Source: Candidatus Poribacteria bacterium (GTDB lineage Bacteria > Poribacteria > WGA-4E > WGA-3G). Taken from it: DNA of 64,000 nt. The position numbers were made by a program, and so were the translations under genes. The notes under the pieces are model-generated. The model had not been told where the DNA came from. It saw only the letters and a list, made by a program, of their open reading frames with translations, and did no database searches. This document shows positions 1 through 64,000 of this stretch, one piece after another. The stretch spans positions 64,001-128,000 of the forward strand of contig CBDANF010000002.1 in assembly GCA_965197475.1 (NCBI GenBank), given 5' to 3'. Position 1 is the stretch's first letter; the number at the start of each line of letters is the position of its first letter.

Positions 1-704
1 CCTTCCAGGAGCAAAATTTTCGCTTTTCCAAAATGACTGGCAGATGGACAAACTTCAGGCAAAATAGTTTTCGGGACATTAAAAATTTCCAAAAGTGTCT
101 CATCCCAGCAAAGGGTATTGATGTTAAAGAGCAGTGTTCGCGACGCGTTCGTGTAATCGGTTTTATGAACCGTGCCGTTTGTCAACTTCCACAGGAGCCA
201 TGTATCAATAGTTCCAAAAGCAAGTTCACCGCGTTCTGCCCTTGCTCGTGCTCCGCTCACTTCGTCCAGAATCCAAGCCACCTTTGTCCCTGAGAAATAA
301 GGGTCAATCACAAGACCAGTTTTTGCTTTTACATGTGCTGCAATACTTGCTTGTGCCTTGAGTTCGGCGCAAACATCGGCTGTGCGGCGGCATTGCCATA
401 CAATCGCTGGATAGATTGGCTTTCCAGTCTTTTTATCCCACACAATCGTAGTTTCACGTTGATTGGCAATACCGATTGCCGAGATACTGCTTTTAATTCC
501 ATGCTGATGTAACACATCCGCAATAGCCTCTTGCGTAACATCCCAAATCTCATCAGGGTCATGTTCCACCCATCCCGGTTTCGGATAATGTTGAGCGAAT
601 TCCCGATACGCTTGAGATACGATGTTGCCACGCGTATCTACAAGTAGTACTATCGAACCAGTTGTCCCTTGGTCAATTGAGAGAATGTAAGCAGAACTTG
701 GCAT
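1..704 (-). CDS. glpK: Glycerol kinase (N-terminal part, runs off window start)
   Basis: Manual translation from ATG at 704 gives [50 protein letters not shown] and [11 protein letters not shown], all FGGY/GlpK motifs. Absent from the ORF track because it is truncated. Confidence 0.93.
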
Positions 705-881
705 TTTTGTACCAATACAACTCTAATTTCCCTTATTTTAGCCTATACGTAGAAGTTAATCAAGCGAAATCTAAATCGAACGAACATTACTCCAGAACAT
801 AGTGTGTGCTACTGAATCCGACTCATCCTCAATCATTCCGACCCTATCAAACGAGTAAAAGCGAATACGTTTTAAAATAAG

Positions 882-910
882 TTGCAAATTCAATACAAAA
901 ATGCTATAAT
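882..910 (+). promoter_or_regulatory. Putative sigma70 promoter upstream of the S55 peptidase gene pair
   Basis: TTGCAA (882-887), 17-bp spacer, TGC-TATAAT (extended -10, 905-910). Confidence 0.5.
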
Positions 911-1249
911 TGCCCATAGTAAAATGAAAAAGAAATACGTTTCTTATTACACCATCAAACTGTCTCTGTCAACTATAGACAACTGAAGAATTGTTGGATA
1001 TTTTATTAGAAAGTTCAGGTTTGACATCATATATTGGAATATTCATCAGAATAAATATATTTTTCGGTTGACACGATTCAGGTTTGCATGGTATTTTAAA
1101 TCAATTAGCAAATTAAACTGATTTTTGTAATTCTAAAGTATTTTGTTGTGTGACAAAAAATTACGCATCTCAACTTTTGAGAGTATCGCTCGGTTTTCTG
1201 CTCGTCATACACGATAACCAATTTTCAAAAATCAGAGAGGAGTAACATA

Positions 1250-3139
1250 GTGAAAAAAGTTTTGCTTTGTGCGCTTGTGGTATTCTGCTTGGCTGCACTC
1301 CACGCGAATGCACAGATTAAATGGGACGTTGAAAAGTTTATACCGTTGTCTGAGGTGAAAGTGGGCATGACAGGAAAGGGTTACACAGTATTTTCTGGAA
1401 CAACGGTTGAAGAATTTGATTTAGTAGTAGTGAGTATTGAGTACAACTCGTCCCCGAATTGGCATGTTGTATGGGCAGAAGGTACCAGTGAAAACTTCAA
1501 ACGTACTGGTGTTGCAGGTGGTATGAGCGGCAGCCCAATATACATTGATGGCAGGCTTATGGGTGCCATCTCGCTTGGCTATTTCAATCAGCGCGAACGC
1601 TCAAATCTCTTTGGGATAACACCTATTGAATTAATGGTGAAGGTTGCAAAACGCGGCATGAAACCCAACCTATTATATGCGGGTGCTCAATTCTCTGACA
1701 TCGGATCGGAATATGTATCGGAAGGTCTTAATATGGTTCCTTCGCTTATTCCTGAAGGTAACAGAGTTCTACGCCAAAACCCTTTTGATAATGGCAGCCT
1801 GACGTCAAATAACAACCTGAATACCCAAGAATATTCATTACAGTTAGCAATACCTGTCGCGCTTCCAAGACTTGATGCAGCAACGATGCAGCTGCTTAAG
1901 CCGTTTTTTGAAAGAGGGAATATGGTACCTGTCCAAGCAGCCGGAGGGGGCGGTCCTGGAAAAAAATCCCCCGTAGAAGCGGGTCAAATAATAGGTACAG
2001 AGGCGATACGGGGGGATGTTTCAGCTTTTGGTTATGGAACTATCACCTACATTGACAAAAACAAAAAAGAATTACTCGCTTATGGCCATTCAGCTAGTGG
2101 TGAAGGTAATGTGAACCTACCACTTTCCGGTGGATATGTGCACTTCATTCTTCCCAGCCGCACGCGATCATCCAAAATAGCATCCCCAACACAACCGATT
2201 GGAACTTTGGTGCAAGATCGAGTCCCCGCAATTGCTGGACTAATTGAAAAACTTCCGAACAATCATCATTATATTCCGGTGACGGCAAAAGTCCAAACAA
2301 CCGATATGAAAGTGCATGATTTGTACTATGAAGCGGCTCGCGACAAGATTTTCACAGCAAGTTATGCGGCTTCTGGTATTTCAGGTTTAGTAAACGCTCT
2401 GGAATTCTCTGGGAATGATCACACAGTTAATGTCCAGGCAAAAATAACACTTGAAGATCAACCAGAATTAGACAATAGAGAAATTGTCTTAAAAAACGTA
2501 TTTTCTTCAAGCGGATCACCTGGATTTAACGTCTCACGAACGATTTTATTCCCTATGCTGGACTTGATAGTTAATCCCTATGCCAAAGTCAAAATAGAGT
2601 CTGTTGACTTTGATATTAAAATTGAGGATAAACGAAAAACCGCCTCAATTCTTACAGCTCGGCTTGATAAACTTGTCTACCGTCCTGGTGAAGAAGTTAA
2701 GGTAACGTTTACATTACGTCCTTATCTTGAGCAACCGAAAACGTTGACAGGGAAAATTACAATTCCGAAGGACACACCTGATGGGATCATTTTGCTTCGC
2801 GCGATGAGTTCAAGTTCATATCAAGGATGGCAGCGTACTCGTGCCCCATATAATTTTCGTCCGAAAAATATCAATCAGTTGATCAAGTTATTGCAAGACG
2901 GCGAACCGAATACAAATCTCATCTTAGAACTCTCTGTGCAACGACCCGGATTAACCGTTCAGGGTGAGGAATTCCCCGATCTTCCCATTTCGGTAATGTC
3001 TGTGATGAACACAGCTATGCGAATTGGAGAAAGTGGTTATACTTTTGGTACAGTTTTACACACTGATAAGGTTGAGACAAATTACCTTCTCACCAACAGT
3101 ACGTCAATGCCGATAGCCGTTAATAGAAATGCTCAATAA
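1250..3139 (+). CDS. Secreted SpoIVB/peptidase S55 domain protein
   Basis: Signal peptide; GMTGKGYTVFSGT, GVAGGMSGSPIYIDGRLMGA and LLAYGH motifs; AGGAG RBS before the GTG start. Confidence 0.85.
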   Translation: MKKVLLCALVVFCLAALHANAQIKWDVEKFIPLSEVKVGMTGKGYTVFSGTTVEEFDLVVVSIEYNSSPNWHVVWAEGTSENFKRTGVAGGMSGSPIYIDGRLMGAISLGYFNQRERSNLFGITPIELMVKVAKRGMKPNLLYAGAQFSDIGSEYVSEGLNMVPSLIPEGNRVLRQNPFDNGSLTSNNNLNTQEYSLQLAIPVALPRLDAATMQLLKPFFERGNMVPVQAAGGGGPGKKSPVEAGQIIGTEAIRGDVSAFGYGTITYIDKNKKELLAYGHSASGEGNVNLPLSGGYVHFILPSRTRSSKIASPTQPIGTLVQDRVPAIAGLIEKLPNNHHYIPVTAKVQTTDMKVHDLYYEAARDKIFTASYAASGISGLVNALEFSGNDHTVNVQAKITLEDQPELDNREIVLKNVFSSSGSPGFNVSRTILFPMLDLIVNPYAKVKIESVDFDIKIEDKRKTASILTARLDKLVYRPGEEVKVTFTLRPYLEQPKTLTGKITIPKDTPDGIILLRAMSSSSYQGWQRTRAPYNFRPKNINQLIKLLQDGEPNTNLILELSVQRPGLTVQGEEFPDLPISVMSVMNTAMRIGESGYTFGTVLHTDKVETNYLLTNSTSMPIAVNRNAQ

Positions 3140-3198
3140 TTCTAAACCAGGATTTTCTTATTTCATATTTTTGCGCAATTAACAGGAGGATATGTTTT

Positions 3199-5298
3199 AT
3201 GCGCCGTTTCTTTTCCTTTTGGAGCCTAATGGCAACAACCTTGATTTTCGTAAGCCTCGCTTCAGCCGTGACTACGTCGTTGTGGGAACAACATCGTAGT
3301 ACGGATTTTGAAGCAGGTGAGATCAAAAATATTTCAGTTTCAAGCCAAGGAGATGCTAAGTTATCTCTCAAAATAGAAGACTTCTCAGAAGTTAAAGAGG
3401 CTCAGGTGTGGGCACTCGCTGAAGATTCTGAGGGGAATATCTATGCTGGGACAGGCAACGAAGGCAAAATCTACAAAATTAGTGCAGATGGTAAGACATC
3501 TGAGCTCTATTACGATTCACCAGAGGTTACTATTTTCAGTCTCGTCGTTGGAGCAGATGATACGCTGTATGCTGGCACAGGACCCGACGGTTTGGTCTAT
3601 AAAATTACAGATGAAGACACACCACCAAAAACAATACTGAGCAAAGGCGATAAGTATGTTTGGGCAATGCATCTGGACGACGATGGAAATCTTTACGCAG
3701 CTACCGGAACTGAGGGTAAAATTTACAAAATCACACCTGATGGCGAATCCAGTGTTTTCTTTGATACCGAAGAAAAAAATATCGTATCTTTGGTTGCGTT
3801 TGATGGTGGATTTTATGCTGGCAGCAGTGGTAACGGAATTATCTATAAGATCATGGACGATGGATCAGCAAATGTGATATACCAAGCCAAAGAAAAAGAG
3901 ATTCGTGACTTGGTTATGGATAGTGAAGGGAACGTCTATGCCTCGGCGGTCACATCAGTTCCGATGGACAGAGGCAGTAGTCGTCAAAGCAGAGGTCCTG
4001 CTGTTCCTGCACCGCAGGCACCAGGTAGCGGTCCTCCAAAAGAAAACAAATCCTATATCTATAGGTTACACCCTGATGGAACTACGGCATTGGTGTGGAG
4101 TTCTCCAGAACCGCTCATCTCAGCCATCGTTTTGGAAAATGATAAACAAATTTTAGTTGGAACCGGAAGTAATGGGAAATTATATCGTGTAAATCCAAAA
4201 ACTGGTGATTATGCAGCTGTCGGTAAATCTTCAGGAAAGGATATCGTAGCGATACTCCAGACGAAGCATGCGGATGACATGAAAACTATCCTTGGTGCCG
4301 GTAACCCAGGAAAACTATTCACTCTTACATCCACGCGTGTTGAGGAAGGAACACTTGAATCCTCAGTCCATAACGCACAAAGTTTGTCACGATGGGGTAA
4401 ACTCTCGTGGGAAGCTGAGGTAGAAGAGGGTACTTCAATAACCTTTGCTACTCGTTCCGGTAATACTCGCAAACCGGATGATACGTGGAACAAATGGTCA
4501 GAAGAACTTACGACCCCAGAAGGTTCGCAAATTCCGAATGCAGATGGACAGTACATCCAGTGGCGCGCGAAATTCACTACTACTGATGCGGCGAAAACAC
4601 CTGTTCTGAAAAAAGTAACACTCGCCTCCGCACAGACAAATGTTGAACCGAAGTTTTCCAGCGTCAGTATTGGTGCGGGGCGCAGCAGTTCGCAACGACC
4701 GTCTGCTGGACCTCCTTCACCAAGTAGTTCAAGTAGAGGAGCACCCGCTTCTTCACCAAAAAGATGGAAAATTGAGTGGAAGGTAGAAGATACCAATAAG
4801 GATACCTTACAGTTTACCGTATACTATAAAGCGGTTGATGAAGAAAATTGGCAACTCCTTAAAAAGGAACTTTCCAGTCCCAATTATGATTGGGATATCA
4901 CCTCTATCGCTGATGGCAGATACGAAGTAAAGGTTGTCGCAACTGACAAGTTGAGCAACCCAGTAGGATGGGAAAAATCTGCTTATAAGGTTAGCGCACC
5001 GGTTAATGTGGATAATACCGATCCTGATGTCGGTGAAATCCATGTTGAACCAAACGAGGACGGGACATTTAAAATTACTTGTGACGTTTCAGATATGATG
5101 AACACTGTCGAAAAAGCAGTTTACAAAATTGATAACGACGAAAAGTGGAAAGTTATTTTCCCTGACGACGGTATCTTTGACTCTAAAGAAGAGCAGCTGC
5201 TATTGAAAACTAGTAAGTTACCTGAAGGTGCACATAGCATTACAATTCGTGTGACCGATAGAGCACAGAATGTTGCAACAGGTCGAGAAAGTTTCTAA
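3199..5298 (+). CDS. Secreted beta-propeller protein with C-terminal Ig/FN3-like domains
   Basis: Signal peptide; repeated xYAGTGxxGxIYKI blades; C-terminal DGRYEVKVVATD and LPEGAHSITIRVTDRAQN beta-sandwich motifs. Confidence 0.75.
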   Translation: MRRFFSFWSLMATTLIFVSLASAVTTSLWEQHRSTDFEAGEIKNISVSSQGDAKLSLKIEDFSEVKEAQVWALAEDSEGNIYAGTGNEGKIYKISADGKTSELYYDSPEVTIFSLVVGADDTLYAGTGPDGLVYKITDEDTPPKTILSKGDKYVWAMHLDDDGNLYAATGTEGKIYKITPDGESSVFFDTEEKNIVSLVAFDGGFYAGSSGNGIIYKIMDDGSANVIYQAKEKEIRDLVMDSEGNVYASAVTSVPMDRGSSRQSRGPAVPAPQAPGSGPPKENKSYIYRLHPDGTTALVWSSPEPLISAIVLENDKQILVGTGSNGKLYRVNPKTGDYAAVGKSSGKDIVAILQTKHADDMKTILGAGNPGKLFTLTSTRVEEGTLESSVHNAQSLSRWGKLSWEAEVEEGTSITFATRSGNTRKPDDTWNKWSEELTTPEGSQIPNADGQYIQWRAKFTTTDAAKTPVLKKVTLASAQTNVEPKFSSVSIGAGRSSSQRPSAGPPSPSSSSRGAPASSPKRWKIEWKVEDTNKDTLQFTVYYKAVDEENWQLLKKELSSPNYDWDITSIADGRYEVKVVATDKLSNPVGWEKSAYKVSAPVNVDNTDPDVGEIHVEPNEDGTFKITCDVSDMMNTVEKAVYKIDNDEKWKVIFPDDGIFDSKEEQLLLKTSKLPEGAHSITIRVTDRAQNVATGRESF

Positions 5299-5322
5299 AC
5301 ACTACGATTGTAGCAACTATTT

Positions 5323-5359
5323 GTAGGGCGGGTTAATTATAACCTGCCCTACTTTTTTT
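5323..5359 (+). terminator. Intrinsic terminator / REP-like hairpin
   Basis: GTAGGGCGGGTTA..TAACCTGCCCTAC stem followed by T7, just after the 5298 stop. Confidence 0.7.
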
Positions 5360-5364
5360 ATTGT

Positions 5365-5485
5365 CAGGACTTACGCAATGTGTTTAAAAGTCCCACTGAT
5401 AAGGGGGATTTAGGGGGTTAAAAGCACCAAATTCTGCCTATTTAACCCCCTAACCCCCTTATCAAGGGGGAATGCGTAAGTCCTG
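5365..5485. mobile_element. MITE (121 bp) with 13-bp TIR and 5-bp TSD
   Basis: CAGGACTTACGCA...TGCGTAAGTCCTG flanked by ATTGT on both sides; internal GATAAGGGGG/TTAGGGGGTTAAA inverted repeat. Confidence 0.8.
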
Positions 5486-5569
5486 ATTGTAATACCCAAT
5501 TGACTTGATTAGACGTCTTGAGATAAAGTGGGCATTGCGAGGCACGGGGACCTCGCGCTACAAATCGTG

Positions 5570-6949
5570 TTAATTGGATATTACTTCAGAAATAGAACGG
5601 TAAGTTATATCAAGGAGGGAATCCAATTCAGATATTGATATTTGTAAAGGTGGCATCAGGACGATAGTATTGACAAGTGGTCGGAGTATTGCACCTTGAG
5701 TAAGTGCAAATTTGCATACCCGGATACCTACCTTCTCTTCAAACGGATAAGGGGTGTAGGTGTTCGGGTTTTTCATTAATTCTATGCCTGCAGCCATGCC
5801 ACAGACGCGCACATCGCCGACGTGCGGCAGCGCGTAGAATTCCTCAAGACGTTTTTTGAAATGTTTGATAGTTACTCGAAGACGATCAAGGAGATTTTCT
5901 CGTTCAAAAATTGCGATATTTTCTAACGCCACGGCACAAGCTAACGGATTTCCTGTGAATGTATGACCGTGAAAAAAGGTTTTGAGGTCGCGATATTCCC
6001 CAAGGAAGGCGTTATAAATCTCATCAGTGGTTAGCGTTGCTGCGAGTGGCAGATAACCGGCTGCGAGACCTTTTGCCGTGCATAAAAGGTCTGGCGAAAC
6101 GTTCTCATGTTCACATGCCCACATTTCTCCGGTGCGTCCAAACCCTGTCATCACTTCATCAACGATGAGAAGGGTTCCCCACTTTTTCGCTAACGCGGCA
6201 AGTTCCTGCAGAAAGCCTTTCGGAGCGATTAACATACCACCCGCTCCTTGTATTAACGGTTCTAAAATGATACCTGCTACTTGTCCGGGATGTTCGGAGA
6301 AGACGCGTTCTACCGCATTGAGCCAACGCGTCTTTATTCCGTCAGCGGAATCGTTTTGAGTTGCGTTTTTAGACTTAGCGGATCGATAGGTTTCGGTAGC
6401 GGAAACGCGGATACTTTTAAAAAGAAGGGAATTAAAGGTGCTATGAAAACTCTCAATACCCCCTACACTCATTGCACCGACTGTGTCTCCGTGGTAGGCT
6501 TTATCAAAATGAACAAATAGTTTGCGATGCGGCTGTCCTTTATGCTGCCAGTACTGAAACGCGATCTTCAGTGCGACTTCAACCGCAGTTGAACCGTTAT
6601 CGGAGTAGAAAACCTTATTGAGACCAATGGGGGTGATTTCAGCCAGTTTTTGGGCAAGTTGGATGGCTGGAATGTTACTGTAACCGAGCAGCGTGGAATG
6701 TGCGATCTTATCTAACTGGGTTTTAAGTGCGGCGTTTAGGTCCGGATGATTGTGTCCATGAACGTTCGTCCACATAGAGGCGATCCCATCAAGATATCGA
6801 TTTCCGTCAATATCAATCAGGTAAACCCCATCGCCGCGTTCAATAATAACAGGGTCCTCCGTCAACCAATCACGCATCTGTGTGAAAGGATGCCAGAGGT
6901 AATCTTTATCCCAAGCAGTTAACTGCTCTCTATCCCTTAAGTTTTGCAT
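5570..6949 (-). CDS. bioA: Adenosylmethionine-8-amino-7-oxononanoate aminotransferase
   Basis: LWHPFTQM, DGIASMWTNVHGH, AYHGDT, DEVMTGFGRTG, CTAKGLAAGYLPLA (PLP lysine), FFHGHTFTGNP. Confidence 0.95.
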   Translation of the reverse strand: MQNLRDREQLTAWDKDYLWHPFTQMRDWLTEDPVIIERGDGVYLIDIDGNRYLDGIASMWTNVHGHNHPDLNAALKTQLDKIAHSTLLGYSNIPAIQLAQKLAEITPIGLNKVFYSDNGSTAVEVALKIAFQYWQHKGQPHRKLFVHFDKAYHGDTVGAMSVGGIESFHSTFNSLLFKSIRVSATETYRSAKSKNATQNDSADGIKTRWLNAVERVFSEHPGQVAGIILEPLIQGAGGMLIAPKGFLQELAALAKKWGTLLIVDEVMTGFGRTGEMWACEHENVSPDLLCTAKGLAAGYLPLAATLTTDEIYNAFLGEYRDLKTFFHGHTFTGNPLACAVALENIAIFERENLLDRLRVTIKHFKKRLEEFYALPHVGDVRVCGMAAGIELMKNPNTYTPYPFEEKVGIRVCKFALTQGAILRPLVNTIVLMPPLQISISELDSLLDITYRSISEVISN

Positions 6950-8225
6950 AGTGAACAGGAAGTTCTAACGCAAGTTGATCATACGTTCCTGCCTTTGGCA
7001 CGACAATTTCCAGCACTCTATTCCGATACTTTGCATGGAAATCCTCTGGCTGCCCTGGAATAGGAAAGATGTTTCTGAATCCGTCAGGAAATGAACTAGT
7101 ACGTCCAACGACCTTCTCAAATCTCCGATCAGCAAATTCTTGTGGTTTCTTAACATCTCTTGGAAGATGCGTTTGCACGGTCAAAACACTCTCTAGCGAG
7201 GGGGAAGCATCTGCTGAAGCATAAGGAGAACTGAGATAAACTTCATAGTCGTAATGTGGCATTCTATCTGGTAGGTCGTATGTCTCTTTGGCTGCAGAAT
7301 TGGGTACCCAACGTGGAAATTCAATTTCTATCTTATAGTGATCAGCCAACTCTAAGACTCGGTTGATCATTCCGTAACGACGGTACCGTTCCTTTATATC
7401 GTCACTGTAAATTGCGCCCTCGGTCTGAATAGCACCAGGCATTGTTGTTCGAGGTGCCGCAGGAGCGGAAACCAAAATAGAACGCATCGCTTTGAAAACT
7501 GGCGTAACGAAGAGTGAGGGAATCCATCCGTAGAACGATGCACCATAGCGAGACTGCTCATCATCCGGAGTTGAAGTGAGTTCATCCTTAAAACGGAATA
7601 TACCTTCAGCAATAGCAATGACTATACCCAAAAAGATCATCAGATTAACTTCAGGGGTAAAAACACTAACACTTTGCCCTTGCGTCTTGATGAAGAAAAG
7701 CACGAGTGGATAAAGAATCAAATTGATTAGACTGTTGATCCCTGTTGAAACCGCGGCACTGAAAACCCAGGAGTTCCCTGCCATTTCTTCTAACTGTGCT
7801 TTAAATTTCGCTGAGAACGCACCAAGGATCGGTTGTCCGAGCATTGCTATTAAACCAAAAGGTTGACGTAGCGATGATCCGACAGCATCTGGCAGCTGCA
7901 CAAATTCTTCTGGAACCCCCTGTTCTTTTCCTTTACTTTGTCCTGTACCGTCAGATTCGTCATCTGTTTTCTCGGGATAAACGAACGTCTCAAAGAATTT
8001 ACTGTTTATATCAATAAACGATTCCCACTGACTTGGAACATCACTTTGCATATAGATCGCTTCCACGGGACACGCGGGTACACATGCTGCACAATCAATA
8101 CACACGTTTGGATCAATGTATAGTTGATTTTCGCCTTCAACGGTATGTATGCAGTGAACAGGACAAACTACAACACATGCGGTGTCTTTTACGTCTATGC
8201 AAGGTTCACAAATTATGTATGCCAT
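6930..8225 (-). CDS. Dicluster ferredoxin fused to a membrane segment and a possible Hsp20-like C-terminal domain
   Basis: Likely start MAYIICEPC at 8225; CIDVKDTACVVVCP and CIDCAACVPACP; hydrophobic helices in the middle; ends YRNRVLEIVVPK. Confidence 0.75.
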   Translation of the reverse strand: MAYIICEPCIDVKDTACVVVCPVHCIHTVEGENQLYIDPNVCIDCAACVPACPVEAIYMQSDVPSQWESFIDINSKFFETFVYPEKTDDESDGTGQSKGKEQGVPEEFVQLPDAVGSSLRQPFGLIAMLGQPILGAFSAKFKAQLEEMAGNSWVFSAAVSTGINSLINLILYPLVLFFIKTQGQSVSVFTPEVNLMIFLGIVIAIAEGIFRFKDELTSTPDDEQSRYGASFYGWIPSLFVTPVFKAMRSILVSAPAAPRTTMPGAIQTEGAIYSDDIKERYRRYGMINRVLELADHYKIEIEFPRWVPNSAAKETYDLPDRMPHYDYEVYLSSPYASADASPSLESVLTVQTHLPRDVKKPQEFADRRFEKVVGRTSSFPDGFRNIFPIPGQPEDFHAKYRNRVLEIVVPKAGTYDQLALELPVHYAKLKG

Positions 8226-8451
8226 TCGTATTTTCGCCTCCTCTTCAAAATACTCCGCTTTAATTATACCACAATTAGTCGTAGATAGCAAGTTCAATCA
8301 ATTCAAAAATTGCTTGATAGAAAAGATGATTTGTGCTAAATTCATGAAAGTAATACCTACCAGTTCATACCTTTTGAGTGAATTCTTCCGAACATTAATA
8401 AATCGCTCCAAATTCTTACTGAAACACAATACTTGGAGAAGCATACCCATT

Positions 8452-11094
8452 ATGAAAAAGCATGTATCTTTTTTCGTGCCTCTATTGACAATTTCAACTT
8501 TATTACTACCGCAAGTTTTCGGTAGCGGTCCCAGTCCACCACCTCGTGCATTGCCTGAAGGTGCGAAAATGCGTATTGGTCAAGGACGCGGGGTTGATTT
8601 TGCGTTTTCACCGGATGGTAATCGGATCGCTGTTGCCTGTTCTATTATCGGGATATGGATTCATGATGCACACACAGGATCGGAGCTTGCGTTACTAACG
8701 GGACATACAGACGCGGTCACTTCTGTTGCGTATTCGTCAGATGGGAAAACCCTTGCGAGTGGCAGTTACGACCACACAGTTAGATTGTGGGACGCACACA
8801 CCTTTGAACCTCAAGCGACCCTTACAGGACATACGGGCGATACTAAAGCATTAGCATTTTCGCCAGATGGAACGACACTTGCTACAGGTGCAAGTAGAAG
8901 TAGTGCGATTCGGAGATTTAATCTCCTTGGCGAGGAAGTCAAGGTGCAGGAAGAAATTGATAGTTCTATTCGGTTATGGGACGTTGCTACTGGGAAGCTC
9001 AAGTTGACCCTCACAGGACATACTGGATGGATCACTGCTTTAACATATTCTTCCGATGGGACAACACTTGCGAGTGCAAGTACGGATGGCACGGTTCACT
9101 TATGGGATGGTACCACTGGGAAACATAAAATTACGCTCAAGGAACATAAACAAAATGTGAATTCTGTTGAGTTTTCACCGGATAGCAAGCGTCTCGCCAG
9201 CTGGGGTTCCGACGCAACCGTTCGTTTGTGGGACCCGCACACCGGCAAACAGATAGCAATCATTGACGACAATCATTATGGGGCAGTGGCGTTTTCACCG
9301 GATAGTTCAACATTGGTCAGTAGCCAGGGAAGGGGTAACTCTACAATTCGTTTGTGGAACGCACATACCGGAGAGCAGAAAGCCAAACTGGAGGCACAAC
9401 TCGGTAGCATTTTTTCAGTGGTATTTTCACCCGACGGTTCAAAACTTGTTACCACTGAAGATTGGCAAAACAAGACAATTCGGTCATGGGATATAAACAG
9501 TCTCGAATTCCAGACTGACCTTAAAGGCGATCCACATGTGGTACATTCACCCCAAAGACCTCATCCAACCCAAGTTGTTGGGAGTACAGGGTGGAACGCC
9601 AGGCTTGAGTACTCACCGGATGGTGCTACACTTACCAGTTGGAGTTTTGATGAAATTCGACTATGGGACGCACACACCGGAGAACAGAAAGCAAAGATGG
9701 GGTATCCGCGTCAGCGGGAGCATCGTTATGGTAGACCTTTTGTAGCGTTTTCCTCAGACGCTGCGACATTTGCCTGTGGTAATGGTACGGCTAAAATATG
9801 GTTATTTGATGCCGACACATACAAGTTTCGTGCTGCACTTAATGGGCATACAGATGTGGTTTATGCTGCTGCGCTTTCACTAGATGGCACAACACTTGCC
9901 AGTGCAAGTAAAGACAAAACATTACGGTTGTGGGATGTACAGACTGGCAAGCACCGTGTAAAACTTAATGGACATACGGATGTAGTTCACACGTTAGCGT
10001 TCTCTCAAGATGGAACAATGCTTGCCAGCGGGAGTGCGGATAGAAAAGTTATCTTGTGGAATGTACAAACTGGTGAAACACTAAAGAAACTCGTAGGACA
10101 TACAAATACAGTGGGTAACGTTGTGTTCGCAGCTGATGGAGAGACGCTCGCGAGTGTGAGTGAGAAAGAAATTCGGGTGTGGAACGCATTCACTGGAAAA
10201 CAGCGGTTTACTCTTGAAGGACATCCGTTGAGTACATCATCCTTAGCATTTTCACCAGATGGAAAAATACTCGCTACTGGCCACAAGTGGGAGATTAAAT
10301 TGTGGGATGTGCACACAGGACAACTCCAGAATACCCTCTCAGGACATTTGGATAATAATAGGTCTTTAGTATTCTCTCCAGATGGAACATTGCTTGTCAG
10401 TAGTGGCGAAACAGTTCAGTTGTGGGAAACGAGCACCGGGAAGAACCTGTCTACACTCTCTAAGAAGAGAGGTTTAGGGACGTTGGCGTTTTCTGCGGAT
10501 GGCAAGATGCTTGCGGGTGCGGACGGTAGTTCAATTGAATTATGGGATGTCAGTATTCATCAACATATAACAACCCTACGTGGACATAGTTCGTCTGTTA
10601 CTTCAATCGCAATTTCACCAAAAGACGGGACGCTTGCCAGTGCAAGTTACGATGGCACAATTGTTTTGTGGGAACCAGTAAACGTGGTAGACAAGAACAT
10701 AATTGCGAAGATCACGCCTTTGTCAGCGGTATCTTCAACAATCGGAAAACAGATCACCTTCAGCATTGAAATTGCGGGTGCGGAAAACGTGGTTGGATAT
10801 CAGTTAACGCTCCAATTTGATGAAACTGCCCTTCAATATATCTCGAGTAATAATGGGGACTACCTACCCGGTACTCCTTTCTTCATAAAGCCGGTTCTTG
10901 AGAAAAATAATTTAACACTTGCATCAACTGCGCTCACAGGGTCGGGTAATGGTGATGGCACGCTTGCGACTGTAACGTTTGAGATTATTGCTGTTAAACC
11001 TACATCCTTGAATATAAATAATCTGATTCTCTCTGACAAAGCGGGTAAACGTTTGCGTCCCGATGTAAAAAGTGAGAAGGAGAAGAAAAAATGA
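8452..11094 (+). CDS. Secreted WD40-repeat protein with C-terminal cohesin domain
   Basis: Likely start MKKHVSFF with signal peptide; many GH...AFSPDG..LASGS.D..LWD repeats; GYQLTLQFDETALQY...NGDYL...GDGTLATVTFE cohesin. Confidence 0.88.
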   Translation: MKKHVSFFVPLLTISTLLLPQVFGSGPSPPPRALPEGAKMRIGQGRGVDFAFSPDGNRIAVACSIIGIWIHDAHTGSELALLTGHTDAVTSVAYSSDGKTLASGSYDHTVRLWDAHTFEPQATLTGHTGDTKALAFSPDGTTLATGASRSSAIRRFNLLGEEVKVQEEIDSSIRLWDVATGKLKLTLTGHTGWITALTYSSDGTTLASASTDGTVHLWDGTTGKHKITLKEHKQNVNSVEFSPDSKRLASWGSDATVRLWDPHTGKQIAIIDDNHYGAVAFSPDSSTLVSSQGRGNSTIRLWNAHTGEQKAKLEAQLGSIFSVVFSPDGSKLVTTEDWQNKTIRSWDINSLEFQTDLKGDPHVVHSPQRPHPTQVVGSTGWNARLEYSPDGATLTSWSFDEIRLWDAHTGEQKAKMGYPRQREHRYGRPFVAFSSDAATFACGNGTAKIWLFDADTYKFRAALNGHTDVVYAAALSLDGTTLASASKDKTLRLWDVQTGKHRVKLNGHTDVVHTLAFSQDGTMLASGSADRKVILWNVQTGETLKKLVGHTNTVGNVVFAADGETLASVSEKEIRVWNAFTGKQRFTLEGHPLSTSSLAFSPDGKILATGHKWEIKLWDVHTGQLQNTLSGHLDNNRSLVFSPDGTLLVSSGETVQLWETSTGKNLSTLSKKRGLGTLAFSADGKMLAGADGSSIELWDVSIHQHITTLRGHSSSVTSIAISPKDGTLASASYDGTIVLWEPVNVVDKNIIAKITPLSAVSSTIGKQITFSIEIAGAENVVGYQLTLQFDETALQYISSNNGDYLPGTPFFIKPVLEKNNLTLASTALTGSGNGDGTLATVTFEIIAVKPTSLNINNLILSDKAGKRLRPDVKSEKEKKK

Positions 11095-14000
11095 AATTAA
11101 TGAGAACACTAATTGTTACACTGCTGTTGATTTTCACATCTCTATCAGAAGGCATATCCCAGGATTCTTCTCAGTGGGCATTACCTGAAAATGCTATTGC
11201 GCGTATCGGCAGAGGAAGGATAACTGATATGGCATATTCTCCGGATGGTAAGCTGCTGGCAGTCGGAACTTCTATTGGCACATGGCTGTATGATGCACAT
11301 AGCGGTGCTGAAGTGGCACTGCTTACGGGTTATACGAATGAAGATTTTGGAGGTTTTTCAGGAAATGTGCCTCATAAGTCCAGTTTATCGTTTTCGCCAG
11401 ATGGAAAAATGCTTGCAAGTGCCTATTGGGACGGAAAAGTCCGTGTCTGGGATGTATCTACTCGTAAACTCATATCCACCATTAAAGGGTATTGGCATTC
11501 TGCTCTGTTTTCCCCGGATGGAAAAATACTCTCAACCGGTGATATATTGTGGGATACAGATTCTTTCAAACAAATAAGTTCTCTCGGAAAGCGTAACAGC
11601 GGAGGAAGTGCTTTCACTTTCTCCCCCGACGGGACCGTTCTCGTAACCGGTGTTAGTCCAAAAATTAGTTTGTGGAACCTAAAAACGGAACAACGCGAAA
11701 CAATTGATGTAGGTGAGAGGGGATTTATTAATTCTGTGGTGTATTCACCGGATAGCACGACGCTTGCCAGCTGTGGGATGTGGGATAATACTATCCGATT
11801 GTGGGACCCAAAAACCGGGGAACAGAAAGCAATCCTCAAAGGACATACAAGGGTTGTTAATTCAGTGGCGTATTCACCCGATGGTAAAACACTTGCAAGT
11901 TCTTGTTGGGACATGATACGGTTATGGGACGCGAAAACAGGACAGCATAAAATGACCATTCCAAAACCTGACGCACTGTTTACCGAAATAGAATACACAC
12001 GGGATGGCAAAACACTTACAAGTGTGAGTGCCAATGGCAAGATTCAATTGTGGGACGCGAAAACAGGACAACACAAAGGTATCCTCACATATGTGCAGAG
12101 TATCTATTCTATGCTACCCTCACCCGATGGCAGAAAAATTGCCACTGGACTGCACGGTGATTTGCTGCTGTGGCATATTAGCACTCAACAACCAAAGCCT
12201 ATCCTCACAGTACATACAGAATACATCACCCCCGTGCTATTCTCACAGGATGGAACAACTATTACATGTGTAAAGAGCAGTATGGAACACGTTGCACTGC
12301 TGCTTTGTGACGTACAAACTGGAAAACGCGACGAAACTTTTTCACAACAACTAAAAAATGTCTATTCAAGAACACTTTCTCCTGATGGAAAAATCCTCGC
12401 TTTAAAAATAGAATACAGTACCATACAGTTGTGGAACACAACAACAGGCGAACAGAAAGCAACCCTAACAAAGCAGCAAGGAAGATTTGATACTATGATA
12501 TTCTCTCCAGATAGTAGTCTCTTTGTTACAAGGGATGATGGGGGAACAATTGAGTTGTGGGATGCTAAAACTGGACAACACAAAACAGTCTTAACAAATC
12601 AAGGGGGAGTGACAGATGCATTGGCGTTCTCGCCGGATGGGAAAGTGCTCGCTTGTAGTGGCAACAACGAAGTTCACCTATGGGATCTAAATACAGGAAC
12701 CCAAATATACTCTACTTTTGCCACTTCTGATCGTATGCCAGGATTTATTTCGTTAGCATTCTCCCCAGATGGAACAATCTTCGCTAGTGGGAGTTACGAT
12801 GCCAAAATTCGTTTATGGAATACGACCACTGGACTGCTCATGGATACCCTCATCGGCCATACAGGTCCTATTGAGTCGTTAATGTTTCTACCTCAGCAGA
12901 AAGTTTCAGTAGCAGCGAATTCGAAAATCAGTCGTTCTTCCAAAACCAAAACTACTTTAGCAAGCCGGAGTAGAGATGGGACAGTTCTCTTATGGGAGGT
13001 AAAACCTTTTGTTGAAACAGCAGCAGTCGTCAATATTACACCTTCTCTCGTAGAATCACCTGAGATCAGTGAACAATTGACGCTCAATGTTGATATTAAG
13101 GGTGGCACAAACGTTAGTGGTTATCAGCTAACGGTAGAGTTTGATGCCACGGCACTCAGATATGTTTCAGCTGAAAACGGAGACTATCTTCCAAGTAATA
13201 CAACACTTGATGCCTCTTTAGATCCACTTTGGATGCGCGCGCTAAATCGCGTCAAACTGATAGGAGCGAGTTCCTCAAATGAACCTAATAGTGGTGTTGG
13301 CACGCTCGCAAGCGTTACATTTGAAGTTATAGAGGCAAAAGCCTCAACCGTAAGTCTACCGAAAGTGCACCTTGAAAAAAGCGATGGCAGCTTCGCGCGT
13401 CCTATCGTTGAACACGGCTCTGTACTTGATCCCACACAATCAAAAAAGACTCCTGTAGATTACACACAATTCGCGTTGCCAGATAGCGCGAAAGCACGTT
13501 TGGGCAAAGGCACAATCTATGATATTAAGTTTTCACCAGATAATACACGACTTGCAGTAGCAAGCTCAATCGGGATTTGGTTGTATGATGCAAACACTGG
13601 GGATGAACTCGCGCTACTCAAAGGACACACGAAACCCGCTTTTGTAATCGCCTTTTCACCTGAAGGTGATCTACTTGCGAGTGGTAGTTCTAATGGAACG
13701 CTTCGTTTATGGAATTCACTTACCTATCAACAGCTAAAAACTTTCAGGGGGGACAGTACTACCATCGCGTTTTCACCAGATGGACAAACACTTTTTAACG
13801 GTAGGCAGTTATGGAATGTTCATACCGGACAACCACTCGCAGCCATCAAGCCGGGAAATATTGAGACTGTTACCGATGCCGCGTTCTCACCAAATGGGAA
13901 AACTCTTGCCACTACAACCCGGGAAGGCAAAATTGAGTTATGGGATGTAAACAGTGGGCAGCGAAAAACTTTGCTGTATGAAGGTGAACATTCTAATTCT

Positions 14001-15905
14001 CGTCAACATAAAATCGCGTTCGCCCTTGATGGAAACCAGCTTGCAGCAATAAGTTCGAAACGCAACCGTCCTAATAATACAATTTTGCTCTGGAACACAC
14101 ATACTGGAGAATTATTAAAGACTTATTCAGAAAAGAATAACTTTCTTTTCTTTGTATCCATAGATTTTTCTGCTGAAGGAGAACTTATCACCGTTGCCAG
14201 AGAATCACACAAAAAACTCCATATACGGAATTTTAATATAAGTGAAAACCTTGCAGTTCTTGAAGGGCATGACGAAACAATTCATATAGCCGCAATTTCA
14301 CCTGATAAAACTACGCTTGCAAGTGCAGGACGGAGTGGTGCAATACGCTTCTGGGATATAGACACCGGTAAACTCCGCACGACAATCACTGGACATACGA
14401 GTCCTGTAACCTCAATAGCCTTGTCCCCTGACGGATCGACGCTCGCTACGGGAAATTATGATCAACTGATACAGTTATGGGATCTACTCACACAACAGCA
14501 CAAAGGCACAATTCCTGACGTTAAAAATCCCTACGGTTCCTCAGTAGTTGCCTATTCGCCAGACAATACAATCCTTGCAGAAGGTAGAATGGACAGTGTC
14601 AGGCTATTGGACATAAATACACTTCAACAAAAGGTCGCCTTGACAGGCCATAGAGGAAGTATTGACACTGTGGCATTTTCTCCAGATGGGCGGACATTTG
14701 CAATAGGAGCACGGTATGACAAAAAAATCCATTTGTGGAACGTGCACACCGGTGAGCAGAAACTAACGCTCAAAGGGTATACAGATAGAATATATTCTTT
14801 AGCGTTTTCCCCGGATGGCGCAACAATTGCAAGTGCTGAAACACTGTCTCCAGGTGAAGAAGCAATCCGACTCTGGGATACAAAAACAGGCACGCTTCAC
14901 AAGACGTTAGCCAATTTGATAAACCCCATTAGAGGACAACGACTCCCTGTCATCTCCATAGCATTTTCACCAGATGGAAAAACAGTTGCCAGTTTAGATG
15001 TAAGCAGTGATGTTCAATTGTGGGATGTAGAAACAAGAAAACACAATACTACGCTGAAAGCCAATTTAGAGGACATTTACGGTTATTATGGCGAAAATTC
15101 TGCTATAGCATTTTCTCCAGATGGTACAACGTTGGTCAGTACCGGTCTCCGCTCTACCATCAATGTTTGGGATGTAGAAACAGGAAAACATCAAAAAGCA
15201 TTGAAGGGACATTCAGGTCGCGTTACATCTCTTGAATATACAGCGGATGGCACAACACTTGCAAGTGCAAGTAAAGACGGCACCGTGCTTTTGTGGCCAA
15301 TGAAATCGACACCTGACACGCGCCTGAACATCACACCGCTCTCCATAGAATCTCCACCTGCTGGCACACAACTCACCTTTAACATTAACATGACTGATGG
15401 ACAGAACGTCACTGGCTATCAATTCACGTTACAGTATGATGCAAAAGCACTCCGATATATTCCTAACACCGAAAATGACCCAAAAATAAGGAACGTGAAC
15501 ACTACACCTCCTGCTGAAGCGGAAAATTCTATTACATTTGCGGGAAAAGCATCTCCAGGTTCCAGCATAGAGAATGGCACAATCGCTACCGTAACTTTTG
15601 AAGTTATTAAACGCACAGACGTAATCTTGACGTTAACTGAGCCACTTCTTACACACAAAAATGGTGAAGATTCGCGTCCGATTGTTGGTCGCGCATGGAT
15701 CGTTGAACCACCACGTATCCCGGAAGATGTTAACCACGATTGGGTGTTAGATGCTGCAGACCTTGAATTCGTCTCGTCGCGTCTTGGGCAGACAGGAAAA
15801 GAGAATAGCGCAGATATTAACGGGGATGGGATTGTTGATATTGCGGACCTCGTCTTGGTTAGAAATGCACTTTATGGTACGGAACCTGAATCCGAAACAG
15901 ATTGA
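11091..15905 (+). CDS. Secreted (WD40-cohesin)x2 protein with C-terminal dockerin/EF-hand
   Basis: Signal peptide; two WD40 blocks each opening with ALP..A.AR.G.G and closing in a cohesin; EDVNHDWVLDAADL and ADINGDGIVDIADLVLV dockerin repeats; ATGA overlap with the previous gene. Confidence 0.88.
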   Translation: MKLMRTLIVTLLLIFTSLSEGISQDSSQWALPENAIARIGRGRITDMAYSPDGKLLAVGTSIGTWLYDAHSGAEVALLTGYTNEDFGGFSGNVPHKSSLSFSPDGKMLASAYWDGKVRVWDVSTRKLISTIKGYWHSALFSPDGKILSTGDILWDTDSFKQISSLGKRNSGGSAFTFSPDGTVLVTGVSPKISLWNLKTEQRETIDVGERGFINSVVYSPDSTTLASCGMWDNTIRLWDPKTGEQKAILKGHTRVVNSVAYSPDGKTLASSCWDMIRLWDAKTGQHKMTIPKPDALFTEIEYTRDGKTLTSVSANGKIQLWDAKTGQHKGILTYVQSIYSMLPSPDGRKIATGLHGDLLLWHISTQQPKPILTVHTEYITPVLFSQDGTTITCVKSSMEHVALLLCDVQTGKRDETFSQQLKNVYSRTLSPDGKILALKIEYSTIQLWNTTTGEQKATLTKQQGRFDTMIFSPDSSLFVTRDDGGTIELWDAKTGQHKTVLTNQGGVTDALAFSPDGKVLACSGNNEVHLWDLNTGTQIYSTFATSDRMPGFISLAFSPDGTIFASGSYDAKIRLWNTTTGLLMDTLIGHTGPIESLMFLPQQKVSVAANSKISRSSKTKTTLASRSRDGTVLLWEVKPFVETAAVVNITPSLVESPEISEQLTLNVDIKGGTNVSGYQLTVEFDATALRYVSAENGDYLPSNTTLDASLDPLWMRALNRVKLIGASSSNEPNSGVGTLASVTFEVIEAKASTVSLPKVHLEKSDGSFARPIVEHGSVLDPTQSKKTPVDYTQFALPDSAKARLGKGTIYDIKFSPDNTRLAVASSIGIWLYDANTGDELALLKGHTKPAFVIAFSPEGDLLASGSSNGTLRLWNSLTYQQLKTFRGDSTTIAFSPDGQTLFNGRQLWNVHTGQPLAAIKPGNIETVTDAAFSPNGKTLATTTREGKIELWDVNSGQRKTLLYEGEHSNSRQHKIAFALDGNQLAAISSKRNRPNNTILLWNTHTGELLKTYSEKNNFLFFVSIDFSAEGELITVARESHKKLHIRNFNISENLAVLEGHDETIHIAAISPDKTTLASAGRSGAIRFWDIDTGKLRTTITGHTSPVTSIALSPDGSTLATGNYDQLIQLWDLLTQQHKGTIPDVKNPYGSSVVAYSPDNTILAEGRMDSVRLLDINTLQQKVALTGHRGSIDTVAFSPDGRTFAIGARYDKKIHLWNVHTGEQKLTLKGYTDRIYSLAFSPDGATIASAETLSPGEEAIRLWDTKTGTLHKTLANLINPIRGQRLPVISIAFSPDGKTVASLDVSSDVQLWDVETRKHNTTLKANLEDIYGYYGENSAIAFSPDGTTLVSTGLRSTINVWDVETGKHQKALKGHSGRVTSLEYTADGTTLASASKDGTVLLWPMKSTPDTRLNITPLSIESPPAGTQLTFNINMTDGQNVTGYQFTLQYDAKALRYIPNTENDPKIRNVNTTPPAEAENSITFAGKASPGSSIENGTIATVTFEVIKRTDVILTLTEPLLTHKNGEDSRPIVGRAWIVEPPRIPEDVNHDWVLDAADLEFVSSRLGQTGKENSADINGDGIVDIADLVLVRNALYGTEPESETD

Positions 15906-15931
15906 GATGCAACACTATATTCGTTATTTAT

Positions 15932-16052
15932 CAGAGCCATTCAATTTTCGGTTTTTTGTGCGTTTTAGTCGTAAAGTCGCGACCGGGAGGTCGCTCCTAC
16001 AGAGGAGACCGTGAGCACAAGGTAGCAACTACTGAAGAATTGAATGGCTCTG
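15932..16052. mobile_element. MITE family A, copy 1 (121 bp), 9-bp TSD
   Basis: TIR CAGAGCCATTCAATT...AATTGAATGGCTCTG; GTTATTTAT duplicated on both flanks; second copy at 20669-20791. Confidence 0.88.
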
Positions 16053-16093
16053 GTTATTTATATTTTGCTATGAAAAAAAGACGCAAACTATGC

Positions 16094-16326
16094 TATACTA
16101 TACTTTAGACAATTTTTAGAGTTCTTGAGTGATAGTCAAGGTCAATAGAAACACCTTAGACATCAATATAAGATTTATTGATACACATTTCGCCCGCTGG
16201 GGCTGCCTTTGCTGAACCTATAATAGTTTTTCTGTGAGGTACAACTTTGCACAAAACTCGTAGAAAAATAGAAAGGACTTGAGAACACAACATGAAACAG
16301 ACAGAAATTGTCCAAACTTTAATATA
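16094..16326. mobile_element. MITE family B, uninterrupted copy (TA-ended, IS630-like ends)
   Basis: Ends TATACTATACTTTAGACAATTT and AAATTGTCCAAACTTTAATATA; homologous in reverse orientation to 57080-57706. Confidence 0.7.
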
Positions 16327-16414
16327 CTATAAATGCTGAAAGTAGATACCCCTGAAACATGGACAAGAGTTGAACTTCTCAAAACTAACAACATAAATTT
16401 TCATTAGGAAACCC

Positions 16415-17518
16415 GTGAACACGAAAAAGAAGAACTTAAAACCGAAACCCGGTATCGAAACCATTAAAGCGTATCAGGGTGGCAAACCGATTGAAGAGGT
16501 TAAACGCGAACTCGGCATCTCTGATATTATCAAGTTAGCATCGAATGAAAACCCGCTTGGTCCTTCACCGTTAGCGATGCAAGCAATTCAGGAAGTCTCT
16601 CAGCAGGTACATTTCTATCCTGACGGAAATGCCTACTATCTCAAAGTAGATTTAGCCAAACATCTTGGTGTTACTGAAGATCATCTGATTTTGACAAACG
16701 GTTCAAACGAGGTGCTACAACTCGTCGGTGAAACCTACATTGAGCCTGGTGACGAAGTGATTTATGCGGAAGGTGCGTTTGTTGTATATGGACACGTCGC
16801 CAAGGTTACCGGTGCTACTTCCGTTGTCGTTCCGATGCAGAGCGATACACACCACTTACCATCAATGGCAGCAGCAATTACGGATAAAACAAAGGCTATC
16901 TTCATAGCAAATCCAAACAACCCTACCGGCACTATGGTTACTGCAGCTGAAACAGCACATTTTATGGCGCAGGTGCCAGAAAATGTTTTGGTTATCTTTG
17001 ACGAGGCGTATTATGAATATGTCACGCATCCCGACTATCCTCAAACGCTGCCTTATGTGATGGAAGAACGCAACTTCATTATCACCCGAACCTTTTCCAA
17101 AATCTACGGTCTTGCAGGTTTACGGGTAGGTTACGGCATCGCGCCGCCCTCCATCATTGCAACGATGAATCCTGTGCGTCAACCGTTTAATTGTAACGCA
17201 GTAGCACAAGCAGCCGCACGGGCAGCACTTGAAGATACCGACTACGTTAAGAAAAGCCAACAAATGAACGTAGCAGGGAAAGCCTTCCTATACGCTGCAT
17301 TTAACAAATTGGGGCTTCGTTATATTAAAACCGAAGGGAATTTTATCATGGTTTTTGTCAATCAACCCGGTGCAGATTTAGCGGATGCTATGATGAAAAA
17401 AGGGGTTATCGTTCGCGAAATGACAGACTACGGTTACCCTGATGCAATTCGGGTTACAATCGGCAGGCAGGAGGAAAACGAACGTTTTCTTGAGGTCCTT
17501 ACGACACCTGTAAGGTAA
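16415..17518 (+). CDS. hisC: Histidinol-phosphate aminotransferase
   Basis: IIKLASNENPLGPSP, NPNNPTGT, DEAYYE, RTFSKIYGLAGLRVGY. Confidence 0.93.
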   Translation: MNTKKKNLKPKPGIETIKAYQGGKPIEEVKRELGISDIIKLASNENPLGPSPLAMQAIQEVSQQVHFYPDGNAYYLKVDLAKHLGVTEDHLILTNGSNEVLQLVGETYIEPGDEVIYAEGAFVVYGHVAKVTGATSVVVPMQSDTHHLPSMAAAITDKTKAIFIANPNNPTGTMVTAAETAHFMAQVPENVLVIFDEAYYEYVTHPDYPQTLPYVMEERNFIITRTFSKIYGLAGLRVGYGIAPPSIIATMNPVRQPFNCNAVAQAAARAALEDTDYVKKSQQMNVAGKAFLYAAFNKLGLRYIKTEGNFIMVFVNQPGADLADAMMKKGVIVREMTDYGYPDAIRVTIGRQEENERFLEVLTTPVR

Positions 17519-17535
17519 GGTAAGGTAAGGTAAGG
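17511..17535 (+). repeat. Pentanucleotide microsatellite (TAAGG)5 spanning the hisC stop
   Basis: Five exact TAAGG units. Confidence 0.9.
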
Positions 17536-17546
17536 TAAACCGATAA

Positions 17547-17799
17547 ATATAAGTGTCAATTTAAGGACATGAATTCGTATAGCTTCGGAGAGACGGTATG
17601 TTTATAGCAAAGGCACTCACCAATGTTTTTGTGTCTCGTAAAGGCAGTATGCTGTTGTTATACACATTCCACTCTTACGGAGTTCAACAAGTGTGAGAAG
17701 TATCTTTCTATAAACATATCGTCCCTACGGAACTAAAGAAATCGGGCGGACAAAGCCCTCCCACAAGAAAATCTTTACTAATTGATGCCTATGGGCAAA
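17547..17799. repeat. REP-cassette insertion between hisC and ispG
   Basis: Flanked by 12-bp direct repeats GTAAACCGATAA (17535-46 and 17800-11); shares TCAATTTAAGG and TTCTATAAACATATCGTCCCTACGG with ~57279-57545. Confidence 0.6.
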
Positions 17800-17828
17800 G
17801 TAAACCGATAACTGACAACCCTATAAAT

Positions 17829-18944
17829 ATGAAAGAACTAATTCAGATTGATAATCGGAAACGAACGCGAAAAATACAGGTCGGCACCGTACCGATTGGA
17901 GGCGGTAATCCGATCTCCATTCAGACGATGACGACAACGTTGACGCATGACGTTGATGCAACGTTAGCACAAGTTGAGCGGTGCGCGGAAGCAGGCGCGC
18001 ATATCGTCCGAGTCGCAGTGCCAGAAGAAAAAGACGCTAAAGCACTCAGTACTTTAGTGAAACGTTCGCCAGTGCCAATCGTGTCTGATATCCATTTCAA
18101 CTACCGATACGCCTTAGCCGCTGTAGACGCGGGTGTTGCTAAAGTCCGCATCAATCCGGGCAACATCGGTAGCGAAGAACGGATTACACATGTGTTGTCC
18201 GCTGCCAAAGCTGCAAATATCCCTATCCGTATCGGTGTGAACGAGGGTTCGCTTGAAAAAGACTTATTGGAGAAATATCCTTCACCGACAGCAGAAGCGT
18301 TGGTAGAAAGTGCGATGCGACATATCAATATCTGTGAAGAACATGATTTTACAGATATTGCTATCTCTGTCAAATCCAGCGACCCACTTCGGATGATAGA
18401 GGCAAACCGATTGCTTTCAGCGAAGGTTCGCTACCCGTTACACCTCGGGGTAACGGAAGCTGGCACGCCACGGCGCGCGCATGTTAAATCTACACTCGGT
18501 ATTGGAACGCTGTTATTAGAGGGCATAGGGGACACAATCCGCATCTCTATCACTGGCGACCCCGTCGAAGAGGTATTAACTGCCAAGGAGCTCCTGCGTG
18601 CACTCGGTATGGCTGACAATATATTAGATGTGATCTCTTGTCCGTTTTGTGGACGCGGCGACCCTGATGCTGGTTACGAGAATATCGTTATCGCCGCAGA
18701 GGAACTTTTGGAAAAGCACGGCATCACTAATATTCGTATAGCAGTGATGGGGTGTGAAGTCAACGGTCCTGGTGAAACGCGCAACGCGAAACTTGGTATC
18801 CATCTGGGCGGCAAAGAACTGGCTGTCCTGAAGGTGAACGGTGAACGGGTGCGTACCTTCCGTGGTAAAAACGAAGTCAATCCGGAGTTTTTAGCGAACG
18901 CTTTATTAGAAGTAGCACAGCAATTGCAAATATCCGAAGTGTAA
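17829..18944 (+). CDS. ispG: 4-hydroxy-3-methylbut-2-en-1-yl diphosphate synthase
   Basis: ISIQTMT, DIHFNY, RINPGNIG, PLHLGVTEAG, GIGDTIRIS, SCPFCGR, AVMGCEVNGPGE. Confidence 0.96.
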   Translation: MKELIQIDNRKRTRKIQVGTVPIGGGNPISIQTMTTTLTHDVDATLAQVERCAEAGAHIVRVAVPEEKDAKALSTLVKRSPVPIVSDIHFNYRYALAAVDAGVAKVRINPGNIGSEERITHVLSAAKAANIPIRIGVNEGSLEKDLLEKYPSPTAEALVESAMRHINICEEHDFTDIAISVKSSDPLRMIEANRLLSAKVRYPLHLGVTEAGTPRRAHVKSTLGIGTLLLEGIGDTIRISITGDPVEEVLTAKELLRALGMADNILDVISCPFCGRGDPDAGYENIVIAAEELLEKHGITNIRIAVMGCEVNGPGETRNAKLGIHLGGKELAVLKVNGERVRTFRGKNEVNPEFLANALLEVAQQLQISEV

Positions 18945-18997
18945 ATCTTTTCAGGCGGGGTGTTTACCCGCTCATTTCTTGTAACAAGAAAGCGAAA

Positions 18998-20506
18998 ATG
19001 CAGTACCTGCAGAAAACGATCCGATCTATTGTCGGGCAAACAGCTGCCATCGCGCTATTTTTCTTCTTATATCACAAACTTGTGGTATATATTATGCGCG
19101 AGACAGGACTTGATCTTGGTGCACTCAACTATAGCAAACACTTTATCCCACTCTATGCGATACCCCAACTCAGTCTAAGTTGGTGGATTTTTCCTGCCCT
19201 TGGTGTGTGTATAGGGTTCCTGTATCTTTGCTATAAATACCTCCTTCCGAATAACATTAGTCCACGTCGCCTTGTCGGTTTCGCAATTATCTGCTTTCTT
19301 GCCATCAATATCAGTGTTGCCCAAATAGATGGATACCGAGAAATAGGAACAGAAGACGATCCTGAGCGAATTTTAGCTCTTTTAGAACCCTATACACGAA
19401 CATCTTTGGAATACTACAGCGACGTGCCACGTATTGACGAACTGGGACTCCGCACATTTTTGCGAGATTTCAGCAAACCAGAGTTGTTCAATACACTTTC
19501 AGGACACACGCGAACACATCCACCTGGTGGTGTAGTTTTCTTATGGGTTGTTAGCAAAATTTTTGGCTACAACCTCGTATCAGCATCGTTGGCATCAGTT
19601 CTCTTTACTGCACTTACGGTGATACCCATCTATAAACTTGCGGAACGTCTCTACGGCGAAAAGGTTGCGCTTTACGCGCTGCTGCTTTTCCTCATCACGC
19701 CCAACTTCGTGATGTTTACCGCTACATCTATGGACGGTCCCTTTAGTGTATTTCCAGTTCTCAGTCTCTACCTATTTTATGAAGCGCGAGAACGAGAAAC
19801 CGCATCGGACATGGAATTGGATACATTTCGCCCTTACAGTTTATTAACAGGTATTTCGCTCGGGCTCGGTATGTTTATGACTTATGCAACTGTAGTCATT
19901 GGCGTTTTTCTATGTGTTATTGCTTTATTAGAACGGAAACGGTTTGTGCAGTACTTAAAGGTCTTGGCGTTTGCGGGGGCAGGTTTCATCGGATTCTACC
20001 TGTTGCTTTTTATACTGACCGGCTTCCAACCAATTGAGGCACTCTGGGCAGCAATCAAAAAAGATGAAGCAGGGATGGGGACAGGCTTTGAAAGTATTGA
20101 CCGTTTTTTCCACTTGAGCTTCGCCAATCTTTTTGCTTTCCTAATTGGTGTAGGCATTCCGATTACAACGGTCTGGTTACGTCAATTGGTATCGTCAGTA
20201 CAGGAATGGAAGCAGAACGACGCATCATCTGAACTGAAAAACAATCAGCCCCGTATTCCTTGGATATTTCGCCTTGAAAAGTCAGACACTTTTGTCATCG
20301 GTTTTTTGATAACGCTCCTCTTTTTCACATTTTCGACCCTGTTTACGATGGAAGTGGAACGTGTCTGGATTTTCATGGTCCCATTTTTCGTTATACCTGT
20401 TGCTAAATATCTCACAGCGCGACCCCGTTCCAATTTTTACTGGGTTGCTGGCATGTTAGTTGCCCAACTCATCATATCAGAAGTTCTGCTCTTTACGTAT
20501 TGGTAA
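18998..20506 (+). CDS. Polytopic GT-C/PMT-like membrane glycosyltransferase
   Basis: Many TM helices; HTRTHPPG, ATSMDG and EVERVWIF motifs. Confidence 0.65.
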   Translation: MQYLQKTIRSIVGQTAAIALFFFLYHKLVVYIMRETGLDLGALNYSKHFIPLYAIPQLSLSWWIFPALGVCIGFLYLCYKYLLPNNISPRRLVGFAIICFLAINISVAQIDGYREIGTEDDPERILALLEPYTRTSLEYYSDVPRIDELGLRTFLRDFSKPELFNTLSGHTRTHPPGGVVFLWVVSKIFGYNLVSASLASVLFTALTVIPIYKLAERLYGEKVALYALLLFLITPNFVMFTATSMDGPFSVFPVLSLYLFYEARERETASDMELDTFRPYSLLTGISLGLGMFMTYATVVIGVFLCVIALLERKRFVQYLKVLAFAGAGFIGFYLLLFILTGFQPIEALWAAIKKDEAGMGTGFESIDRFFHLSFANLFAFLIGVGIPITTVWLRQLVSSVQEWKQNDASSELKNNQPRIPWIFRLEKSDTFVIGFLITLLFFTFSTLFTMEVERVWIFMVPFFVIPVAKYLTARPRSNFYWVAGMLVAQLIISEVLLFTYW

Positions 20507-20668
20507 CGTGAGTTTGACAAATGCCGTAGGGAATCAACGCCGAATGCGCGTATGGCATTCGGCCAAATCAACGCAGCGTGCGCTTATGGCACGCTGCAGG
20601 GTAGATATTGGAATCCAAACACAAAAGCTGCATAATTCTTTGTACAAAACTTTACACACCTGATGTTG

Positions 20669-20791
20669 CAGAGCCATTCAGTTTTCGGTTTTTTGTGCAT
20701 TTTAATGGTTAAATCGCGACCAGGAGTTCGCTCCTACAGAGGAAAGACCGTGATCAGAAAGTAGCAACTACCAGAGAATTGAACAGCTCTG
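20669..20791. mobile_element. MITE family A, copy 2
   Basis: Colinear with 15932-16052; CAGAGCCATTCA...TGAACAGCTCTG ends; degenerate flanking duplication CCTGATGTT/CCCGATGTT. Confidence 0.8.
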
Positions 20792-20803
20792 CCCGATGTT
20801 AGG

Positions 20804-22255
20804 GGGTGTGTAAAGTTTTTGTACAGGTATGAATTGGAAAGATGTTACAAGTTTACCCAAAAATGGTATCCTATCCTAATAAATTATGAACAAAATAGGA
20901 GAGGATACCGATGTTTAGTATATCATTAGAGCGTTGTGAAGTCAAAGCGTTTGAAGGCGTATTTCAGAAGTTTGTAGAAGAATTCAACGATTTTGCGGGA
21001 GAGATGTTTTCCGATCCGTGTATACCGTTAGAAGAAGCGGAGTTTCGTGTATTTGAGGCATCTCGTTCGTGGTGTCAAAAGTTTTTAGAGATATTTATTT
21101 CTCAAAAAGCGAGTGAACAGTCTGGTGAACCTGTTGAATGTCCCGAACATCAGGAAGCGTGTCGTCCGTGGTGTAAAAGAGAGCGGCGTATTACGACCTT
21201 GTGTGGTGTTATCCGTGTAAAACGTTGGGTGTATCGTTGTCCTTGTGGTCATAATCATGTGCCGTTTGATACCAAACAGAAGTTGCGAGGTCAATGGACG
21301 CATCGTGTTGCTGAGGCGATGTGTCGTTTGGCGGCACTTCTTGACTTTAGAGAAGCGTCAGAAGAGTTATCTCGTCAGGGAATAGAAGTCCGCCACACGA
21401 CACTTCATCAAAAAGTGTGTGAGTGGTCAGAAGATTTGAGCGTTTGTGAACAAGTGGAAACCCAAAAGCTTGTAGAAAATCAGCGATGGTATGTGAGTTG
21501 TGATGGCTGTCGGACGAACTCACTGGATGGTTGGAAAGAAGTAAAAGTTGGTTGTATTTATAGGGATTATCCGCAACAAGGTTCTGGGGCGATACCGAGT
21601 GCCAGAACATCCAGTATCCGTTATGTTGCGTCTCGTCCTGATGTGGCACATTTTGGTAAAGAGTTGTTTGCGTTAGCGACAAACAGCGGTATCTATCAAG
21701 AAGCTATAGATACCCAGGAGATTGTGTTTATTGGCGATGGTGCTGCGTGGATATGGAACTTAGCCGATGAACACTTCCCCAATGCGGTTGAGATTGTGGA
21801 TTACAGGCAGGCCAAATCTCATCTGTATGATGTTGCCAAACACGCATTTGGTGAGACTGAAATAGAAGCGATTGGTGCGTGGATAAAAGCGACGGAACCG
21901 CATCTTTTTGATGGCCACATCACAGAAGTGGTCGCACGCATCTGCACCTTAGGAGCACAGAACCCGGAAGTTTCGGATATTTTAGAAAGAGAAGCGAAGT
22001 ATTTTGAAAAACACGCGAAGCGTATGCGGTATCAAGCGTTTAGAGAAAAAGGATATCAGATTGGCAGTGGTGTGATTGAGAGTGCCTGTAAACATGTTGT
22101 CGGGCAAAGATGTAAACAGGCTTCTATGAGGCGGGAGAAACCGGGTATCAACGCTGTACTTGGGTGGCGATGTTTGTATAAGAATAATGCTTGGGATAGT
22201 TATTGGTATCTAAACACAAAGCCGCATAATCTTTGTACAAAAACTTTACACACCC
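20804..22255 (+). mobile_element. ISKra4/ISLre2-like insertion sequence
   Basis: Perfect 22-bp TIR GGGTGTGTAAAGTTTTTGTACA / TGTACAAAAACTTTACACACCC enclosing the transposase gene. Confidence 0.85.
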
Positions 22256-22293
22256 GTTTCGGCTTTGGGCCTTTGACTCGTTTCGCTAAATGA
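20911..22293 (+). CDS. DDE transposase (ISKra4/ISLre2-like), C-terminus frameshifted through the TIR
   Basis: VSCDG, WKEVKVG, IGDGAAWIWN, IGSGVIESACKHVV. Comparison with the end remnant at ~20605-20660 (NPNTKAA*) suggests a 1-nt loss near 22218. Confidence 0.85.
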   Translation: MFSISLERCEVKAFEGVFQKFVEEFNDFAGEMFSDPCIPLEEAEFRVFEASRSWCQKFLEIFISQKASEQSGEPVECPEHQEACRPWCKRERRITTLCGVIRVKRWVYRCPCGHNHVPFDTKQKLRGQWTHRVAEAMCRLAALLDFREASEELSRQGIEVRHTTLHQKVCEWSEDLSVCEQVETQKLVENQRWYVSCDGCRTNSLDGWKEVKVGCIYRDYPQQGSGAIPSARTSSIRYVASRPDVAHFGKELFALATNSGIYQEAIDTQEIVFIGDGAAWIWNLADEHFPNAVEIVDYRQAKSHLYDVAKHAFGETEIEAIGAWIKATEPHLFDGHITEVVARICTLGAQNPEVSDILEREAKYFEKHAKRMRYQAFREKGYQIGSGVIESACKHVVGQRCKQASMRREKPGINAVLGWRCLYKNNAWDSYWYLNTKPHNLCTKTLHTRFGFGPLTRFAK

Positions 22294-22379
22294 GGTAAGA
22301 TATAATGATTGAAATCCTTACGGGAAACCTGTTTGGGAATACAGTTGTATTTTGGTGATTTTTGGGTCTCGTTTGTCAT
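22256..22379 (-). pseudogene. N-terminal fragment of an IS5-like transposase truncated by the ISKra4-like element
   Basis: MTNETQKSPKYNCIPKQVSRKDFNHYILPHLAKRVKGPKPK runs directly into the TIR at 22255. Confidence 0.5.
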
Positions 22380-22685
22380 AATAACACCTTTCATAAAATA
22401 AATCGGTATCTGAAGTGGAAAGAAAGGGACATAAATTATACCCTTTTCTTTTCCTATTTTACCACATCCTTATGTTTTACTCAATATGACTTCTCTATAA
22501 ATAGGTTTTACTCTGTCAACCATTTTTAAACTTTAGGTTACGACACAAAGTTTCGGGTGTGTAAATAATTTGTCAAAGTTAGGTGAAGTCCGTTTGGCGT
22601 TGATTTGGCAATGAATTGCGCGACTACACACGCAACTACTATAAATGTTAGGTTTCGCAGGCACAACCTAACCTACAACAAGGCA

Positions 22686-24281
22686 TCAAGGGACTTTCAT
22701 GAGGTAAAGGTAAAAGCCTTCATCGCCGATTGTTGAACCTGTAAATTGTTCCAATAATGTGAGTTGATACTGCTCAATCAACTCAACCTCTAAAGTGCGA
22801 TTCATGATAATTAGTACGTCTTGAGTGTTTTGCGTGCTTAGAGTTTTGGCTTCTTCAACAAGGTTTTCGTTAGTAACACCGTGATTTCTGGCTGTGTCCC
22901 ATCTGACAAAAGATCCGAATCGGCTACCTTTGGGATAGTAAATCTCCTTTTTTTCCAAATATCTTACGACAGTGCTAATAGCAAAATCTGTGTCCCCGAC
23001 CATGAGCATTTCTTGCATATCTTGTGCCTTGATATACTCAGCAGTCCTTTTTCCGTTAGAAAAGATGTGGTCAATATCCATACGGAGCGCAGTAATGCCA
23101 CCGAGAAAATGAAAAATAAGGATAACGGTGAAAACAGGACCGAAGAGCCGCTGTGCAAATTCGCTAAGTCGGTTGAATGGAGCGTTAATCTCAGGGCAAT
23201 CATTGTAGATCCAATTGGTCATTACAAAAGTGAAAAACAGGAACTCATGATGGCGCATACTTCCGTGATATTTGACATAGAAAAATGCAAGGAGTCCAAC
23301 GGTGGCTACCAAATAAATAAGAAGCGCGGTAGGGCGTTTCAAGAAACGGAGAACACACCAGAACACAATCAGATAACAGAGCGGCAATCGAATTAACTGA
23401 AAGATAGGGATACTATTAAGCCGACTGCTACCCCAAAACCCCATGTCTGCTCTTGAAAACGGGAGGAAAGCGTTCGTAATGATTCTGATGATGTTGTTCA
23501 CGCGCTGTATTTCAAACTTAAAGTGCCATACGACAGCGAATCCTGTATCTGAAGGAGGGTTGAGTTGTAGAACTGCAGTTATGATGCCAAAGCCGATGAG
23601 AGCAAAACCTATCCAGATGTGTCTCCTATTTTCGGTGAGCATCTCCTCTCTACAGCAGTAGAAATAGAGGTATTCACACATGAGGGCAAACCCGATAGCG
23701 ATGGTTACGATGAGGGCATGCACGCTGGTGTGGGCAAGCAGAATTAGGACAACACCGATCCACACAAATCGTTTATAACGTTCCCTAAAGAGCACGCAAA
23801 AGATAGTGATAAGCAGCACACTGATCGCATAATTTCGGGCAACAATAGCGTATTCGTAAAGGGCGAAATATCCGAAAGAGAAGAGAAATTTTTGAACTCT
23901 ATTAAAAGGAGCGTAGCGCGTAAAAAGAAAAACCGTTGTGGCAGCAATCAAAAGGTGAAACACCTGCATAATAACAGGCGATGTCGTGATGCGACTGAGG
24001 GGCATTAAGCAGAGATGCCATAACGCTGGATGCCCCTCATATTTCATATTGGCGAAGAGTTCAAAGACAGACGCACTATCCCTCGCGAGGAGCCATGCTT
24101 GGATTTCGTCCCGCCACATTTCATGGTGTATGGCACCATAACCCCCTACAAGCATGAAAACTACTGTTAGTCCGCAAGCGTAGTAGAAATCCTTTTTAGT
24201 AGACGAAACTTGCCTCTCTGATTCATGTACATTAGACAGAGTTTCATGTTCCGAGGGTTGGGTCAAATTCTGAAGAAACAT
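22686..24281 (-). CDS. Polytopic membrane protein, GT-C-fold glycosyltransferase-like
   Basis: HHEMWRDEIQAWLLA, YEGHPALW and YEYAIVARNY motifs; many TM helices. Confidence 0.65.
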   Translation of the reverse strand: MFLQNLTQPSEHETLSNVHESERQVSSTKKDFYYACGLTVVFMLVGGYGAIHHEMWRDEIQAWLLARDSASVFELFANMKYEGHPALWHLCLMPLSRITTSPVIMQVFHLLIAATTVFLFTRYAPFNRVQKFLFSFGYFALYEYAIVARNYAISVLLITIFCVLFRERYKRFVWIGVVLILLAHTSVHALIVTIAIGFALMCEYLYFYCCREEMLTENRRHIWIGFALIGFGIITAVLQLNPPSDTGFAVVWHFKFEIQRVNNIIRIITNAFLPFSRADMGFWGSSRLNSIPIFQLIRLPLCYLIVFWCVLRFLKRPTALLIYLVATVGLLAFFYVKYHGSMRHHEFLFFTFVMTNWIYNDCPEINAPFNRLSEFAQRLFGPVFTVILIFHFLGGITALRMDIDHIFSNGKRTAEYIKAQDMQEMLMVGDTDFAISTVVRYLEKKEIYYPKGSRFGSFVRWDTARNHGVTNENLVEEAKTLSTQNTQDVLIIMNRTLEVELIEQYQLTLLEQFTGSTIGDEGFYLYLMKVP

Positions 24282-24291
24282 TGAATCAATT

Positions 24292-25356
24292 CTACTGTGC
24301 CCCTAAACTTGAAATAGGTAACCATATACCTCCGGTGCTGCGTGTGATGAATTTTTGGAACGGTTCATCAAGACCGATGACATCAACTTTGATTTTAGCA
24401 TCATTCATTTTCTTTAGCACATCACTGGCAGAATAGTTACCACTGACATATTCGTCAGTGATCAAGATGAAATGTACATCCGCATTTTGCCTTGTGGTGA
24501 CTTCGTCAGCCGCTCGGATAAGCGCATCTAAAGTTTTTTCACCACCATGGCATTTCACTTGTGAGAGAAGTCTTTTGATTTGAGGCACAGAACGGGTTTG
24601 CGGTATAAGTTCAAAATCCCATCCCAGCATATTATATGCGGTGTTATCTCGAAAAATGACGATACCGAGCGTGAAATCAAGTTCGGCAGCATCAAACAGT
24701 TCGGTCATGCGGTTTAGATGGTTTCGGACTGCGTTAATATTATCCTTCATACTGCCGCTGCCATCAATAACAAAGACGATATCCACCATATCAGTGGTCC
24801 GGTTTGCTACGACGTGCTGCCCAATTCGTGTGAGAATTACATTTGGCATCGGTAGGTCACTGACATCTGGCAGTGCGTCATCAATAGGCGGTTTGAAAGA
24901 CGAGTGTTTTGTGCTGCGAAACATGCCTTGCGGCTCGAATTTAGCTGTCCCTCGCCGACTTCCCATGTCTTGATTAATGGCTGGAACCGTAGAATTTATA
25001 CCGGATTTGTCAATTCCTACAGTGCGGGGATTAGGAAGGAAAAAACCACGTAAAGGCGTTGACGGATTCCGATGCACAATTGGTGCTGTGGTAGGTAAAG
25101 ATGCTACCGGAGGGTTCACCTCGGTCGAAATCTGCTTTTGCTTAACGGGTGTAAATTTTGGAGGAATATACATTTCCCGCTTTAAGGTTCGTAAAGCTCG
25201 TTTCGGACGCACCTCTGATATTTCAAGGTGTGTGATGTCTTCAATCGGACTCGGTTCACTATGGTGTAGTGTTGTGAGGACAGAAACCAAAACGATATGA
25301 ACGCCTATAGAAAGGACGAGGGCATTGCGGATGGTTTTTGTAACTTTAGGTTTCAT
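24292..25356 (-). CDS. Membrane-anchored vWA domain protein
   Basis: N-terminal TM (SIGVHIVL), Pro-rich linker, MIDAS motif DIVFVIDGSGSM, ILITDE. Confidence 0.85.
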   Translation of the reverse strand: MKPKVTKTIRNALVLSIGVHIVLVSVLTTLHHSEPSPIEDITHLEISEVRPKRALRTLKREMYIPPKFTPVKQKQISTEVNPPVASLPTTAPIVHRNPSTPLRGFFLPNPRTVGIDKSGINSTVPAINQDMGSRRGTAKFEPQGMFRSTKHSSFKPPIDDALPDVSDLPMPNVILTRIGQHVVANRTTDMVDIVFVIDGSGSMKDNINAVRNHLNRMTELFDAAELDFTLGIVIFRDNTAYNMLGWDFELIPQTRSVPQIKRLLSQVKCHGGEKTLDALIRAADEVTTRQNADVHFILITDEYVSGNYSASDVLKKMNDAKIKVDVIGLDEPFQKFITRSTGGIWLPISSLGAQ

Positions 25357-25466
25357 ATCACACATCCAGACTTCTCTAGGCGCATGTTGATATATTTTTA
25401 GCAGAGATAACAATAGAGTCTTATCACTCTCATAATCTAACCAACGCGCGCTGGTGTTATCTTATT

Positions 25467-26571
25467 GAGGGTGTTTCATAAATCATTTTTTATTGAAATA
25501 CAGTTTTGATATGAGTTACATTTCGGGTGGGTCTCTCCCACCGGACATTCATCAACATAGCGAGTTGTAGAAGCATCACCCTGAGTCCTAAAAAAGTGGA
25601 TACGTAAGCCAGACTGCTGACAGGTAAAGGTTTATGCTGCCCCGTCGTTGCTAAGAGTTTGCTAAGTAAATCAAAAGTCGGTTCAATAGTTGTTTTCCGT
25701 GCCTCTTTCCCCTCGTTGAATAAAGCAACCGCCATGGCATCCATAGGTCCCAAAACCGCTTGTGCCTGTTCAACGCAGGTGTCGGGTGTTATGAGCATCA
25801 TCTTCTCCCTCGCAAAAGCGACGCTGCGTCTTTTATCTCTATAACCAGCATCAGCGATAAGACACGTAATCCCTTTTGCGACGATGCGGCTTTGCTTTTT
25901 ATCAAGCACCTTGCGTTCATTGACATTTACGGGCAATACCTCAAACATCACAGGAAATTCGTCTCGGGTGGTAGTAAGATGGATCCCATATCCATATACC
26001 CATCCGTGATAGCCACTTTTAGACCAATGTGCGGTTTTATCAACATTACGGAGGCCTTTGGGAATATGGTTTTTCGCACGATGTTTCTTGTGCCAGACAG
26101 GCCCTGTGGCTTTGAACAAACTCTTGTCTTCATAGGCGATGGTGTGTGAAAAACCATAGCCGTTTGCGACTGTCCACTCCGCAATGAACTCGCAAAACTC
26201 GGTAAGCAGCGGACACAATGCTTTATATCTGCGTGCCAGTGTCGGTGCGATGGACAAAACGGAAGACGCAGTGTCTTAAGCATTATCGGATGCGTGCCCA
26301 ACCAGCAGTGTTGTACGCGTATCGTGTTGATCTGCTTCAGCGTCATCATCGCATAAAAGACAAGGAGCGAAGCATCTGCATAGGTTTTCGGTCTCCCTCT
26401 GCTGATAACGGTTTCTTTTGTTTTAGCAAACTCATCAAGCAAAAAAATAAAAATGTGATATACTCTTTCATGTCAGGATAATACATGGAATACTCATTCA
26501 ATGGTTTAGATTTTTATTAGAAGGATACTCACTATCCTGACACATCGCAACTTTATTTATGAAACACCCTC
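25467..26571 (-). mobile_element. IS5/IS982-like DDE insertion sequence with frameshifted transposase
   Basis: TIR GAGGGTGTTTCATAAAT / ATTTATGAAACACCCTC; split ORFs 25948-26442 and 25490-26257 (GRPKTY, GWVYGYGIH, IADAGY, RKTTIEP). Confidence 0.8.
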
Positions 26572-26743
26572 AATTTATGTAAGTTCAAATTAGGATTTAA
26601 TTCGAACCGGCGCGGTTACAAACCGCGCCTACCAGAAAAACGGTGTGTATAAATCTGGCTTACAAAGCCCTCCCACAGTTTATGAGATAACCTCTAATTT
26701 GTCTACAAAATGTTTGAAGGTGGTTATTAAAACGTAAAACATC

Positions 26744-29700
26744 TCATCGCGTTGACGCTTGCAGGGAAGTTTCTAATTTTCTACGAAGGATCACACCCCA
26801 CTGACCGACAACCCAAAGTGTTTTTCCATTTTTAGCACGCGTAATAACATATAGATTATTGTCAATATCGGTATGTTCCTGTTCCCACGTTTCACCACCA
26901 TCAGTTGAGCGGATAATCATCCCTTCTTCACCAGCGGCGTAGATTTCCTGTTCAGAAAGAGCGATAATTCCATGTAAAGTTTTTGGTGTACCAGTTAATT
27001 TAGGTTGCCAAGTAAAACCGCCATCTACCGTCTTTAGCACAAGTCCACCTTGTCCAACTGCCCATCCCTTCCGTTTAGTGATAAATGAAACGGAATTTAA
27101 GTCATAAACCGTATTCGATTCGTGGAATCGCCAATATTCACCACCGTTGATTGTCCGCTGGACGGCACCGCCTTGTCCAACAGCCCAACCGAGAGGCGCA
27201 AATTTCATATCAACGCTCATGAGTGTGTCGTTTGTCGTGGTACGCTGGAGTGTCCAGGTAGGTCCTCCATCTTTGTTATGGATGATGTCGCCGTATCTAC
27301 CAACTGCCCAACCTTCAGAAAATTTACCGAAGTCAACATCGCTCAGGGAGAATGTTCCGGGAGGATCGCCCTCAAGAAAAGGCGGTTGCTCAGGGGTGTC
27401 ACCTGCTGTCCAAGTATTTCCGTCAGTCGTATAGAGAACTGTTCCGTCACGGCGCATTGTCCAACCCCATTTGGGTTCAAGACTGGCGAAATGTATACCG
27501 ATAAAGCGTTGACGCGTTTGGACAGCAAGCCGTTCCCAAGTTTGTCCACCATCTTGTGTCTCCAGTAAGTTGCCATTACCATTCGCTATCCATCCAATTT
27601 TGTCGTTATAAAAAAGGACTTCTCGGAAATCATTACGATCCTGTTCACCGAGTTGCCGTTCCCACGTTTTTCCACCGTCTTTGGTGCGATAAATGCTGCC
27701 CGCGCCTCCAACTGCCCAGGCGTGTTGTGCGTCAAGGAAATAGACACTGGCGATTCCGCCGCCACCGCGTCCACCGAAACGTCTTCTCGGTTCAAGTTGT
27801 GGCGGTGGTTGCTGTTGGTTTGGATTCCGCCCTCCCTGTTCAGTGTTAGATGGCAGTAATCCTTCGGGGGTTAAGCGACCTGCGCGTTGTCTCTCCTGCC
27901 GAAGTTGTCTTTGGAATATATCAACGAGTGTCTCCTCACCTGGCGGAGTCGATTCTTCTTCGTCCTCCATCTCATCTTCCTCAGATTCTTCTGATGTTTC
28001 TGGAATAGGTTGTTGCATGGCGAAGATGTCGTCTCCTATAGAGACAGGAACGGGTTCCCAATTTACACCTTGATCTTCTGTGATATATGCACCGCCACCG
28101 CCTATTCCCCAAGCGTGGGTATGAGATCGAAAAGTAATACTTCTCAAGCCGCGCGCGCTTTGTGCCGTGGCTTGCAGTTTCCATGTTTCGCCGCCATCTT
28201 CAGTCAACAGGGAGTTTCCATTGCCGAGAATTACCCATCCGTGGGTTTGGTCAGCAAAATGCACTGCAATCCCTGGCTGATTGGTTTTCGCCTGAATTTT
28301 CCAATAATTACCACCATCGACGGTTTGGAGTATGAATCCACCATCTCGCCGTTGCGGGGTAACTGCCCATCCTTCCTGACTATTAATAAAGTGAAGATCA
28401 GTGATATTTGCATTTGTCGTGCCAGTTTTCTGAATTTTCCACGTCTTGCCGCCATCAGTTGTGTGCAAGATTTGCCCAATTGATGCACCAAGCCACCCTT
28501 CATTCTCGTTTATGAACTGCATCATGCTTATACGTGGTAGGTTTTGAGCCGATGTTTTGACAATTGGCACCCATGTTTCGCCACCGTTTTTGGTTTGAAG
28601 TAAGATATTAGACCCAAGGATACGTCCATGTTTTTCATCTATGAATTCTACTTGACGCAAATTTTCGTTAACACCGCTATGTTGTGGTAGCCATGTTTTT
28701 CCACCATCAGTTGTATGTGCTATAGAGCCTCCAGAGCCAACCGCCCATCCGTTTTCGGTATCAACAAAATGTGTGTCGGCAAAATCTGTTCGCCAGGTTG
28801 CCTGACGGATAATATCCCAATGGTAAACGACAGATTCAACAGGTGTGTCCTCTTTTACAATTACGGTTTCTGGTTCCTCAGCAATAGGTGGCAATTTCGC
28901 TGGCAATTGCGCATCTTCAACCGAGTAACGCATCGCTATGCCACCTTTACCGACAGCGACTACACCATCAGGCGAGAGTGCTAATCCGTAAAGATCGTTT
29001 TCAGTGCCGCTTTCTTGAAGTTCCCATTTTTTCCCGCCGTTAACCGTAGTAAGCATAACACCGTTGTCACCGACGATTAATCCGTGCTGCGCATCAGCAA
29101 AATAGAGTTTATTTAAATTCTCTTGTGTCCTGCTCAATTGCAAATTCCATTTTTTCCCACCGTTTTTCGTATGTAAAATTTCGCCAAATTGCCCGACAAT
29201 CCAACCTGTGTTTTCATCAACGAAGTAGACAGCGTAAAGTTCATTGAAGGTATCGGTAGACTGCTGTTTCCATGTCAACCCGCCATCTTGTGTTGTTAGA
29301 CAAATACCCGGCCATCCGATTGCCCAACCTCTCTTTTCATCAAGGAAAAATACACCTTTTAACATGATTGAGTGAAAATCGCCGATAGGGATTTGTGACA
29401 ACCAAGTATTTCCACCATCAATTGTATGAAGAATAGTGCCAAGATCGCCGACGATCCACCCTATTTTGGCGTTAATAAAGTGGACAGAGCGGAGTACAAA
29501 TGCTGCAGGTGCACGCTGAGGTTTCCAGTTGGTCCCACCATCATCGGTGTGGATAATGAGCCCACGTTCTCCGACTGCCCAGCCGTGTTTGTCAGTAGCA
29601 AAATAGATGTTCCAGATTCCATCCCAGATGTCTGTGTCCAATTCGTTCCAAGTTTTTCCGCCATCGTTGCTCATCACCATACTGCCGCGCTTACCGACTG

Positions 29701-30832
29701 CGATGGCACGGTTGGCATCGGTAAACTGCACATTCTGTAAATCATTTGCAGTTGTACCGCTAACCATTTCCCAGGTTGCCCCAGCATCAGTCGTCCGCAG
29801 AATAGTGCCCGACCATCCGACTGCCCACGCCTCTTTCCGAGTAGTAAACTGAACTGCGGTCAAATTATTTTCGGTGCCGCTTTCCATCAATTGCCAGTTA
29901 TCACCACCGTCTTGTGTCCGGGTGATAAAGCCAATATCAGCGACAGCGATTCCGTTGTTTTCATCTGTGAAATGGATACTGTTAATTGTTTCTCGGACAT
30001 GCCCATTAATCAGCGGAATACGACTGTCTTGACGTTCCCAATTAACGCCGCCCGTTGTCGTGTGGAAAATAGAACCATCACTCCCAGCGATCCAACCCTC
30101 TTTTTCATTGACGAAGAAGACCTTCTTATTGTCATTAATCAATCGGTCACGTTCACCTTCAAAGCGATTACTCTGTTCCTGCCATGATTCACCACTTGTT
30201 TTGGTATGGAAAATCCTATCATAGGTACCGACAACCCACCCCTTGTTGTCACCAACGAACCAGACACCATTGAGTGGAAACTCACTCACGTATTCATACC
30301 GACGCCATGCTTTCCCACCGTTTTTTGTGTAAAGGACATCCGCATCTTCACCAACAATCCAACCTTTTTTTCCATTTGCAAAATAGACATCGCGCAGCAT
30401 TGCAGAAGTTCCACTTTCTTGCAAGTACCAGTGTTTACCACTATCATCAGTTGTTGCAATCTGACCATCATCACCGACCGCCCATCCATATTTTTCATTT
30501 GCAAAATAGACCGCCTTGAAATCGCCAGTAGTATCCACCTCCTGCTTTTGCCACGTTTTTCCGCCATCCGCTGTGTGGACAATTACGCCTCCAAGTCCAA
30601 CAAGCCATCCCTGTTTCGCGTTAACAAAATGCAGGTCTGTGAAGTTTGTCTCCCAATCAGCTTTACGTGTCGCTTCCATCTTAACACACCCGTTGATAAA
30701 GAGCATGACTGCAAGCATAAACGTGATGGTATATGAAGTGAGAATGATTTGCCAGTTTTTACCTGAAATATCGTGATACTTGAATTGCATTCTGATTTCC
30801 TCCGATTGTATCTTAGTAAGCGTCTTCACCAA
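26744..30832 (-). CDS. Large YCF48/BNR (Asp-box) repeat beta-propeller protein
   Basis: Many F.D...GWAVG..G.I.HT.DGG.TW repeats; hydrophobic N-terminus ending INGC (possible lipobox); true start may be slightly downstream. Confidence 0.88.
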   Translation of the reverse strand: MVKTLTKIQSEEIRMQFKYHDISGKNWQIILTSYTITFMLAVMLFINGCVKMEATRKADWETNFTDLHFVNAKQGWLVGLGGVIVHTADGGKTWQKQEVDTTGDFKAVYFANEKYGWAVGDDGQIATTDDSGKHWYLQESGTSAMLRDVYFANGKKGWIVGEDADVLYTKNGGKAWRRYEYVSEFPLNGVWFVGDNKGWVVGTYDRIFHTKTSGESWQEQSNRFEGERDRLINDNKKVFFVNEKEGWIAGSDGSIFHTTTGGVNWERQDSRIPLINGHVRETINSIHFTDENNGIAVADIGFITRTQDGGDNWQLMESGTENNLTAVQFTTRKEAWAVGWSGTILRTTDAGATWEMVSGTTANDLQNVQFTDANRAIAVGKRGSMVMSNDGGKTWNELDTDIWDGIWNIYFATDKHGWAVGERGLIIHTDDGGTNWKPQRAPAAFVLRSVHFINAKIGWIVGDLGTILHTIDGGNTWLSQIPIGDFHSIMLKGVFFLDEKRGWAIGWPGICLTTQDGGLTWKQQSTDTFNELYAVYFVDENTGWIVGQFGEILHTKNGGKKWNLQLSRTQENLNKLYFADAQHGLIVGDNGVMLTTVNGGKKWELQESGTENDLYGLALSPDGVVAVGKGGIAMRYSVEDAQLPAKLPPIAEEPETVIVKEDTPVESVVYHWDIIRQATWRTDFADTHFVDTENGWAVGSGGSIAHTTDGGKTWLPQHSGVNENLRQVEFIDEKHGRILGSNILLQTKNGGETWVPIVKTSAQNLPRISMMQFINENEGWLGASIGQILHTTDGGKTWKIQKTGTTNANITDLHFINSQEGWAVTPQRRDGGFILQTVDGGNYWKIQAKTNQPGIAVHFADQTHGWVILGNGNSLLTEDGGETWKLQATAQSARGLRSITFRSHTHAWGIGGGGAYITEDQGVNWEPVPVSIGDDIFAMQQPIPETSEESEEDEMEDEEESTPPGEETLVDIFQRQLRQERQRAGRLTPEGLLPSNTEQGGRNPNQQQPPPQLEPRRRFGGRGGGGIASVYFLDAQHAWAVGGAGSIYRTKDGGKTWERQLGEQDRNDFREVLFYNDKIGWIANGNGNLLETQDGGQTWERLAVQTRQRFIGIHFASLEPKWGWTMRRDGTVLYTTDGNTWTAGDTPEQPPFLEGDPPGTFSLSDVDFGKFSEGWAVGRYGDIIHNKDGGPTWTLQRTTTNDTLMSVDMKFAPLGWAVGQGGAVQRTINGGEYWRFHESNTVYDLNSVSFITKRKGWAVGQGGLVLKTVDGGFTWQPKLTGTPKTLHGIIALSEQEIYAAGEEGMIIRSTDGGETWEQEHTDIDNNLYVITRAKNGKTLWVVGQWGVILRRKLETSLQASTR

Positions 30833-31736
30833 AAAAACCTGAGCGGACTACTGCAATAATTATAGCGATGCCTACACAAAGTGCTATGAGGCCTATTTGA
30901 ATGAATACCAACTTGGCAGAATACACGTGTGGTATTCTGCATGCTTCCAATCTCTGAATTGCTTGTATACGTCCAACCTGCGCCAAAAATGGCGAAATCA
31001 CTAATAAAAGAACACTTGCTGATGGGACTTCAGCATAAAAATAACCGTTCATCCAGATGCCAACAAGAAGAATAGTCACCACAGGGGATACGCTGACTGG
31101 CAAAGCTTCCCAGTTGCTGTTGGAATCAGATTTTATGCCACGCTGTAAAACAATTGCCAGAATCCAAATCGCTGCGAAAAGTGCAACTAAAATTCCGGCA
31201 TGTAGTGCTAATCGGATACTTCCTGAAAGTGCAAGAATCAACGCTGTCCCACCCGAAAGTCCAAAGTAGACAAATGGACTGGAAACACCAGAAGGTAGTA
31301 CTGTAAAACTCTGTTGAACTATATTACAAAAAATTAGTATCCCAACTGCAAGGCATGCCCACCAGATAATTCCTTCAAATGGGCCCCAAGTATATTGAAA
31401 ATATGAATTCAAAAGTATACGCGGTAAAGCAATTGAATAGATGAGTTGCGATATTAAGGCTCTCCATCGCGAGATATGCCAATAAGTACTAGAAAAAATT
31501 GCAATAATAGTGAAGTATAAGACCCAGTGTATACTTTCTCTTGGAGGAAAGATCAGTTTACCTTCTATTCCGAAGTACCCGATGATGTATCCAATTCCCA
31601 AAGCAGCCACAATTAACCACTGCAGTAATGTTTTATTTCCATCGCGCTTCCATTGAATTGCTACGATAACATAAATCCCTCCGCAAACGATAGCAGGCAA
31701 GAGCATACTGAAAAACAACTGATTCAAAGTTAGCAC
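30813..31736 (-). CDS. Integral membrane protein of unknown function
   Basis: 307-aa ORF with many hydrophobic helices; overlaps the downstream YCF48 gene. Confidence 0.7.
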   Translation of the reverse strand: MLTLNQLFFSMLLPAIVCGGIYVIVAIQWKRDGNKTLLQWLIVAALGIGYIIGYFGIEGKLIFPPRESIHWVLYFTIIAIFSSTYWHISRWRALISQLIYSIALPRILLNSYFQYTWGPFEGIIWWACLAVGILIFCNIVQQSFTVLPSGVSSPFVYFGLSGGTALILALSGSIRLALHAGILVALFAAIWILAIVLQRGIKSDSNSNWEALPVSVSPVVTILLVGIWMNGYFYAEVPSASVLLLVISPFLAQVGRIQAIQRLEACRIPHVYSAKLVFIQIGLIALCVGIAIIIAVVRSGFFGEDAY

Positions 31737-31829
31737 TGCTTAAGACCTCTGACGATTCATGACTTGCTAAGTGCTCTTGTGGGAGGGAAACTTTGTAAGC
31801 CCGATTTCTTGTAGGGAACTTTGGAATGT

Positions 31830-32450
31830 CTATTTATGTGCTGCTTCTACACTCACAGTAATTTGGATTTCATCATTGACACCTTCCATACCGAAGGTAA
31901 AACCGTATTCGCTACGCTTTATGTCAAACGTTGTTAGGAATCCCATGACTTCTCCAACCTGTGGCACATTCGCTTTTCCCGTAATTTCAACATCAACAGT
32001 GATAGATTTTTTGACACCATGCAATTCAAAATCACCTGTAACTTCCAGCATATTCTCTTGTTCTGCCTTAGCACTCACCTTTGTGCTTTTGAACGTAATA
32101 ACAGGAAACTGCTTGGCATTGAAAAAGTCGAGGCTTCTGAGGTGTTGGTCGCGTTTTGCATTAGCAGTATCAATGCTTGAAGTTTTCACTTCAAATTCAA
32201 CTTTACTTTTTGATACATCAGTTTCATCCATTGTAATATTACCTGAGAATTCGTTGAACCGTCCGTAATTATAAGTGACTCCCAAATGTTTTGCGCGGAA
32301 AAGGACGGATGAATGTGCGGCATCAATTTGATATGTCTTTGCAGCATCCTGTGATTCAGTTCTTTGTGTAAAAGTAATGATGAGTAGGGATAATACAAAG
32401 ATTCCAATGAATGATACTGGTAAGTTTCGCTTAAACCATGTTGTCATCAA
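31830..32450 (-). CDS. yceI: YceI-family polyisoprenoid-binding protein
   Basis: YQIDAAHSSVLF, GRFNEFSG, SIDTANAKRDQHLRS.DFFNA..FP.ITFKST, GDFELHGVKK. Confidence 0.9.
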   Translation of the reverse strand: MMTTWFKRNLPVSFIGIFVLSLLIITFTQRTESQDAAKTYQIDAAHSSVLFRAKHLGVTYNYGRFNEFSGNITMDETDVSKSKVEFEVKTSSIDTANAKRDQHLRSLDFFNAKQFPVITFKSTKVSAKAEQENMLEVTGDFELHGVKKSITVDVEITGKANVPQVGEVMGFLTTFDIKRSEYGFTFGMEGVNDEIQITVSVEAAHK

Positions 32451-32765
32451 AAAATTTCCTCCATAATAATAGCGGTTTCACTTCAAAATGTTTTCCGTTT
32501 ATATAAATGCAGTATACCCTATTTATCAATGCGTGTCAACGAAAAACACTATCTCCTTTTTTCGTTGGGCGGGGCCCTGTGCCCGCCGAGATCTTACGCG
32601 GATTAGGCTTTGATTTGACCAAAGGCCATACGCGGATTAAGTGTTGATTAGCGGACGAGTGGTGTATAGTCCCATTCAACGCAAACTTTAGAAATGTCTA
32701 AACACCAAAATTAGTTGACATTCATTTAACGGGAATGTTATCATTAACCACAAAAGAACCGCATA

Positions 32766-34956
32766 GTGGAGGAAAAAGTGATGCAAGAACTGAACTTGGA
32801 AGTTGTTGATGCTTCTTATAACTACGGCTTCATCCATGGTAATACAGGTGATGGTGCTGGAGTTTATAACAATCGCGGTATCGCTTACAGCGAAAAAGAT
32901 GAGCAGGATCAGGCAATTGCATCCTTTAACAAAGCGATACAACTGGACGCGGATCTTGTTGAAGCCTATAACAATCGTGGTATCGCTTATGCTACCTCAG
33001 GTGAGATTGACACTGCCATTGAAGACTTTAGTACTGCAATTAAGCTCAATCCTTATTATGCACAGACTTATAGCAACCGCGGGCTTGCCTACTTCAGCAA
33101 AGGTAATGTTGACCGAGCAATGGAGGACTGTAATAAAGCGATAGAGTTGGACCCAGATTATGTCCTTGCCTATAATAATCGCGGGCTTGTCTACCTCAGC
33201 GAAGATAAGATTGACCACGCTATTAAGGATTATAATAAAGCGATAGAATTGGAACCTGATTATGCACAAGCCTATAATAATCGCGGAGCTGTCTACTTCA
33301 GCAAAGGTGAGTTAGATATCGCCATTAAAGACTACAATAAAGCAATAGAATTGAAACCTGATTATGCCACCGCTTATAATAACCTTACCTTTGCCTACTT
33401 CAGCAAAGGTAAGGTTAACCGTGCCATTAAAGACTACGATAAAGCGATAGAATTGGAACCTGATTATGCCACCGCTTATAATAACCGTGGACTTGCCTAC
33501 TTCAGCAAAGACATGGTTGACAGAGCTATTGCAGACTATAGCAAAGCCACAGAACTTAAACCTGATTATGTTCTTGCATACAACAACCGTGGAGCAGCTC
33601 ACTTCAGTAGCGGTAATATTGACGAAGCCATTGAAGACCATAATAAAGCGATAGAACTCAAACCCGATTATGCCAGTGCCTATAACAATCTCGGAAATGC
33701 TTACTTCAGTAAAGGTGAGGTGAACAAAGCAATCCAAGATTACAACAAAGCAATTACATTGGATCCTGTTGATGCCATTTACTATAACAATCGCGGAGGT
33801 CTTTACATCGAAATAGGCAAGTTAAAAAAGCCTTCAAAGACTGTAATAAAGCGATAGAACTTCAACCTAATTATGCCGAAGCCTATTACAATTGTGCTAA
33901 AGTTCATAGTGCTAAAGGTCAAATTGATCTTGCTCTGGAAAACTACAACAAGGCGATAGAACTCAAACCCGATTATGCTACTGCATATAACAATCGTGGT
34001 TTATAGTAAAACCTGTAATTACTTATACACTTTTATAATATCATCAATAGAGGTCTCAGCGTTGTATTGACGTATTCGCTTGATGTTAGCGAAATCTTTC
34101 TCAATCGGATTCAACTCCGGTGAATACGGCGGTAAAAACAACAAACTCGCACCGCATTCCCGGATCAATGCTTCTGTTTGTGAACCTTTGTGGAAAGAGG
34201 CATTATCCATAATCACAACGTGGCTGTCGTCAAGCAAAGGACATAACATCTCCGAAAGCCATGCGTTGAAGGCAACCGCATCGCAACTACCTTCGAAAAG
34301 CACAGGCACTGTGAAACATCCATCAAGACGTGCCGCAATCAAGGTTGTGGTGGTATACCGATGACTTGGCACTTTATCTTCAACACGGACACCTTTCGGG
34401 CATAAGCATACCGACGGAAATCGGTTTCGGTGAAACCACTTTCGTCAAGATAAACCGGTTTTTTGCCATGCTCGTGTGTCTCTTGTTGAAGTGCCGAGAG
34501 ATACTCTTGGCGTTTTACCGGACACTGTTCTTTGTAGGTCGTGGTCTTTTTTTTCGCGTGATATTGAGTTTTGCCAAGGCATAAAAGATGCCGTTTGTTG
34601 AAACACCGAAGTGTTTGGCACGTTCGGCGAGTGTGCTATCGGGAAAATCGGCAACATGTTGTTGAAGCGCATCATAATCAATGTGTCGGGGCCCTTTGGT
34701 ATCCGGCTTCTCATAGGCAAAGGGGTTTTCTGCTTCTAACCAGTTATAGATCGTCCTTCTTGAGACACCGAAGGTGCGTTCTGCGGCGGCTTTACTGCCA
34801 CCATTATTGATGAAATCAAGCACGCGTTTGCGTCCATCTGTTGAATATGCCATAATCATAAAGGCTAACATAAATCACAGAAAATGTAAACTTATTTTCA
34901 GGATCTACTATAATATACGAAAATAAAGGCGAGATTGACAGTGCTATAAAAGATTA
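32766..34956 (+). pseudogene. TPR-repeat protein, frameshifted, IS630-interrupted and IS1595-truncated
   Basis: 34-aa AYNNRG...DYNKAIEL.PDY repeats. These continue in another frame after ~33818, again after the IS630 (NRGL|IYENKGEIDSAIKDY), and stop at the IS1595 TIR. Confidence 0.85.
34004..34910 (-). mobile_element. IS630-family element, transposase degenerate
   Basis: TA duplicated at 34002-3 and 34911-12; imperfect TIR TAGTAAAACCTG/CAGGATCTACTA; MAYS..HTH ORF A, A8 slippery run, YLDESGF, MDNASFH, LPPYSPELNPIE; an extra frameshift near 34400. Confidence 0.9.
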
Positions 34957-35002
34957 CGCAATGAGTAGTTTTGGACTTGAAATTTTTTCTCAAATTTTTC
35001 AC

Positions 35003-35032
35003 TTGACACTCAAATTCTTTCCATGTTATACT
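35003..35032 (+). promoter_or_regulatory. Putative sigma70 promoter for the IS1595 cargo genes
   Basis: TTGACA, 18-bp spacer, TATACT with TG extension, just inside the left TIR. Confidence 0.55.
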
Positions 35033-35224
35033 ATTCTCAAGTTCGTTGGGCAGGATTTCTATCGCAACACTCCTTGTGTTGTGTCCTGCCCTCACCCATA
35101 GAAAGGTGTAAACGAACCTACGAACGATACCCGTTTAACGTATCAATTTTATATGCTTGAACAGTGCATAACGCACTGGAAATACGCTATGCACCAATTT
35201 ATCTCAAGCAAAGTGAGGTATACT

Positions 35225-35356
35225 ATGGCTAAAAAAGCCACTGGCACGCGTGTACGCGATGCCAAAGATGGACGGTTCCTTCCCAAAGGCACGGACAAAC
35301 GCCGTCCCGCCACAACGGTGAAAGAAACTGTCAAACCTCACAAGCGGTGTAAATAA
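35225..35356 (+). CDS. Small basic protein (43 aa)
   Basis: GAGG RBS; MAKKATGTRVRDAKDGRFLPKGTDKRRPATTVKETVK; followed by a hairpin at 35370-35397. Confidence 0.6.
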   Translation: MAKKATGTRVRDAKDGRFLPKGTDKRRPATTVKETVKPHKRCK

Positions 35357-35426
35357 TCCGCTTGCAAACATGTAGGGGGTCTTTTGATCCCCTACATACA
35401 CATTTTACCTCACAAAAGGAACATTG

Positions 35427-35813
35427 ATGAAAACTTTGTCGTTTATAATGGTTGTGATGTTATTCACTACGCCATATCTCACACTTGCACAACAAACAAG
35501 TGATGCTGCGCAAGCAATATTTGATGCACGACGTGATGCAACACTTGCAAACACTCAAATATGGGGAACTGTTGGTTGTCTACTTGGTGTTACCGGTATG
35601 TTAATTGCGTATGTTGTCACACCAACGGTACTACCAGAAAAATTGCTTGGAAAATCACCAGAATATGTTGCTTATTACACAAGCATTTATCAAAAACTTG
35701 TGAAAAACGACCAAATAACACATGCTACAATAGGATGTGTTATTGGAACTGGCACTATGGTGGGACTTTGGATAATTTTAATTTCAGCTGCTGATTCTCC
35801 ATACGGGTATTAG
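35427..35813 (+). CDS. Exported/membrane hypothetical protein (IS cargo)
   Basis: AAGGA RBS, signal peptide, two GC-containing hydrophobic segments. Confidence 0.7.
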   Translation: MKTLSFIMVVMLFTTPYLTLAQQTSDAAQAIFDARRDATLANTQIWGTVGCLLGVTGMLIAYVVTPTVLPEKLLGKSPEYVAYYTSIYQKLVKNDQITHATIGCVIGTGTMVGLWIILISAADSPYGY

Positions 35814-35869
35814 CAATTCCAACCAACGAGGGGACTCTGTCCCCTCTAACCCCAAAGGAGACTAAACCC

Positions 35870-36142
35870 ATGTGGGTAATATTCAAGCCGCCTTCCGATC
35901 CTGTTGATTTTTCACTTTTAGCCTTACATACAGAGAGTTTTGTAGAACTCGCCCTTGTAAAACTTGATACAAATTTTCGCGTAGTGATTCAGAAACCTTT
36001 TGACACGGACAATGAGAGGTTGGAATTTGCTCTTGACATGATCGATGCTCTGAAAGATGGAAAGCCAACTTTTGAACTTCCACAGCATTTTCCCTCAAAT
36101 CCTGATGACAAAAAGAACAAGATTGATAAGGCATACCTTTAG
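35870..36142 (+). CDS. Hypothetical protein (IS cargo)
   Basis: AAGGAG RBS; 90-aa ORF converging on the transposase. Confidence 0.55.
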   Translation: MWVIFKPPSDPVDFSLLALHTESFVELALVKLDTNFRVVIQKPFDTDNERLEFALDMIDALKDGKPTFELPQHFPSNPDDKKNKIDKAYL

Positions 36143-36151
36143 TTGTGTCCA

Positions 36152-37033
36152 TCATCGCATACTTTCATTAACAAACTTATCAAAGATACTGTCAATGCTC
36201 CTATAGTTGTATTTATAGCACGCCTCTGCTACATACAGGGGCGTATATTTAGTCCAGTAGTGGTGATGACTTCCATACCAAGCTCGTTTGAGTAGACTCC
36301 AAAACCCCTCAATTGTGTTTGTGTGGACATCACCCTCAACAAATTGCGTTTGATGATCTATGATATGGTGTTTCATCTCCTTGCCGATAGCGAGATACGC
36401 CTTATACTCATCGGTCATCAACTCCGAATCCTCAACTTTGACGACTCTTCGGATAAAGTCTAAAATAGTCCGTCCTGTCAAATCTTTAGCGAGTTGTGCT
36501 ACAACTTTCCCGCCCCGCTGTACTGCCCCGATAATAGCGTCTTTCTCTGTTCCACGTCCACGCTTGGCAGGCACGTGGTCTTCCTTCTTATTAGGCTTAC
36601 GAGGTTTACCCCCGATGTAAGTTTCATCTGCCTCTATGATGCCTTGTAGTAGCACGTTACCTTTCTTTGCCATTTCAGCACGGATACGAGTCATGATATA
36701 CCATGCTGTCTTTTGATTCAAGTCTAAATCGCGCGCAAGTTGATGACTTGACAAACTTTTCTTCGCATTCGTTATCAACGAAATAGCCAAAAACCACTTC
36801 TGTAACGCTATCTTTGTCCCGTGAAACACCGACCTGCACGTCACCTTGAAACTCACTTGGCACTCGTGGCAGTTCCAACGACCGATACGACCGATTTCTG
36901 TTTCTGTCCGTTCTCCTATATGATCGCTTTCACAATGCGGACACACAGGTTTACCTCGCCACCGAATCTTCTCTAAATGCGAAATACAACTCTCTTGATC
37001 GGGAAAACGCTCCATCACCTTCAACAAATCCAT
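36152..37033 (-). CDS. IS1595 transposase
   Basis: Zn ribbon CPHC..CHEC, HTH, EADETYIGGK, MTDEY, HTNTIEGFWSLLKR; likely start MDLLKV after AAGGAG. Confidence 0.93.
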   Translation of the reverse strand: MDLLKVMERFPDQESCISHLEKIRWRGKPVCPHCESDHIGERTETEIGRIGRWNCHECQVSFKVTCRSVFHGTKIALQKWFLAISLITNAKKSLSSHQLARDLDLNQKTAWYIMTRIRAEMAKKGNVLLQGIIEADETYIGGKPRKPNKKEDHVPAKRGRGTEKDAIIGAVQRGGKVVAQLAKDLTGRTILDFIRRVVKVEDSELMTDEYKAYLAIGKEMKHHIIDHQTQFVEGDVHTNTIEGFWSLLKRAWYGSHHHYWTKYTPLYVAEACYKYNYRSIDSIFDKFVNESMR

Positions 37034-37240
37034 CAGATAACTCCTTGAAATAGGAGTTGCTTTTTCTGACGGATTTCTGATATAATACCAGATAAGATTA
37101 GAACCGTCAAAAAGCAACTCGCTTTTTGTGTTCATTTAGGGGGCTACCAACCCCCTATTTTCTTATCTATATTATACCATATAAACCCAGTGGACACAAG
37201 GCTTTATAGCGATTTTTTAAAATTTTTCTCAAGTCCAAAA

Positions 37241-37732
37241 CTACTCATTGCGTTTATTTTTGACTATTCTGTTAAAACTTTTTTTAGGTGCTACACGTCC
37301 AGTTGAAAATCTCCATCCCATCCATATATAGCCTTGTGGATGTAAGAGTATTTCAAAAAACTCGTCTATATCGGGACCTTTTGCTGCTATAAGTTGCCAT
37401 TCGCCGGGACCTTTAATCAACGTAGGACGGATCCAAGCACAAACGGTGATTCCATCGGTAAATTCAAATCGATGGGAATGAACAACGCGAACAATTCCGT
37501 TCTTTCCACCAAAATTGAGACCCTTACCAAATTTGCCGTCGGTCCAGTCTGTGTCTCCTTCTAATTTCCCTTCCTGTCCGTTTCCAGACTGATCCGTGAC
37601 GGTATCACCTGCGCCATCCTCAAAGGCGAAATACACAACTAACCGTTCTTCTAATTCTTCTGCTATGCAGAGAATTTGAAAAACTCCTGTTAGGCATACC
37701 GTTATACATAAAAGGACTATAAGGCTGCGCAT
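37241..37732 (-). pseudogene. Secreted LamG/concanavalin-like protein truncated by IS1595
   Basis: LVVYFAFEDG.G..V.D.SGNG..G...W.DGKFGKGL, ITVCAWI; the last codons and the stop lie inside the TIR. Confidence 0.8.
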
Positions 37733-37920
37733 GAGTTCACCTGTTTTTTAATTCAGTTATCTGAAATTATAACATTTTCAGCGCGAATTATCTAATTGAT
37801 GCTTTCTCTGTGAAATCCAAAAATCATTTAAAAACAGATTAACACTTGAAGAAAAAAATGTGCAAAACCGTGTAGTGAGGCAATGTTAACAACACCCCCT
37901 CTACAAATCTGAGAATCACT

Positions 37921-38643
37921 CTAAGCAAATGGAAAGGTGCCTTGGTAGCCGCGCGGACGTGAGACGTGCCAAACACCATCATACATCGGCGTAACCTGAT
38001 AATGGCAGACGACATTGCTCCGCTCCATATCATCACGTTCTTTTGCGCCTTGGTGTGGAATATGGTTGATGAAAAGGACACAATCGCCTGCTTTCGGATA
38101 TAGGATGACGTGTTCTTGTGATTCGCACCATTCCTCAAATTTTGGGCGATCTAACGGGTATAGATGCTGTGGTTCATTCAGATGACCACCTTTGACAAAC
38201 TTCAAGTGTCCTTCGCCTGGACCGTTGTCCTGAAAATAGTAGGTGGTATTGATACCAGCAGGTGCCATAGCAAACGGATGTTCTTCAACATACCGCTTTT
38301 CGTGCCAATAGCCGTAAAAATCCATGTGCCATTCCTGCAGGTATGGACCTGGATTGATATGTGCACGTAGACTACGAAGTTGACACTGCTTACCCATTAA
38401 TCCCTCAAGATAAGGACGGACGCTAGGGTGTCCTACAAGTGGTGCGTAGGTATCCGGTTCACGATCAAGCAGGGAATCAAACCACATATTGCCGACTGCG
38501 TTCAAGCCCTCTTCCCAACCCTGTTCGCGTGCATAGTTAACCCGCTGGCGGATATGTTCGGTTTCTTCAGGTACCAACGCCCCTTCTAATAAAATGAAAC
38601 CTTCTTGTAGCAGTTGGTCAATCTTGGCTTTATTATCTTCCAT
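37921..38643 (-). CDS. Phytanoyl-CoA dioxygenase (PhyH) family protein
   Basis: QEWHMD (HxD), GHLKFVKGGH, KAGDCVLF...HQG. Confidence 0.85.
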   Translation of the reverse strand: MEDNKAKIDQLLQEGFILLEGALVPEETEHIRQRVNYAREQGWEEGLNAVGNMWFDSLLDREPDTYAPLVGHPSVRPYLEGLMGKQCQLRSLRAHINPGPYLQEWHMDFYGYWHEKRYVEEHPFAMAPAGINTTYYFQDNGPGEGHLKFVKGGHLNEPQHLYPLDRPKFEEWCESQEHVILYPKAGDCVLFINHIPHQGAKERDDMERSNVVCHYQVTPMYDGVWHVSRPRGYQGTFPFA

Positions 38644-38725
38644 GGTTCATCTCCTTATAAGTTTAAAGTCGTTACCAAAATTCTATATTCTTAACGATAA
38701 GATGTCAACGTTTTCGTAATCCAAC

Positions 38726-39472
38726 TTACGATGTCCTATTAAGTTGGCATAGAATGCTTTCAGTATCGTTTTTGAGTTCTACATTGCCTGCCTGCGTTGC
38801 GAGTTTCAAAGCGGTTTGCAGATCCTCTTTCGCTTCCAAAGTTAGACCGAGTATGCCTTTTGTCACTCTCCGATTATAGTAAGCAGCTGCAAAATCAGGT
38901 TTGAGTTGTATCGCTTTATCAAAGTTTTTTATCGCTAGATCATATTTACTGTGTTGCTTATTTGTCAACCCTTGATTGTAGTAAGAATCTGCAAGACACG
39001 GTCTGAGTCGCATCGCTTCATTAAAGTTCTTCATTGCATCGGCATGTTGATCAAGTTTGCTTTTTGCCAAACCTCTACTGTTATAAGCTTCAGCAAAATC
39101 CTGTTTGTAGTGTATGGCTTTATCAAAATCATCAATCGCCTCATTGTATTGACTGAGCATATATTTTGCGTTCCCCCGATTTTTGTAGGCATCTGCATAA
39201 CCGATAAGTTTGAGTTGAATGGCGGTATCAAAGTTTTTAATCGCCTTATTGTACTGACCGAGCATGTATCTTGCCAAGCCAAGATGGTTGTAAGCTTCAG
39301 CATAACAAGGGGAGAGTTGTATGGCTTTACTATAATTTGAAACAGCGTCTTCATAATCTCCTATATCACATCTTACATTTCCTCGATTAAAGTAAGTTTC
39401 TGCAGAGATATTTTTTTCATCTTGTGCAAGAGTATTGCTCTCATTCTTGTTTTTTATTTGAGAATTAGTCAT
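38726..39472 (-). CDS. TPR-repeat protein
   Basis: Repeated AY.NRG..K..L.QY..AI..FD.AI. Confidence 0.88.
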   Translation of the reverse strand: MTNSQIKNKNESNTLAQDEKNISAETYFNRGNVRCDIGDYEDAVSNYSKAIQLSPCYAEAYNHLGLARYMLGQYNKAIKNFDTAIQLKLIGYADAYKNRGNAKYMLSQYNEAIDDFDKAIHYKQDFAEAYNSRGLAKSKLDQHADAMKNFNEAMRLRPCLADSYYNQGLTNKQHSKYDLAIKNFDKAIQLKPDFAAAYYNRRVTKGILGLTLEAKEDLQTALKLATQAGNVELKNDTESILCQLNRTS

Positions 39473-39679
39473 AATACGCTCCTAGATGTCTTTTTTAACA
39501 AAAATCAGTTATTGAGTTAACGTGACAATCCTTTTTAAAGGTCTCATGAGAAACTGAATTCACATTGTTTTTTTATCGTAATGGTTTTAGCGTTTCCCAT
39601 AGGATAGATAGCAGAAAGTGAAGTATTGGTATCCTTACGCTCAACTCAACCTATGCAGTATCTGCTTGTGTAAAGTGCT

Positions 39680-40453
39680 TCAATTTGGTTTTTGAGTTGG
39701 AAAAGACCTGCCTGCAAGCTTCAATGCGGTCTCAAGTTGTATCGCAGTATCAAAGTCCGCAATCGCCGCATCGTATTCACCAAGTCCTCCCTTGGCAATC
39801 CCTCTATTGTGATACGCTTCGGCAAAATCAGGTTTGATTTGTATTACAGTATTAAAATCCGATATAGCAGCATCGTATTGGCCGAGTGATCCTTTTGCTA
39901 CACCCCGATTTAAGTAGGCTATTGCTTTATCAGGTTTGATTTGTATTGCAGTATTGTAGTCTGCAATCGCCGCATCGTATTGACCAAGTTTGCTTTTTGC
40001 CACCCCTCGATTGAAGTATGCGGTTGCTTTATCCGGTTTAATTTGTATTGCGGTATCAAAGTCTGCAATCGCCGCATCGTATTTACCGAGTTGTCCTTTT
40101 GACAAACCCCGACCATAGTAGGCAGCTGCGTAATCAGGCTTAAGTCGTATGGCAATATCAAAGTCCTCTATTGCCGCATCGTATTCACCAAGTTCGCTTT
40201 TTGCTAACCCCCGATTGAGGTAGAACCCTTCCTTAAACCTGATGAGGCGTATAGCGGTATCAAAATCTGCAATCGCCGCATCGTATTCACCGAGTTCTAC
40301 CTTTGCATTTCCTCGATTGTTGTAGGCAAGCGCAAAATTAGGATCAAGGCATATGGCAATATCAAAGTCCTCTATCGCCGCATCGTATTCACCGAGTTCT
40401 ACCTTTTCCACACCTCGTTTGTTGTAGGCATTTGCGTCATCAGGAAGAGACAT
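39680..40453 (-). CDS. TPR-repeat protein with near-identical repeats, C-terminus probably deleted
   Basis: Seven LG.YDAAI.DF..AI units; abrupt join to ALKLA. Confidence 0.85.
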   Translation of the reverse strand: MSLPDDANAYNKRGVEKVELGEYDAAIEDFDIAICLDPNFALAYNNRGNAKVELGEYDAAIADFDTAIRLIRFKEGFYLNRGLAKSELGEYDAAIEDFDIAIRLKPDYAAAYYGRGLSKGQLGKYDAAIADFDTAIQIKPDKATAYFNRGVAKSKLGQYDAAIADYNTAIQIKPDKAIAYLNRGVAKGSLGQYDAAISDFNTVIQIKPDFAEAYHNRGIAKGGLGEYDAAIADFDTAIQLETALKLAGRSFPTQKPN

Positions 40454-40548
40454 AACTTATTTCCTTGCTTTCCATAACAGATTAATCAGATAGGACAGAC
40501 CAAATAGTCTGTCCTACTTAATTCTCGTTTGTAAGACCTAAGCACTTT

Positions 40549-41271
40549 TCAACTAAGAGGTTCTAACGGCTTGGCATTCCCAAAGACAGGTACTGGCGCA
40601 TCTCCAAGGGCTGCCCAGCGCGAAGCGTTCGCAATAACCTGGCGGACATTCTCATCGTAATAGATCGGATATGTTTCATGACCAGGACGGAAATAGAATA
40701 TCTTTCCTCTGCCGCGATAGTAGCAACAACCACTCCGGAACACTTCACCGCCAGGGAACCAACTGATAAAAACAAGTGTGTCCGGTTCTGGGATGTCAAA
40801 CGGTTCACCATACATCTCTGCGTGTTCAATTTCAAAGGACTCGTCAAGTCCTTCAACAATGGGGTGTCCGTGTTCAATCACCCAGATACGTTCCTTTTCT
40901 GCTGCCTCTCGCCATTTTAGACTACATGACGTTCCCATCAAACGAGTAAACGGCTTAGAATAGTGACCAGAATGTAGGACGATAAGCCCCATTCCCTGCA
41001 GTACACGTGCTTTTACCTTATCAGCAATTGCATCTTCAACTGCACCGTGCGCGGCATGTCCCCACCATATTAACACATCTGTTTTTTCGAGCACTTCATT
41101 AGTTAAACCGTGTTCAGGTTCATCTAACGTTGCAGTCAACGTTTCAATTCCGTGTTCACTTAACCCATCGGCAATAGCGGCATGGATGCCTTTTGGGTAA
41201 ATTCCGCGGATCTTTTCGTTTGTTTTTTCATGTCTAAATTCGTTCCAAACTGTAACTAAAGGTTGTGACAT
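40549..41271 (-). CDS. ThuA-like (trehalose utilisation, class I GAT-fold) protein
   Basis: [52 protein letters not shown]. Confidence 0.9.
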
Positions 41272-41323
41272 AAGTTTCTCCTTATTATCAGAAATTGTTT
41301 GAAATTACACCGTAAAAAAGAGA

Positions 41324-41660
41324 TCATTCAACAGCAACAACGTATTCAGTCAACACAGATCGTCTTTCTTTGGCACGCTTAGCAGCCTCAACAAATTCGC
41401 GTAATGCAACAATTAATTCATCAGCTGTCTCAGATGTGAATGAGGCTTCACCATCTTCTGGGCAAACCCAAGCGTACACATTTGGTATCTGGACAGAAAT
41501 ACCATCTTCACTATATGAAAATAAGGTTTGCCGCCACTCTTTTTTCTATTGTGTTGCCCACAAATTGGGGGTGGTTTCGGTGTCATAAGTTATTTCCTTC
41601 AACGTTTCAAGCGTGCAAAGGGAGGAAATTGCCATTGATTCTCATCAGGAATGTAAGCAG
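41324..41660 (-). pseudogene. Decayed DUF4258 toxin / YgiT-type zinc-finger antitoxin pair
   Basis: MTPKPPPICGQH..(frameshift)..EWRQTLFSYSEDGISVQIPNVYAWVCPEDGEASF... at 41586-41324, preceded by the fragment EFVTAYIPDENQW. Confidence 0.55.
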
Positions 41661-41735
41661 TCACAAACTCAATGTAAATTGGATTTGTAAATCCACACCA
41701 TATTATTCCTACTCTAACTTGCAAGTTTGCCATTC

Positions 41736-42929
41736 TTAAAATGTTAATCCTGTCTCTACTGCTTCATCGTAGTCAACACCCTCAACCTCAAAACCGAAAA
41801 GGTTTCGGAAACGTCTTCTGTAGCCAGTGTAGTCAGAGAGTTCATGGAAGTTGTCGGTATCAATCTGTTCCCAACGTTCTGTGACTGCATCTGTCACATC
41901 CTGTCGTAATTCTCTGTCATCTAACCGAATGTAACGTTCGTCATCAAGTTGAGGTTGTAAGCCTGGACCGAGATGCTCCGAGAAAAGTCGCTGCATCTGC
42001 CCAATCGGTGCCTCATTGATACCTTTTGCGTTCATAATATCATATAGGATACTGATGTAGAGCGGCACGACAGGGATTGCCGCAGAGGCTTGCGTAACGA
42101 CGGCTTTGTTAACCGATATATACGCATTGCCACCGAATTGATTTGCGAGTTTTTCATCAAGCGCGTCTACACGAGCCTTTAGGTCATCTTTTGCTCTGCC
42201 GATGGTGCCATCACGATAAATTGGCCAAGTTAATGCGCTACCGATATAGGTATAGGCAACAACCGTCACCTCTGGCGCAAGCAACTCGGCATCTGCTAAA
42301 GCCGAAACCCACATCTCCAGATCCTCGCCTCCCATCACTGCGATTGTGTCAGTGATTTCTTTGTCATTTGCAGGTTCAATCGTTACAGGGGCAACGACTT
42401 CATTGTTCAAGTCGATGGTTTTTCCTGTATACGGTTCGCCGATCGGTTTCAGCTCTGAATTATGCGTTTCACCAGTGCGTGGATGGATTCGGCGTGGTGC
42501 AGCGATGCTATAGATGAGAATGTCTATTTTGCCAAAGTTTGCTTTGAGTTGTTCGATTGCCTCTTGCTTCACATCATCCGAAAAGGCATCTCCGTTGAGA
42601 CTTTCTGCGAAAAAGCCATCATGTTGTGCTTGTTGGTGAAATGCAACGGTGTTGTAATAGCCTGCTGACGCAGTGCGGCGGTCATCCGCGGGACGTTCAT
42701 AGAGAAGTCCTAACGTTTTTGCACCGTATCCCCACGTCAGCGCAATGCGGGAGGCGAGTCCATAGCCGGTTGACGCACCGATGACAAGTGCGTTTAAACC
42801 TGCATCTTTGTGTGTGGTACTTTCCTTAATTAACGCTATCTGGTTTTGAATGTTTGCCTGACAGCCAGCAGGATGGGCATTAGTACAGATAAAACCACGG
42901 ATCCGAGGCTTAACAATTTGAACTGCCAT
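41736..42929 (-). CDS. fabV: Enoyl-ACP reductase / trans-2-enoyl-CoA reductase
   Basis: RGFICTNAHPAGC, GASTGYGLASRI, VMGGED, YRDGTIGRAK, VTQASAAIP, LFGFEV. Confidence 0.95.
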   Translation of the reverse strand: MAVQIVKPRIRGFICTNAHPAGCQANIQNQIALIKESTTHKDAGLNALVIGASTGYGLASRIALTWGYGAKTLGLLYERPADDRRTASAGYYNTVAFHQQAQHDGFFAESLNGDAFSDDVKQEAIEQLKANFGKIDILIYSIAAPRRIHPRTGETHNSELKPIGEPYTGKTIDLNNEVVAPVTIEPANDKEITDTIAVMGGEDLEMWVSALADAELLAPEVTVVAYTYIGSALTWPIYRDGTIGRAKDDLKARVDALDEKLANQFGGNAYISVNKAVVTQASAAIPVVPLYISILYDIMNAKGINEAPIGQMQRLFSEHLGPGLQPQLDDERYIRLDDRELRQDVTDAVTERWEQIDTDNFHELSDYTGYRRRFRNLFGFEVEGVDYDEAVETGLTF

Positions 42930-42950
42930 TATATCCTTTTTCTAAAGAGG

Positions 42951-43412
42951 TTAGTCCTCAATTTCAACGATCATTTCGATTTCAACAGGAATACCGCCGG
43001 GCAATTGCACCATGCCAACTGCTGAACGGGCGTGTTTGCCTTTGTCACCAAATACCTCAACGAAGAAATCTGATGCGCCATTGACAACTGCGGGTTGGTC
43101 AATGAAATCTGGTGATGAGTTGACAAATCCAACGAGCTTCACAACACGTTTAATTCGATCCAGATCGCCCAGGGCGTGTTTTAGAGTGCTCAACAACCCG
43201 ATTGCAACTTGGCGTGCAGAGGCATAACCCTCTTCAATGGTTGCATCTGTGCCGAGTTGACTCTTATAGATTGGACCTTCACCTGTGCCAGGACCGTGTC
43301 CAGATGTAAAAATAAGATTTCCTGTTTGAACCGTTGTAACATAATTGGCAACAGGTATAGCAGGAGGCGGTAATTCCACGCCTAATTCTTCAAGTCGTTT
43401 TTCTATTTTCAT
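42951..43412 (-). CDS. RidA/YjgF-family protein
   Basis: Likely start MKIEKRLEELG; PVANYV, VVKLVGFVNS, NGASD, HARSAVG. Confidence 0.9.
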   Translation of the reverse strand: MKIEKRLEELGVELPPPAIPVANYVTTVQTGNLIFTSGHGPGTGEGPIYKSQLGTDATIEEGYASARQVAIGLLSTLKHALGDLDRIKRVVKLVGFVNSSPDFIDQPAVVNGASDFFVEVFGDKGKHARSAVGMVQLPGGIPVEIEMIVEIED

Positions 43413-43753
43413 GTAATTTAATATCTCCCATATAAGTTCGTATTTAAAGGTGCTACAGACATGACATCTTGAATAAGTCTCTATTATTAAATAGGTTTTC
43501 GTTGATTTTGTCAAGTAAATTATAATTTTCTTCGTTTGCATTATTTCTTGATTTCTTGTCCGATGTGTGATATATTTTAAGTTATCACTATGTTAAATTA
43601 ACTCTGTGTTAGGAAAAATAGTTATACAACCATTGCACTCCGCTGGAACTATTGTAGGAGGATTGATTCTTAAACCTGAAGATGCTGAAGTACTGCGAAA
43701 TCCTAAACTTTAGCGCGGATGCGATATTAAGTGAACGTAGTAAAACACATTTC

Positions 43754-44104
43754 ATGAAGATACCAAATGCTGAACGTGCTATTGTTGACATTCGCAAGCT
43801 GCGAGATTATTGCCTCAATCCGCAGCATAATAAAGGAAAACATAAAGCCCGCTTATTTACCTCCATACTCGGTATGAATACTAATGATGCAGAAGACTTA
43901 CGTAACGTCTTATTAGAAGTTGTCAAGAAACAGGACGCACAATTAGCTGAAAAGAACGCGTATGGGCAGCGTTATACGCTTGATTTTACGTTAAATTGGA
44001 ACGACAAGCAAGCGACAATTCGTAGTGCTTGGATTATTGAAACTGATTCTGACATCCCAAAATTGACAACTGTGTTTCCATTGATACATAAAGGTGAACT
44101 ATGA
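43754..44104 (+). CDS. DUF6883-like putative toxin
   Basis: MKIPNAERAIVDIRKLRDYCLNPQHNKGKHKARLF...YGQRY...IRSAWII....PKLTT (recalled family signature); ATGA overlap with the next gene. Confidence 0.8.
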   Translation: MKIPNAERAIVDIRKLRDYCLNPQHNKGKHKARLFTSILGMNTNDAEDLRNVLLEVVKKQDAQLAEKNAYGQRYTLDFTLNWNDKQATIRSAWIIETDSDIPKLTTVFPLIHKGEL

Positions 44105-47100
44105 AAAATAAATTTTCCAATGACACCTCAAATATAGGAAATTCGACTGAACACAGCCAGGAACCTGCAGGTAATGGCAAAATCAAACTTCTGGATGTCG
44201 TTGCGCTTGCACAGGATATTCCTGAGCATAATCTCAAACGTGGAGAAACCGGTACTGTCGTTGAAATCCTTTCGAACGGCGAAGCGTTTGAGGTGGAATT
44301 TAGTGATGAGAATGGACAGATGTATAAGTGTACAAGTTTCCTTGCATCTCAACTCACAGTCCTCCACGATGAACCAATAAATACAAATCCGAACCGTCAA
44401 GCAAATGACGCCATACAAGGTTACTACTATCAACTGTGCCATACTGTAGATGCTTGGTTAGACCTTGCTGATAATGATATTCTCTATGTTGAAGTTGCGG
44501 AAGATTTTGATATAGAGTCAGATGGAACGTTTACAGCCACGCAAGTCAAACACACACAACGCAATATATCACTTAGATCTGAGCAAGTGATTAACGCAAT
44601 CAACAACTTTTGGAAATTGCGAAATGACAATTCTAATCGGTGTGTGAAATTCCGTCTCCTCACAAAATCTAAGATCGCAAAAGAACAAGAGGACCCCTTT
44701 GGAACGGATAAACCAGGCCTTGAGTTATGGAGTCATTGTTCCGGTGATGAAGTAGTAATCAAAAAAATATCCAACTTTTTGCAGAATGATGGGAAAATAT
44801 CAGCGGAAGTAAGTGAATTTCTCGAACAAACAGAACCGCAAAATATTTATGAACAACTCATTGAACCCATTACTTGGGAGACAGGTAGCAAACCTATAAG
44901 TTATGTTGAACGATCCATAAATAGTAAATTAATTCTTCATGGTAGTCGACAACCTATCCCAGTACCACCTTCTGATGCCAAGAAAGTAGTTGGCTGTCTT
45001 CTCAAAGAAACCTTAACGGTTGCAACACAAAAAGAAAACCGAGAACTTACCAAAGCACGCTTCCTTGAAATTTTCGAGGAGCAAACCACACAAAGGATTC
45101 CGACACAGCATTTGCAACAGCTGCAAAGTCAAGTGACAATGATGCACAGTGTTGGAATGCCATCTTTTAAGGGTTCCTCCGATATTACTATCCAATTTCA
45201 ATCTCTAATACAAACTGAGATACCTCAAACATACTTGGATGTCCTTGTTCCAAGAACAGATCTACTCACAAGTATACAGACAAAACTCCAATCAGAAGGT
45301 ATATCTATAATCCATGGAGGAGCGGGAAAAGGAAAAACAACCCTCGCAAAATTGACTGCAAACGCTATAAGCGGAAAATGGTTTTGGCAGAGTTTCACAA
45401 AAATGGATCCGTTATCTAAAGAATTTTCACTTCAGGTTGCCCAACAGTTGAAACAGCTTGCTATTGCGATACATAATGAATCTTCTCAAGTCAATGTTGT
45501 CCTTGATGACTTGAGTTTACAATCTAAACATCTACATGGATATAAAGAAGAATTAGGTGTTGTGGTCTATAATGTCCTTAATCGTGGTGCAAAATTGTTG
45601 ATTACAAGCCAACATAAAACACCTCTTAATTTCATTACCAGCCTTGGTTTACCATCATCTATCGTCATAGATGTTCCTAACTTTACCATGCCCGAAATTG
45701 AGCAATTTGCTGAACAAATGGGGTGTCCGACTAATGACTTAAAAACTTGTGTAATCTCTATTCAAACACATACACTTGGACATCCAAAACTCGTACACGC
45801 TCGATTAGCTCAATTGCGGGAGAAAAACTGGAAAGAAAAACACACAATAGAAAGTCTCATGCAAACGCCCCAAGAAGTGAAAGACGAACGCGAAGCAGCA
45901 CGACAGTTAGTTTCCAAATTACCCGAAGATCAACAGAAATTTCTCTATAGACTTAGCCTAATGCATACTGTATTTAGGAGAGATTATGCTCTCAACATTG
46001 GCGAAATCCCAGAACCCGTTCAGAATCCTGGAATTGTACTTGATCAATTGGACGGTCCATGGATAGATCGTGTTAATGAAACTTACTTCACTATTTCACC
46101 TTTACTAATTGACGCAGCTAAACAGGTTTGGTCTAAGAACGTGACAAACAAACTTCACACACAGATTGCAAACGCAATCCTTGAAGCAGATCATCTAACC
46201 ACGATAGAAGCACGAACTGTATTTCATCATAGTATACAAGGACAAAATAAAAAAGGATTAATTTCTGTCATTTATTCTTTGATAACTGCCCCAGAGGATG
46301 ATTGGCAAAATATTTGTCAAGAATTCTCATGGATCAGATATCTTAAAACCAATCCTCCCGATGAATTTTTCCCTGGGGATTTCTTTGAAAATCACATGTT
46401 TCGATCATTGCAGTATCGATTTTCGGTAGAGGTGGAACCAGAATTTGCCCCGAAAATACTTGAAATCTGGGATAACGAAACCAAAAAATACAAAACACAT
46501 CAATCATATATGATGGCACGTCTAATGCTCACAACACAAGCATTGATATATAATCAAGCGCAATTTTCAGCCAAGAAATTGATGAGTTATCTAAAAGAAA
46601 TCTATGATATAAAAAACATGGGCAAAAAGGTTTGGAAGTCATACTTTAATTCCATGGAAGAATTAAAAGAAATAAACATTGATGAATCAAACTTTTTCAG
46701 TTTCCTATTTAGTTGTATCTATATGCGTCCAGAAATCAACGCTGTTTTCCTCAATGAACTTATTGATACACTGGATAAACTTGATCCAAGAATTAGAACG
46801 TTATTATTGGTTGACTTTGAGAATGATACCATTCAATCACAACTTTTGAATAATGGAGTTTGGTTAACAGAGGAAAAACTTGAAAATCCTAATTGGACAA
46901 GATGTCTTGAAGCTTTTGATAAAGTAATTGAAAAAACTATTGCATGGGGTTATCCATATATCGCTGCTGCATCAGCAAGAATTAAAGCCATCACCCATGA
47001 CGAAAAATTGAGCGACCCAGATACCGCTCATAAAGTTCTTCAAGATATTATATCAAAACTTGGTACTTTACCAACGATAGAAGAAGCACAAGCAGTCGTA

Positions 47101-48651
47101 TACTTTAACCAGAAACGCTACAAAGACGCACTCAATATTTACGAACGTATTCTCCCAAAATGGAATCCACCATCAGACCAAGTAAACATTGGACCTTTAG
47201 AGGAATATCGTAGAGCCGCTATCTGTGCAGCCAACTTGGACGATTGGAAGAAAACAGCCTGCTTTTTTGAAGAGGGAGCTAATAAAACTCGAAAGATTGA
47301 AAATACTGAAAGATATATCGGTTTATATGCAGATGCAGGATTTGCCCACTTTAAAGCAGGCAATATGTTGAACTGCATAAAATTCCTACATCTGGCGTTG
47401 CAAAATTTTGAGACACTACCTCAAGACAATACAGATGTTAAGTATTTCACTTTAAAGAAACGATTAGAATACATTATAAAATGGATATGGGTGATATGGT
47501 GCGGACTTGAAAATAACTCTTCAGAACTTACTGAACCCTCTGCAGGTTTCTGTAGTGATCCGGAGACTAAAGAAAAAGTTTTAGACTTACCTGATTCTCC
47601 GATAGGATACTCTTGGCTCTTTTTAGCGCAAATTGAGTACAGATTTGGACATGAGACGACAGTTTTCCAACATGCCCTGCAAACCACAGATAGAAATACA
47701 TATCCAGAATTAAGTTTCTTTCTTTCTCTACTCAAAACACAATATGACTTTAGAAACAAAACCCTCAATGAACTACCAACACGTATACAGCAATTGGCAA
47801 ATGCTTGCAACTCAATACAAAAGCACCTCCAAAGTGGAAAAGGGATCAGAGAAGAGGGAATCGGCTTTATACCTATAGAAAACGTGCCCAATTTCACATC
47901 TGTTGAGAACACCACTGTTATGTTAGTAGCAGCCCTTGTTATTCAATTATCAGCAGGCGCAGATACACATGCAATTTTGTCTATATGGCGTGCTAATTCT
48001 TCAGAGCTATTTATAAAAGAAAATATGATAAATGTTCTTAATCTGATTGACAGAATGTTATCTGCAGATCAAAATTATGCCCTAAAAGTGATGAAAACAC
48101 AAGATGTTAAACCTGAAGAGAGGTTAACAGCAGCATTAAAGATTATTCATAATATCGAAACAAGTCCAAAAGATCTTTTTCATGCACATATACTCATTTC
48201 AACTTATCTCGTTGATAGTCTAATATGGCTAGATCCCTTCTTGACAGGTTTAGCAGGATTACTTTCTGCACAGTGGCTTGAGAAAATAAAATTTCGAGCG
48301 GCATTGAAAATGCCTATGGTTACAGTGCCCGAAATTGAACAAGCCTGTAACAGTAGTGAGACTGGGAAGAAAAAAATCGGTCAGATTCTACTTGCAGCAC
48401 ATCCCGCTGTTTCAGTTAGAGTGGCACCTGATACATTGCAGCAGTTTCGCACTTGGACAGAATCAAAGCAGAAACAGGAACATGCCATAGGAAAAAATCC
48501 AACAGCACAACGCCTGATCAAAGCGATGGAAAAGCCACCGCATCTCACTGATGAAGATATTGAAGCACTGAATCAGTCAATAAAAGAGGGGGAAATACCT
48601 ATAAAGTTTGATTCGCCCTTTGAACCGGATGAACGTGAAAACAATGAATAA
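44101..48651 (+). CDS. DUF4926 + Cap4/DUF4297-like nuclease + P-loop (STAND-like) NTPase + helical/TPR-like region + antitoxin-like tail (1516 aa)
   Basis: aa~28-90 KLLDVVAL..D..GETGTVVE..FEVEF; aa~100-150 AIQGYYYQ..EVAEDFD..QVK; Walker A GGAGKGKT (aa406); Walker B VVLDD (aa466); helical C-terminal half; tail LIKAMEKPPHLTDEDIEALNQSIKEG. Confidence 0.75.
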   Translation: MKNKFSNDTSNIGNSTEHSQEPAGNGKIKLLDVVALAQDIPEHNLKRGETGTVVEILSNGEAFEVEFSDENGQMYKCTSFLASQLTVLHDEPINTNPNRQANDAIQGYYYQLCHTVDAWLDLADNDILYVEVAEDFDIESDGTFTATQVKHTQRNISLRSEQVINAINNFWKLRNDNSNRCVKFRLLTKSKIAKEQEDPFGTDKPGLELWSHCSGDEVVIKKISNFLQNDGKISAEVSEFLEQTEPQNIYEQLIEPITWETGSKPISYVERSINSKLILHGSRQPIPVPPSDAKKVVGCLLKETLTVATQKENRELTKARFLEIFEEQTTQRIPTQHLQQLQSQVTMMHSVGMPSFKGSSDITIQFQSLIQTEIPQTYLDVLVPRTDLLTSIQTKLQSEGISIIHGGAGKGKTTLAKLTANAISGKWFWQSFTKMDPLSKEFSLQVAQQLKQLAIAIHNESSQVNVVLDDLSLQSKHLHGYKEELGVVVYNVLNRGAKLLITSQHKTPLNFITSLGLPSSIVIDVPNFTMPEIEQFAEQMGCPTNDLKTCVISIQTHTLGHPKLVHARLAQLREKNWKEKHTIESLMQTPQEVKDEREAARQLVSKLPEDQQKFLYRLSLMHTVFRRDYALNIGEIPEPVQNPGIVLDQLDGPWIDRVNETYFTISPLLIDAAKQVWSKNVTNKLHTQIANAILEADHLTTIEARTVFHHSIQGQNKKGLISVIYSLITAPEDDWQNICQEFSWIRYLKTNPPDEFFPGDFFENHMFRSLQYRFSVEVEPEFAPKILEIWDNETKKYKTHQSYMMARLMLTTQALIYNQAQFSAKKLMSYLKEIYDIKNMGKKVWKSYFNSMEELKEINIDESNFFSFLFSCIYMRPEINAVFLNELIDTLDKLDPRIRTLLLVDFENDTIQSQLLNNGVWLTEEKLENPNWTRCLEAFDKVIEKTIAWGYPYIAAASARIKAITHDEKLSDPDTAHKVLQDIISKLGTLPTIEEAQAVVYFNQKRYKDALNIYERILPKWNPPSDQVNIGPLEEYRRAAICAANLDDWKKTACFFEEGANKTRKIENTERYIGLYADAGFAHFKAGNMLNCIKFLHLALQNFETLPQDNTDVKYFTLKKRLEYIIKWIWVIWCGLENNSSELTEPSAGFCSDPETKEKVLDLPDSPIGYSWLFLAQIEYRFGHETTVFQHALQTTDRNTYPELSFFLSLLKTQYDFRNKTLNELPTRIQQLANACNSIQKHLQSGKGIREEGIGFIPIENVPNFTSVENTTVMLVAALVIQLSAGADTHAILSIWRANSSELFIKENMINVLNLIDRMLSADQNYALKVMKTQDVKPEERLTAALKIIHNIETSPKDLFHAHILISTYLVDSLIWLDPFLTGLAGLLSAQWLEKIKFRAALKMPMVTVPEIEQACNSSETGKKKIGQILLAAHPAVSVRVAPDTLQQFRTWTESKQKQEHAIGKNPTAQRLIKAMEKPPHLTDEDIEALNQSIKEGEIPIKFDSPFEPDERENNE

Positions 48652-49060
48652 ATATCTCTTGGATACATCAACATGTAGTTTGTTGATGGAGGATAATCCC
48701 AGAGTGAAAGGGCGTTTAGATTCTTTGACTGAGTCGGACTACCCTTTTACTTGTCCAATCGTTAAGGGCGAAATTCTGTTCGGAATTGGTCGGCTCCCTG
48801 CCGGAAAAAGAAGACAAGATCTCGAACAAAGGGCAAATGAACTATTTGCTGAAGTTCCGTGTGACCCAATCCCTGAGAATGTTAGTGATGTTTATGCACA
48901 GATAAAAGTTGCTGCTCAACAGCAGGGAACGTCTTTAGGTGAATGCGACCTTTGGATTGCTGCTACGGCTTTATCTCTTGATGCAATCCTGGTTGCTTCC
49001 GATTCTGATTATGAAAGAATAGTTGGATTAGGGCTCCGTCTGGAAGATTGGAAAAATTAA
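48644..49060 (+). CDS. vapC: VapC/PIN-domain ribonuclease toxin
   Basis: YLLDTS, VKGEILFG, DLWIAATAL, LVASDSDY acidic PIN motifs; 8-bp overlap with the upstream gene. Confidence 0.9.
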   Translation: MNKYLLDTSTCSLLMEDNPRVKGRLDSLTESDYPFTCPIVKGEILFGIGRLPAGKRRQDLEQRANELFAEVPCDPIPENVSDVYAQIKVAAQQQGTSLGECDLWIAATALSLDAILVASDSDYERIVGLGLRLEDWKN

Positions 49061-49111
49061 CGAAAGAGATATTTCACGTCAATAACACAGATAAACCGAA
49101 AGGAATTGCCC

Positions 49112-50734
49112 ATGCCAACACTTGAATTCAACGGAAAACACCACATTTACACACACCACCTCACCGTTCCCTACCGACCACTTGAAAAAGACGAAAGTCG
49201 CTCTTGCAACCCAACCAGTGAAAACGATAACCTAATTATTCACGGCGACAACCTACACGCCTTAAAAGCATTACTTCCCCGCTATACGAACCGAATCAAG
49301 TGTATCTACATTGACCCACCCTACAACACCGGCAACGAAGGATGGGTTTACAACGACAACGTAAACAGTCCCTTGATGCAGGAATGGTTAAAAGAAAATG
49401 GACCAGTTGATGAAGAAGACCTTGAACGGCATGAAAAGTGGCTCTGTATGATGTGGCCCCGGTTGCATCTGCTCAAAGAACTTCTTGCCAAAGATGGCGT
49501 AATTTTTATCTCTATTGATGATAACGAACAACACCATTTACGATTGCTGATGGACGAGATATTTGGTCCTGATAATTTCGTAACGCAGTTCATATGGAAT
49601 AAGAAAAATGTTGTTCAGAACGACGCAAAATTCGCATCAGTCAATCATGAATATATCATTTGTTACCGTAAGAGTGATGACTTTCAACGGTTTAATCTTC
49701 TTCCGAGAAGCGAGAAAGCTAACCAGAGATACAAGAATCCTGATAACGATCCTCGTGGTCTTTGGCAGAGCGTAGCACTCCAAGCTAAAAGTGGTACACA
49801 AGCAAATGTATATACTGTGACATTTCCAAACGGTGTCACTTGGACACCTCCGAGTGGAACATTCCCTAAATTTTCAAAAGAAAATCTTTTATCACTTTAC
49901 AAAGAAGGGAGTTTATATTTCGGAGAAAAAGGTGAAAACGTCCCGCGTCTAAAAAAATATCTTTCTGATGTCATGCCGGGTATGGTATCAAACTCTATAT
50001 TAACAACAGATGAAGTAGGGTCCACACAGGCAGCTACCGAAACAGTAAAGAACATCATGGGAGACAACGTATTCAGTTCTCCGAAAGCCGTTGGACTTAT
50101 CCAACGTTTCCTGTTAATTTCTACCGGTCCCGACGACATCATCCTTGACTCCTTTGCAGGGAGCGGCACAACAGCCCATGCTGTCCTCGCCTTGAACAAA
50201 GAGGATGGTGGTAACCGTAAATTCATCCTCATTGAGTGTGAAGATTATGCCGACACCGTCACTGCTGAACGTGTCCGCCGCGTTATTAAGGGTGTTCCCG
50301 ATGCAAGTGACGATGGACTGCGCGAAGGGTTGGGAGGATCTTTTACCTATTGCACCTTGGGCGAACCGATTGAAGTTGAGGCGATGCTTACCGGAAAGAA
50401 GTTACCAACATACATGGCACTTGCTACTAATCTCTTGTTTACTTCTGCAGGTATTTCTATTAAGGGTGATACGTTGGAGCAGAAAAATGATGATGGACTT
50501 TTTTACAGTGATGACAAAAACGATTACTATCTGATTTACAAACAAGACTTTGAGTATTTACGCAGCAACGAAGCAATCCTAAATCTGGAGCATGCCAAAC
50601 GTATCCAAGATTCCAGTACCGAAAACGGCAAAAAAGCGATTGTCTACGCGGCAGGAAATTATATCGGACAGCGCGAACTCACAAAGATGGGAATTGCATT
50701 TTGCCAACTTCCATATTGCATACATGAAAGATAA
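49112..50734 (+). CDS. mod: Type III R-M adenine methyltransferase (Mod)
   Basis: IIHGDNLHALK, IYIDPPYNTG, IFISIDDNE, ILDSFAGSGTTAHAV. Confidence 0.92.
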   Translation: MPTLEFNGKHHIYTHHLTVPYRPLEKDESRSCNPTSENDNLIIHGDNLHALKALLPRYTNRIKCIYIDPPYNTGNEGWVYNDNVNSPLMQEWLKENGPVDEEDLERHEKWLCMMWPRLHLLKELLAKDGVIFISIDDNEQHHLRLLMDEIFGPDNFVTQFIWNKKNVVQNDAKFASVNHEYIICYRKSDDFQRFNLLPRSEKANQRYKNPDNDPRGLWQSVALQAKSGTQANVYTVTFPNGVTWTPPSGTFPKFSKENLLSLYKEGSLYFGEKGENVPRLKKYLSDVMPGMVSNSILTTDEVGSTQAATETVKNIMGDNVFSSPKAVGLIQRFLLISTGPDDIILDSFAGSGTTAHAVLALNKEDGGNRKFILIECEDYADTVTAERVRRVIKGVPDASDDGLREGLGGSFTYCTLGEPIEVEAMLTGKKLPTYMALATNLLFTSAGISIKGDTLEQKNDDGLFYSDDKNDYYLIYKQDFEYLRSNEAILNLEHAKRIQDSSTENGKKAIVYAAGNYIGQRELTKMGIAFCQLPYCIHER

Positions 50735-50743
50735 GGGGGAAGG

Positions 50744-53326
50744 ATGCTGGAATTAAAAACATATCAGCGCGATACACTCGACGCATTTAGCAATTGGTTA
50801 GAGGTGCTTAAAGAGGAGCGGCAAACTTCAAAAACTGCAATTGAACATTTAAAAGAAGCGGGGAGTAGTATTAGTGACGATGTTCTCAATGAAATAGGTA
50901 ATTATCCCAAAACTGCATGGAGGAAATTGAAAGAAAACGATGGCGTTGCAGCAACTGCAGGTGAATACGTTGATCGTAAGGATGGCGCAAATCGACCAAT
51001 TCCGCACATCTGTTTTAAAGTGCCGACAGGTGGCGGTAAAACACTGCTTGCAGCATCTGCTTTAGAACAACTGCATCGGCAGCGGGGACTGACATTGTGG
51101 GTTGTGCCAACAAAGGCTATCTTCGATCAAACGAAGGCTGCTTTGTGGAACAAAGAACACCCCTATCGTAAAGTTTTGGAACGTGCAAGTGCTGGGCGCG
51201 TCAAGATGCTGGAAAGAGAACATCCATTTAACAGAGATGACATTACTAATTACCTTTGTGTCATGCTACTCATGTTGCCAGCAGCGAATAAATCGCCTGA
51301 TAAAAAACTCAAAGACAAAGCGTACTACCGTATGTATAGAAATTCAGGGCGTTATTCAAGTTTTTTCCCCGACCATGACGATAACGAGGGCAATACCCTT
51401 ATGCAAGAGAAATACCCCGATCTTGATTATAACACTGAAGGAAACTTGCCTATGCAAAGTCTCTTTAACGTAATCAAGATACTTCATCCCGTAGTTGTTC
51501 TTGACGAGGCACATAAGGCTTATGGCACTAAAAATGGGCAGGAATTTGCAAGTTCTATTAACCGCCTTGACCCGCAAATGGTTATTGAACTCTCTGCTAC
51601 ACCGAACAGCGGCATTAGCAATTTGCTTGTTGATATTGCAGGCCCCGATCTGAAAAAAGAGGAAATGATTAAGTCACCAGTACAGGTATCATCATTTTCA
51701 GGTATGACGTGGCAAAATACGTTGAGCGAGGCTTCCAAGGAACTTGAAAGGCTTGATGAGGAGGCAAGTTTGCTTGAAAGCAGTACGGATCGGTATATCC
51801 GCCCCATTGCAGTTGTGCGCGTTGAGGTGACGGGTGCGAATCTGCAAGATGGCACGCGAATCCATGCCGAGCATGTTCGAGATTACCTTACACAAAATTT
51901 AAATGTGCAACCAGAGGCAGTACGTGTTAAATCCGCTTATAATGATCAACTCCGTGGGGAAAACCTACTATCCAAGGAATCACAGGTAAAATGGATAATT
52001 ACAAAATCTGCTTTGATGGAGGGATGGGACTGTTCGTTTGCATATCTGTTAGTAATGCTGGACAATACACGGTCGCAAAATGCAATTACGCAACTCATAG
52101 GAAGAGTAATGCGGCAACCACATGCACAACTTACGGGTAGAGAATCACTTGATCAATGTTACGTTTTTTGCAATGAGACCGATGTTGATGATGCCGTCAA
52201 GCAGGTTAAGAGGGGATTAGAATCACAAGGACTCACTGGCATGGAAGATAAAATATTTGCTAAGGGAAATACCCAGGATCAAGCAGATTTCAAAATGGAA
52301 AAGATACGCCGCCGCGAGCAATTTCGTGGGCAAGAGATTTATTTGCCAGTGGTACGTCATAAGGACGGTAACAAATGGATTCAACTCAATTATCAGGCAC
52401 ATATTTTGCCACATATAGATTGGCTTAGTATTAAACCACCCGATCTGAATGCGTCAGCACCCGACGGACCAAGATTGCGAACAGCAACAGTTCCTATTGA
52501 CGATGTACCGCCTATTTTCCATGACGATCAAGAGCCTTATGTTGAAAAAGAGGTTAGTGTAGCCGATTTTGCGCTCAGTTTGATTGACATTGTGTCAAAT
52601 CCATGGCAAGCTGCTCGCATTGCAGAAGAATTGGTAGAAGGTCTAAAAACAAGTGGAGATACTGATGAAAAAATCTACGATAGACGTTCTTATCTCATTC
52701 CTATGTTGCATGAACACGTTGCAAATGAATTAGAAAATCAAGCTGAACAAATTTTTCGAAAAAAGTTGGATACTGCCGAAATTCAATTTGACTTAGAGGT
52801 AGGTGATCCGAATTATAAACTGCGACAAAATTACAAAATTGAGGTACACGCCAATCAGAATTTACTTACAAAATATGGTAAACCTGTTCAACTCAGTCTG
52901 TTTGAACCAATGTATGAGTATCCTTCAGATAACGAATTAGAAAAGAAATTTGCACATTTCCTTGATGGTGAGAAAGCACTGCAATGGTGGCATCGGGTCA
53001 TAGCGCGTCAACAGGGAGAATATTACGTGCAAGGTTGGAAAGATAGGCGCATTTACCCCGACTTCGTTGCAATGGCGAAGGAAATTGAAGGCATGACGCG
53101 TGTTCTGATTTTTGAGACAAAAGGAGAACATTTGGAAGGTAACCGTGACACAGAGTACAAGGAGAAAGTATTGACAATACTTGAAGAAGCGTTTAATAAC
53201 TCTGGCACTATAAAAATGTGTGAAAAAACGACTCATACAGGTATCTTTAATTTGGTTTTCAACGAGCAGCAGTTTGCAGAAATATCTGCCCAGTTGAATG
53301 AAGGCGCATATTCTACGGAAAATTAG
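50744..53326 (+). CDS. res: Type III restriction enzyme Res subunit
   Basis: KVPTGGGKT, LDEAH, ELSATP, EGWD, QLIGRVMRQP, C-terminal YPDF...FETKG nuclease. Confidence 0.9.
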   Translation: MLELKTYQRDTLDAFSNWLEVLKEERQTSKTAIEHLKEAGSSISDDVLNEIGNYPKTAWRKLKENDGVAATAGEYVDRKDGANRPIPHICFKVPTGGGKTLLAASALEQLHRQRGLTLWVVPTKAIFDQTKAALWNKEHPYRKVLERASAGRVKMLEREHPFNRDDITNYLCVMLLMLPAANKSPDKKLKDKAYYRMYRNSGRYSSFFPDHDDNEGNTLMQEKYPDLDYNTEGNLPMQSLFNVIKILHPVVVLDEAHKAYGTKNGQEFASSINRLDPQMVIELSATPNSGISNLLVDIAGPDLKKEEMIKSPVQVSSFSGMTWQNTLSEASKELERLDEEASLLESSTDRYIRPIAVVRVEVTGANLQDGTRIHAEHVRDYLTQNLNVQPEAVRVKSAYNDQLRGENLLSKESQVKWIITKSALMEGWDCSFAYLLVMLDNTRSQNAITQLIGRVMRQPHAQLTGRESLDQCYVFCNETDVDDAVKQVKRGLESQGLTGMEDKIFAKGNTQDQADFKMEKIRRREQFRGQEIYLPVVRHKDGNKWIQLNYQAHILPHIDWLSIKPPDLNASAPDGPRLRTATVPIDDVPPIFHDDQEPYVEKEVSVADFALSLIDIVSNPWQAARIAEELVEGLKTSGDTDEKIYDRRSYLIPMLHEHVANELENQAEQIFRKKLDTAEIQFDLEVGDPNYKLRQNYKIEVHANQNLLTKYGKPVQLSLFEPMYEYPSDNELEKKFAHFLDGEKALQWWHRVIARQQGEYYVQGWKDRRIYPDFVAMAKEIEGMTRVLIFETKGEHLEGNRDTEYKEKVLTILEEAFNNSGTIKMCEKTTHTGIFNLVFNEQQFAEISAQLNEGAYSTEN

Positions 53327-53417
53327 CATAGTATACATCCAAGCAAGACTAAATTAAACATAATAAAGTTACGTGTATATGCTATAATAACCGTAAAATC
53401 TATTTTGGAGCGCGGAG

Positions 53418-55541
53418 ATGGTAATTGCTGTAGATGCAGCGTCCCTTGACAAACGTAACCGAACAGAGCAGCAACTTTTCGCAGTTGTTGAGCAGAACAC
53501 CCCCGACTCAGTAAAAACACCCCTTTTTCCGCAAGACGACCCCGATGCATTCACGTTCATGCTCAACAAAGAACTGATTGAACGGCTAAACCTTTGGGAA
53601 TGGTATCGCAATTATGCGAAGGAAGCACAGGTGTCAACCGCTGGGATACGTGGTCCACAAAACATTCTCTATCCGTGGGATACGCGCTTTCCGATTAATC
53701 AGGTTGGCATAATCTTGGCGACACTTGGAAAGAGTCTTGTGGCAAAGGAATCATCAGGTGGGAAACTTATTGAGAAACTTGCAGGATGTGAGGTGCGCTA
53801 CAACTCACGAAAATATGTTGAGTTCATTGCTCGCATTCAGGCGGCGCAAGGTATACGGACTTATGTGCCGAAAGCGTTTGGTACATTGCCGATTTGGATG
53901 GCATCGTTCCTTATTTTCATGCTTGACTTGGATGGCGGTGAGCATGTTACATCAAGCCACTCTGTTAGCACTAAAAATGCAACAAAGGATCTCAACAATC
54001 AGGGGAGTCAATACCTGCCCGAAGAATCTATGCGCTTCGTCAAAAAGATTGAGGAGATTCTCAAAACTGCTGACACAGAGAGGTATCCGATTCAGTTCAG
54101 CGCAGCCACTGACGAACATATTGATTTTGAACGATTAGACGAACTCCACGATGGCGTACAGCTTTATGTCGGTTATCTCAAAAGTGGTGTTGCTACAGAT
54201 ACAAATCTCAGCCTTATCCGCGAGACGAAACCTCCCATAGTTGTCGATTGTGTGGGTGGATGTATGTATCGTCCGATGCGTGCGATCTTTGAACGTTTAG
54301 GCATCGCTGGCTCTGTCCGTTGGCTGCATGTTGAGGCAGACCCACTCTATCATAACATCGGAAAACTGGATCGAAATCCGAAAACAGGTGAGGCGGAATT
54401 CTACGACCTCGGATGCGATTTTAGCATACTTAATGTTGTCAAATCTGCTGAGTATGGGACGAAACTCAAGGGACAACCTATCGGAATAATCATTGAGGCA
54501 ACCGATCCAGATGGAGACCGACTCATTGTTTGTCAAATTGAAGAGGTATCGCGTGCCGAAACACTACAACGTCTCGGGGTTGATTTTCTAATGCTTGACG
54601 ATAATCGGTTGTTGACGATTTACACCCCTAATCAGGCGTTTCTGATGTTGATGGACTTCCACACAAAACAACTTAAAGCATCAGGACTTTGGGAACATCA
54701 TCCGCGCTTCATGATTAAAACAACTCCTTCCGCACTTGCTTGGGACCAATGGGCTGCGTCTAATGGGGTGAACGTGATTAATGTACCGGTCGGTTTCAAA
54801 GAGATCGCCTCAATTATGAAAAAGATTGAGCGGCAGATCGCCAATACGCCAGATGCATCGGTTGTTATCCAAGATGTTTACGGTGAAACGATTTCACTCG
54901 GTGTGCAGCCACGACTAATCTTCGCAGGCGAAGAAAGCGGAGGGATGATTACCGGTCCTGAAAAACTTATCCAGAGTCACGGTGGTAGGAAGGCAATCGC
55001 AATGCGGGAAAAATCGGCAGGTGAATCCATGGTGTTGGTTACAGCACTTGCCGCACATTGCAAACAGGCGAACATTCCTTTGTCCGACTATCTCGCTTCA
55101 GTATTTAGAGATAGTCAGATTATCGCAACGTGTGATGTAAGAGAGGACATTACCTACTATAACGAATCTGAACCGAATCCTGAAAAACTGCATGAAGCAA
55201 AACGTGAAGGCGAAGCAATACGTGATAAAAACGACCTATTTTTTCTTGGAATTGCTATTGCACTCCGCGAAGGGAAAATAGACATGGAGCAAGTCCGTGC
55301 TATCCTCTCCGATGCCCTCCCGGAACTGGATTTCACAAAGCTTGAGAGCGTCCACTTCGTAGGTGATGGGACTTATTTTAAGTTTGCAGATAAGTTCGTT
55401 GAGGTCCGAAAATCAGGAACAGATGCAAAGACAAAAGCCTACGCCTCTGGTGGTGATAAAGAGGAATGTCGGCGTTATGCCAAAGCCTTTGGTGAAACGA
55501 GTGGAGATCTGACCGAACTTTACCGCGCACAAATTGGATAG
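53418..55541 (+). CDS. Divergent phosphoglucomutase/phosphomannomutase-family protein
   Basis: STAGIRG, TSSHS, TDPDGDR, VGFK, GEESGG, RKSGT. Confidence 0.8.
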   Translation: MVIAVDAASLDKRNRTEQQLFAVVEQNTPDSVKTPLFPQDDPDAFTFMLNKELIERLNLWEWYRNYAKEAQVSTAGIRGPQNILYPWDTRFPINQVGIILATLGKSLVAKESSGGKLIEKLAGCEVRYNSRKYVEFIARIQAAQGIRTYVPKAFGTLPIWMASFLIFMLDLDGGEHVTSSHSVSTKNATKDLNNQGSQYLPEESMRFVKKIEEILKTADTERYPIQFSAATDEHIDFERLDELHDGVQLYVGYLKSGVATDTNLSLIRETKPPIVVDCVGGCMYRPMRAIFERLGIAGSVRWLHVEADPLYHNIGKLDRNPKTGEAEFYDLGCDFSILNVVKSAEYGTKLKGQPIGIIIEATDPDGDRLIVCQIEEVSRAETLQRLGVDFLMLDDNRLLTIYTPNQAFLMLMDFHTKQLKASGLWEHHPRFMIKTTPSALAWDQWAASNGVNVINVPVGFKEIASIMKKIERQIANTPDASVVIQDVYGETISLGVQPRLIFAGEESGGMITGPEKLIQSHGGRKAIAMREKSAGESMVLVTALAAHCKQANIPLSDYLASVFRDSQIIATCDVREDITYYNESEPNPEKLHEAKREGEAIRDKNDLFFLGIAIALREGKIDMEQVRAILSDALPELDFTKLESVHFVGDGTYFKFADKFVEVRKSGTDAKTKAYASGGDKEECRRYAKAFGETSGDLTELYRAQIG

Positions 55542-55654
55542 AGCTACTTAGGCGATGTTAAAAGCAAAGCACGGGAGATTTATGATGCGTTTCAATCCGC
55601 TTAGCGCGAAATATCGCGAATATAGTAGATTGGGCAGTGCGACCACAATTTATC

Positions 55655-57022
55655 TTAAAATGTGCTATCGCGGTTAGTCAATGGACACCATCGCGTTGTA
55701 TGGAGGTAACGCAGTAATACATCTTTTGCGGCTGGCGTGCCAATACGGTGAAGCGCGTGCACCGCATTACCACGGATATAGCGGTTTCCGTCAAAAAGTA
55801 GATTTTCCAAACCTTCAACGGCATCCGCAGCATTCTCCCCAATCCGAGACAGAGCAAACACAGCATTACGCCTAACACCTTCATTCGGATCTTCCAATGC
55901 CTTTGTCAGAGCCGGAACTGCTAACGCGCTTGATTGACTCGTTGTGCCTAACGCCTCAATCGCGCGTGCCTGGACAGAGGCTGATTCGTCCTGTAACGTT
56001 TCAACTAAAGCGGGTACAGCAGGTTCCGCCTTCGTCCCAAGGTCTCCGAGTGCTTCTGCAGCGTTTGCGCGAACGTGTTCAGGGGAATATTTCAACGCAT
56101 TCCTTAACTCTCCAACAGCGGGGGCACCAACTGCATTCAGCGCATAACATGCGTTTCTACGCGTCATATCCGATTCTTCATAAAGACATCTCACCAATGC
56201 CGGTACAGCTTTTTCTCCAAACTTTGGCATTTGATATGCAGCGTGCAATCCTGTCGATTCAGTAGTGCTGTTCAACGCGCTGATAAAATCCGATAACGGT
56301 CCGCCATTGGGTGAAGCATCGTCGTTCTTTGATCCGAGGTGCCAGTTCCAAAGATGTTTAAACATCTCCTGATGTGCAGCCGGTCCGAGGGCTGTCCCAT
56401 CTGCCCATTCTGTTTCTTTATTTGCCCATGTAGGCTCCTGTGGCTCTGCCATCCGGGCATAGAGAAACTTCATCATGTAACGTCTTTTGTCAGTTTGATT
56501 CGGCATGGCACGATGCCATAAGTCATAGTTAGCGAATGCAACAGTTCCCGCTTTCCCAGTGACGGGTTGTTCAGGGGATACTTGTGAGCCTTCCTGCGTG
56601 CTGAAGTAATGACTTATTGGAACAACACCGGTAGGTCCACGTTCAACAGGTGTATCTTGTGGGTAATAGAACACGAGTAGCCTACGTGTATGGTGCGACC
56701 ATCGCTTGCCACCATCTTGATGCAGGCCTTGTCCATTGCTACCGGGCGGATTGTAATGCGGATGCCGATGCGGTTGCATATAGTTATCGGGTCCCAACAG
56801 ACTCGTCAAAGCCCCTTTTACATTCACATCGTCAAAAACCCTCTGAATCTTTGGTATCCGTGGCAAAAGGTTATTGCCTGGATTGCCTTCTTTGTCAAAC
56901 ACAGCAACCGTTTTTTCAAAAATATCATCGTGAAACGCTGGCGGCAACGCTGTCGTAACGGTGACAAACCCGTTCACGATAAAATGCCGCATCTGCGCGC
57001 CAGTTAAGAGGTTTTCTGCCAT
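55655..57022 (-). CDS. PhyH-family dioxygenase fused to HEAT/PBS-lyase repeats
   Basis: LHQDG, GPTGVVPISH, DLWHRA; C-terminal VRANAAEALG..AVPALV repeats. Confidence 0.85.
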   Translation of the reverse strand: MAENLLTGAQMRHFIVNGFVTVTTALPPAFHDDIFEKTVAVFDKEGNPGNNLLPRIPKIQRVFDDVNVKGALTSLLGPDNYMQPHRHPHYNPPGSNGQGLHQDGGKRWSHHTRRLLVFYYPQDTPVERGPTGVVPISHYFSTQEGSQVSPEQPVTGKAGTVAFANYDLWHRAMPNQTDKRRYMMKFLYARMAEPQEPTWANKETEWADGTALGPAAHQEMFKHLWNWHLGSKNDDASPNGGPLSDFISALNSTTESTGLHAAYQMPKFGEKAVPALVRCLYEESDMTRRNACYALNAVGAPAVGELRNALKYSPEHVRANAAEALGDLGTKAEPAVPALVETLQDESASVQARAIEALGTTSQSSALAVPALTKALEDPNEGVRRNAVFALSRIGENAADAVEGLENLLFDGNRYIRGNAVHALHRIGTPAAKDVLLRYLHTTRWCPLTNRDSTF

Positions 57023-57182
57023 TTTCTTTTCCTCCAAAGGTTTGGTATCTATCTAAACTAAACTATCCTAACCCAAAATTACTAAAGTTTGGACAATTTC
57101 TGTCCGTTTCATGTTGTGTTTTCAAGTGTTTTCTATTTTTCTACGAGTTTTGTGCGAAGTTGTAACTCACAGAAAACTATTA

Positions 57183-57584
57183 TAACGTGAGTTCGGTGTA
57201 AAAGATATGAAATTCTTAATGCTTTGATTTCTACTCCCATAGCCGCGGCAGGTGCGGCTTCTAACCGCACCATAAGCATCAATTTAAGGGAATTAACGGA
57301 TTTTCTGGATGTATTTAGCCCCAGCGGGGCGATATGTTTATAGAAACATAGGTTTCCCCAGGTATAAGCCCCAGCGGGGCGATATGTTTATAGAAACATA
57401 GGTTTCCCCAGGTATAAGCCCCAGCGGGGCGATATGTGATGGGAACAAGTAGGTTGAAATAATATACATACCGCTCCTACGGAGATCAAGAGATTGATAA
57501 CCTTGTTTTCTATAAACATATCGTCCCTACGGGACTAAAGAGGATATCTCATTCTCCAAAATTGCGGACACCGAACTCACGTTA
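57183..57584. mobile_element. Nested MITE with 17-bp TIR containing a REP cassette
   Basis: TAACGTGAGTTCGGTGT...ACACCGAACTCACGTTA, with target duplication relative to the empty site CTATTATAGG seen at ~16220. Confidence 0.8.
57317..57437. repeat. 50-bp tandem repeat (about 2.4 copies) of a REP-like unit
   Basis: AGCCCCAGCGGGGCGATATGTTTATAGAAACATAGGTTTCCCCAGGTATA twice, plus a 21-bp partial copy. Confidence 0.9.
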
Positions 57585-57731
57585 TTATAGGTTCAGCAAA
57601 GGCAGCCCCAGCGGGGCAACAGGTGTAAAGAATGTAGATGGAACCACGGTATTTCTATTGAACCCAATTCACACTACAGTTCCCAAATTGTCCAAAGTTT
57701 AGTATATTTATCGGAAGAAAGAACCAGAGTC

Positions 57732-58193
57732 TTAATAACGCTGCATGTCTTGGTCAATTTCTCTTGCCCACCTATCAATTCCACCAACGACGCTGAGTAC
57801 CGACTTGAAGCCGAGTTGTTGTAGAAGATATGCGGCATCAAGACTCCGCATCCCGTGATGACAATAAACGACGACCTCATCTACCGACGAGAGTTCACCA
57901 AACCGCCTCGGTAGTTCACCCAACGGAATAGACACTGCCCCCTCAATATGAGTGAGTTTATACTCCCATTCTTCCCGGACATCCAGCAAGGTAAAATCCC
58001 TGTCAGCATCTATCATCCGTTTAAGTTCATTTGGAAGAATAGTGTATTCCTCTGGGTCATAAGGTAGGATTGCCTCTTCTACACTCGGTGCCACCCGCGG
58101 TAGATATCTATCGCGTGAGTTTAGTCTGACAGAATCCCAGATTTTGTGGAATACTTCTCTGATATACTTAAACATTTCTTGCTTTTCATTCAA
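57732..58193 (-). CDS. Rhodanese-domain protein
   Basis: LLDVREEWE...HIEGA, VVYCHHGMRS, GGIDRW. Confidence 0.9.
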   Translation of the reverse strand: MNEKQEMFKYIREVFHKIWDSVRLNSRDRYLPRVAPSVEEAILPYDPEEYTILPNELKRMIDADRDFTLLDVREEWEYKLTHIEGAVSIPLGELPRRFGELSSVDEVVVYCHHGMRSLDAAYLLQQLGFKSVLSVVGGIDRWAREIDQDMQRY

Positions 58194-58211
58194 AGGTAAA
58201 AATACTTATTA

Positions 58212-60233
58212 CTAAAATGTAATCGTCATGCCTAACGTAGGAACGATTGGGAAAAGGGGCTCTTCCTCAATTGTGCAATCAACAATAACGTTGGTTTGTT
58301 CATCACGCACCTCACTGAACGCATACTGGTCTACATTGGTATGGTTGTAAAGGTTTAAGATTTGGAAATACCATGTAAGTTCCCAACGTCTGTAGGGGCT
58401 CCGTTTAGTAATCCGAAAATCGAGACTGTGATACGCTGGTAGTCGCTCCGAATGCGTTTCGTGAAACTGCCGGTTACAAGTTCCATCATCTGTTAACTCG
58501 TGAGTCAAAGGTGTTCTCGGATCACCGGTATGAAAACGCCAACTGAGATAGAGATGCCACGTTGACGAAATCTGATGACTACTGCTCAAAAAGAGAGAAT
58601 GCCGCCGATCATACTGCCGAAAGAAGGTTGTGTTTCCCGATGTTTCTTTTGCAATGCCGTAAGCGTAACCGAGTCCCCACGTCAAGCGTGGTGAGACAGC
58701 TTGCGTCGCGAAAAGATCAAGTCCTTTTGCGTTAGCGGATTCCGGGGATGTGAAAATCTGTGCTTGTCGTCCGAATTCTCTGAGTCTACCCACAAGATTG
58801 TCAAATTCTTTGTAGTATCCTTCAAGTCGAATCAGGAAATTGTTGCCTCGACTATATTCACAGCCAAGAATGTAATGCGTAGCCTGTTCAGACCTTCCAA
58901 TGGTCTGAACACCATCTTCAACGGGGATCACCATCATATTAATCGGTTGATGATAAATGCCCCAGGCCCCTCGAAATACTAAGTTTTTCTTGGGTTGAAA
59001 CGCGAGCGCAACACGAGGACCAATTTCATAGTTTTGGACATCTGATTTTCGATAGTTCTGGACCACATAACGACCACCTATGTTGAGCGCAAGTTTCCGA
59101 TGAATCTGCCATTCATCTTGCAGAAATATTTTGATGTCGCTCCCACTGTCGTCAATATCTGCGCGAATCTGCTTATATACGTTAATCCCCGCCTGCCGTT
59201 CTTGAACATCGTATTCGTATTGCGCAGCTAACCAACGCCACTCAACACCGCTACGGAACGTGTGTTTATCCAACACGTTGGCTGTGACTTCCACTTTTGT
59301 TCCCAAAAATTGGAAGTTACGATTGTCAAAATCAGCCTTTCCAGTTGTTCTGTCTCTGCTTGACGTGCCTGCAAAAACAAATACATCTGTCCAATGTAAA
59401 GTGCCGAACGTATGTCGCCACTTTAACCAAGCGGTTGAATTATCATATAGAGAATCCAAGTTATTGTCCACATCATCTACGCGTATCCGATTTTTGTCCC
59501 AACCATACAATCCATTAAGCGTTAGTGTATCTGCTTCTGTTACTTGATACATGAGTTTCCCATAGACATCGGCATATTGTGGTTTGTATTTTTCGTCAAT
59601 ATCCATGAGCGTTAGAATAAGATCTACGTAACCACGACGTGCTGACAGGATCCAGCCCCCTTTTTTAGTAAGAGGACCTTCCACCATAGCGGTTGCGTTG
59701 ATGAGGTCTATCCCGAAATTTGCTGCGACCTTTTCGGAATTTGGTGTCTTTGTCGTAATATCAAACACACCTGACATCTTTTGACCATATTCTGCTGGGA
59801 ATCCGCCCATCAGTAGATCGGCACGACTGATCAAACCGAGCCCAACCAACGAAACTGCCCCACCAAAATCTTGTAAATGATACGGATTGTATAGTTCCAT
59901 CCCGTCCAATCTGACTGAGACACCATCCTTTTCTCCGCCTCGCACACTAAAGCGCGCACTATAATCGCTTGCGATGACTCCCGGAAAAATATGTCCTGAG
60001 CGCATTATGTCGTTGTCAATTAACGGAAACTGTTCTATCTCCTCCTTTGAAAATGAGAGTTGTGGCGTTGTCCCATCATAAATCGTAAATCGTCCAGGTG
60101 TCACGACGATTTTATCAAGTTCTATCGGTTCTCGGTTTTCTTCTGCATGAACACAGAGAAAACAAGCAATTTGAAAGAAGAGGGTGTGAATAAGGAGAAA
60201 CTTGAAGATGAACAATTTGATGTTGGGCATCAT
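58212..60233 (-). CDS. TonB-dependent receptor
   Basis: Signal peptide, LDKIVVT TonB-box-like, SVRGG..LDG..YNPYHL, GGFPAEYG, RLPAYHSLD, C-terminal Phe. Confidence 0.9.
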   Translation of the reverse strand: MMPNIKLFIFKFLLIHTLFFQIACFLCVHAEENREPIELDKIVVTPGRFTIYDGTTPQLSFSKEEIEQFPLIDNDIMRSGHIFPGVIASDYSARFSVRGGEKDGVSVRLDGMELYNPYHLQDFGGAVSLVGLGLISRADLLMGGFPAEYGQKMSGVFDITTKTPNSEKVAANFGIDLINATAMVEGPLTKKGGWILSARRGYVDLILTLMDIDEKYKPQYADVYGKLMYQVTEADTLTLNGLYGWDKNRIRVDDVDNNLDSLYDNSTAWLKWRHTFGTLHWTDVFVFAGTSSRDRTTGKADFDNRNFQFLGTKVEVTANVLDKHTFRSGVEWRWLAAQYEYDVQERQAGINVYKQIRADIDDSGSDIKIFLQDEWQIHRKLALNIGGRYVVQNYRKSDVQNYEIGPRVALAFQPKKNLVFRGAWGIYHQPINMMVIPVEDGVQTIGRSEQATHYILGCEYSRGNNFLIRLEGYYKEFDNLVGRLREFGRQAQIFTSPESANAKGLDLFATQAVSPRLTWGLGYAYGIAKETSGNTTFFRQYDRRHSLFLSSSHQISSTWHLYLSWRFHTGDPRTPLTHELTDDGTCNRQFHETHSERLPAYHSLDFRITKRSPYRRWELTWYFQILNLYNHTNVDQYAFSEVRDEQTNVIVDCTIEEEPLFPIVPTLGMTITF

Positions 60234-60747
60234 GCATCCTCACTTTTTGATTTGTTTTTGATTTGTAAGGTTAAGTGAATTATAGCATATTTCATGATAA
60301 GTGTCAAAAAATTTCTATATCTGGGAATAGAATGCAAATCATACATAGAAATGCTATGCTCAAAAGAACCTTGAAGGGCTTTGAGTTAATCGTGCAGATT
60401 CTCTATCCAAAACTGCTTTTTTGTATTTTTCAACTCGAAAATAGCTTAGGAAGGAGATTACGGAGAAGTTAATAAACAGGAACGATTAGGCAGTGAATCA
60501 ACACATACGCTACTGTCCCATACACCAAAGGTAGGTTTGGAAATCATAACCTTACTTGATGGTGATAGAAATTCGAGCCGACCTATACACAAGCCAGAAT
60601 ATTTCAAGGAGCTTCCTATAGAAAATGTAGCAATTTGTGTAAACAAATTTAAGGATTTGCTTAAACCTTTTGTTTAGTAGGCAAGCGAAAAGTATTATGC
60701 CTACAATTGAGCAGAATAAACAACCTTTATCACATATGTAGAAATAA

Positions 60748-61565
60748 TCAACGTTTCTTATTTTTACGCATATCTTGTTTGACAATCGGATTCATTTCTG
60801 GAACATTTGAGTTTGCAGGAACCCGTGCAAGAACAAAACTATCCTTGATCGCATTCAAATTTCCACTCAAAGGATCAATTTGATAAGTATCTCCTCTTCC
60901 CCATTCTTCATAGTAATTTTCTGCACTTTCCGTATCTAAAATTAGATGAGGAATAAAAAATGATTGACTTTTACTTGGAGAAGATTTAATGCCGAAAGAG
61001 CGAATAAAGGAATCTAACCGCTTTATTAACCCCTTAAAGGCACTTGGCAATACAGCATATGACCATTCAGTAGACTCAAAACGTTCAAAAGCGAATCTCC
61101 GGTTATATAATCCAATTTCATCAAAGAATTTTAGCAGTCCTTTAAAATTATCGATTGGTGTTATGGAGGGTATCACTATTTGATTTTCGCTATGCACGTA
61201 TTTAATGAATTTCTTTTCGTAGAGGCACTGAGCTATCCATCCTCTGTAGTAATCCATCCTCTGTAGTATCTGGATAGAGAATCCTGTGTAGCTTTAGGCA
61301 AGCAATTGAAAAGATTTTCCAGAACATGATCGTGAAAAATACCATTTAGAGTAAAATATTGGATACACTTTAACTTTAATTCGAATGCCATCCCGAAATT
61401 TGATGACATTACGTCCAGAAGTGAGTAAGCATGATATAAGTTTCCTTTAGGTGCTGCTAAAACGCTGCTGGAATACAAATTATCTAATTCAGGAAAAATG
61501 TTATTAAATTTTTCTTCTGCGAATATAGAGGTTGCGAAAAATGATTCTGAACCCCACACAAACAT
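60748..61565 (-). pseudogene. HEPN-like protein split by a 17-bp tandem duplication
   Basis: AFELKLKC...HVLENLF..LP motif; ATCCATCCTCTGTAGTA duplicated at 61235-61268; removing one copy joins the two ORFs. Confidence 0.6.
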
Positions 61566-61945
61566 ATTAATTTGTTCGCCAATAAAATTTTTGGGGTTAT
61601 ACCTTTACTCCTTGAATTGCCCTTTCGTATCAACCGACACTCAAACGCATTCAGAATAGTTCTGAGCATGTCTAACCGCGGGGCATCTTCACCAGATAGA
61701 ACATCCAAGAGAGTTTCGGCATCAATGCCGGTTCGTTTGGAAAGTTCGGAAACCCCACCCTGCGATTCTACAAAGGTCCGAAGCCCCTTCAGAAAAAAAG
61801 GAAGGTCCCCATCGACTTGGTATTCCTCTAATGTCAATTGCAGATAGTCGATCGCTGCCTCACGGTCGCTGGAAAGTCGTTCGATTAGATAATCACGCCA
61901 GTTTCCCATTTCTCTCATCGGTGTGTCTCCTTGTATTCTATCCAA
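61484..61945 (-). CDS. Addiction-module antidote (HTH antitoxin)
   Basis: AAIDYLQLTLEE...GGVSELSKRTGI..ETL...LS...PRLDML; directly follows the RelE gene; likely start MREM near 61918. Confidence 0.85.
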   Translation of the reverse strand: MDRIQGDTPMREMGNWRDYLIERLSSDREAAIDYLQLTLEEYQVDGDLPFFLKGLRTFVESQGGVSELSKRTGIDAETLLDVLSGEDAPRLDMLRTILNAFECRLIRKGNSRSKGITPKILLANKLICLCGVQNHFSQPLYSQKKNLITFFLN

Positions 61946-62284
61946 TATGTTTTTGCGAATTCAATATCCCGTGCTTGTGATGCCTTGTCTCCACCACAAA
62001 GTAAAAGAACGAGTGCATTGCCAATTTGACCGAAATAGATGCGATATCCTGGCAATTTGACCGAAATAGATGCGATATCCTGGCCCAAAGTGGAGACGCA
62101 ATTCAAAGACACCTCCACCGACAGATTGGCAATCACCAAAATTGCCATCTTCAAGCCTCTCAAGTCGTTTGTCAATTCTGTTTTGCGTGTTTTTATCTCG
62201 AATGGATTCAAACCATTCAGTGAAGGATTGTTTACCGTTTGGGGCACGGTAGTATTGTATTTCTATCGGATGTCCTTTACCCAT
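61915..62284 (-). pseudogene. RelE/HigB-type addiction-module toxin frameshifted by a 31-bp duplication
   Basis: GNFGDCQSVGGGVFELRLHFGPGYRIYF and LLLCGGDKASQARDI are in different frames; exact duplication at 62022-62083. Confidence 0.9.
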
Positions 62285-62476
62285 TAACAATCCTTCCATA
62301 TCCCGCCACGTCCGCATAAATAGACAGATCCATTGATTACTAATTATACTCCATTTCCTCTTAAAAATGCAATTGGAATCTACGTTTTTAAAATTCAATT
62401 GATTTTTAAAATCCATTATGCTACAATAAATATCTGAATCAACTAACACAAACGGAGCAGACAACAAAAAACAGAT

Positions 62477-64000
62477 ATGACATTTCAAGAAATAATTTTA
62501 GCAATAGAGAAATTTTGGGCAGATCACGGATGTATCATTCAACAACCTTGCGATATAGAAGTCGGTGCGGGCACATTTAACCCCGCCACATTTTTACGAT
62601 GCCTCGGACCAGAACCGTGGCAGGTTGCGTATGTAGAACCTGTCCGCCGACCCACCGATGGCAGATACGCAGAAAACCCCTTCCGCCTCGGTGCATACTA
62701 CCAATATCAAGTGATATTAAAACCAGCACCAGAAAATGTGCTACCACTCTACCTTGAAAGTCTCTACCATCTCGGCATCTCTCCCCGTAAAAATGACATA
62801 CGTTTTGTAGAAGACGACTGGGAATCACCGACGCTCGGTGCCTCAGGACTCGGCTGGGAAGTCTGGTGGAACGGTGCGGAAGTCACGCAGTTCACCTATT
62901 TTCAACAGATGGGTAGCATTGATCTCGATCCGATTTGCGCTGAAATAACCTACGGACTTGAACGTATCGCACTCTACCTACAGGATGTTGACAACTTTTT
63001 TGACATCCGCTGGAACGAACATCTCAACTATGGAGATGTCCACCGCCAAAGCGAAGTGGAATACTCAACCTACAACTTTGAACACGCAAACGTAGACATG
63101 CTTTTTGACTTGTTTAGCACCTACGAAAAGGAAACCCACGCGTGTTTAGATGCGGGGTTAGTTCTCCCCGCAACCGACCATGTCTTGAGATGTTCACATA
63201 CCTTCAACATGCTGGATGCGCGTGGCGTTATCAGCGTCACGGAACGGGTCAGTTACATTGAACGCGTGAGGCGGCTCGCACAACGTATCGCCCGCGCTTA
63301 CGTCACACAACGCGAAGAGATGGAACACCCACTACTGGGGCGATTCGACACAGAGTCATCTCCTGCCACGGTAGGAGCGGTTTCCAACTGCTCTGAAACA
63401 GCCCCTACTACGGTAGACGAGGTTTCTAACAGCACTGAAACCGCTGAACTGCTATTTGAAATCGGTACGGAAGAGATACCCGCAAGTTATGTACCGCCTG
63501 CTCTTGAACAACTCGGCAAAATTGCAACCGATTCCCTCACAGAACACAGAATTCCGTTCGGCGAAATTCAAACATTCGGCACACCACGCCGGATCATACT
63601 CACTATTAAAGATGTGAAAATGCTGCAAGAAAGCCAAGAGACAGAAGTCACAGGTCCGCCCAAAAGCATCGCTTACGATGAAAACGGTGAACCAACAAAA
63701 GCAGCCATCGGTTTCGCAAAATCACAGGGTGTTAAAATTTCTGATCTCCGCATCGTTGAAACTGAACGTGGGGAATACATCGCCGCATCCAAACTTGAAA
63801 AGGGGATAGCAACGCACGAACTGTTGGAAACACTCCTACCCGAATGGATTGAGGCACTCCGCTTTCCTAAAACAATGCGATGGGAAACAAAGTCTGAAGA
63901 ACCGCGCGCTTATGCCCGCTTTGCCCGCCCCATCCGATGGCTCGTAGCATTACTCGGAGATGAAGTTGTCAACTGCGCTTACGGTGCAGCGCATGCAGGA
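62477..64000 (+). CDS. glyQS: Fused glycine-tRNA ligase alpha/beta (runs off window end)
   Basis: [45 protein letters not shown] continues without a stop into beta-subunit [32 protein letters not shown]. Confidence 0.95.

Follow-up and report, generated by a model that had tools for sequence, protein, structure and literature searches.

An Avs-like receptor gene of a sponge symbiont with a predicted antitoxin module at each end, flanked by the matching toxin genes

Avs proteins such as SeAvs3 and SeAvs7 are composed of a Cap4-type nuclease, a STAND NTPase with Walker A and Walker B motifs and a long helical C-terminus. In the excerpt of PMC13581612, the N-terminal Cap4 domain of SeAvs7 is described as packing on the sensor C-lobe in the resting state and moving on activation; the words 'antitoxin' and 'PIN' are absent from the searched text of that article. 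ParA-based ternary systems have, according to the excerpt of preprint 10.64898/2026.10.19.760177, captured a toxin-antitoxin (TA) unit, with a sensor NTPase that is proposed to reorganise the toxin-antitoxin contact. DUF6883 ('BECR-Tox3') and DUF4926 are presented as a toxin-immunity arrangement in the excerpt of bioRxiv 10.64898/2026.08.28.747851, which mentions MuF fusions of the DUF6883 toxin and not DUF4926 fusions. Excerpts of two further articles report an RNA toxin-antitoxin, CreTA, that guards CRISPR-Cas with an antidote depending on the defence machinery (PMC9458426), and Pez-Ham, in which the reported role of a PezAT module adjacent to Hachiman is repression of Hachiman expression (PMC13064477).

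The locus described here lies in a 64,000-nucleotide stretch of DNA (the window) from the sponge symbiont Candidatus Poribacteria. Three overlapping genes at positions 43754-49060 encode, in this order, a DUF6883 protein, a 1516-aa receptor and a VapC/PIN protein (Table 1). The receptor ORF consists of a leader, DUF4926, a Cap4/DUF4297 nuclease, a STAND NTPase, a helical region, a linker and a tail. As originally predicted, and as read directly in the sequence and its ORFs, the stop codon of the DUF6883 gene overlaps the receptor start (ATGA at 44101-44104), the receptor end and the PIN gene start overlap by 8 bp (48644-48651), and receptor and PIN gene leave no space between them for a separate vapB. 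Alternative start codons are found upstream in the DUF6883 gene (ATG at 43682; ORF 43682/43754-44104) and the PIN gene (TTG at 48608). A scan of 43400-49300 gave 16 promoter-like sites (17.8 +/- 4.3 in shuffles) and no convincing terminator between the three genes, and neither result bears on operon structure. Downstream, a Type III restriction-modification system (Mod 49106-50734, PADLOC MTase_III, E 5e-167; Res 50744-53326, REase_III, E 2e-163) forms, together with the receptor, a small defence island between housekeeping genes (RidA-like and FabV on the left, PGM-like on the right), whose synteny is also present in other loci.

Table 1. Features of the receptor locus (positions in the window)
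Feature	Position	Strand	Basis
DUF6883 gene, predicted BECR-fold RNase toxin 'BECR-Tox3'	43754..44104	+	Pfam PF21814
Receptor ORF, 1516 aa	44101..48651	+	ORF calling, Pfam, PADLOC
DUF4926 module, aa 30-87, predicted immunity/antitoxin part for DUF6883	44188..44361	+	Pfam PF16277
Cap4/DUF4297-type PD-(D/E)xK nuclease, aa ~99-331	44395..45093	+	Pfam, PADLOC, PDB
STAND NTPase module, aa ~380-700	45238..46200	+	Foldseek on AlphaFold2 model, sub-threshold Pfam
Long helical region, probably TPR-like, presumed sensor, aa ~760-1440	46378..48420	+	Weak sub-threshold TPR
Variable K/Q/E-rich linker, aa 1441-1464	48421..48492	+	dN/dS 0.42
Predicted VapB-type toxin-binding tail, aa 1465-1516, plus stop codon	48493..48651	+	Homologues, complex model
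VapC/PIN toxin gene	48644..49060	+	Pfam PIN
Type III restriction-modification (Mod and Res)	49106..53326	+	PADLOC

Comparisons between loci were based on 36 loci chosen by core motifs of the receptor and on a separate set of 30 loci chosen by PIN. The DUF6883 gene matches PF21814 (E 4.9e-29, profile 1-109/110), and the receptor N-terminus covers the full DUF4926 profile (PF16277, E 5.1e-20, 1-57/57), preceded by a 29-aa leader that is common to free-standing DUF4926 genes. The same leader is found in a free-standing DUF6883-DUF4926 pair elsewhere in the window's genome (L002), bearing out the proposal that the receptor begins with a complete DUF4926 protein. Among the core-selected loci, DUF6883 is present whole in five and as a fragment in two of the 14 with fused DUF4926, and in 0 of the 22 without it; DUF4926 presumably holds DUF6883.

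For the nuclease, Pfam gave a Cap4_nuclease match at aa 107-227 (PF14130; 32.8 bits, cut-off 26.2), and the region aa 99-331 matched LmuA (E 9.6e-16) and DUF4297 (E 5.4e-10) in PADLOC as well as the DUF4297 chains 8xav and 9c1m in the PDB. All nuclease and Walker motifs that had been named beforehand are invariant in an alignment of 12 sequences, namely G107/Y108/Y110/Q111, E131, E134-D135 and Q148-V149-K150 in the nuclease, G411-K412-T413 in Walker A (aa 406-413, 45316-45339) and D469-D470 in Walker B. Below the Pfam cut-offs, aa 386-427 resembles nSTAND3 and NACHT, AAA_16 is also matched in the STAND module, and weak TPR matches fall near aa 996-1018 of the helical region. Using an AlphaFold2 model of aa 95-760 (mean pLDDT 69), Foldseek retrieved Apaf-1, CED-4, MalT, Avs3 (8dgc) and plant NLRs from the PDB with E-values of 1e-9 to 1e-7. 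The anticipated layout, with effector, STAND NTPase and a presumed helical sensor, is backed by Pfam, PADLOC and the fold search on aa 95-760. No Avs model matched at E<=0.1 in PADLOC-DB v2.0.0, a release without the newer Avs families of PMC13581612. Lamassu was considered and rejected, with the match limited to the LmuA-type nuclease region aa 99-331 and no LmuB/SMC partner in the island, since its other genes are DUF6883, PIN, Mod and Res.

The gene behind the receptor was assigned to the PIN family by Pfam (E 1.4e-13) and by profile matches to VapC and FitB in the PDB; NCBIfam VapC models matched below their cut-offs, and the acidic residues D/E7, E43, D102 and D120 are conserved in 15 sequences. 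When searched alone, the receptor tail gave chance-level matches (Reo_P9, DOMON) in Pfam and NCBIfam at E up to 10 and, by sequence, appears to belong to no curated family of either database. The same tail was found in 91 small stand-alone proteins (identity 60-89%), and a profile search returned 127 representatives, of which five long repeat-rich proteins matched in multiple stretches (P0242, P0258, P0275, P0304 and P0317) were set aside as probable repeat noise. The heads of 48 tail proteins, hand-picked from these representatives, included seven AF2212-like, two RHH, two DUF2281, one DUF433, one HicB-like and one ParD. Among 20 distant tail genes in the phylum, nine overlap by 4 bp a PIN gene of the same subfamily immediately downstream. 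The tail also occurs, as suspected, as the C-terminal part of small genes directly upstream of PIN. In complex modelling, PIN and tail reached an ipSAE of 0.85 in all three runs (best of three controls, 0.00), a score that may reflect likeness to known pairs, because VapBC complexes have already been solved; among 80 solved complexes, 58 pass the mark applied to such scores, and among 110 mismatched pairs, 2. Contact agreement was at least 92% and partner pLDDT was 72. The modelled interface takes in PIN residues adjoining D7, E43 and D102, and in the prediction the active site of PIN is covered by the tail. Homology and model thus mark the tail as the putative C-terminal, toxin-binding portion of a modular family of VapB-type antitoxins; the DNA-binding head of such antitoxins is absent in the window, where the receptor precedes the tail. 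The relationship to VapC-associated antitoxins proposed in the original prediction is supported by the antitoxin-type heads, the downstream PIN genes and the complex model, and its broader claim of an antitoxin-type module at each receptor end, flanked by matching toxin genes, is consistent with Pfam and the homologues.

Receptor homologues number at least 404 at E<=0.001, almost all of them from Candidatus Poribacteria; among the best 120 of these (identity 59-98%), 38 carry both terminal modules. PIN is present in 20/36 core-selected loci and is immediately preceded by the in-frame tail in all 20; PIN without tail occurs in none of the 36 and tail without PIN in seven, counts that overstate the number of separate events, because related genomes are not independent. 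The full tail was found in 29/30 PIN-selected loci. In L129, an intact PIN gene follows a 20-aa tail remnant, and a further tail match lies in a 145-aa open frame at another place in that genome. In-frame fusions recur in many other genomes. The full two-toxin, three-gene layout, which the original prediction proposed to look for in other genomes, was found in one of the 36 loci (L009) besides the window, and the complete layout is rare. Toxins have often been lost and the antidote modules kept (16/36 core-selected loci are without PIN), and broken or truncated receptors retain tail and PIN in L015, L033, L036, L038 and L040. Some loci have a CAP12/Pycsar-type TIR protein in the PIN position. 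A separate tail ORF overlaps the start of the TIR gene (ATGA) in L023 and L031; the TIR gene also follows a tail-less receptor in L037 and lies ~330 nt downstream of a receptor-derived short gene in L109, and because of these last two loci it was tentatively read as another gene that can take this site rather than a second partner of the tail.

These short genes, here termed mini genes (~143-168 aa), have DUF4926 joined in frame to the tail, with the receptor core, including the sensor, deleted. They are common and show at least four different types of junction. A role as ancestor, with the core inserted later, was rejected, because their linkers keep the first pre-nuclease residues and the junctions differ. 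In five genomes whose mini gene lacks PIN, PINs with 57-81% identity are encoded elsewhere in three and whole DUF6883 genes in two.

Purifying selection on the terminal modules, the absence of which would have pointed to an accidental recombination, was evident from dN/dS values of 0.11 for DUF4926 and 0.13 for the tail. By this measure both modules appear to be under stronger constraint than the core, at about 0.11-0.13 versus 0.24-0.27 (nuclease 0.27, STAND 0.24, helical region 0.26), with values of 0.41 for the leader and 0.42 for the linker. The tail is equally constrained with an intact neighbouring PIN (0.133, 30 sequences) and without one (0.134, 34 sequences), which argues that the tail has a further role, in trans or of another kind, that does not involve the adjacent PIN. 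In 11 mini genes that lack PIN, the tail has a dN/dS of 0.11, and the mini-gene linker is at about 0.99, as against 0.42 for the receptor linker.

The original prediction had named reads with stops or frameshifts separating the terminal modules as evidence against it. Contigs from two DNA runs of different studies (X1 and X4) span the junction at 44101 gap-free (X1 record 1, X4 record 23), and the core-to-tail junction is spanned gap-free by X4 record 29, so that the ORF is continuous across both junctions in independent data. Stretches of the receptor, the junction of tail and PIN and the mini-gene joint are also represented in RNA-library contigs (X15, X16); as such contigs do not prove transcription, no conclusion on expression was drawn. 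That three or more separate genes were joined artificially is extremely improbable: the window does come from a metagenome-assembled genome with 6.97% contamination, yet no positive evidence for an artefact was found, and the independent coverage, the 38 two-ended homologues, the 20 fused PIN loci and the selection on both modules refute it.

The preferred explanation, given a probability of about one half, is that captured TA cassettes make the receptor polypeptide an antidote carrier and thereby an addiction or integrity lock. Two type II TA cassettes, a DUF6883 RNase with its DUF4926 immunity protein and a VapC PIN RNase with a VapB-type antitoxin, would have been captured at opposite ends of an Avs-like receptor gene. 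Of each antitoxin, the toxin-neutralising part alone would remain, translated within the receptor polypeptide, so that no other antidote for either RNase would be encoded nearby. Deletion of the receptor gene would remove the antidote and leave a toxin gene behind, and a nonsense mutation or frameshift at any point of the 4.5-kb ORF would remove the C-terminal tail with the same outcome; the cassettes would thus lock the defence gene and its island by addiction and by the integrity of the reading frame. The sequence comparisons show the identity of the domains, the conservation of the in-frame fusions, a dependence of toxin on antidote that runs one way, and purifying selection; binding of the tail to PIN is predicted, and from these data we infer neutralisation of the toxins, death of cells that lose the receptor and any gain for defence. 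Derivatives with a deleted core keep both antidote modules in frame. Such a lock would be leaky, because many loci have lost toxins (16/36 lack PIN) and in-frame deletions of the core occur.

The same arrangement could serve immunity directly if the RNases were docked on the receptor ends as latent effectors and freed either by phage sensing, through ATP-driven oligomerisation, or by a phage that degrades or inhibits the receptor; their release would then add RNA cleavage to the Cap4 DNase activity in an abortive-infection response. This is conceivable, though unlikely. It would fit the location of the antidote parts within the sensor protein, the retained catalytic residues of PIN and the presence of a different effector, the TIR protein, in the PIN position at some loci. 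From the Cap4 movement described in the excerpt of PMC13581612 it would follow that both ends of such receptors change their environment on activation; this same switch logic is proposed for ParA/sensor proteins encoded with TA pairs in the excerpt of 10.64898/2026.10.19.760177, and DUF397 provides a precedent for TA toxins as co-effectors (PMC7159879). The receptor, however, has a nuclease effector of its own, and with PIN absent from 16/36 loci and a whole DUF6883 gene from 29/36, the receptor family can do without the toxins; moreover, tail and PIN persist beside broken receptors, and the sensor-less mini genes are common and under selection. A related and rather unlikely proposal treats the receptor as a self-guarded hub with a dead-man switch, on whose termini the two TA-derived RNases would be parked until freed by sensing or counter-defence, with the mini proteins as decoys or anti-addiction factors. 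Since a phage that degrades or blocks the receptor would free the RNases, an attack on the sensor would trigger cell suicide.

It is distinctly unlikely that the fusions are a selfish by-product, that is, chance joining of antitoxin genes at a recombination-prone island, enforced by the toxins and without gain for defence, with the antidote modules otherwise kept in trans against related toxins elsewhere or incoming (anti-addiction). Both cassettes do vary in presence among close relatives, forms without PIN and forms without the core coexist within samples, and purifying selection acts on the antidote modules where no toxin gene is adjacent, with a linker that evolves neutrally. The related PINs and whole DUF6883 genes elsewhere in genomes with PIN-less mini genes (3/5 and 2/5) point the same way, as does L129 with its tail remnant and separate tail match. 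On the other side, the tail is fused in all observed loci with receptor and PIN as neighbours, an unfused intermediate with a separate vapB being found in 0/20 core-selected and 0/26 PIN-selected cases; the fused state spans receptors of 56-73% identity and three families of the phylum, and two different cassettes on one gene would be an unlikely coincidence. The selfish by-product and the addiction lock appear to differ mainly in the beneficiary, a point that sequence data cannot settle.

The cost of defence genes and the ease with which they disappear raise the question of how they are retained. An addiction lock would be a protein-level answer for an NLR-like receptor, as CreTA is for CRISPR-Cas, and with the antidote at the extreme C-terminal end of the 1516-aa ORF, any nonsense or frameshift mutation would be lethal as long as PIN is present. 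One phylum contains a natural series of states, with both cassettes, one or none, with the core deleted or with decayed toxins, so that gain and decay of addiction can be compared directly. If, instead, the toxins were released on activation, the locus would represent a covalent form of the sensor-plus-captured-TA logic and a bacterial parallel to guarded immune receptors.

The claim that no system with this architecture has been described held in part: these fusions were not found in the literature searched (supplements excluded), whereas the idea of an NTPase sensor with a captured TA unit is, going by the excerpt, already contained in the 2026 preprint on ParA-based systems, in the form of separate genes. 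Those systems resemble the window in that an NTPase bearing a sensor, TPR or another, comes together with a type II TA, among whose toxins are BECR RNases. They comprise, as far as the excerpt goes, three separate genes with a ParA-like NTPase and the TA pair as the only effector; in the window, the antitoxin parts of two cassettes are covalently fused to a STAND receptor with its own nuclease. Compared with Avs, whose order of nuclease and STAND NTPase it shares and whose helical C-terminus it probably matches, the window adds DUF4926 before the nuclease, a putative antitoxin tail after the presumed sensor and toxin genes on both sides. The free-standing DUF6883/DUF4926 pair has the same two families, order and gene overlap; there DUF4926 stands alone, whereas in the window it forms the N-terminus of a large receptor. 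VapBC of the FitAB / tRNA-fMet-specific VapC group likewise has a PIN toxin with conserved acidic residues and an antidote directly upstream with stop/start overlap, and its antitoxin places a C-terminal segment on the active site, which is predicted by the model for the window. The VapBC antitoxin carries a DNA-binding head, in whose place the window has a 1460-aa immune receptor, and autoregulation, lability and stoichiometry must therefore differ. Among the systems known from excerpts, CreTA likewise prevents the loss of defence genes, with addiction being a proposal in the window, and acts through RNA and Cascade-mediated repression rather than protein antitoxin parts fused to a defence protein. 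Pez-Ham also joins a type II TA genetically to a nuclease/NTPase defence system, and does so with separate genes and repression of expression, in contrast to the antidote fusion of the window.

Reading of the open reading frames bore out the three overlapping genes described for the locus in the original prediction (table below). The two genes after the PIN gene were identified with PADLOC as Type III Mod and Res, and the five genes form a small island bounded by housekeeping genes. Upstream of this island, on the minus strand (39680-40453 of the window), lies a gene for a 257-aa protein of regular, ~34-aa TPR-like repeats with recurring units 'GEYDAAIADFDTAI'. The nuclease region of the receptor gave PADLOC matches to LmuA and DUF4297; no PADLOC Avs model matched the receptor, and the tail matched no Pfam or NCBIfam family. 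The predicted nuclease and Walker motifs were invariant in an alignment of 12 sequences.

Features of the locus, with the evidence for each and the dN/dS of the receptor parts (pairwise Nei-Gojobori, 30 intact genes)
Feature	Position	Strand	Evidence	dN/dS
Gene 1, DUF6883	43754-44104	+	Pfam E 4.9e-29	
Overlap of gene 1 stop and receptor ATG	44101-44104	+	ATGA read in sequence	
Receptor gene (1516 aa)	44101-48651	+	ORF reading	
Receptor leader				0.41
DUF4926, complete domain	receptor aa 30-87	+	Pfam E 5.1e-20	0.11
Cap4 nuclease	receptor aa 107-227	+	Pfam 32.8 bits, above cut-off	0.27
STAND NTPase region		+	Pfam nSTAND3 and NACHT, below their cut-offs	0.24
Helical region		+		0.26
Linker		+		0.42
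Tail	receptor ~aa 1455-1516	+		0.13
Overlap of receptor end and gene 3 start	48644-48651	+	8 bases, read in sequence	
Gene 3, PIN	48644-49060	+	Pfam E 1.4e-13	

Receptor residues 95-760 were modelled using an 18-row alignment (mean pLDDT 69). Foldseek comparison of this model with the PDB retrieved Apaf-1, CED-4, MalT, Avs3 (8dgc) and plant NLR resistosomes (E 1e-9 to 1e-7), and at the sequence level the nuclease part has solved relatives only among DUF4297 proteins. By these matches, the core resembles an Avs/NLR-type receptor with a Cap4 nuclease. The receptor fell into no Avs family among the profiles tested, and sequence matches gave only weak TPR signals for the helical C-terminal region.

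The genome of the window also carries the two families as free-standing genes at locus L002, first DUF6883 and then a DUF4926 gene of 101 aa, whose leader resembles receptor residues 1-29. In the available text of a 2026 preprint (bioRxiv 10.64898/2026.08.28.747851), DUF6883 is placed in the BECR RNase toxin family 'BECR-Tox3' and DUF4926 is described as its conserved downstream partner, with toxin and immunity roles suggested. From the free-standing pair with its similar leader and the published pairing, the receptor N-terminus is an entire DUF4926 protein, fused in frame. At another site of this genome (L003:1164-1674, contig C3, ~1.175 Mb), a DUF4926 gene of 71 aa stands alone, with no DUF6883, and the next ORF on its strand, of 108 aa, is DUF433-like by eye.

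For the tail, 91 small proteins of 40-109 aa with 60-89% identity were read; they consist of a short leader, or a DUF2281-like or AF2212-like head, joined to the tail, and some appear to have arisen from the receptor gene by deletion. A profile built from 23 tails matched 127 proteins at E<=0.001 among 1.84 billion representatives, the distant ones measuring 80-130 aa with the motif at the C-terminus. Among 48 picked from these 127, Pfam recognised AF2212-like (7), RHH (2), DUF2281 (2), DUF433 (1), HicB-like (1) and ParD (1) heads, all of them typical for type II antitoxins. The tail motif is also borne by P0246, a TPR-repeat protein of 247 aa, by the HicB-like protein P0229 and by P0219, which has a DUF433 head by Pfam, and with such varied heads the tail behaves as a mobile module. 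The tail query matched 121 of 176 genomes of the phylum. For nine of 20 fetched distant tail genes, a PIN gene of the window's subfamily came next, overlapping by 4 bp.

The PIN protein aligns to solved VapC/FitB toxins and retains its acidic residues. Modelled with the tail, it gave an ipSAE of 0.85 in three runs, as opposed to 0.00 for the best of three controls, with a contact agreement of at least 92% and a partner pLDDT of 72; 58 of 80 solved complexes pass the mark applied to such scores, as do 2 of 110 mismatched pairs. The predicted interface takes in PIN residues beside D7, E43 and D102. Since VapBC complexes have already been solved, the pass of this model shows likeness to VapBC pairs and is not proof that the copy in the window binds.

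A word-indexed search returned at least 404 receptor homologues at E<=0.001. The best 120 of these, 59-98% identical, were sorted by their printed ends and a motif tally, with two assignments settled by eye: 38 have DUF4926, core and tail, as in the window; 58 have core and tail without DUF4926, 14 of them with a DUF4926-type leader joined straight to the nuclease; 21 have DUF4926 and core without tail; two start inside DUF4926 and lack the tail; and one is truncated. Contigs from two DNA runs, each belonging to a different study, cover both receptor junctions of the window gap-free, and the receptor fusions are no accident of the window assembly. An accidental fusion free of purifying selection, which the original prediction had named as a possible refutation, is at odds with the dN/dS values: of all receptor parts, DUF4926 and the tail are under the strongest constraint.

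Species-representative genomes were scanned with two core motifs, yielding 36 loci labelled as Poribacteria (32), Latescibacterota (2), uncultured bacterium (1) and a gammaproteobacterial bin (1, on a 3.6-kb contig); locus and genome counts given here are inflated by the relatedness of the genomes. A PIN gene was present in 20 of the 36 loci, in all 20 with a tail directly upstream and in frame with the preceding receptor piece, and PIN without tail was found in none of the 36. Seven loci had a tail without PIN (frameshifted or truncated in three, still fused in two, and an ORF of its own ahead of a CAP12/Pycsar-type TIR gene in two), seven had neither, and two ended at a contig edge. In five of the loci with neither, Mod directly followed the receptor (L014, L022, L026, L027 and L030); the remaining two had a TIR-type gene (L037) or other genes (L028) after it. 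Fused DUF4926 was seen in 14 of the 36 loci, preceded by a whole DUF6883 gene in five, a fragment in two and none in seven; DUF6883 occurred in 0 of the 22 loci without the fusion. Both toxins and both fusions were combined in one of the 36 loci (L009), in addition to the window.

When loci were instead sampled by PIN, using the phylum's 30 best matches (window included), a full tail lay upstream in 29, as part of a receptor fusion (26), a mini gene (2) or a protein with another N-terminal domain (1; L137, the L098 locus). The one PIN without a complete tail, in L129, is accompanied by a tail remnant of ~20 aa. In the same locus (L129:1300-1917), ~32 aa from the start of DUF6883 survive as a fragment 42 nt ahead of the intact PIN ORF, and elsewhere in that genome a tail match falls in a 145-aa open frame (G104:C1:1291349-1291492, match only). 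By these counts (20/20, 29/30 and 0/22), toxin presence is thus nearly always tied to the antidote: the toxin almost never occurs without it, and the antidote often outlasts the toxin. Such a one-way pattern is the expectation for toxin-antitoxin pairs.

At the position of the PIN gene, between the receptor and Type III Mod, four loci carry a TIR-type protein of 304-323 aa (L023:8245-9186, L031:8254-9168, L037:8135-9106 and L109:~2039-2896), with a C-terminal CAP12/Pycsar-type TIR domain (PF10137, E ~1e-40) after an unassigned N-terminal part of ~160 aa. The genes in L023 and L031 begin in an ATGA overlap with a separate tail ORF of 64-66 aa.

The receptor was broken or 5'-truncated, with tail end and PIN kept, in five PIN-bearing loci (L015, L033, L036, L038 and L040). 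In many genomes the entire 1370-aa core is gone, leaving DUF4926 and tail as one in-frame fusion in mini genes of ~143-168 aa, which made up 19 of 20 fetched loci of this size class and show at least four junction types. They are widespread in the phylum (L090-L109, e.g. L090:1233-1727, and L044, L052, L059 and L067), and the mini-form joint, like PIN-less joints, was also found in run contigs matched to the window. Among the 19, PIN was intact in one and a pseudogene or remnant in three, and DUF6883 remnants were seen in four; two more PIN-bearing mini genes lie outside this set. Most mini genes have thus lost the toxins. In 11 PIN-less mini genes, dN/dS was 0.11 for the tail, 0.18 for DUF4926 and 0.99 for the linker, so that purifying selection acts on DUF4926 and tail alike, mostly with no toxin gene beside them, and the linker evolves neutrally. 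Tail dN/dS was likewise 0.133 with an intact neighbouring PIN (30 sequences) versus 0.134 without (34 sequences), and this equal constraint counts against a purely local role. Either the toxin losses are recent, or the antidote modules act in trans too, and the mini genes may be trans-acting double antidotes. Among five genomes with a PIN-less mini gene, three encode related PINs (57-81% identity) and two whole DUF6883 genes elsewhere.

Further features were noted at or near these loci. Downstream of a decayed tail, L012:8552-11244 (minus strand) encodes a SEC-C-motif protein, an SMODS/CD-NTase-like nucleotidyltransferase (PF18144, E 2e-29) and a patatin-like ORF; together these resemble a CBASS-like cassette belonging to the same island. 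A frameshifted tail is closely followed by IS3-type transposase ORFs in L016 (L016:8693-9815), and gaps in the receptor match indicate insertions of ~0.9-1.2 kb splitting the receptor gene (two in L040, one in L028). Further copies of the tail, or a remnant of DUF4926 plus tail, were seen at a distance of a few kb from complete receptor-tail-PIN units (L018:4136-4285, L020:4001-4431 and L038:9393-9527), which suggests tandem duplication or recombination between copies.

The best-supported reading, with a probability of about one half, is that the receptor gene captured two toxin-antitoxin cassettes, one at each end. Of each antitoxin, only the toxin-neutralising part would have been kept, as a segment of the receptor protein, which would serve as the local antidote carrier. 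If the receptor were deleted, or cut short at any point before the C-terminal tail, the PIN toxin would be set free, and the outcome would be an addiction or integrity lock on the receptor. Such a lock is leaky, given that in some loci the core has been deleted in frame or the toxins have decayed. Alternatively, the RNases could be latent effectors let go on activation of, or attack on, the receptor. This would fit the logic proposed for ParA/sensor proteins with captured toxin-antitoxin units (available text of 10.64898/2026.10.19.760177) and the movement of both SeAvs7 ends on activation (available text of PMC13581612), but one or both toxins are missing in most family members, and we consider effector release rather unlikely. 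Under the capture reading, the gain may lie with the defence function or with the cassettes alone.

No published case was found in which both ends of a STAND receptor carry covalently attached parts of antitoxins, although supplements may list such architectures; neither 'antitoxin' nor 'PIN' occurs in the text of PMC13581612 that was searched. The parts themselves are known, namely Avs-like receptors, VapBC and the DUF6883/DUF4926 pair. As far as the available texts go, toxin-antitoxin modules guarding defence genes have been described for CreTA (PMC9458426) and Pez-Ham (PMC13064477), and capture of such units by sensor NTPases has been proposed (10.64898/2026.10.19.760177). Set beside these systems, the two-ended antitoxin-receptor fusion is real and conserved, with a putative mechanism.

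Follow-up and report, generated by a model that had tools for sequence, protein, structure and literature searches.

The last ~52 amino acids of a 1516-residue defence protein, encoded in the 64,000-nucleotide stretch of Candidatus Poribacteria DNA analysed here (the window), appear to form a VapB-like module that binds the VapC toxin encoded immediately downstream. The protein combines a Cap4-type nuclease with a STAND-like NTPase, and we hold with modest confidence that its tail descends from an antitoxin gene which was joined in frame to the defence gene ahead of it, giving rise to a tethered antitoxin. As read from the DNA, the tail is encoded in the frame of this giant protein and has no conserved start of its own.

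The giant and VapC belong to an island whose only ORFs are those for DUF6883, the giant, VapC and the two subunits of a type III restriction-modification (R-M) system, bordered by an enoyl reductase gene and a PGM-like gene (Table 1). Both R-M genes are full length in PADLOC searches, Mod matching positions 1-539 of the 542 in the MTase_III profile and Res matching the 883-position REase_III profile over residues 2-819. The TAA stop codon of the giant (48649-48651) is overlapped for 8 nt by vapC, which begins with the ATG at 48644 (ATGAATAA); in 26 related loci the spacing is either this same overlap or 0-11 nt. A scan of 43300-53600 gave no support for an internal promoter, with 21 promoter-like sites found against 27.2 expected from shuffled sequences. 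Two metatranscriptome contigs span the tail/vapC junction (X2 record 11, 48594-48860; X4 record 17, 48525-48855). Such contigs cannot reveal starts, strands or single transcripts and may reflect DNA carry-over, and they were not used as evidence.

Table 1. Features of the island and of the giant protein, with window coordinates.
Feature	Coordinates	Strand	Details
DUF6883 gene	43682..44104	+	140 aa; Pfam DUF6883 E 9e-29; stop overlaps the start of the giant (ATGA, 44101-44104)
Giant ORF	44101..48651	+	1516 aa; DUF4926, Cap4/LmuA-like nuclease, P-loop STAND-like NTPase, long helical region, linker, tail
DUF4926 domain, giant aa 30-87	44188..44361	+	Pfam E 5.1e-20; fused to the N-terminus of the giant
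Cap4 dsDNA endonuclease / DUF4297 (LmuA-like) domain, aa 107-227	44419..44781	+	Pfam Cap4_nuclease 32.8 bits, cut-off 26.2; PADLOC LmuA 9.6e-16, aa 99-331
P-loop region (GGAGKGKT), STAND-like, aa 386-427	45256..45381	+	nSTAND3 23.4 bits, below cut-off 27.2
Hydrophilic linker, giant aa 1453-1464 (TESKQKQEHAIG)	48457..48492	+	length varies between loci
Antitoxin-like tail, giant aa 1465-1516	48493..48648	+	two predicted helices and an acidic extended end; basis: homologues, dN/dS, complex model
VapC-type PIN toxin gene	48644..49060	+	138 aa plus stop; Pfam PIN E 1.4e-13
Type III R-M methyltransferase (Mod)	49112..50734	+	PADLOC MTase_III 5.3e-167; Pfam N6_N4_Mtase
Type III restriction enzyme (Res)	50744..53326	+	PADLOC REase_III 2.3e-163; Pfam ResIII

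The reading frame of the toxin opens at a TTG (48608), and all orthologues begin at the position of the ATG at 48644 (MNKYLL...). The protein scores 51.9 bits against Pfam PIN (cut-off 23.6) and carries D/E/D/D/D at the acidic positions 7, 43, 102, 120 and 122, in agreement with the first-pass annotation, which had described a PIN toxin with intact acidic motifs overlapping the stop of the giant. Across 25 orthologues the last four positions are invariant and position 7 varies (19 D, 5 E, 1 Q). A dN/dS of 0.21 over the same number of loci indicates purifying selection. Relatives in the PDB are VapC (6nkl, 3zvk and 3tnd) and FitB. The NCBIfam equivalogs for tRNA(fMet)-specific endonuclease VapC are matched below their cut-offs (NF047863, 55.4 bits against 140; NF010285, 25.1 against 143).

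The final 61 residues of the giant include 14 acidic and 9 basic residues, counted from the translation, and neither Pfam nor NCBIfam detected a DNA-binding domain in the tail or anywhere in the giant. The earlier picture of an acidic, helical end that follows a short hydrophilic linker and lacks such a domain thus stands. The window's own genome contains a single copy of the tail and a single VapC of this family (E <= 1e-10), so that the tail is, as first suggested, the only candidate antitoxin there. It is not a chance sequence, since it is matched by 99 of 100 short candidates and by 366 longer proteins in the database; in all 120 of the longer matches listed it lies at the extreme C-terminus.

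The search with the tail and the inspection of neighbours which the first-pass annotation had proposed showed that the tail shares homology with the C-terminal portion of small proteins whose genes lie directly upstream of the window's VapC family in related genomes (metagenome-assembled genomes titled Poribacteria). Free-standing forms of 60-71 aa are among its relatives, and at least five different N-terminal partners are joined to it. One locus in which an AAA_21 frame runs into the antitoxin (L132) was rejected as a true fusion, there being a Met at the usual start of the antitoxin. No recognisable DNA-binding domain was found in the free-standing or otherwise fused relatives, which carry instead a sub-threshold DUF2281-like helix, an AF2212-like domain, DUF4926 or nothing. 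Because the free-standing relatives also lack such a domain, the proposed shift of toxin control away from transcriptional autoregulation is not borne out. The tail is more constrained than the sequence preceding it, with a dN/dS of 0.14 where the final 60 codons of the body have 0.44, and its first helix (NPxAQRLIKA) is nearly invariant. Its profile matched no solved antitoxin.

Modelling of the tail together with VapC gave ipSAE values of 0.80, 0.83 and 0.83 in three runs, the best of three controls reaching 0.00. Of 157 solved complexes, 116 attain the mark used for this score, as do 2 of 215 mismatched pairs. The runs share at least 96% of their contacts, and partner pLDDT was 70-72. The modelled interface involves giant residues 1464-1498 and, on VapC, E43 and the residues beside D7 and D102. 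Both tail helices, helix 1 included, are predicted to cover the active-site face of the toxin. The alignments behind the model are shallow (25 and 37 rows), and solved VapBC-type complexes may be partly responsible for its score. Together with the homologues upstream of VapC and the reading frame of the giant, the predicted placement on the active-site face favours the original view of the tail as a toxin-neutralising segment.

The distribution of tail and toxin was compared in 44 near-full-length giant loci from the related genomes. An intact tail is fused in frame to the Cap4-nuclease/STAND giant in 29 of these, and VapC is present in 25 of the 29. VapC occurs in 26 of the 44 loci altogether, every time behind an in-frame tail; in the 26th the body is frameshifted and the tail remains in frame with its C-terminal piece. 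No VapC was found behind an out-of-frame or missing tail (0/44). Amongst the 18 loci without VapC the tail is decayed in four, a separate gene in three, absent in seven and intact in the remaining four. This last arrangement, the same tail with no vapC neighbour, had been named by the first-pass annotation as a refutation of its reading. It does occur, albeit at tips which adjoin tail-decayed or tail-less forms, as fits a recent loss of VapC. The association is also seen from the side of the toxin: among the matches listed, 44 of 45 close VapC homologues (intact, at least 70% identity) have a tail match directly upstream, and all three of the more distant homologues without a listed upstream tail that were checked do have one. 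Fusion is kept in three families and down to about 55% identity of the body.

In a FastTree phylogeny of the 44 bodies, the fused form with VapC is found in all major clades and the losses are scattered tips. One nested series runs from fused tail with VapC (L075) through tail only (L070) and decayed tail (L080) to neither (L073). Because the genomes are related and the tree has no outgroup, the polarity of these changes (losses and not gains) is our inference. Independent-pairs comparison of VapC with the in-frame tail yielded 8-9 pairs. The tail state followed VapC in 4-5 of them, went against it in 0 and stayed unchanged in 3-4; so few pairs did not reach significance (p about 0.06-0.125).

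At the other end of the giant lies a second putative antidote. The DUF4926 domain is fused in 16 of the 44 giants, and a DUF6883 gene lies upstream in 9 of these 16 against none of the 28 giants without DUF4926. The two are directly adjacent, DUF6883 first, with an ATGA overlap, and both score above the Pfam cut-offs. A 2026 preprint (10.64898/2026.08.28.747851), in its available text, assigns DUF6883 to the BECR-Tox3 family of RNase toxins and proposes from gene neighbourhood that DUF6883 and DUF4926 are related as toxin and immunity protein. Since the N-terminal DUF4926 is thereby a proposed immunity domain for DUF6883, the giant would sit between two toxin genes and bear both presumed antidotes, within a type III R-M island. 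An ordinary free-standing DUF6883/DUF4926 pair is also present in the window's genome.

These observations suggest a scheme in which the C-terminus of the giant would neutralise VapC stoichiometrically, without DNA-binding autoregulation, and the N-terminal DUF4926 would in the window do likewise for the DUF6883 RNase toxin encoded upstream. Loss of the tail-bearing polypeptide, or a halt in its supply, would free the toxin or toxins. Possible triggers would be gene deletion or frameshift, host shut-off and proteolysis during infection. The defence gene and the type III R-M island would thereby become addictive, with a possible suicide back-up. Proteolytic cleavage may also release the tail from the giant. 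The first-pass annotation had placed the toxin under the control of the state of the NTPase, and this part is not supported: VapC is kept behind three DUF4926-tail proteins which have no body and behind truncated giants at nine loci, and the NTPase body would therefore not be needed to hold it. The body-less DUF4926-tail proteins were found at 24 loci, where VapC is kept in 3, present as remnants only in 4 and missing from 17. They may have a single origin, the DUF4926 domain tree having only one starred branch. Repeated in-frame deletion of the body is a possibility raised only by differing junction sequences and internally deleted forms of 582-592 aa.

The alternative that fares best takes up this view from the first-pass annotation and makes the giant an active switch. 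The STAND NTPase would sense infection and, by changing conformation or oligomerising, free VapC, along with the DUF6883 toxin, as extra effectors beside the Cap4-like nuclease. The presence of antidote modules at both ends of a nuclease-NTPase-helical-repeat protein speaks for such a role, as does the conservation of the fusion across three families, and the available text of another preprint (10.64898/2026.10.19.760177) contains the concept of ParA NTPase-sensor proteins which have 'captured a TA unit' as an effector. The retention of VapC at the body-less and truncated loci argues against it. Furthermore, VapC cannot be an obligatory effector, because the seven giants with neither tail nor VapC still have bodies, several of them without internal stops. 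Besides the sub-threshold nSTAND3 match, the P-loop region has weak Pfam matches to NACHT (16.8 bits) and AAA_16, and no PADLOC Avs model matched at E <= 0.001. We regard sensor-controlled release as rather unlikely. A related and equally speculative proposal, which we think doubtful, is that the nuclease-STAND protein acts as a two-armed leash on which DUF4926 and the VapB-like tail each dock one RNase toxin (BECR-Tox3/DUF6883 and VapC), both being freed when infection is sensed or when a phage destroys the protein. If this were true, an NLR-like immune sensor would be recruiting free-standing toxin-antitoxin (TA) toxins non-covalently as its effectors; a literature search found no description of such recruitment for STAND or Avs proteins.

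In a further alternative to a tethered antidote for VapC, our preferred reading, the tail would not be specific to VapC and would serve the island more generally in docking or regulation, for instance as a degron, as a chaperone tag or as an adaptor used by several effectors. The tail is 72-94% identical in many loci and genomes without VapC, is joined to its several different N-terminal partners, and has no listed VapC downstream in 81 of the 150 tail matches listed; several genomes (e.g. G080, G083-G087, G089 and G090) have a tail match and no VapC match at E <= 1e-10. In one clade a separate tail gene is followed by a CAP12/Pycsar TIR-domain gene in the place of VapC, and for this reason the tail may have another role or partner. 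Against a general function, nearly every VapC of the window's family has the tail directly upstream, no giant locus has VapC behind a broken tail, and the tail is modelled on the active-site face of VapC with controls at zero. Orphan antitoxins that outlive their toxins are, moreover, common. A role not specific to VapC is judged improbable.

It is also conceivable that the tail acts as a separate mini-antitoxin, produced by internal initiation, re-initiation or cleavage of the linker, the in-frame arrangement being incidental. The first-pass annotation had named an internal start as its alternative. In three loci of one clade (L095, L096 and L099) the tail is truly a separate gene, its ATG overlapping the TGA of the giant, but these three have no VapC. 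Small free-standing forms exist, the hydrophilic linker is a possible cleavage site, and a conserved Met is present within the tail (AMEKPP). However, across 30 in-frame loci no in-frame ATG, GTG or TTG is conserved between the body and this Met, and no purine-rich stretch precedes it. Initiation at the Met would also remove the nearly invariant helix 1, which belongs to the modelled interface. Wherever VapC is present among the giant loci (26), the tail lies in the frame of the upstream ORF, and in the 28 in-frame loci measured the linker is 10 aa (3 loci), 12 aa (10) or 14 aa (15) long, varying by whole codons only. Internal initiation is thus weakened, though possible, and a separately made tail is on balance quite improbable. 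Finally, it is very improbable that VapC is degenerating or no longer active and that the fusion arose as a neutral accident when an ATGA-type gene overlap lost its stop: toxin genes of the island do often decay (VapC remnants at L028, L107, L108 and L113, a deletion at L007, DUF6883 remnants in 6 of the 24 DUF4926-tail loci) and a single-base change at the overlap in L095, L096 and L099 would yield a fusion, but the VapC of the window retains its full length and every acidic residue, its family is under the purifying selection described above, and the fusion has persisted through the divergence of the body.

The proposed tethered antitoxin shares a number of themes with known systems. As in canonical VapBC (FitAB and the Shigella and Rickettsia VapBC; PDB 2h1o, 3tnd, 3zvk), a PIN toxin with conserved acidic residues is preceded immediately by its antidote, with overlapping stop and start, and C-terminal helices of the antidote lie, here in a model, over the active-site face. 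In those systems the antidote is a small protein whose N-terminal domain binds DNA, whereas here it would be the end of a large nuclease/NTPase, and no solved antitoxin matches the tail in sequence. Lamassu (LmuA-LmuB-LmuC) has the same LmuA-type Cap4/DUF4297 nuclease domain as the giant, recognised by both Pfam and PADLOC, but the island has no ORF for an SMC-like LmuB partner.

The EcoprrI type Ic R-M proteins keep the anticodon nuclease PrrC latent, and an attack on that defence frees it. PrrC thus resembles the present arrangement in being an RNase toxin inside an R-M locus, inactive while bound to a defence protein. However, PrrC, a nuclease fused to an ABC-ATPase, has the R-M enzyme itself as its mask and shows no homology to the components described here, where a PIN toxin and a dedicated antitoxin peptide, the latter carried by a third protein, are proposed to operate beside a type III R-M system. 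In CapRel(SJ46), toxin and antitoxin lie in one chain. The two cases have in common an antitoxin element held covalently on a larger defence polypeptide instead of a free labile protein, and differ in that the toxin here is a separate protein and the antitoxin resides on an unrelated defence enzyme. The DUF6883 (BECR-Tox3)/DUF4926 pairs (10.64898/2026.08.28.747851) show the same direct adjacency of toxin followed by DUF4926; as described in the available text, DUF4926 is there a protein of ~100 aa, whereas here it forms the N-terminal domain of either the giant or a double module made up of DUF4926 and the tail. The ParA-NTPase ternary systems (10.64898/2026.10.19.760177), so far as their available description goes, likewise couple a TA pair, in a defence setting, to an NTPase that bears sensor-like repeats, the toxin being a proposed suicide effector. 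They consist of three separate genes, usually with an HTH antitoxin, in contrast to the STAND-like NTPase, the fused antitoxin module and the second antidote-toxin pair at the opposite end described here.

TA pairs and immune systems are often neighbours, and the coupling between them is mostly obscure. Here the coupling would be written into a polypeptide, the antidote being part of the defence protein. This would be a case of a defence gene whose loss or silencing frees a toxin, providing either island addiction or a suicide back-up, and possibly a case in which an NLR-like sensor docks TA toxins as effectors. Naturally occurring variants constitute a ready-made deletion set, comprising full-length and internally deleted giants, the DUF4926-tail alone, a separate tail gene and a TIR gene replacing VapC. 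More generally, antitoxins may escape notice when they make up the final 50 residues of a large protein.

The conserved C-terminal module of the giant protein (the tail, aa 1465–1516) is well supported as a VapB-like antitoxin acting within the giant polypeptide, on the basis of homology, pairing with the VapC gene directly behind, frame conservation, selection and a structural model. The layout of the two genes, the PIN match and the acidic residues described in the first-pass annotation were all found again. All orthologues use the same VapC start, which gives an 8-nt overlap with the giant's TAA, and VapC D7, E43, D102, D120 and D122 align with acidic residues of FitB and an H. influenzae VapC. 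PADLOC LmuA matches aa 99–331 of the giant (9.6e-16), and the rest of the protein past the P-loop region is long and helical. The island is bordered by housekeeping genes. The giant is part of a type III R-M locus in every one of the 44 annotated cases. Two families have the order giant-tail, VapC, Mod, Res, and a third has Mod, giant-tail, VapC, Res (L098, L100, L102); the position between Mod and Res suggests that the giant and VapC are transcribed together with the R-M genes.

Features of the island in the window, and internally deleted giants of related genomes
Feature	Position	Strand	Basis or remark
Giant ORF, 1516 aa	44101..48651	+	ORF call, translation
DUF4926 domain	giant aa 30-87	+	Pfam E 5.1e-20
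Cap4/DUF4297 nuclease domain	giant aa 107-227	+	Pfam 32.8 bits, cut-off 26.2
P-loop (GGAGKGKT) and STAND matches below threshold	giant aa 386-427	+	Pfam
PIN (VapC) gene	ATG 48644 to 49060	+	Pfam PIN E 1.4e-13
DUF6883 gene, upstream of giant	43682..44104	+	Pfam E 9e-29; overlaps giant ATG
Type III Mod, full length	49112..50734	+	downstream of VapC
Type III Res, full length	50744..53326	+	downstream of Mod
Internally deleted giants, 582-592 aa	G077:C115:33667-35391, G076:C149:37695-39380		proteins P0157, P0210, P0219

The tail and this VapC family each occur once in the window's genome. Of 176 genomes belonging to the same phylum group, 121 have tail matches, which fall in three families (87/111, 10/11 and 23/29 genomes), with none in the 24 genomes of the remaining eight; VapC was found at E <= 1e-10 in 89 of the 176. 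Scanning 185,579 species representatives with a sequence pattern yielded 80 loci, 76 titled Poribacteria and 4 'uncultured bacterium', and the source names of short and longer tail-matching proteins agree with this poribacterial distribution. By such kinship the window too is probably poribacterial. Pairing was counted by cross-tabulating listed tail and VapC coordinates, using the 90 VapC rows with no stops and a coverage of at least 125 of 138 residues; shorter fragments were excluded. The homology search and inspection of neighbours proposed in the first-pass annotation did reveal tail homologues: among 45 VapC homologues with >= 70% identity, 44 have one directly upstream. The sole exception (L050:1270-1914) retains no more than the last 20 tail residues, attached to what is left of DUF6883; its toxin might be covered in trans by a DUF4926-tail gene located elsewhere in the genome. 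At 55–70% identity a tail lies upstream in at least 20 of 40, with 57 weaker tail matches outside those listed, and tails were present in all three fetched distant homologues lacking a listed one. Conversely, for 81 of the 150 tails listed, no VapC is among the listed matches downstream.

A 61-aa query (giant aa 1456-1516) matched 99 of 100 short candidate proteins at E <= 0.01, mostly free-standing ORFs of 60–71 aa at 75–90% identity, and 366 longer proteins. In all 120 of the latter that were listed and examined, the tail forms the extreme C-terminus: 35 are body-tail giants, 15 DUF4926-body-tail giants, 28 partial body plus tail, 3 DUF4926 plus partial body plus tail, 26 body-less DUF4926-tail proteins and 13 other N-terminal parts plus tail, AF2212-like domains (PF01954) among these. 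In distant pairs (VapC 55–67% identity) the upstream protein of 85–100 aa consists of a DUF2281-like helix (a weak, sub-threshold match), linker and tail. As the first-pass annotation had suggested for the tail, the domain search detected no DNA-binding domain in any form, whether free-standing, fused, DUF2281-like or AF2212-like; the tail profile matched no solved antitoxin. An open frame of 614 aa at L131:691-2532, made of TPR repeats, may represent another large fusion partner: it has a tail homologue at its end, and a VapC homologue (63% identity) comes next. More N-terminal partners, either without a Pfam match or AF2212-like with an unnamed domain, occur at L114:2277-2687 and L022:1501-2163, both followed by VapC.

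A complex modelled from the VapC and tail alignments, with the tail as scored partner, supports a predicted binding of VapC by the tail. Three runs gave ipSAE values of 0.80, 0.83 and 0.83 (best of three controls 0.00). Of 157 solved complexes, 116 reached that mark, as did 2 of 215 mismatched pairs. Since solved VapBC complexes exist, resemblance to these may have raised the score. The runs share at least 96% of contacts, with partner pLDDT of 70–72. The modelled interface involves tail residues 9–43 (giant aa 1464–1498) and VapC residues 8-9, 12-17, 22, 25-34, 43-51, 56-72 and 99-101, around D7, E43 and D102.

The tail appears to be made in the frame of the giant. The linker from the conserved Trp to KNP is 10 aa long in 3 of the 28 in-frame loci measured, 12 aa in 10 and 14 aa in 15, and dN/dS is 0.14 in the tail core (pS 0.49) versus 0.44 in the body's last 60 codons. 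The first-pass alternative of an internal start is weakened, as in-frame loci have no conserved in-frame ATG, GTG or TTG ahead of the invariant Met of AMEKPP, nor a purine-rich leader before that Met, and the nearly invariant helix 1 (NPxAQRLIKA) lies upstream of it; with helix 1 kept under selection, read-through from the giant would be its only source. Later cleavage in the linker, releasing the tail, is possible.

Among 44 near-full-length giant loci (the best 30 of the search and 14 further fetched), 25 have an intact in-frame tail with VapC and 4 such a tail without VapC (L069, L070, L072, L087). In L081 the body is frameshifted, the tail shares its frame with a C-terminal piece of 240 aa and VapC is present. 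VapC is missing where the linker contains stops (L093), where the tail is decayed and in another frame (L080, L085, L102), where the tail is a separate gene (L095, L096, L099) and in 7 loci without a tail, whose body continues straight into Mod. In none of the 44 does VapC follow an absent or out-of-frame tail. At L095:6009-7145, as in L096 and L099, the separate 64-aa tail gene has an ATG overlapping the giant's TGA, and the VapC position is taken by a CAP12/Pycsar TIR-domain gene of 313 aa (PF10137, E 9.6e-41), which suggests, from this one clade, an exchangeable effector slot behind the tail. Twelve broken or partial loci, judged by coordinates, were kept out of this count. Nine of them retain VapC behind a tail ending a 240–1165-aa open frame (G071, G120, G092, G098, G035, G077, the second locus of G105, G170 and G121); of the others, G100 lacks an adjacent VapC, the second G137 copy lacks the tail, and in G076 a deletion leaves of VapC the last ~13 residues, joined to the tail. 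Such a deletion, in frame and with loss of nearly the whole toxin, is seen at L007:1504-1710.

On a FastTree phylogeny of the 44 bodies, fused tail and VapC occur in every major clade; VapC presence requires at least nine changes (eight forced by starred branches) and the in-frame tail at least six. The nested series L075 (fused with VapC), L070 (tail only), then L080 (decayed) and L073 (none) fits loss of VapC first and tail decay after, on an unrooted tree. An independent-pairs test of VapC against in-frame tail was not significant (p about 0.06-0.125), the tail changing the same way in 4–5 pairs, oppositely in 0 and not at all in 3–4. VapC itself is under purifying selection (dN/dS 0.21).

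The N-terminal end may offer a second antidote. Of the 44 giants, 16 carry a fused DUF4926, and an upstream DUF6883 gene accompanies 9 of these 16 versus 0 of the 28 without DUF4926. In a 2026 preprint (10.64898/2026.08.28.747851), DUF6883 is assigned to the BECR-Tox3 RNase toxins and downstream DUF4926 is proposed, from gene neighbourhood, as its immunity protein. The window's genome also carries an ordinary pair (C3:797850-798509, L218), in which a second DUF6883 (64% identity, one internal TAA) precedes a free-standing DUF4926. Body-less DUF4926-tail proteins are encoded at 24 loci in the same island, with Mod/Res or fragments of them downstream. Three of these loci have an intact VapC, 4 have a VapC remnant and 17 have none; DUF6883 survives as a remnant in 6 and is nowhere intact, and the DUF4926-tail ORF is open throughout; thus the toxin genes decay and the double-antidote ORF persists. 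DUF4926/tail junctions differ among these loci, and the internally deleted giants join DUF4926 in frame to the body from ~1024 onward and the tail, so keeping both antidote ends (the G077 copy also keeps VapC), which together suggest from sequence that in-frame loss of the body happened repeatedly; the DUF4926 tree is too poorly resolved for counting such events.

Since truncated and body-less forms keep VapC, and intact giants can be without tail and VapC, it seems that the toxin can be kept without the NTPase and that the NTPase does not depend on the toxin. Control of the toxin by the state of the NTPase, as first proposed, is not supported, given the retention of VapC behind truncated and body-less tail proteins. 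Sensor-triggered release of one or both toxins by the giant we consider possible but unlikely.

In the literature searched, no STAND/Cap4 defence protein with a fused antitoxin module is described, and no protein that has a toxin gene on either side and carries both antidotes, although supplementary tables may list one. The nearest published system is the ParA 'captured TA unit' of a preprint (10.64898/2026.10.19.760177), which differs in having separate genes and a different NTPase.

As the purpose of coupling tail and defence we favour a passive tether, resembling in concept PrrC, which is reportedly held by EcoprrI. The idea of immunity coupled to suicide (PMC3506569) is similar in concept. 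Were the tail-bearing protein lost, silenced or destroyed, VapC would be freed; in the window, loss of the giant would also free the DUF6883 toxin. Such release would stabilise the defence island, and the freed toxins may provide a suicide back-up.
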